Assembly (NCBI RefSeq): GCF_000143415.4
Contig: NW_003314532.1
Span: 1-15,108 of the forward strand
Reading direction: 5' to 3'
Source: Selaginella moellendorffii
Taxonomy: Eukaryota > Plantae > Lycopodiophyta
Length of the DNA stretch: 15,108 nt
The notes under the pieces were generated by a model. The model was given only the letters and a program-made list of their open reading frames with translations, did not search any database and had not been told where the DNA came from. This document shows, piece after piece, positions 1-15,108 of the stretch. The first letter of the stretch is position 1, and every line of letters starts with the position of its first letter. The translations under genes were made by a program, and so were the position numbers.

Positions 1-1070
1 CCCAAATTACCTAAGGTATTCCGGTAGCCAATGCTGCTGAGGTAATAGCAGCAGTGATCATGACTCCCAACTGGCCATCAGTGAGACGAGTGACACAGAC
101 ATCTCAAACTTCATAATTCAGGTGTTGAAGAATATTCATAGCTCTTCTTAGATACTGCCACAGTTTCCTCCCTGCTCTAAAAGACATTTCAAATTCTTTT
201 AAGGCTTGTTAATCTCAACCAGTAGATTTTGGCATATGCTTAGTTCCTAGCATTTGACATTATGAAACTAGCTTATTCATTTAAATATATAAGCACTAGC
301 AAGAGAATCCAGCTCCATTTAAAATATTAATATTAAATATAAAATTTTTAACAGTTTATTTAAAATACTTTTAAAAAATTTGGTGTCCAACATCTACCTT
401 TATTTAATAATATTATTAATAAATCACGAGTCAAGCCAAGTTGTAAGAACATGAAACATTCCTAGATCATATAGTTGTTTTTATAGTTAAAACTTAGAGC
501 GTACAAAATCTAAGAATTTTAAACTTTATATCTAAAAGAATAAGTTCTAATTAGAAAATAATTTATAAAAATAAAATATGACCCATAATTAATAGCAAAG
601 AAATGTTTAACAAAATTAAAGACATTTGACACTCATAGCATACGTTAGATTTATTTATTTATAAGTAAGTTGATACACCACATTATAATCATAATTTGTA
701 ATGGACTTATCAAAGATATATACCAATCACCTCAAATGAAAACAAATAAAAACACACTAAATTTTTTAAAGTGATATGTTAAATATCTTAATATAAAAAT
801 TATAAAACATAAATCAACAACATCTATTGCAATTACTATAAAAAATAAAATTTAGTTTTCTTATAAATATATTTTAACATATTTCTTTTATAGCAAAAAA
901 AAACAATATTAGATAAGAATAATAATATAGAGCAATCTATTGTATTAAGGCAATTATAATTAGTTCTCAGCTGTTAGATCTTAAGCATGTGCCTAGAATA
1001 AGTATTGGCTTTTACATTTAACATATGAGTATATGAGTTTCAGTTTCACTGGATGTTAATTTAAAAATTA

Positions 1071-1184
1071 TAGTTTAATACAATTATAGTTTCTATATTA
1101 TTAATTTTCTGTCTAAGAAAGTTTTGTTAAATTTGATAACATTCTTTGATATGCTATAAGAGACACATGTTAGGATATATTAGA
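1071..1184 (+). repeat. Left arm of a long inverted repeat bounding the Fic island
   Basis: 1114-1151 (taagaaagttttgttaaatttgataacattctttgata) is the exact reverse complement of 5097-5134. Similarity extends outward (tagtttaataca...ttctatattatta vs taataatatagaa...tgtattaaacta) and inward (tatgctataagagacacatgttagg...atattaga vs tctaatat...ccaaacatgtatcccttatagcata), with ~10-bp indels. Confidence 0.9.
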
Positions 1185-1286
1185 GCTCCTTGCCAAGAAA
1201 TCCATGCCCGTCAATCATCGAGTCTATGTCTTTTCTTCAGGGACAAAACAATTGATATAAGCCATCACTACCCCCTTCTCTACGTG

Positions 1287-1519
1287 ATGGAGTACTACGC
1301 AATTGAAAGGAGGGCAATTCCAGTCCGGACGATCGTCACCACCGGGGTTTGTGCCTGTGGTTTCCAAGCAAAAAGGTTGGTGCTGCTTACCATGTGCTAA
1401 GTGCTGGTGCTGGTCACCAACGCTTACGTAGCCCCCAGCCCAACCCAGAGTTTACAGCTTCCGTGGTGGCTCCAAAAGCCCGAGCCAACTTCCAGGTTTC
1501 CAAGATGGCCATGAGATGA
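1287..1519 (+). CDS. Possible small spliced ORF (58 aa, MEYYAIERRAIPVRTIVTTGVCACGFQAKSPQPNPEFTASVVAPKARANFQVSKMAMR); unknown function
   Basis: TATAA-like motif near 1256, ATG at 1287, candidate 56-nt GT..AG intron 1376-1431 that restores frame to TGA 1517-1519. No recognisable homology. Confidence 0.2.
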
Positions 1520-2033
1520 GCATGGGAGGACTTTTCTATCTATGTTGGATGGTCTGATGCGAGAACAGTGGCTTGGAGCGAAGGTCGATCGAACATTAGT
1601 AAGTCGATAAAGGCTAACCTCAAGAGCAGGGAGCCAAGTTTGAGATGTGTCACCTGCGGCCCGTTTAGACTTGGATTTCCGGAGATAGTGGTGAGCAAGG
1701 CAAGGCTGGTAAGCCACTGTCAGACAGGCAGCGAAAAGGCGAGAGCGATTCCATAGACGAGCTCGTCCAGCAAATATTCATGCATGACACGTTAGTCAGG
1801 TAAGCCCCATCTTATAGCAAAGCTGTAAACGAAGGGGATCTGTCCTCACGAAAGCATCCATTGCTAGTTTTCACTGGAGCATGCCATGGATAGTTGTGCT
1901 CAAGGAAAGTTTTTGAGTTGTCTTGGTTCACAGCTTTTTATTGGACAATGCAGAAGTTCTAGCGTAGTCATGTAAAGAAGTAGAAAAGAAAAAAAATACC
2001 AGGACAAACTTTCCCCTGTCTTCCTGTTCGAGA

Positions 2034-2861
2034 TCACTGGAGCTTCGATTTAAGGAACTCTCTCCATGCAGCGTCTGTTCCCTGGAGGCTGCCGAGTAGA
2101 ATCTTTGCCAGCTCGTCTTCGTCATCCTCCTCGAAAGCAGTGATGAACCTGTCCCGGGATCCGTGCTCAGCTGCAGTGAAGAAGGCCGCTGGGAAGGCTG
2201 AAATGCGACGCAGCAGGTGCAGCGCAAGCAGGCGTCCAACACGCCCATTACCATCTTCAAACGGATGGATCTTCTCGAAGTCGATGATGAGCCTTGCGAC
2301 CGTGGAGGCCCATTTGGCGATGCTCAGCTTGCTCTTGCTGTGCTCCGCGATGCTTGCATTGAGACGGTCCAGGAACTTCCGCATCTTGACCTGGATGTCT
2401 CGGGGATGTGCGTAACTCTTTCCAGCAGAGGACATGGCACCATAACTGCGGAATGCCGAGACCGGTGTCAGCTGTAAAGCTTCGTGCAGTTGTAACAGCT
2501 GCAGGGTCGTGATGGGTGAGCTCTCCGGCCAGGACCTGATGACGGCAAGACCTCTCAAGAGCCCTGCGGATCGAGCAGGATCGTCCAAGCCATGGGACGT
2601 AGCAACTTTGATAGCTTGGGTGTCCCAGAAGGCCTCAAACCTGGAGTAGATTGGATAAGTACGTGGAGAGAGCTGCGACATAAGACATACCAGAAGCCTG
2701 CGTGGTTGGACGGTGTAAGCAGTGGTTCTGGCTCCTTCTCCTTGCCAGCTTTTCCCCTTGGTTTCCTCACTGCAATATAAGCAAACACTATACGAGGTTG
2801 AGAGATCGAAATGCATACCAGCACTTCGGACGAGATTCAGAGCCGCGCGCCGCCCATCCAT
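2034..2861 (-). CDS. Fic/DOC-domain protein (putative AMPylase), probably spliced: exons 2861-2819, 2769-2691, 2640-2034 (242 aa)
   Basis: Canonical Fic motif HPFEDGNGRVGR at 2267-2232, preceded by the usual 'LLQLHEAL' helix and 'FR' flap region. Two canonical introns, GTATGC..TTGCAG (2818-2770, 49 nt) and GTATGT..CTCCAG (2690-2641, 50 nt), give an in-frame product MDGRRAALNLVRSAVRKPRGKAGKEKEPEPLLTPSNHAGFWFEAFWDTQ... Confidence 0.88.
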   Translation of the reverse strand: MDGRRAALNLVRSAGMHFDLSTSYSVCLYCSEETKGKSWQGEGARTTAYTVQPRRLLVCLMSQLSPRTYPIYSRFEAFWDTQAIKVATSHGLDDPARSAGLLRGLAVIRSWPESSPITTLQLLQLHEALQLTPVSAFRSYGAMSSAGKSYAHPRDIQVKMRKFLDRLNASIAEHSKSKLSIAKWASTVARLIIDFEKIHPFEDGNGRVGRLLALHLLRRISAFPAAFFTAAEHGSRDRFITAFEEDDEDELAKILLGSLQGTDAAWREFLKSKLQ

Positions 2862-3174
2862 GATACCAGCCGAGAGAAATTCACAAGTCCTGTGACCCTA
2901 GGAAGGTGCATTTCATGGAATCGTTGGAAATATGGCAATATCGATCTCCATACCTACACAGGCCGCGAGTTGCTCTTGGATCCTAGCTCTGCAGCAAGAA
3001 AAGGTAGCTGAGCGCTACACACCCGGGGCGAGAGGAGAAATCGATCGCTGACGCTGAGCCGGCCCGATCCAGCTAACAGGGAGCGATCTAGAGCAAGAAA
3101 CTATGAAATTTCGTTGTGATCGACCGAAGCGCCTACCCTGCGCTGGCGCTGGATCAATCGTTCACCCCGCCAGC

Positions 3175-3198
3175 GCCATCGCCATCGCCATCGCCATC
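3175..3198 (+). repeat. (GCCATC)4 hexamer microsatellite
   Basis: gccatc gccatc gccatc gccatc read directly. Confidence 0.9.
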
Positions 3199-3317
3199 GC
3201 GCTCACGCCGTCGCCTCGCCAAGCCCTGAAGAATGAGCTTGCGCCGACAGCCAATTATCGCGTGCCGCGTGTCAAAGCCCGGGAAATTCAAATGTACCCC
3301 TTTTCAAACCTTGGCTG

Positions 3318-3324
3318 TATAAAA
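3318..3324 (+). promoter_or_regulatory. TATA box upstream of the second Fic gene
   Basis: TATAAAA in GC-rich context, starting 41 bp upstream of ATG 3359 and 107 bp upstream of the better-context ATG at 3425 (agcATGG). Confidence 0.6.
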
Positions 3325-3358
3325 GGGGGCCCTTCTGGGTTGAGGCTAGGGCATATAG

Positions 3359-4279
3359 ATGGGGCGATACGCGGAGAGGCCCTTCTGGAGGTGCGATGGC
3401 GACGGAGCCCCGGCGACGAGCAGCATGGTGGACGCCATTTGTGGGTACGTGAAGAGGTTCCAGGCCCTGGACGGCGATGCCAAAGCATGGGCGCTGGACG
3501 TGTACGGGCAGCGCGACGCTATGGCCGACTTCCTCTTCCAGGTGAACAAGCTGGAGCTGGAAGGCTTTGATACCCGGGACCAAACACTCCACGCCCTGGA
3601 GCAGCTCCACGAAGTGGTGGCTCCAGACGAGAGATTGGAACAAGTCCGCTGCCTGTCCCGAGCATTCAACGCATGGTGGCTCCAGGAGGAGAAGGCCGAG
3701 GAGGCTCCCAGCGTCAACAACTACAAGCTCAGGCAGTCACACGAGCTTCTTATGGAGCCGAGCAGGCCGGAGATCGCAGGCTTGTTTCGTTCCGGCAGCG
3801 AGGTTGCAATGACGATCACGAGCAGCGGAAGGCAGCACTTCTACGCGGATGCCTGGGCAATCCGGCCCAAGTTGTCCAAGTTGGTGAGCAAGACTAACGC
3901 GGATGTGGAGCGGCTCTTTGAGGAGGAGGCGACGACAAGGAGCTGCAAGACGGTGGAGCAGCTCCTGGTGCTGGCCTCGGACTTCTTCTACAAGTTTGAG
4001 TGCATCCATCCGTTTGTGGATGGGAATGGGCGATGCGGGAGGATGATGCTGGCCTACTTGCTTCGCAGCGTGGCTGTGTTCCCCAATGTCTTGTTCGCTG
4101 CTGGCGCTGGCCGCCAGCACGAGTTTGTAGACCGGGATGTCTACCTCAAGTGCTTCGAGAGTGCTCGCGAGGATGACCACGAGCCCAGGGACCTGACTGC
4201 TCTCATCATAGAGGGGGTCTACTTCGGTTGGCAGAGGTTCTTTGTGGCCCTCGAGTCGTGGCAGGGCCTCAAGTTGTAG
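3359..4279 (+). CDS. Fic/DOC-domain protein (putative AMPylase), intronless, 306 aa (or 284 aa from ATG 3425)
   Basis: Canonical motif HPFVDGNGRCGR at 4007-4042; 'LRQSHELLM...AGLFR' pre-flap elements; N-terminal FQVNKLELEG resembling an inhibitory helix; GC-rich third codon positions. Confidence 0.92.
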   Translation: MGRYAERPFWRCDGDGAPATSSMVDAICGYVKRFQALDGDAKAWALDVYGQRDAMADFLFQVNKLELEGFDTRDQTLHALEQLHEVVAPDERLEQVRCLSRAFNAWWLQEEKAEEAPSVNNYKLRQSHELLMEPSRPEIAGLFRSGSEVAMTITSSGRQHFYADAWAIRPKLSKLVSKTNADVERLFEEEATTRSCKTVEQLLVLASDFFYKFECIHPFVDGNGRCGRMMLAYLLRSVAVFPNVLFAAGAGRQHEFVDRDVYLKCFESAREDDHEPRDLTALIIEGVYFGWQRFFVALESWQGLKL

Positions 4280-4447
4280 CGACCTCATACTTACCTCTCG
4301 CCCTCGAGAGGTTGCTCGAGCTCGCTTTCCAGCTCTATTTTTTCCTGGAAAGACCACCTGCCTTCCTCGGCCGCGTGTCAATGAAGAAAGCGAGCGACCC
4401 AAACATACCTTTGGACTGCCTCCAGTACTAGATGCACCGATCCATCG

Positions 4448-4808
4448 TCAAGCTTTCTGCTCGGCCGAACAAAAACTCTATGAGGAAGCATGGCAAAAGC
4501 TCACTACGTGACCAGGAACAAAGGGAGGAAAGCTTTACCTGATCGAAGGAGGTGCTCGTCTTTGCGTGATCATCCCTGGAGCTTTGCATGCCCCAGATTC
4601 CAACGACGATCTCTCCACGACTTTGAGCTAAACGAAACGTCTCGAGGATGCCTGCCGCACAGATCCTAGAAGCTTGACGATCTCTGGAAGGAAAGGAAAA
4701 CAACGACATATCGTCGCGCAATGCAGGCAGATCTTACTCGCGTGATTCCACCAGCGCAACCCTGGCGACATCGAAGAGCTTCACATTCTCGCCTCCAGCG
4801 ATCCTCAT
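4448..4808 (-). CDS. Possible small three-exon gene (81 aa; exons 4808-4738, 4683-4539, 4477-4448) convergent with the second Fic gene; unknown function
   Basis: Strong donors GTAAGA (4737) and GTAAAG (4538) and pyrimidine-rich acceptors (..ttcctttccttccag 4684; ..cttcctcatag 4478) define introns of 54 and 61 nt. Splicing gives an open frame MRIAGGENVKLFDVARVALVESREDRQASRICAAGILETFRLAQSRGEIVVGIWGMQSSRDDHAKTSTSFDQSFCSAEQKA. A TA-rich box lies at ~4931-4946 upstream. Confidence 0.35.
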
Positions 4809-5047
4809 CCACCCCGAACAAGAACAAGAGAGAGAAATTAAACCCCAGAAAGGGACACCCGCAGGAATCGAACGCGTAACGGGACTTGGTGCGCAAAGAA
4901 TATTCGGCTCGTGATCCCCTTGTCATGTTGTATATATAAAACTATATACTACTCACTATATATTTAGAAATGTTAATTGCTTGCAGCTCATTGCAAATGC
5001 TCAGGAGAAAAGGCCAGAGCCTGAGGGACGTCTTAGGAGGGGATTTT

Positions 5048-5167
5048 TCTAATATGATGATGCCAAACATGTATCCCTTATAGCATAGTGTGATGGTATC
5101 AAAGAATGTTATCAAATTTAACAAAACTTTCTTATAATAATATAGAAAATTTAAATGTATTAAACTA
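5048..5167 (-). repeat. Right arm of the long inverted repeat bounding the Fic island
   Basis: 5097-5134 is the perfect reverse complement of 1114-1151, and flanking blocks also match with small indels. Confidence 0.9.
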
Positions 5168-7031
5168 GAAACTAGATAAATCCATCTAACATTATTAGTC
5201 TTAACATTATTAGGAGAAACTGATCAACCAGGGATGGCATAATGATCTTGAGGAAGAATCAATTCCCTCTCCAGCACTGTCCAACTTTTCTGCATACTCC
5301 ATCGAAGCTCACATAGTTTAGTTTGAAATGCAAAATCAATGTCACTCTTAGGTGGAATGCTTTTTTTGGTACATGAGGTAAAATGGATCCATTGCAGCCC
5401 TCAAAGAAATAACACACCAAAGGAAGCTTGCTGCTCTAGAGCAAATGAACATCCTCAAGAAGTTGGAAATGTCCCAGAAAAGGTGGTAGAGCTACAACAT
5501 GTGGATCAATGTGGTACCTACAAAATAGATAGCAATAAAAAGATAAGGACTTTACTGGAAAGAGTGTTTGCTCCAAAACAAAATACCTGTGAAGACCAAA
5601 TTCAACATGTGAATAACATTCCATAATTTCTTATGATTAAGCTATCAATTCCCATGGTTGATAAGAGCCATCCAAGTGATGGCATGAAAATGCTACAACC
5701 TTTGATGGGATACAGCCAATTCGTCCCATGTTGGATTTGCCATCACCAATCGAGGCTGTACACTGTCTGTACAGTGAGCGAGAGGAAGTAAATGTGGAAA
5801 AGGTGTTTGCCACTATCTTTCTCTTCTGGTTTGCTGCAAATATAACCAAAATTTCTCTTCACCAAGTACAAGGTACAATTTGTTAGTATTTTCTTCTCAA
5901 AAAACTTATAAAGCATGCTATTAAAGCTTTCTTGACATGCTCACCATCAAGATGAAGCTCAATTTTCTAATTAAAAACAAATTCGTGGATAAGATAAACA
6001 AGCCAAGGTACAACCCCGTCCAAAGAATTGAACATTGCTCTAATCCTCATGCTTGTTCTTGTTATACATAGAATATATGAAGAAGGCCTTCTTACCAAGG
6101 CAGTGCTTACCTTCATCAACCCGAGCTTTCAAAATCTTCTATTTTCTGGCCAACAGCTTTAAGCAGTGTTTTATTTCGGCTGCCAAAAAGCCATTTGAAA
6201 TGACTTTTTGGCAGAGAAAATGTTAAGCTTTAATACAAATTAGTGTCATTTGAAAAGTCTGTTGCCGGCAGTGGCTGGGCCGACAATTTCCTTAAGCAGC
6301 CTAAAAATTAAAGGAATTCAAAGAACCTGCAAGTTGCTTGAATGAAAACCCTTAATCCATGTATATCAGTAATAGCCCTGAAAACCTGAATATGCATCAA
6401 ATCGCCATCAAATATTTTCTCTTGCAGGGTTAAAGGTTCAAGGGTTATGCTTAATTAAACAGTCATAATTATTCAAAATGCCAAAAAGTAGCTTTGAATA
6501 AAACCCTGGCTTCAAGTAATTCATGAGCAGTCACAGTCCATCAAAAATCATTTTGGTAGAAAGCTTTTTGATTTTACCTGAGTGGTGCTTTCCACACCAC
6601 GGCTTGAATCTCACCACAGATTGCTGCAGTAGCATATGTTTGCAACGGCCGGGAAGCTGAAGGATTTTGAGGGGATTCTGGGCAAGAGGAGTGAGGGTGT
6701 GTGAGGGAGTTTGCACGGAAATTGGGAGATCCTTCACAGCATGAGCAGTGACCAAAGTAGCAACAGTGGTCTCTTGCTTTAATCCAGTGCCAACACTTGC
6801 AAGACTTCCTCCGACTGAAAAACAAGGAAATGTTTTAAGTTCATGTGAAACTTGCGAGAGCCTTAACTTGGATGTCAAAGACTTCACCAAGCTTCCAAAG
6901 CTCCAATCACTGCAGACAATGGAAGGACACAGCCATTAAGCTGTATAAATCCCTGATAATATGAGCAACTGACACTCCATCAGCATAGAGAAAGGAAAAT
7001 AGGGAGTGCTGTAAGAATAGAAGATATCGAG

Positions 7032-7068
7032 GTGTGTGTGTGTGTGTGTGAAAGAGAGAGAGAGAGAG
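7032..7068 (+). repeat. Compound microsatellite (GT)9-(AG)8
   Basis: gtgtgt... at 7032-7050 followed by aa and agagag... at 7053-7068. Confidence 0.95.
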
Positions 7069-10000
7069 AAGGGATCGGGAAAGCTCCTCCTTTGGCAGAG
7101 ACTCTCTTTTGTTCCACCAGAGGCATCCAATAAAATAATTCTCACGTCCATTACAGAGGCTTGCATGGGCTTTCTTCATTGATCTTGCCTTTGCTGTTGG
7201 CTACAAAAAATCTGGAAAGAACGGGATGTTGGTGACTGCATAACAAGCTTGGAGCCACAGTTCATTCTGCCCACGTCCTTCATTAGGCCACACCTCACCT
7301 CCTCTAGCGATGACTCTTTGCTACCTTTGCCAACAGCAACTCCACCAACATCCCTGTAGCTCCTCCTCTGCCAGTTGCTTCACCTCCCACGTCACTCCAT
7401 CACCCTTTCCAGGAACACTGGTGCTCTGTCCCTGCCAGCATTTATACTAAATATGCTATAGCCATAGATCATGAATAGAACAAGAACATTGCACTATTCC
7501 TCAAGAATAAAAGCACTTTCACAATCTGCCCCCCACAATCTACCCTAAAAGATTACAACGATTTCAATCGTCACCACCTCTTTGCCACATGTAAGAATTG
7601 TAACCCTCCATTTGGAGAGTAACAAATCTAATCTGTCTGATTAGGAGCATCCTTAAGTAAAATTCAATATTCTTAGAATGGAATAAAAAATGCCATATGC
7701 CAATAGCACTTTTAAATAAGGGAGTACTAGCAAAAGTCCCAACTACATTGGGAGCATCGTGTTTATTTCTGATGATTTAGTAATTTCAAAGAGTTGTAAT
7801 TAATTTTTAACATATTCATATTGATAACATACATAGCTAAACATAATATAATTTAGATATTATACAATTCAATGTGATTAGATTCATTGATGAATGTGTA
7901 ATAAGTATCATAAGTTTATTTGAAAAATAAAATTAATTTACAAATTAGAATAGCTGGAGCTATTCAACTTTTCTATTTTAAGTTATGAAATATATCATTT
8001 TAGTCAGTACTTATTTGATTTTAATGTTAAAGTATTCTTTTTATTGTGTCTACTATAAGCAACATTTGTACTAGAAAATTATGTTTAATTTTAATAATTT
8101 AATGTTAATATTATGAGTATGATGATGCTGAGATTCCAGCTCCACTGGAAAATATAGATTAAAATAAATATGAAAAAATTCCAAAAGAATATTGAATTAT
8201 TTTAATCACAATTTTTAGTGACTCCTTTAGATATTAAAATAATTGTTTAAATGAAAGGTTTAAATAGTTTATAGTATAGTTGTAAAACTTTATATGAGTA
8301 ATGGAGAGAGTAGTTTTATGAATAATGTTTAGTGCTGATAAGTTTAAAACATATTAAGAGCATAAAAATAACTCTAATACCTTTTATAATAAATAAGAAA
8401 ACAGAATATACTAATAATTATTAATTAGAAGTAACTCTTTTATATTTCTCATTTGCAGAAATTGTATTGAGTTTATGCATGGAATAAAAGCCCACTTTCA
8501 TTCAAGCATAAAGCAATTTTTAATTATAGTGTAAAGTTTGTGTGTATTTAGAGAAAGAAGTGCCCCACCAAGGAGAAGAACAATGACTGAATTTACAAGT
8601 AAAGAGTATATTTGTTTGGAAAGAGTATGATTATTTTGGTTTACCCATTATTAGGAAATTAAAGTAGGTTTTGATTTATTGGGGATGTGATTTAGCTTTC
8701 AATGTTTCTAAAGACAGGTGCTTATCCATTAAATTTCATAAAAGGGGTTTGGGAAACATTGAGTGAAAGTGAAGCCATTGCTCTTGATATGGTAATGGTT
8801 TGAAGTTTCTTTCTGTAGCCTCCTACAAGGAACTCTCAGCTTGTCCAAATTTGATACTTATGTTAGCACTTAGGCTCTTAATGTTCTTAGAGGATTCTCA
8901 TGCAACTAAATCCAACAGGTGGTAAAGATCATTTGGAGAAATGGCTGTATACCTTTAAGTCAGTGATAGACCTTGCTATGATAATAATCCATGCCATCAT
9001 TGAAGTGTTTGTGGCTAAGAACCATACTCTTGGTTGAATCTAGTGCCACAGTCAATGCTCTAATCCCTTACACAGCATTCCTTACATAGCCTTGATTGTG
9101 TCTGTAGGAAAATCTGGGATTCAAGATCAATTTGTCTCTAGAGAAAAAAAACCTTGCTGCTAGAAAAAAATAAAACCAACCAGCAGCTGGTGCTTCAATT
9201 TGGTTCTTCCAAGCCTTTTTGAGGGAAATAATAGTTCTTAGCTTCATTAATGAATTATGTAGAGAAAATTGATGTTTTTATTTGTTTGTTTTGTAATATA
9301 AACACCAGCAAAATGACTATTAGACTTGAGCATAAGAAACTTGCCTTGTTAGCTCTTTTGTGCTCATTTGTGCGAGTCTCAAATGCAATTTTCCTTTACA
9401 AATTGCAATTATGACATTTTCCCCTCTAAAATTTTAGATTGCAGATATTGAGAATTTAAATGCAATTATTCTGGGATATGTTGCAGTAATCTGGTGTGAG
9501 GATTTATGTGCCAAATATTTTCTAGCACCTATCTAACCTTTACATATTTTACTAATCTAAATAACTGGATAACTACAACATATAAAAGTGATTTTCATGT
9601 ATTACCAATAATTAAAACTCTATTCTGAATATAATCACATTATAATGTTCATAAAAATATAAGTCATGTTGCACATTGTGAGGCACACATTCCATCTCGG
9701 ACACATCTCAATGATGGTTGTGATCTTTTGCAGGTCCATTTTTCTTTGGGGTTTCAGGGATTAGAGGGCTTGAATTGATCATTCTTCTTAAGCCAAGAGC
9801 AAATCAAATGAAATAGTAAGATGTAAATCTTTTAGAAATCATATTTAGGAAACTAAGTTGTAATTAAGGAGATAAATAAAAAGTTACATAAGGTTTAAAT
9901 TTATTTCACATAATAGATTTGTTCTGAGAGAGGATAGCTTCAAGGTTGGCAAGATTTTCCCCAAGAAACGAGGAAAAGAACTTCTAACATATCTCTCTCG

Positions 10001-10299
10001 GGAACTTTAATGTCGGGCTTGAGAAACTTGAATTCTCCACAAGATCTGTCCACCATGAAGATCTGAGTTCCCTGGCAGACCTGAACTGTAATGATGCCTC
10101 TAACTTTCATAGTTTACTAAAGAATAATAGAATTTCAATTATGTGTTTAGTTTTACATTTAAAAATATACATAAGTAAATCTATCTAGCTATTCACACTA
10201 CATTAGAAGTGTTTGAGAAAATGTACATCTGTGAGTGCTTGGAATAGTGCTTGGAATATGGAAAGGGAATACAGAAATGTGCATATTAATTGGCCCAAA

Positions 10300-10416
10300 A
10301 AACCTAGCTTATATACAGGAGCGAGTGGTCCAGATTGAAACCAATCCGACGGCTACCAAAATCCCACTACACTAATATTAGTATACGGCATCGTAACCGT
10401 ACACTTGGCCCTCACA
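10300..10416 (-). repeat. Start of the 3' LTR (partial; distal end uncertain)
   Basis: Begins TGTGAGGG just after the PPT and contains TATATAAG (~10308-10315 on minus). No second LTR copy in the window to confirm it. Confidence 0.55.
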
Positions 10417-10419
10417 TCA

Positions 10420-10431
10420 TCCCCTCCTCTC
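10420..10431 (-). other. Polypurine tract (PPT)
   Basis: GAGAGGAGGGGA on minus, 3 nt upstream of TGTGAG and downstream of the integrase. Confidence 0.75.
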
Positions 10432-10532
10432 AGGATAATGGAAGACCATCAGGGTTCTCTTGAAGATGGGCCGGGATCCGAAGGAATGTCAGGAGGAGGC
10501 ATCGGTGGATCTGTAGGTGGTATTAACTCCTC

Positions 10533-13401
10533 CTAATCCCTTTGTACGAAGCTTTTTAGCCGCTGCACATGCACAATCTCTGGAGGATCGGCCTGCTGAA
10601 CATCATGCTGAACCTCATAAACTTGTGGTCCAATTTGTCGCAACACTCAATACGGTCCTTTCCATTGCACAAGAAGCCCCTTAGATAAACCACGTACCGT
10701 AAGATGGGGAAAACGGACTAACACCAAATCATCCACTTTGTACTCCGCAGGTGGACAATGATGGGAGTTGTAGCGCCGTTGTTGTCCCACTTGTATGCGG
10801 CTTAAGTGTTCGGCAGACTCTGCTCGGACAAGTGGAAGAATGCTCGTCAAATACTGATCCCATGATCTAGCATCGGTAGCATGTGGCAATTGCGAAGGTA
10901 AACCCAACTCCATTGGTAATATTGGATCATGATCATATAGGAGTTTATATGGTGAAGCACCAATAGAACTCTGCACCCCTGTAACATATGCATACCGAAG
11001 AGACAGCAAATAACCATCCCAATCCGAATGCTGAAAGTTCACATACTTCGCAATCATCCCTTTGAATGTCCGAACAAGCCGTTCCACCAGACCGTCTAAT
11101 TGTGGATGATAAGCACTTGTGAAAGTGTGGCATATCCCCAACCAAGACGTCAAAACATGAAATGCCTCAGCCATAAATGCGGGACTATTATCCGAAAGAA
11201 TCCGCTTTGGACAAGAATGCTGGAACACCACTCGATTGAGGAGGAAGTATCCAACAGCAATTGCAGAGGCGCTAGCAAGAGCACCAACTTCCACCCAACG
11301 AGTCAAGTAGTCAAAAGCAATAATAATATACTCATTGCCAGCAGTCAACCATGGAAAAGGTCCCATAAGATCGAACACCATTAACTCAAATGGACGGGAA
11401 ACCGCAATTGACTCCAACCGTCCTTCTGCAGCACGAGGGGGAGTATTACAAGCTTGGCACCAAACGCAGCTACGCACATACTGGATAATATCACGTTGCA
11501 TCTCCGGCCAATAGAAAGACCTGCGCAACTTCTCGGTAACACGACGGTGTCCCATATGCCCACCTAGAACAGAAGAATCATGGTAGGCATGGAAAAACCA
11601 TGGAATAAATACCAAAGGCACCACCAGCCGTAAATGATCATCAGGATTCGTCCCCACAAAATAAAGAAGGCCATCGTCAAGGCAATATTGAGAATGTAAA
11701 TGCCGGAAAGGAAAGTCATCAGCAAGGGATGCAGGATTCTCAAACCCATCTCGAAGCCTCTGAATCCACGGCTCAATCTTTTGAGCCTCGCGAACCTCAT
11801 CAAGAGAAGGTAGATCTTGCTCTGCACCTTGTGGACACTGAACGTCAAGGACAGCAACCGCCGACAGCACAGAATCCTCATCTAGAAAATCCACAGATGC
11901 TGGAACAACAGGTTTGTCAGAAATATGAGAAGTGAGTGGCGAAGGAAGAGGAGCTCGAGAAAGGGTATCAGCATCAGCCATAGAACTCCCTGGGCGATGA
12001 ACAACATCGAAATCATATATCTGAAACTTCAAAGCCCATCGAGCCGTACGACCAACCAGGTTTTTCCGCTTCAATAATGAAGTAACAGCAGCATGGTCAC
12101 CTTCAAGTAACGTCCGAGAACCATGTAGATAGGCATGAAGTTTCTCGAAACCCCAGACTGCTGCTAAACACTTCTTCTCCATCGTGGAGTAGTTCATCTC
12201 TACTGGTTGTAATGTACGGCTTATGTATGCAATAGGATGGCACTGACCCGGCACACTCGAGCTCTCTTGCATCAACACACCTCCAAGACCAATGTTAGAA
12301 GCATCCACGCGCAAAATAAAAGGTCGAGTGTAGTCAGGATATGCCAAAACCGGAGGAGTCGTCAATAGTTCTTTGAGATCCATGAATGCTTGCTCACAAT
12401 CCAGAGACCAGATAAAAGATGACGTTGATGACTTCAACAACGCTCGCAATGGTGTAGTGTGATCAGAAAGATGATCCACAAAAAGACCAAGATACTGCAC
12501 CTTACCCAAAAAGCGCTGCATATCATTCACACACTTCGGAGTAGGGAACTTTAGAACAGCCATAAGTTTGTTAGGATCAACTTGCAAACCCTCACGAGAA
12601 ATACGGTACCCAAGATAAGTTGTGTCCTTGGACCCAAACACACACTTTGACCGCTTCAGCTTTAAACCAATGTCGCGTAGCCGATCCAACACTTTACAAA
12701 CATCACGAACGTGCTCCTCCCACGTCCCCTCCGAGTGGATCAAGACATCATCAATGAAGTCAGCAGTCACCTCTGGCATATCACAAAGAACCTCGTCCAT
12801 CATCCGCTGGAAAGTTGCTGGAGCATTGTTCAAATCAAACGGCATCACCAAGAACTCGTACAAACCAAATGGTGTACGAAAAGCAGTCTTAGGAATATCT
12901 TCTTCGGCCATCAGTACTTGCCAATACCCAGAAGCAAGACCTAGCTTGGTGAACCAACGACTTCGCCCCAGACAATCCAAGAGATTAGCAGTGTGAGGAA
13001 GAGGATACACATCTTTTAATGGACGATAGTCGATTACTTCGTCCACTCACTTCGTTTAATGGACGATAGTCGATGCAGAAACGAATACTCCCATCAGGCT
13101 TCGTCACAAGATGAAGTTCATATGTCCAAGGACTCCGCGACTTCCGAATAACACCCTTCTCTAGCATTTCCTTGACGTTTGCTCGTAAAATCTTGATCTC
13201 CTTAGGTGATCGACGATGAACAAGAACCTTGATTAGACGAGCATCCCCGGTTGGAATCGGATGACGTGTGGCAATCTTGGCCCCAAAAAATAAGTCAAAT
13301 TCAAAGAGATCAGAATACTCCTTCATGAGCCGGTCAACTGCTGCAACACAAAGATCGTCGGAGGGATCAGAAAAGGGAAAAGCAGAACAAGATGGAAACA
13401 C
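10533..13401 (-). pseudogene. pol: Gypsy pol pseudogene (RT, RNase H, integrase with GPY/F tail)
   Basis: RT: SPW..KPDGSIRFCIDYRPLN, KTAFRTPFGLYEFLVMPF, FIDD. RNase H: VDAS, DH, DTLSR. IN: H..H..CxxC, D-D-E (VFDLMGP, ILSDN, GLVER), WKGPY..VHVQRLK. Lesions: frameshifting insertion at ~13015-13055, KLGL for KLDL, PFDL for PFGL, EKK for EKE, premature TGA at 10647-10649. Confidence 0.92.
13015..13074 (+). repeat. 20-bp perfect direct repeat disrupting RT
   Basis: tttaatggacgatagtcgat at 13015-13034 and 13055-13074. Confidence 0.95.
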
Positions 13402-13626
13402 AAAAGGAAAGAGTGGGGGAACAAAAGTAATAGAAGCAGAGGTAGAAGTAGAGGGACGAAGAGGTATGGAAGTGAGAGGAATGGATGAAAGCCTGTGAGG
13501 ATCAAATAATCATCAAACAATCGATCCATACTTTCTATATCTCAAAAGCAAAGCTACCTCTATGTGCTCAAACGCATAGAAGGCCTTGTTGCTCTCTCGG
13601 TCTCTAGCACCATCAACCTTTTACCT

Positions 13627-13910
13627 TTAGGACGGAGAATGCTTGTCTATAAGCTCCTGGGAGAAGGTCCATAGCTTGTGAGCGAGCTCGGGATCTCTAC
13701 CATAAGCACTACAGTTGGATTTGTTGGACTCCACGAAGTATTGCCTGGTGATGTCCTTGAGGCTTGGATGTAAAGCTGTGTAGCACGTTGTAGCAGCGCC
13801 CTGAGAGATCAATCACGTATTAGTCATGAAAAACTTCCAGATAATTGGGAGAATTCTTCTTACCTGTGGCACATTTTTCCAAAGGAAGCTGGAGAAGAAC
13901 TTGAGAATCC
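13627..13910 (-). pseudogene. Last two exons (13910-13864, 13800-13627) of a Tic32/retinol-dehydrogenase-like short-chain dehydrogenase; upstream exons absent
   Basis: ILKFFSSFLWKNVPQ|GAATTCYTALHPSLKDITRQYFVESN...DPELAHKLWTFSQELI matches the C-terminal pattern of plant RDH/Tic32-like SDRs (K.VPQGAATTCY.ALHP...G.YF.D.N...D..LA.KLW.FS); 63-nt GT..AG intron. Confidence 0.8.
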
Positions 13911-13981
13911 CTGTATGAAGATCAAAGTTCCATAAGTAACCAAAAGTTTTCTTGGTCTCTAGCACCATCAACCTTTTACCT

Positions 13982-14142
13982 TTAGGACGGAGAATGCTTG
14001 TCTATAAGCTCCTGGGAGAAGGTCCATAGCTTGGGAGCGAGCTCGGGTTCTCTGCCATAAGTGCTACAGTTGGATTTGTTGGAATCCACAAAGTATTGCC
14101 TGGTGACGTCCTTGAGGCTTGGATGTAAAGCTGTGTAGCACG
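13982..14142 (-). pseudogene. Second, 5'-truncated copy of the SDR last exon
   Basis: CYTALHPSLKDVTRQYFVDSNKSNCSTYGREPELAPKLWTFSQELIDKHSPS*; lacks the splice acceptor and the GAAT start of the exon. Confidence 0.8.
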
Positions 14143-14226
14143 ATGATGATTCTGGCTGCTTTCTCCTCACCAATCTTCTCGCAAATATGCTATATTTAAA
14201 AGACCAAATAATTATGGAATAACGCC

Positions 14227-15108
14227 TTAAGAAAGGAAGGCAATATTTCCACCAACGAACGTAACCACTCGAGGAAAAATGCCCGTGCCCTGTCCAAAAG
14301 GAGACTCGGGCAACACCACAAAGTCGGCAAACTTTCCTGGCATCAGCGACCCAACCAAATCCTCCAATGCAGCTGCATACACAGCCGAGGATGTGTACGT
14401 GTGAATCCAAAAACAAGGACTGCATTTCAGCTTCTCATCTGTTTTCTCTTACCCTACCACTGCGTCCTATGCAGAAATCCTTTCCTCGGGAATCCAGGGA
14501 TGACTCCAGCCTGAAGGTGTTCTCTCCACAGCTGTGCGGATCCCTCCAACTGGATTCACTGCTACCACCTTGAGACAAACCATTCACGTAATGCCGAAGA
14601 AAAAGTATTTGACAGGCTTACAGGCCAGTTGGATCCTAGAGCAACCACACTACCGTTTCCGAGGAGGGACTGGAGGTTATAAGATCTGCGTGAGTGCTTC
14701 TCACCAAGTTTCTTCATGGCGTAGTAAGCATCATCTAGAAGTTTCTCTGGCTGTGCAAAAATATAGGGTTTTGCAATGGAGGCAAAATGCACTCATCTGC
14801 TTACTTGCATCGACACAGATATGGAGAACTTCCCAAATTTGAGGTGTGCTCCAGGTGAAAGGTGCTGTGCATGCTCTACCTGCAATCCCACAAGTTCAGT
14901 GATACAAACGTAGATTTGTTCATCATTACTCTCAATCGATGTCCTTGACGAGGATGTTTAGAAATAGCGTCAGTGTAAATTCCAAGTACATCATCGTATG
15001 CTGCATCACCAATTGCATGTACTGCTAACTGAAGTTCATGATTAAGCATTGGATCAAGGATCATGTAAGTACCTGTAATTTCAACTCAGAAGCAGCACTC
15101 ACCGACTC
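14227..15108 (-). pseudogene. 3' half of an amidohydrolase-3 family gene (LAF3/YtcJ-like), probably pseudogenised; exons ..15073, 15028-14930, 14879-14805, 14750-14622, 14568-14453, 14398-14227
   Basis: Spliced translation gives LAVHAIGD..HRLR|VEHAQHL..SMQ|PEKLLDD..LGSNWP|VVAVNP..W.PEERIS..|YT..A.YAA..ED.VGSL.PGKFADFVVL..TFVGG, which are family hallmarks. Lesions: in-frame TAG at 14469-14467, GSNWP for GSDWP, last intron ends in AC (14400-14399). Confidence 0.88.

Follow-up and report, generated by a model that had tools for sequence, protein, structure and literature searches.

GingerRoot elements of Selaginella lepidophylla have TIRs of 100-150 bp with TA...TA termini, measure 3.9-12.9 kb, and lie directly between copies of a TSD that is 6 bp long, rarely 7-8 bp (PMC6839031). 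The gene acquisitions reported for them are all fragments, which is also what Pack-type elements typically carry (PMC6839031). Fic proteins are stated in a 2025 review to be absent from plants and fungi (PMC12409994), and we found no paper on a Fic domain in Selaginella. The locus treated here brings long inverted repeats and Fic genes together. The window, i.e., the whole stretch of DNA that was analysed (15,108 nt), is the entire scaffold GL377836.1 of Selaginella moellendorffii (100% identity), in agreement with the plant-genome origin given in the initial annotation. That annotation had described an inverted-repeat-bounded cassette with a divergent pair of intact Fic genes and had suggested that it is, or once was, a mobile Fic module. 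Its anatomy holds as regards the long inverted arms, the two intact divergent Fic genes and the plant setting, but it missed a third arm copy and a third transcript. The features are as follows:

~855-952, minus strand: U1, a further arm copy, degenerate and oriented like the right arm U3
1068-1195, plus strand: U2, the left arm, AT-rich (24% GC)
1196-2033, no strand: GC-rich non-coding patchwork between the left arm and Fic1
2034-2861, minus strand: Fic1, single-exon ORF of 275 aa, motif HPFEDGNGRVGR
2862-3358, no strand: common upstream region of Fic1 and Fic2, 497 bp, GC-rich
3359-4279, plus strand: Fic2, single-exon ORF of 306 aa, motif HPFVDGNGRCGR
~4300-4990, minus strand: third transcription unit, spliced RNA with GT..AG introns 4457-4538 or 4478-4538
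5042-5170, minus strand: U3, the right arm (23% GC)

We consider that the block is probably an ordinary nuclear gene cluster of S. moellendorffii, flanked by low-copy repeat relics and spread by segmental duplication. The cluster would consist of two head-to-head single-exon Fic genes with their common upstream region, plus the small spliced minus-strand transcript. U2 and U3 would be inverted copies of an AT-rich repeat unit of ~130-140 bp, and U1 a third, older copy. The arms would most likely be remnants of a small inverted-repeat element of low copy number (a DNA transposon or foldback, since decayed, leaving solo or paired ends) within AT-rich intergenic DNA beside the genes, rather than ends that move genes; the block itself would have spread in the genome through segmental duplications whose breakpoints ignored the arms.

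The GC-rich island reported earlier is present, with 54% GC in the interior (1196-5041) and 21% in the left flank, but its setting is very AT-rich on one side only, the right flank having 38%. At other loci of the same genome normal genes have 47-62% GC vs. 27-37% for intergenic DNA, and the island is the usual gene/intergenic contrast of this genome. Horizontal transfer or contamination, considered on account of the island, was rejected, since ordinary S. moellendorffii genes equal it in GC; among non-plant relatives the nearest reach only 21-29% identity, and at least one of these is encoded on a eukaryotic contig. It is hardly credible that the island results from chimeric assembly or contamination, even though the scaffold is short (15 kb), unplaced and part of a draft assembly containing both haplotypes: the same arrangement with both junctions recurs in two further places of GL377661.1, and independent runs yield contigs with it too, one genotype among them (X4) differing by ~4% in the flank; the neighbours are plant retrotransposons and plant genes, and RNA-like runs from several studies show expression.

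The inverted repeats claimed around the block are real, with a perfect core of 38 nt (1114-1151 / 5097-5134) and an outer 36-nt part at 89%, and on full alignment the arms extend to ~130 bp where ~115-120 bp had been given. The U2-U3 alignment has 91 matches, 13 mismatches and two indels (10 and 11 nt), i.e., 87.5% identity at aligned positions; when the window was shuffled block-wise 100 times, no exact inverted match exceeded 22 nt, vs. the 38 observed. U2 lacks an 11-nt segment found in U1 and U3, and U3 a 10-nt segment found in U1 and U2. U1 lies 117 bp to the left of U2; in GL377836.1 it lacks ~32 nt of the core, whereas its copy at locus L005 (11900-12040) is full length and the X4 contig has 38 extra letters at 892/898. 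Its identity to the other arms is 70-74%, vs. 87.5% between U2 and U3, a divergence by which U1 is much the older. The stretch comprising U1, spacer and U2 (855-1195) has inverted ends and a fold z-score of -2.8, and was considered as a MITE or foldback; there was no TSD at these alternative inner termini (855/1195), and no dispersed copy of the stretch in the ~150 kb of other loci sampled.

All three arm copies fall within 4.3 kb and occur nowhere else in the sampled genome, in a region that is prone to rearrangement (copies of the block on GL377661.1 in both orientations, an indel of 996 bp lying 31 bp away from the right arm, retrotransposon pieces nearby). The arms might on these grounds never have belonged to a transposon; instead, short flanking DNA may have been duplicated in inverted form, or copied in the course of repair, when this repeatedly duplicated region was rearranged. 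We find this improbable: the much greater age of U1 means that at least two separate copying events would be needed, and similarity ends with the repeat unit on either side.

Near-identical copies of the block, three to four in number and in both orientations, are present on GL377661.1, with the Fic pair kept together. They share flanks with the window well outside the arms (37-5610 for L005, 379-8056 for locus L004), and are thus haplotigs or products of segmental duplication. Two paralogous copies of greater age, one at locus L002 (window 2593-4839, 94% identical, Fic1 truncated) and one at locus L003 (window 1622-1771 and 3317-4288, 89% identical, without Fic1), have neither arms nor other inverted repeats, their breakpoints falling inside the block.

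Transposon-like features are nonetheless evident. The arms face outward, as real TIRs do; possible TA...TA termini (TAG...CTA at 1071/5167) delimit 4097 bp, within the GingerRoot description (PMC6839031); composition shifts sharply at the inner ends of the arms, and the GC-rich block fills nearly exactly the space between them. Just inside the left arm is a patchwork with short stretches resembling other expressed transcripts (1183-1226 and 1330-1513), followed by a stretch (1622-1771) ~82% like non-coding DNA adjoining the paralogue of Fic2 at L003; in the v1 annotation 1196-2033 had wrongly been assigned as exons of SELMODRAFT_427920. Set against the gene-cluster reading are thus arms that are 87.5% identical and point outward like TIRs, a GC block that fits between them, possible TA...TA termini at a GingerRoot-sized 4.1 kb, and gene-like fragments inside the left arm. 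Such features would suit a decayed non-autonomous TIR DNA transposon, GingerRoot- or MULE-like and of Pack type, that once moved the Fic genes and fragments as cargo.

We judge this origin unlikely, as the marks of transposition did not appear where they were sought. Neither candidate boundary has a TSD of 3-11 bp. At the arm boundaries we found no shared word of 8-11 nt (Pack-MULE-type) even with one mismatch allowed, and the 6-bp neighbours (GingerRoot-type), AAATTA and GAAACT, agree at two of six positions in register. A TA beside the possible terminus GTTTAAT...ATTAAAC is compatible with a Tc1/mariner-type TSD but uninformative, because TA is palindromic and the inverted repeat extends past it. 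The ~150 kb of other S. moellendorffii loci (including L002, L003 and L007-L010) held no further arm copy and no transposase-bearing relative, and in the deep DNA run X4 depth over the arms showed no excess, arm bins being at or below single-copy depth; this sampling, of ~150 kb of loci and of contig depth at 85% likeness or more, is one that a diverged family could escape. Four sequencing runs yielded no empty site, i.e., no joint skipping 1068-5170. There was no integrase-related DDE transposase ORF between the arms, and Pfam found neither a transposase nor any other domain in the remaining ORFs within and beside the block; Rfam found no RNA family in the window.

The third arm copy at 117 bp further complicates the transposon picture, every near-identical copy shares flanks outside the arms, and the older paralogues have other breakpoints. 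The cargo, too, is complete and expressed, whereas the reported GingerRoot acquisitions are all fragments. The tests gave no support to the earlier idea of a mobile or formerly mobile module. Nothing demonstrates that the block moves as a unit, and it is therefore best read as an ordinary gene cluster flanked by repeat relics, the arms being for now a local curiosity. Were the inverted-repeat-bounded Fic cassette mobile after all, it would be a rare instance of a plant DNA transposon transporting entire enzyme genes. The particular claim that a decayed lycophyte TIR transposon captured and carried complete, still expressed Fic genes we hold to be quite unlikely; if true, it would mean that a land plant has a mobile AMP-transferase module, and would help to account for the growth of the Fic family in Selaginella.

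Both head-to-head ORFs have, as first described, a complete HPFx(D/E)GNGRxxR motif, and score above the Pfam PF02661 gathering cut-off of 24 (52.4 bits for Fic1, 49.4 for Fic2), with only sub-threshold Fic-core matches in NCBIfam; their strong divergence from each other was also correctly noted, at 30% identity over 183 residues. Fic1 corresponds to SELMODRAFT_427920 and Fic2 to SELMODRAFT_427919, both mis-modelled in v1, and no exact record of the 306-aa Fic2 ORF was found, because public gene models are mis-spliced. The v1 models of the Fic2-type family splice out the catalytic motif, and most of the at least 10 Fic genes of S. moellendorffii are hidden in this way. The AF2 model of Fic2 (pLDDT 93) predicts an all-helical Fic fold whose best PDB matches are all Fic proteins, including BT_2513, FICD and FIC-1 at TM ~0.65 (Foldseek probability 1.0), with the first 19 residues as coil. 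For Fic1 (pLDDT 78.5, core above 90) the best PDB matches are again all Fic proteins, and the core is confidently predicted to be a Fic fold. Fic2 is expressed, and in the RNA-like runs X15 and X16 coverage is colinear over 3319-4986 and absent from the AT-rich flanks; the very divergent Fic1 is barely expressed in comparison. The minus-strand transcript at 4300-4990 has short ORFs only, none with a family match, and carries the annotation of a 108-aa hypothetical protein.

Two full enzymes with intact catalytic motifs, placed head to head over a common 497-bp upstream region (which contains a (CGCCAT)x5.5 microsatellite at 3168-3200) and still paired in the three to four recent copies, might be taken for a functional pair, either the toxin/antidote-like selfish unit or the paired defence module first proposed. 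The evidence makes this very improbable. Fic1 is missing beside the Fic2 paralogue at L003 and truncated beside that at L002. Other Fic genes are single or tandem among housekeeping genes in the loci fetched; the Fic2-type genes at L007, L008 and L009 each stand alone, and in the Adiantum gene table no neighbour is called within 10 kb of the homologue. Fic1 is hardly transcribed beside its supposed partner, no small antitoxin-like partner with the inhibitory SxxxEG motif is present, and the Fic2 type belongs to an old family that ferns have too.

In that tree the Fic2-type plant clade, i.e., Fic2 with its close paralogues, L007-L009 and the fern proteins P0004-P0006, has support of 96/93 and unites lycophytes with ferns. 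Fic1, on a very long branch (~5 changes per site), may fall within the family or beside it. Fic2 is a member of the SELMODRAFT_427919/419851/411522 family, sharing 88-98% identity with its S. moellendorffii paralogues; fern proteins such as Adiantum nelumboides L7F22_068990 are 37-43% identical to it over their full length. XP_024542721 (L010), named 'adenosine monophosphate-protein transferase fic-1' in RefSeq for S. moellendorffii, is ~30% identical, belongs to the family more remotely and falls outside the clade. With these fern relatives, the S. moellendorffii genes amount to a modest correction of the textbook picture, and the family offers a plant system for the study of AMPylation.

Compared with GingerRoot, the block is alike in its outward ends of 100-150 bp, possible TA...TA, ~4 kb length, gene-derived interior and lycophyte host, and differs in having no 6-bp TSD, no family copies found and no transposase. 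Its ends (1068-1195, 5042-5170) are as long as those of Pack-MULEs (~100 bp or more), without the 9-11-bp TSD; unlike both groups it holds whole expressed genes, and duplicates of this cargo do not end at the arms. The bacterial class I toxin-antitoxin pairs FicT/FicA and VbhT/VbhA are similar in having adjacent genes and a Fic enzyme whose active site is intact, but the Selaginella partners are both full-length Fic proteins, encoded by eukaryotic genes with separate transcripts. No small adjacent antitoxin with an SxxxEG helix was found, the only other transcript (4300-4990) being without the motif.

In its modelled fold Fic2 resembles class II Fic enzymes (BT_2513 of Bacteroides, 3cuc; human FICD/HYPE; C. 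elegans FIC-1), with which the complete HPFx(D/E)GNGRxxR is also shared, at only 15-19% identity. Since all catalytic residues of the motif are kept along with a Fic fold, Fic1 and Fic2 are probably transferases that take AMP, or another nucleotide-derived group, from a nucleotide and attach it to target proteins. Animal FICD/HYPE has an N-terminal membrane anchor and a TPR domain preceding the Fic domain, whereas Pfam matched no TPR or family other than PF02661 in either protein, and neither a predicted N-terminal helix nor an evident hydrophobic segment suggested an anchor, so that both would probably act in the cytosol or nucleus. We compared the class II inhibitory motif, (S/T)xxxE(G/N) N-terminal to the Fic core: the corresponding region of Fic1 aligns poorly and is modelled with low confidence, while that of Fic2 (VNKLEL; SN-x-G-E in the wider family) has Val for Ser/Thr and Leu for Gly/Asn. 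The conserved Glu of the inhibitory helix is kept (SxxxE, here VNKLE), for which reason Fic2 is probably auto-inhibited, as are class II enzymes such as FICD. The Selaginella proteins are set apart from these relatives as products of single-exon genes, ~300 aa long, that form a multigene family in a lycophyte.

Scaffold GL377836.1 (15,108 bp) of the S. moellendorffii v1 assembly (GCA_000143415.2) is identical to the window over its entire length (100%; locus L006), so that the host is indeed a plant, a lycophyte. Both the inverted repeats and the Fic genes that the initial annotation had described are real. A repeat search of the window returned a perfect inverted core of 38 nt (1114-1151 / 5097-5134), beyond which an outer part of 36 nt matches at 89%. 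Gapped alignment placed the arms at 1068-1195 (left) and 5042-5170 (right), where 91 positions match, 13 mismatch, and two indels measure 10 and 11 nt. In 100 shuffles of the window preserving local composition, no exact inverted match exceeded 22 nt, vs. the 38 nt observed. Between the arms lie two head-to-head Fic ORFs with catalytic motifs, both exceeding Pfam's Fic threshold and diverged to 30% mutual identity. The features are:

~855-952, right-arm orientation: U1, a third and degenerate version of the arm unit, 117 bp to the left of the left arm
2034-2861, minus strand: Fic1, 275 aa, catalytic motif HPFEDGNGRVGR
3359-4279, plus strand: Fic2, 306 aa, catalytic motif HPFVDGNGRCGR
~4300-4990, minus strand: third transcript, spliced, with GT..AG introns 4457-4538 or 4478-4538
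10647-13046, minus strand: Ty3/gypsy-type polyprotein ORF, 799 aa, with RT, RNase H, and integrase zinc finger and core domains

All four v1 gene models (SELMODRAFT_427919, 427920, 419851 and 411522) wrongly treat the stretch encoding the catalytic Fic motif as an intron, which explains their missing Pfam annotation; RNA contigs run through this stretch colinearly with the genome. A further v1 error took 1196-2033 as exons of SELMODRAFT_427920. That region is non-coding, with short stretches that recur in other transcripts, and its segment 1622-1771 is ~82% identical to non-coding DNA adjoining a Fic2 paralogue. RNA-like runs from several studies contain about one third of the stretch, and expression coverage was mapped from two of them (X15 and X16). 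Contigs from these runs, colinear with the genome, span 3319-4986, with no coverage of the AT-rich flanks, which shows Fic2 to be expressed and to consist of a single exon. RNA coverage of Fic1 was confined to 2273-2626, in one run and at low depth. The ORFs of the third transcript are all short, and no family match was found for them. The upstream region common to Fic1 and Fic2 contains a (CGCCAT)x5.5 microsatellite (3168-3200), at which contigs of sequencing run X1 break. In the deep DNA run X4, summed contig depth rose to 4-6x single-copy over 1767-2309 (the 3' half of Fic1 together with the adjoining downstream DNA), which hints at further genomic copies of this part.

A Fic2 profile search gathered 301 representatives (E ≤1e-10), the top matches including S. 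moellendorffii SELMODRAFT_444864, 410641, 447619, 422537, 418963 and 427298 and two RefSeq proteins named "adenosine monophosphate-protein transferase fic-1". Full-length Fic2 relatives, 37-43% identical, were found in the fern Adiantum nelumboides and among transcript-like contigs. In a tree, one clade (support 96/93) united Fic2 and its close paralogues with three more distant S. moellendorffii genes (L007-L009) and the fern proteins, whereas S. moellendorffii L010 (XP_024542721) fell outside it, as did a second Adiantum protein; Fic1, on a very long branch, could not be placed. Among more distant relatives are genes whose contig also bears a PXA-RGS-PX sorting-nexin gene, so that another eukaryote carries the wider family, which extends beyond plants. 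Tandem same-strand Fic pairs were seen on S. moellendorffii GL377616.1 (L010 10001-10966 and 11702-12835) and on a eukaryotic contig, L011 (3876-5015 and 8001-9134), on which a PXA-RGS-PX-nexin gene also lies. The confident Fic2 structure model (pLDDT 93) resembles BT_2513, FICD and C. elegans FIC-1 (TM ~0.65), and the N-terminal family pattern SxxxE reads VNKLE in Fic2, retaining the glutamate. For Fic1, the core is modelled as a confident Fic fold and the first ~100 residues are poorly predicted. FIC proteins have been stated in a review to be missing from plants (PMC12409994), a statement that the S. moellendorffii genes contradict.

A toxin/antidote-like unit had been proposed for the pair. 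Bacterial Fic toxin-antitoxin modules include a small antitoxin, which Fic1/Fic2 lack; at L002 and L003, Fic2 paralogues have no full Fic1 beside them, and L007-L009 are single genes; the proposal is thus unsupported. In the four further family loci fetched, the Fic genes are single or tandem, amid housekeeping genes (PPR, ABC transporter, RNase III, Aquarius, SecY).

The arms belong to a small family of repeats that has no fewer than three local copies of differing ages, because U1 is a third copy, 70-74% identical to either arm, vs. 87.5% at aligned positions for left against right. U1 contains the 10 nt that the right arm lacks as well as the 11 nt missing from the left, and its counterpart in a sister copy of the block (L005) is full length. 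A profile of the three copies matched nothing in ~150 kb from other loci of S. moellendorffii. Arm bins had the lowest summed X4 depth of the stretch (~800-1100, vs. ~1100-1500 for single-copy DNA), which rules the arms out as a common repeat at ≥85% likeness.

The block (1068-5170) does recur on GL377661.1, as two copies 99.75-99.9% identical to it (L004/L001 and L005) and, after a gap, a partial copy at 100%. All of these share flanks beyond the arms (left, 37-1067; right, 5171-5610 or to 8056), so they represent a larger piece, present as haplotigs or segmental duplicates, and not arm-bounded transpositions. A 996-bp indel 31 bp outside the right arm distinguishes one of them (L004 6672-7668) from the window and L005; at this spot (5201/5212) TAACATTATTAG occurs twice in the window as a short tandem duplication, and no TIR or TSD was recognised at the indel. 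Pieces of the retrotransposon region (10647-13401, minus strand, including a 138-aa ORF upstream of the polyprotein ORF) and of a nearby 196-nt direct repeat (13595-13790 / 13950-14145, 95%) recur around the GL377661.1 Fic copies in both orientations.

Two further loci carry older paralogues, free of the arms and of inverted repeats of any other kind. L002 (GL377609.1) shares 2593-4839 at 94%; its Fic2 is intact, and a low-complexity repeat interrupts its Fic1 after 81 residues. At L003 (GL377580.1) the shared parts are 1622-1771 and 3317-4288 (82-89%), with Fic2 and no Fic1. Both contain a GC-rich, highly repetitive low-complexity block (L002 7618-9218, adjoining and truncating the Fic1 remnant; L003 18353-20542; ~78-83% alike) that may be a dispersed satellite-like repeat.

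The block boundaries gave no TSD of 8-11 bp, nor one of 6 bp (AAATTA vs. GAAACT), their sole repeat being an uninformative palindromic TA. Among contigs of four runs, none joined 1068 to 5170 as an empty site would; the X4 genotype differs by ~4% in the AT-rich flank, yet its left arm still adjoins the same flank. ORFs between the arms showed no domain besides Fic, and thus no transposase. None of these tests supports the reading as a mobile cassette. The reported GC-rich island stands for the interior (54%), arms (23-24%) and left flank (21%), but the right flank has 38%. Since ordinary genes at the loci fetched, which encode RRM proteins, a histone and a hydrolase, have 47-62% GC vs. 27-37% for intergenic DNA, the island reflects the usual gene/intergenic contrast of this genome and does not point to a foreign origin.

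In Selaginella lepidophylla, GingerRoot elements have TIRs of 100-150 bp, TA...TA termini, 6-bp TSDs and lengths of 3.9-12.9 kb, and frequently carry gene fragments, while Pack-MULEs combine long TIRs with 9-11-bp TSDs (PMC6839031). The block resembles GingerRoot in TIR length, termini and size; it differs in lacking a TSD, in showing no family copies in the ~150 kb of other loci and in carrying whole genes rather than fragments, so we do not file it under either name and regard a decayed element of either kind as rather improbable. The block is best read as an ordinary gene cluster, segmentally duplicated, whose flanking arms would be relics of a small low-copy inverted-repeat element.

What the first reader, a model, noticed from the sequence alone, without database searches (positions are those of the whole stretch)
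2034..4279. Stand-alone Fic proteins unlike animal FICD: candidate horizontal acquisition in a land plant
Both proteins are ~240-300 aa and lack the N-terminal transmembrane segment and TPRs of metazoan FICD/HYPE, so they resemble stand-alone bacterial or viral-type Fic proteins. To my recollection Fic genes are not a standard part of flowering-plant genomes (needs checking). The two share little beyond the motif region and the following 'LLR...FP..F.A' segment, which implies an old duplication or a lineage-specific family.
Basis: partly seen in the sequence, partly recalled or inferred. Interest (0 to 1): 0.72.

Follow-up and report, generated by a model that had tools for sequence, protein, structure and literature searches.

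The report
Plant Fic (AMPylase-type) gene pair
Two intact neighbouring genes in the lycophyte Selaginella moellendorffii encode stand-alone Fic (AMP-transferase type) enzymes from a gene family shared with ferns, more distantly with green algae, a soft coral and giant viruses, so they are real plant genes of old origin and not a recent bacterial import.

Summary
ORF1 (2034-2861, minus strand, 275 aa) and ORF2 (3359-4279, plus strand, 306 aa) both hit Pfam Fic at about 1e-13 and both carry a canonical HPFxDGNGRxxR motif.

The window is Selaginella moellendorffii. The public JGI models of both genes (SELMODRAFT_427920 and 427919) wrongly splice out the Fic motif.

ORF2 lies in intron-free transcript contigs from four studies. 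It has near-copies under purifying selection (dN/dS about 0.35) and folds confidently into a FICD/BT_2513-like class II Fic (Z 25).

Selaginella holds at least ten such loci among ordinary plant genes. With fern genes they form one clade (98/96), and two subfamilies each hold a lycophyte and a fern member.

The next relatives are not bacterial. They form a stand-alone eukaryotic family with a shared N-terminal PxWR...TSxM motif, found in green algae, an octocoral and bona fide giant-virus contigs. The best prokaryotic hits are at most 30% identical, over the Fic core only.

The horizontal-transfer reading is therefore only partly supported. Any transfer predates the lycophyte-fern split, and its source is unresolved.

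ORF1 is a very divergent, weakly expressed member. It lacks the N-terminal motif and the conserved inhibitory glutamate.

The scan flagged other Fic loci in this same genome.

The parts
2034..2861 (-). ORF1: a divergent stand-alone Fic protein of 275 aa
   Evidence: The ORF is and hits Pfam Fic at 9.7e-14. The AF2 model is confident for the core from about residue 95 to 275; residues 1-52 score under pLDDT 50. The best structural matches are FICD. Only one of four runs gives low-depth transcript contigs, at 1956-2191 and 2712-3161.
2232..2267 (-). ORF1 catalytic Fic motif HPFEDGNGRVGR (residues 199-210)
   Evidence: These are invariant columns of alignment A4; translation.
2897..2952 (-). 56-nt GT-AG intron in the ORF1 5' leader; the upstream exon reaches at least 3161
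   Evidence: A joint in a transcript contig of run X1. The donor and acceptor were read. No in-frame extension and no PxWR motif lie in the upstream exon.
2862..3358 (.). 497-bp divergent intergenic region shared by the two genes. It holds a (GCCATC)n run at about 3162-3215 and TGTATAAAAGG at 3316-3326, just upstream of the ORF2 ATG.
   Evidence: Sequence. Transcript contigs of ORF2 start at 3216, 3287, 3327 and 3328. Promoter function is inferred, not shown.
3359..4279 (+). ORF2: stand-alone class II Fic protein of 306 aa, intronless
   Evidence: Pfam Fic 8.3e-13. Transcript contigs from four studies cover it fully with no joint inside. The AF2 model has pLDDT 92 and pTM 0.92. VIA-align gives Z 25.2 to FICD. 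dN/dS is 0.34-0.37 against paralogues L001 and L002.
3374..3391 (+). N-terminal family motif ERPFWR (residues 6-11), followed by ATSSMVDAI
   Evidence: P8, W10 and R11 are nearly invariant in the 41-sequence alignment A3. The motif is shared by most of the non-plant family and is recognisable in a giant-virus MAG protein.
3545..3565 (+). NKLELEG (residues 63-69): the putative inhibitory-helix motif with the conserved E66
   Evidence: E66 and G69 are nearly invariant in A3. The profile column of E66 aligns with FICD E234 in TVAIEGN. Its contact with the second motif arginine is inferred, not measured.
4007..4042 (+). ORF2 catalytic Fic motif HPFVDGNGRCGR (residues 217-228)
   Evidence: Invariant columns; DNA read.
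4330..4893 (-). Spliced minus-strand transcript overlapping the 3' end of ORF2. It has small GT-AG introns at 4457-4538 and 4684-4737, and an alternative one at 4356-4406.
   Evidence: Joints with CT..AC ends on the plus strand were seen in one to four runs. There is no Pfam hit on its unspliced ORFs and no Rfam hit. Whether it is a neighbouring gene or an antisense RNA is open.
1068..1192 (.). Left arm of an imperfect inverted repeat that brackets the block
   Evidence: the repeat finder pairs I1, I3 and I4, with a 38-nt perfect core at 1114-1151; alignment; sequence.
5045..5172 (.). Right arm of the inverted repeat
   Evidence: No target-site duplication is visible. Paralogue loci L001 and L002 do not share these ends.
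1631..1731 (-). Remnant of the first exon of an alpha/beta-hydrolase gene, the same neighbour that sits beside the Fic paralogue in L002
   Evidence: blastn gives 82.6% over 109 nt to L002 9275-9382. The L002 gene hits Hydrolase_4 and Abhydrolase. The peptide YQPCLAxHYL is shared.

Best explanation
The two ORFs are genuine nuclear genes of Selaginella moellendorffii. They encode stand-alone, soluble Fic-domain enzymes and belong to a multigene family of lycophytes and ferns that grew by duplication inside the plant lineage.

ORF2 is a typical, expressed, selectively constrained member. It has the family's N-terminal PxWR...TSxM motif, an N-terminal inhibitory-helix-like motif with a conserved glutamate, a FICD/BT_2513-like class II Fic fold with a beta-hairpin flap, and a complete HPFxDGNGRxxR active site. 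By analogy with FICD and bacterial class II Fic proteins, it most likely transfers AMP from ATP to a Ser/Thr/Tyr hydroxyl of an unknown cytosolic or nuclear target. The glutamate would hold it in an auto-inhibited or de-AMPylating state. This activity is inferred, not shown.

ORF1 is a long-branch, weakly transcribed relative. It keeps the catalytic motif and core fold but has lost the N-terminal motif, one helix and the conserved glutamate. It is either a deregulated variant or a gene drifting towards loss.

The plant family is one branch of a wider stand-alone Fic family of eukaryotes and giant viruses. It entered or was already present in the plant lineage before lycophytes and ferns split. 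It is not a recent bacterial transfer.
For: Identity and organism: the closest database entries are SELMODRAFT_427919 and 427920 on one 694-kb scaffold. They are identical to the ORFs up to wrongly placed introns that remove the Fic motif.

Real genes: Pfam hits, and confident AF2 models of ORF2 (pLDDT 92) and of the ORF1 core. The ORF2 model matches FICD at Z 25.2 over 254 residues and BT_2513 at Z 24.7, against Z 12-13 for class I and III Fic proteins. The family profile hits FICD best in the PDB (E 5e-21), with the family glutamate on FICD E234.

Expression: contigs that carry GT-AG joints, and are therefore RNA-derived, cover ORF2 end to end without a joint in four studies. ORF1 is covered partly and weakly in one.

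Selection: dN/dS is 0.34-0.37 among window ORF2, L001 and L002.

Family: four further loci (L090-L093) are intact single exons of 341-363 aa. They lie among PPR, Dicer-like, LRR-kinase, WD40 and other plant genes. More members carry RefSeq 'fic-1' and UniProt 'Fido domain' names, including a tandem group.

Phylogeny (IQ-TREE, LG+C20, 83 rows): the plant clade has support 98/96 and the ORF2-plus-fern core 100/97. Selaginella P0037 pairs with Adiantum P0035 (87/60). Placing ORF1 inside the plant clade costs 1.09 lnL, p-AU 0.475.

Wider family: 301 profile hits at E<=1e-10, most of the best 150 with the PxWR motif. Named members are Dendronephthya, Apatococcus and Chlamydomonas euryale. Family members also sit on a giant-virus MAG next to a D5 primase-helicase gene and on a 180-kb contig 1 kb from an NCLDV major capsid gene.

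No bacterial donor: the best hits among 185,579 prokaryotic species are at most 30% identical, cover the Fic core only, and carry the canonical (S/T)xxxEGN motif without PxWR.

Composition: the GC content of the Fic genes (0.54-0.60) equals that of ordinary Selaginella genes in L001 and L002.
Against: No enzymatic evidence exists, and the target is unknown.

Strand of the ORF2 transcript is not established. In three runs the same contigs continue into a minus-strand spliced RNA, so part of the coverage could be antisense.

The position of the plant clade relative to the algal, animal and viral clade is unresolved (supports 22-65). FICD itself could not be put in the tree because no tool returned its sequence.

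Absence from seed plants and bryophytes rests only on named hits among the best 150 of one exhaustive search and two word searches.

The ORF1 N-terminal alignment lies in a low-confidence part of its model, so the loss of the glutamate there is an alignment-based inference.
Confidence: 0.78

Rival explanations
1. Ancient giant-virus route: an NCLDV carrying a PxWR-type Fic gene integrated into an ancestor of vascular plants. The gene was domesticated and expanded, and the same viruses account for the patchy spread in green algae, cnidarians and others.
For: Family members lie on two bona fide NCLDV contigs, identified by a D5 primase-helicase, AEP_C962R and 2C_adapt neighbours on one and a major capsid protein on the other. 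Another member (P0057) sits among Bro-N, KilA-N and ORFan genes on a 3.1-Mb contig. The four viral rows scatter through the eukaryotic clade. Selaginella is already reported to hold one NCLDV-derived gene family (PMC4083422). All plant copies are intronless.
Against: No viral sequence falls inside or next to the plant clade. No NCLDV hallmark genes lie near the plant loci. PMC4083422 does not list Fic among the Selaginella NCLDV-like genes. Viruses may equally have taken the gene from their hosts.
Confidence: 0.25
2. Old vertical inheritance: the stand-alone Fic family was already present in early Viridiplantae, or earlier eukaryotes, and was lost repeatedly, for example in seed plants.
For: Chlorophyte members exist (Apatococcus, Chlamydomonas euryale). 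The plant clade is monophyletic, with lycophyte plus fern in two subfamilies. GC content is host-like and the neighbours are host genes. The N-terminal motif is shared across eukaryotic members.
Against: In the trees the plant clade is not sister to the algal clades; the algal sequences group with unnamed and viral ones. The distribution is very patchy. The lack of introns in every plant copy is unusual for an old plant gene.
Confidence: 0.3
3. Recent horizontal transfer from a bacterium, or bacterial contamination of the assembly.
For: Fic proteins are overwhelmingly bacterial and often mobile (PMC4454073). The ORFs are intronless and stand out in GC against AT-rich flanks.
Against: The best prokaryotic matches are at most 30% identical over the Fic core only and lack the family N-terminus. 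Prokaryotic rows are separated from the plant, eukaryote and virus set at 97/94 and 99. GC content is normal for Selaginella genes. The copies lie on Mb-scale scaffolds among plant genes. Transcripts carry plant-type 50-80-nt GT-AG introns in the leader and neighbouring RNA. A Ty3/gypsy element and plant gene fragments lie in the same window.
Confidence: 0.03
4. ORF1 is not a working enzyme gene but a decaying duplicate that happens to keep an open frame.
For: ORF1 has the longest branch in every tree (2.2-3.6 substitutions per site). It has lost the PxWR motif, one helix and the conserved glutamate. Its first 52 residues are predicted disordered. Only one of four runs shows low-depth contigs. 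The related block in L001 keeps only its first 243 nt.
Against: An 828-nt open frame carries a perfect 12-residue catalytic motif, and the core is confidently folded. It is transcribed with a spliced leader.
Confidence: 0.3
5. The whole block from 1068 to 5172 is a mobile cassette: a non-autonomous element with terminal inverted repeats, of the Pack-MULE type, that captured Fic genes and gene fragments.
For: Inverted repeats of about 115-125 nt with a 38-nt perfect core bracket the block. The block also holds a hydrolase exon remnant and a 44-nt piece of a transcript from elsewhere.
Against: No target-site duplication is visible. There is no transposase. The repeat core is absent from all other fetched loci. 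The related copies L001 and L002 share only inner parts, not the ends. The genome itself could not be searched for further copies.
Confidence: 0.12

Closest known systems
FICD / HYPE (human) and FIC-1 (C. elegans), the metazoan ER AMPylase/de-AMPylase of BiP
   Same: FICD is the best solved-structure match for both ORFs. For ORF2, Z is 25.2 over 254 residues at rmsd 3.6, spanning FICD 157-441. The family profile scores E 5e-21 against it. Both have a class II layout with the inhibitory motif N-terminal to the Fic core, the conserved glutamate aligned to E234, and a full HPFxDGNGRxxR motif.
   Different: The ORFs have no membrane anchor and no Pfam TPR hit. Identity to FICD is only 18-19%. The ORFs carry a distinct N-terminal PxWR...TSxM motif. 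The inhibitory motif reads NxxExxG or ExEG instead of TxxxEGN. They form a multigene family instead of a single gene. FICD could not be placed in the tree.
Bacterial class II Fic proteins (BT_2513 / PDB 3cuc, Dde_2494 / 4rgl, SoFic, CdFic)
   Same: Stand-alone size, and the same fold with nearly equal scores (Z 24.7 and 23.5). Auto-inhibition comes from an N-terminal glutamate.
   Different: Sequence identity is 16-20%. The bacterial proteins carry the canonical (S/T)xxxE(G/N) motif and lack the PxWR N-terminus. In the trees they are separated from the plant, eukaryote and virus set.
Unnamed stand-alone 'PxWR' Fic family of eukaryotes and giant viruses (Dendronephthya LOC114525749/LOC114525795, Apatococcus WJX74_005211, Chlamydomonas euryale EP00955_P005187, GVMAG-M-3300021444-4)
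   Same: Full-length collinear matches (E 1e-32 to 1e-15). The N-terminal motif, the NxxExxG motif, the Fic motif and the C-terminal IEGxxxGW helix are shared.
   Different: Identity to ORF2 is 20-29%. The plant genes form their own clade outside the 40-row non-plant clade. Many non-plant members carry C-terminal extensions.
Other Selaginella and fern Fic genes (RefSeq 'adenosine monophosphate-protein transferase fic-1' XP_024542721; UniProt 'Fido domain-containing protein' D8SRP9; Adiantum L7F22_068990 and L7F22_021529)
   Same: They belong to the same plant clade (98/96). ORF2 is 36-37% identical to the fern proteins over nearly the full length.
   Different: The window genes themselves are not recognised as Fic in the public JGI models, because those models remove the motif. 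ORF1 has no close relative at all.

Membership tests
Fic/Fido superfamily (Pfam PF02661) | Profile match above the curated threshold | tested here: met
   ORF1 scores 52.4 bits and ORF2 49.4 bits against a cut-off of 24.
Fic/Fido superfamily (Pfam PF02661) | Catalytic motif HxFx(D/E)GN(G/K)RxxR complete | tested here: met
   HPFEDGNGRVGR in ORF1 and HPFVDGNGRCGR in ORF2.
Fic/Fido superfamily (Pfam PF02661) | All-helical Fic core with a beta-hairpin flap | tested here: met
   The ORF2 model has pLDDT 92, with strands at 152-155 and 158-161 before the core helices, and Z 25 to FICD. The ORF1 core is confident and also matches FICD best.
Fic/Fido superfamily (Pfam PF02661) | AMP (or other nucleotide or phospho) transfer to a target hydroxyl | not testable with these tools
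   This needs an in vitro assay.
Class II Fic (inhibitory helix N-terminal to the core, same chain) | Conserved glutamate in an N-terminal helix motif that aligns with the inhibitory glutamate of a solved class II protein | tested here: inconclusive
   In ORF2, E66 is nearly invariant in the family and its profile column aligns with FICD E234. However, the motif is NxxExxG, not (S/T)xxxE(G/N), and the salt bridge could not be measured. In ORF1, the aligned positions are T88 and H90, so the feature is not met by alignment.
FICD/HYPE orthologues | N-terminal transmembrane anchor | tested here: not met
   There is no hydrophobic segment outside the core helix.
FICD/HYPE orthologues | Two TPR motifs before the Fic domain | tested here: not met
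   There is no Pfam TPR hit. The structural alignment starts at FICD residue 157, so at most the end of the TPR and linker region is matched.
Eukaryote/NCLDV 'PxWR' stand-alone Fic family (unnamed) | N-terminal ExPxWR...(S/T)(S/T)xM(L/V)xxI motif plus collinear full-length similarity | tested here: met
   ORF2 has ERPFWR...ATSSMVDAI. ORF1 does not meet it: it has only LSTSYSV and no PxWR, also in its upstream exon.
Class I Fic toxin-antitoxin modules (VbhT/VbhA, FicT/FicA) | Small adjacent antitoxin gene that supplies the inhibitory helix | tested here: not met
   No such ORF lies beside either gene. Structural scores to VbhT and EcFicT are only Z 12-13.
TIR DNA transposon / Pack-MULE | Terminal inverted repeats, a target-site duplication, and several copies with the same ends | tested here: inconclusive
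   Inverted repeats are present. No duplication is visible at the ends. The repeat core is absent from the other loci held, and the related copies do not share the ends. The genome-wide copy number could not be tested.

The most novel reading that the evidence does not exclude
A stand-alone Fic family carried by giant viruses was taken up by an ancestor of vascular plants and expanded in lycophytes. In this head-to-head pair the two copies have divided the labour known from FICD. ORF1, which lacks the inhibitory glutamate, would act as a constitutive AMPylase (writer). ORF2, which keeps it, would act as a regulated AMPylase/de-AMPylase (eraser). Both would be driven from one 497-bp bidirectional promoter.
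Probability: 0.1. Interest if true: 0.75.

Novelty: new member of a known kind. Interest (0 to 1): 0.45.

Why it matters
[quoted passage not shown] This locus, its many paralogues in Selaginella, the fern genes and the green-algal members show that statement is too broad. They define a stand-alone, FICD-like Fic family with its own N-terminal motif, shared by several eukaryotic lineages and giant viruses.

This gives plant biologists an unstudied candidate system for reversible AMPylation. One paralogue has a signal peptide and another a nuclear-localisation-like tail. It also gives evolutionary biologists a test case for virus-mediated versus vertical spread.

In practical terms, the JGI v1 models of at least seven Selaginella Fic loci need correction, because they splice out the catalytic motif.

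The novelty is limited. RefSeq and UniProt already label some paralogues as Fic or Fido proteins, and a 2015 survey mentions plant Fic sequences (PMC4454073).

Tried and rejected
- Bacterial donor: the GTDB scan found only distant, core-only matches, so this idea was rejected.
- tRNA or other RNA in the 4820-4925 stretch, which looked like a T-arm by eye: ARAGORN and Rfam found nothing.
- GC island as a sign of foreign DNA: rejected, because ordinary Selaginella genes in L001 and L002 have the same GC content.
- FICD orthologues in the tree: the 455-460-aa hits I suspected to be FICD have their Fic domain at residues 110-215 and are bacterial. P0175 is only weakly FICD-like. So FICD is missing from the trees.
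- Organism names: three cluster look-ups gave names for only a few of the non-plant members. DNA of the Adiantum locus could not be fetched. The species behind the fern-like transcripts P0004 and P0006 remains unknown.
- N-terminal extension of ORF1 through its upstream exon: none was found.
- Literature: searches for Fic together with Selaginella, ferns, land plants or giant viruses found nothing.
- The 44-nt transcript match at 1183-1226: its flanks are not in the window.
- The first careful tree and the AU test each needed several runs. The tree with viral rows is a quick search only.
Full report
**1. What is in the sequence**

The window holds two head-to-head ORFs exactly at the ends given: 2034-2861 on the minus strand (275 aa, ORF1) and 3359-4279 on the plus strand (306 aa, ORF2). 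Both pass Pfam Fic well above the curated threshold (E 9.7e-14 and 8.3e-13). Both carry a full catalytic motif, HPFEDGNGRVGR in ORF1 and HPFVDGNGRCGR in ORF2. They are 30% identical over 183 residues. Neither has a Pfam TPR hit or a transmembrane-like segment.

**2. Organism and annotation**

The closest database proteins are SELMODRAFT_427919 and 427920 of Selaginella moellendorffii, neighbours on one 694-kb scaffold. Their sequences equal ORF2 and ORF1 up to points where the JGI models jump into other frames, which removes the Fic motif.

Four other Selaginella loci show the same error. There the annotated span is in fact one intact ORF of 341-363 aa with a complete motif. These loci lie among PPR, PHD, Dicer-like, LRR-kinase, Aquarius, WD40, tRNA-methyltransferase and mitochondrial-carrier genes, which is ordinary plant chromatin.

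The GC content of the Fic genes (0.54-0.60) matches that of ordinary genes in loci L001 and L002 (0.57-0.61). The 'GC island' is therefore just the normal contrast between Selaginella genes and AT-rich spacers. The window also holds a Ty3/gypsy pol ORF. Contamination can be excluded.

**3. Expression and constraint**

Contigs of four runs from four studies were laid on 900-5400. They contain small joints whose ends read CT..AC on the plus strand, that is, GT-AG on the minus strand, so they derive from RNA.

ORF2 is covered end to end with no mismatches and no joint inside the ORF in three runs (3216-4456, 3287-4359 and 3327-4456), and piecewise in the fourth. The gene is therefore intronless, and the JGI intron is wrong.

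ORF1 is seen in only one run, at low depth (1956-2191 and 2712-3161). It has a 56-nt GT-AG intron in its leader (2897-2952).

One caveat applies. In three runs the ORF2 contig continues into a minus-strand spliced RNA, with introns at 4457-4538 and 4684-4737 and an alternative one at 4356-4406. Unstranded contigs cannot say how much of the ORF2 coverage is sense.

Two near-copies of ORF2 exist. L001 is 94.7% identical at the DNA level over window 2619-4839, and L002 is 90% identical over 3317-4265. dN/dS among the three is 0.34-0.37, with dS 0.02-0.17, which indicates purifying selection. The L001 copy has a stop at codon 10 and would start at Met-23.

**4. Structure**

With a 41-sequence alignment, AlphaFold2 gives ORF2 a model with pLDDT 92 and pTM 0.92. 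It is all-helical with a beta-hairpin at 152-161.

Foldseek and VIA-align rank human FICD first (Z 25.2, 254 residues, rmsd 3.6, FICD 157-441). Next come Bacteroides BT_2513 (Z 24.7), C. elegans FIC-1 (24.4) and Dde_2494 (23.5). Class I and III Fic proteins (VbhT, EcFicT, NmFic) reach only Z 12-13.

The family profile also hits FICD best among PDB sequences (E 5e-21). It places the family's nearly invariant glutamate (E66 of ORF2, in NKLELEG) on FICD's inhibitory E234.

ORF1 gives a weaker model (pLDDT 75). Residues 1-52 are unstructured, but the core is confident and again most like FICD. In two independent alignments ORF1 has Thr and His where the family has E66 and E68. It also lacks the PxWR motif and one helix.

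**5. The family**

An exhaustive profile search of 1.84 billion representatives found 12 proteins at E<=1e-30. All are from Selaginella, Adiantum nelumboides or fern-like transcript contigs. There were 301 hits at E<=1e-10.

Selaginella has at least ten distinct loci:
- the two genes in the window;
- L001 and L002, and a further model near L002;
- L090 to L093;
- SELMODRAFT_414686;
- the RefSeq 'fic-1' genes;
- a tandem group of 'Fido domain-containing' genes.

Earlier first-stage notes of this scan had also flagged Fic clusters on other pieces of this genome.

Most of the next-best hits (E 1e-32 to 1e-15) match the whole length of the profile. They share an N-terminal motif ExPxWR...(S/T)(S/T)xM(L/V)xxI, an NxxExxG motif, and the Fic motif, mostly as HPFxDGNGR(L/M)CR.

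Few of these hits carry a name:
- the octocoral Dendronephthya gigantea;
- the green algae Apatococcus lobatus and Chlamydomonas euryale;
- a chytrid, Borealophlyctis nickersoniae, whose placement is unstable between trees.

Many others lie on Mb-scale ENA contigs or transcript-sized Logan contigs.

**6. Giant viruses**

Scans of IMG/VR found family members on NCLDV contigs.

One is a 315-aa protein with a recognisable N-terminal motif and HPFGDGNGRLCR on GVMAG-M-3300021444-4. Its neighbours are a D5-type primase-helicase, an AEP_C962R primase domain, 2-cysteine-adaptor proteins and an HMG-box protein.

Another is a 239-aa member on a 180-kb contig, 1 kb from an NCLDV major capsid gene.

A further member (P0057) lies among Bro-N, KilA-N and ORFan genes on a 3.1-Mb contig.

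**7. Phylogeny**

A careful IQ-TREE analysis was run (LG+C20+F+G4 PMSF, 83 rows, 310 columns). Left out were deep-search hits without a Fic motif or outside 240-520 aa, and near-duplicates. The results were:
- a plant clade of all 13 Selaginella and fern rows other than ORF1 (98/96);
- an inner clade of ORF2-type plus fern genes (100/97);
- a second plant group in which Selaginella P0037 pairs with Adiantum P0035 (87/60);
- a non-plant eukaryotic clade of 40 rows (97/97);
- a split between these, together with a few small unnamed groups, and the main prokaryotic rows (97/94).

The order among the plant clade, the non-plant clade and the small groups is unresolved (22-65).

ORF1 is the longest branch and floats. 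Forcing it into the plant clade costs 1.09 log-likelihood units (p-AU 0.475), so membership is not rejected.

A quick tree with four viral rows was also built, after dropping 16 long or redundant rows. The viruses scatter within the non-plant clade (92). All of it is separated from the eight prokaryotic rows (99). The plants remain outside the virus, alga and animal clade.

FICD could not be included, because no tool returned its sequence.

**8. Origin**

A scan of one genome for each of 185,579 prokaryotic species gave best matches of at most 30% identity. These are restricted to the Fic core (residues about 124-268), carry the canonical (S/T)xxxEGN motif and lack PxWR. A recent bacterial transfer is therefore excluded.

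Two plant subfamilies each hold a lycophyte and a fern member. The family therefore most simply dates to before the lycophyte-euphyllophyte split and was inherited vertically afterwards.

How it arrived is open. It may have descended from an early green or eukaryotic ancestor with many losses, or it may have arrived through a giant virus.

No seed-plant, bryophyte or charophyte protein was among the named hits. Most hits are unnamed, so absence is not proven. Khater and Mohanty (PMC4454073) already mention plant Fic sequences in a mixed clade. A 2025 review says FIC is absent from plants and fungi (PMC12409994).

**9. Mechanism**

Shown here:
- complete active-site motifs;
- a class II FICD-like fold;
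- a conserved N-terminal glutamate in ORF2;
- transcription and purifying selection.

Inferred from established knowledge of FICD and bacterial class II Fic proteins:
- ORF2 transfers AMP from ATP to a hydroxyl side chain of a target.
- It is held inactive, or biased towards de-AMPylation, by the glutamate.
- It acts in the cytosol or nucleus, because no signal peptide is present.

ORF1 lacks that glutamate. It is either a deregulated enzyme or a decaying copy.

**10. The surrounding block**

An imperfect inverted repeat (1068-1192 and 5045-5172, with a 38-nt perfect core) brackets the whole gene-bearing block. No target-site duplication or transposase is present. The related copies L001 and L002 share only inner segments, so mobility of the block is unproven.

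A 100-nt remnant of an alpha/beta-hydrolase exon at 1631-1731 matches the gene that sits next to the Fic paralogue in L002. This shows that the loci are related by segmental duplication. ORF1 was either inserted here or lost from L002.

**12. Verdict**

This is a real and correctly located pair of Fic genes. It belongs to an under-appreciated plant Fic family that databases have partly annotated. The family is FICD-like in fold, distinct in architecture, and related to a eukaryote and giant-virus family. The horizontal-transfer idea survives only in an ancient, unresolved form.

Noticed in passing
window 10647-13401 (-): There is a long open Ty3/gypsy-type pol: a 799-aa ORF with RVT_1, RNase H, integrase zinc-binding and rve domains. 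A further 138-aa ORF lies just upstream in another frame. It looks like a fairly young LTR retrotransposon.
   Followed up: partly
window 13627-13812 (-) and 13982-14425 (-): Two ORFs end in nearly the same 55-residue peptide (...CYTALHPSLKD(I/V)TRQYF...KLWTFSQELIDKHSPS). This is a local duplication of a gene's last exon. There was no Pfam hit.
   Followed up: no
window 14562-15064 (-): Exon-like ORFs give a weak Amidohydro_3 match (E 0.004). They are probably part of a plant amidohydrolase gene that runs off the window.
   Followed up: no
window 4330-4893 (-): A spliced minus-strand RNA has three small GT-AG introns (82 nt, 54 nt and an alternative 51 nt). It overlaps the 3' end of ORF2 and is assembled with it in one contig in three runs. 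Its unspliced ORFs give no Pfam hit, and there is no Rfam hit. It could be a convergent neighbour or a natural antisense RNA.
   Followed up: partly
window 1183-1226: A 44-nt stretch matches, with 2 mismatches, an internal piece of a 772-nt transcript whose flanks are not in the window. It looks like a captured exon fragment.
   Followed up: partly
window 3162-3215: A (GCCATC)n microsatellite lies in the shared intergenic region of the two Fic genes. The copy in L001 is shorter.
   Followed up: no
L091 4001-5092 and L093 4001-5026: Paralogue L091 starts with a signal-peptide-like MLLRFILAIALVIAVDARASG, so it may be ER-targeted or secreted, like FICD. Paralogue L093 ends in RPKKRRRKSDKRS, which is like a nuclear localisation signal. 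This suggests the family works in several compartments.
   Followed up: no
L001 9935-10855: The near-copy of ORF2 in L001 has a stop at codon 10 (W to stop), which removes the PxWR motif. The ORF from Met-23 is otherwise intact, with dS 0.02 to the window copy.
   Followed up: partly
L090-L093, window, L001, L002: The JGI v1 gene models of at least seven Selaginella Fic loci each introduce an intron that excises the Fic motif. As a result, these proteins carry no Pfam domain in the databases.
   Followed up: yes
L094 6334-9122: Two Fic genes lie in tandem (306 aa and 315 aa) on scaffold GL377636. Three more models of the same 90% cluster are on that scaffold, which points to a recent local amplification of the second plant subfamily.
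   Followed up: partly
L098 529-12516 and L095 311-12508: Giant-virus contigs carry a family member next to D5 primase-helicase, AEP_C962R, 2-cysteine-adaptor and HMG-box genes (L098), or 1 kb from the NCLDV major capsid gene (L095).
   Followed up: yes
L089 1-20897: A Fic family member (P0057) lies on a 3.1-Mb ENA contig, in a dense run of ORFan genes with Bro-N and KilA-N proteins. This may be an integrated giant-virus element in an algal genome.
   Followed up: partly
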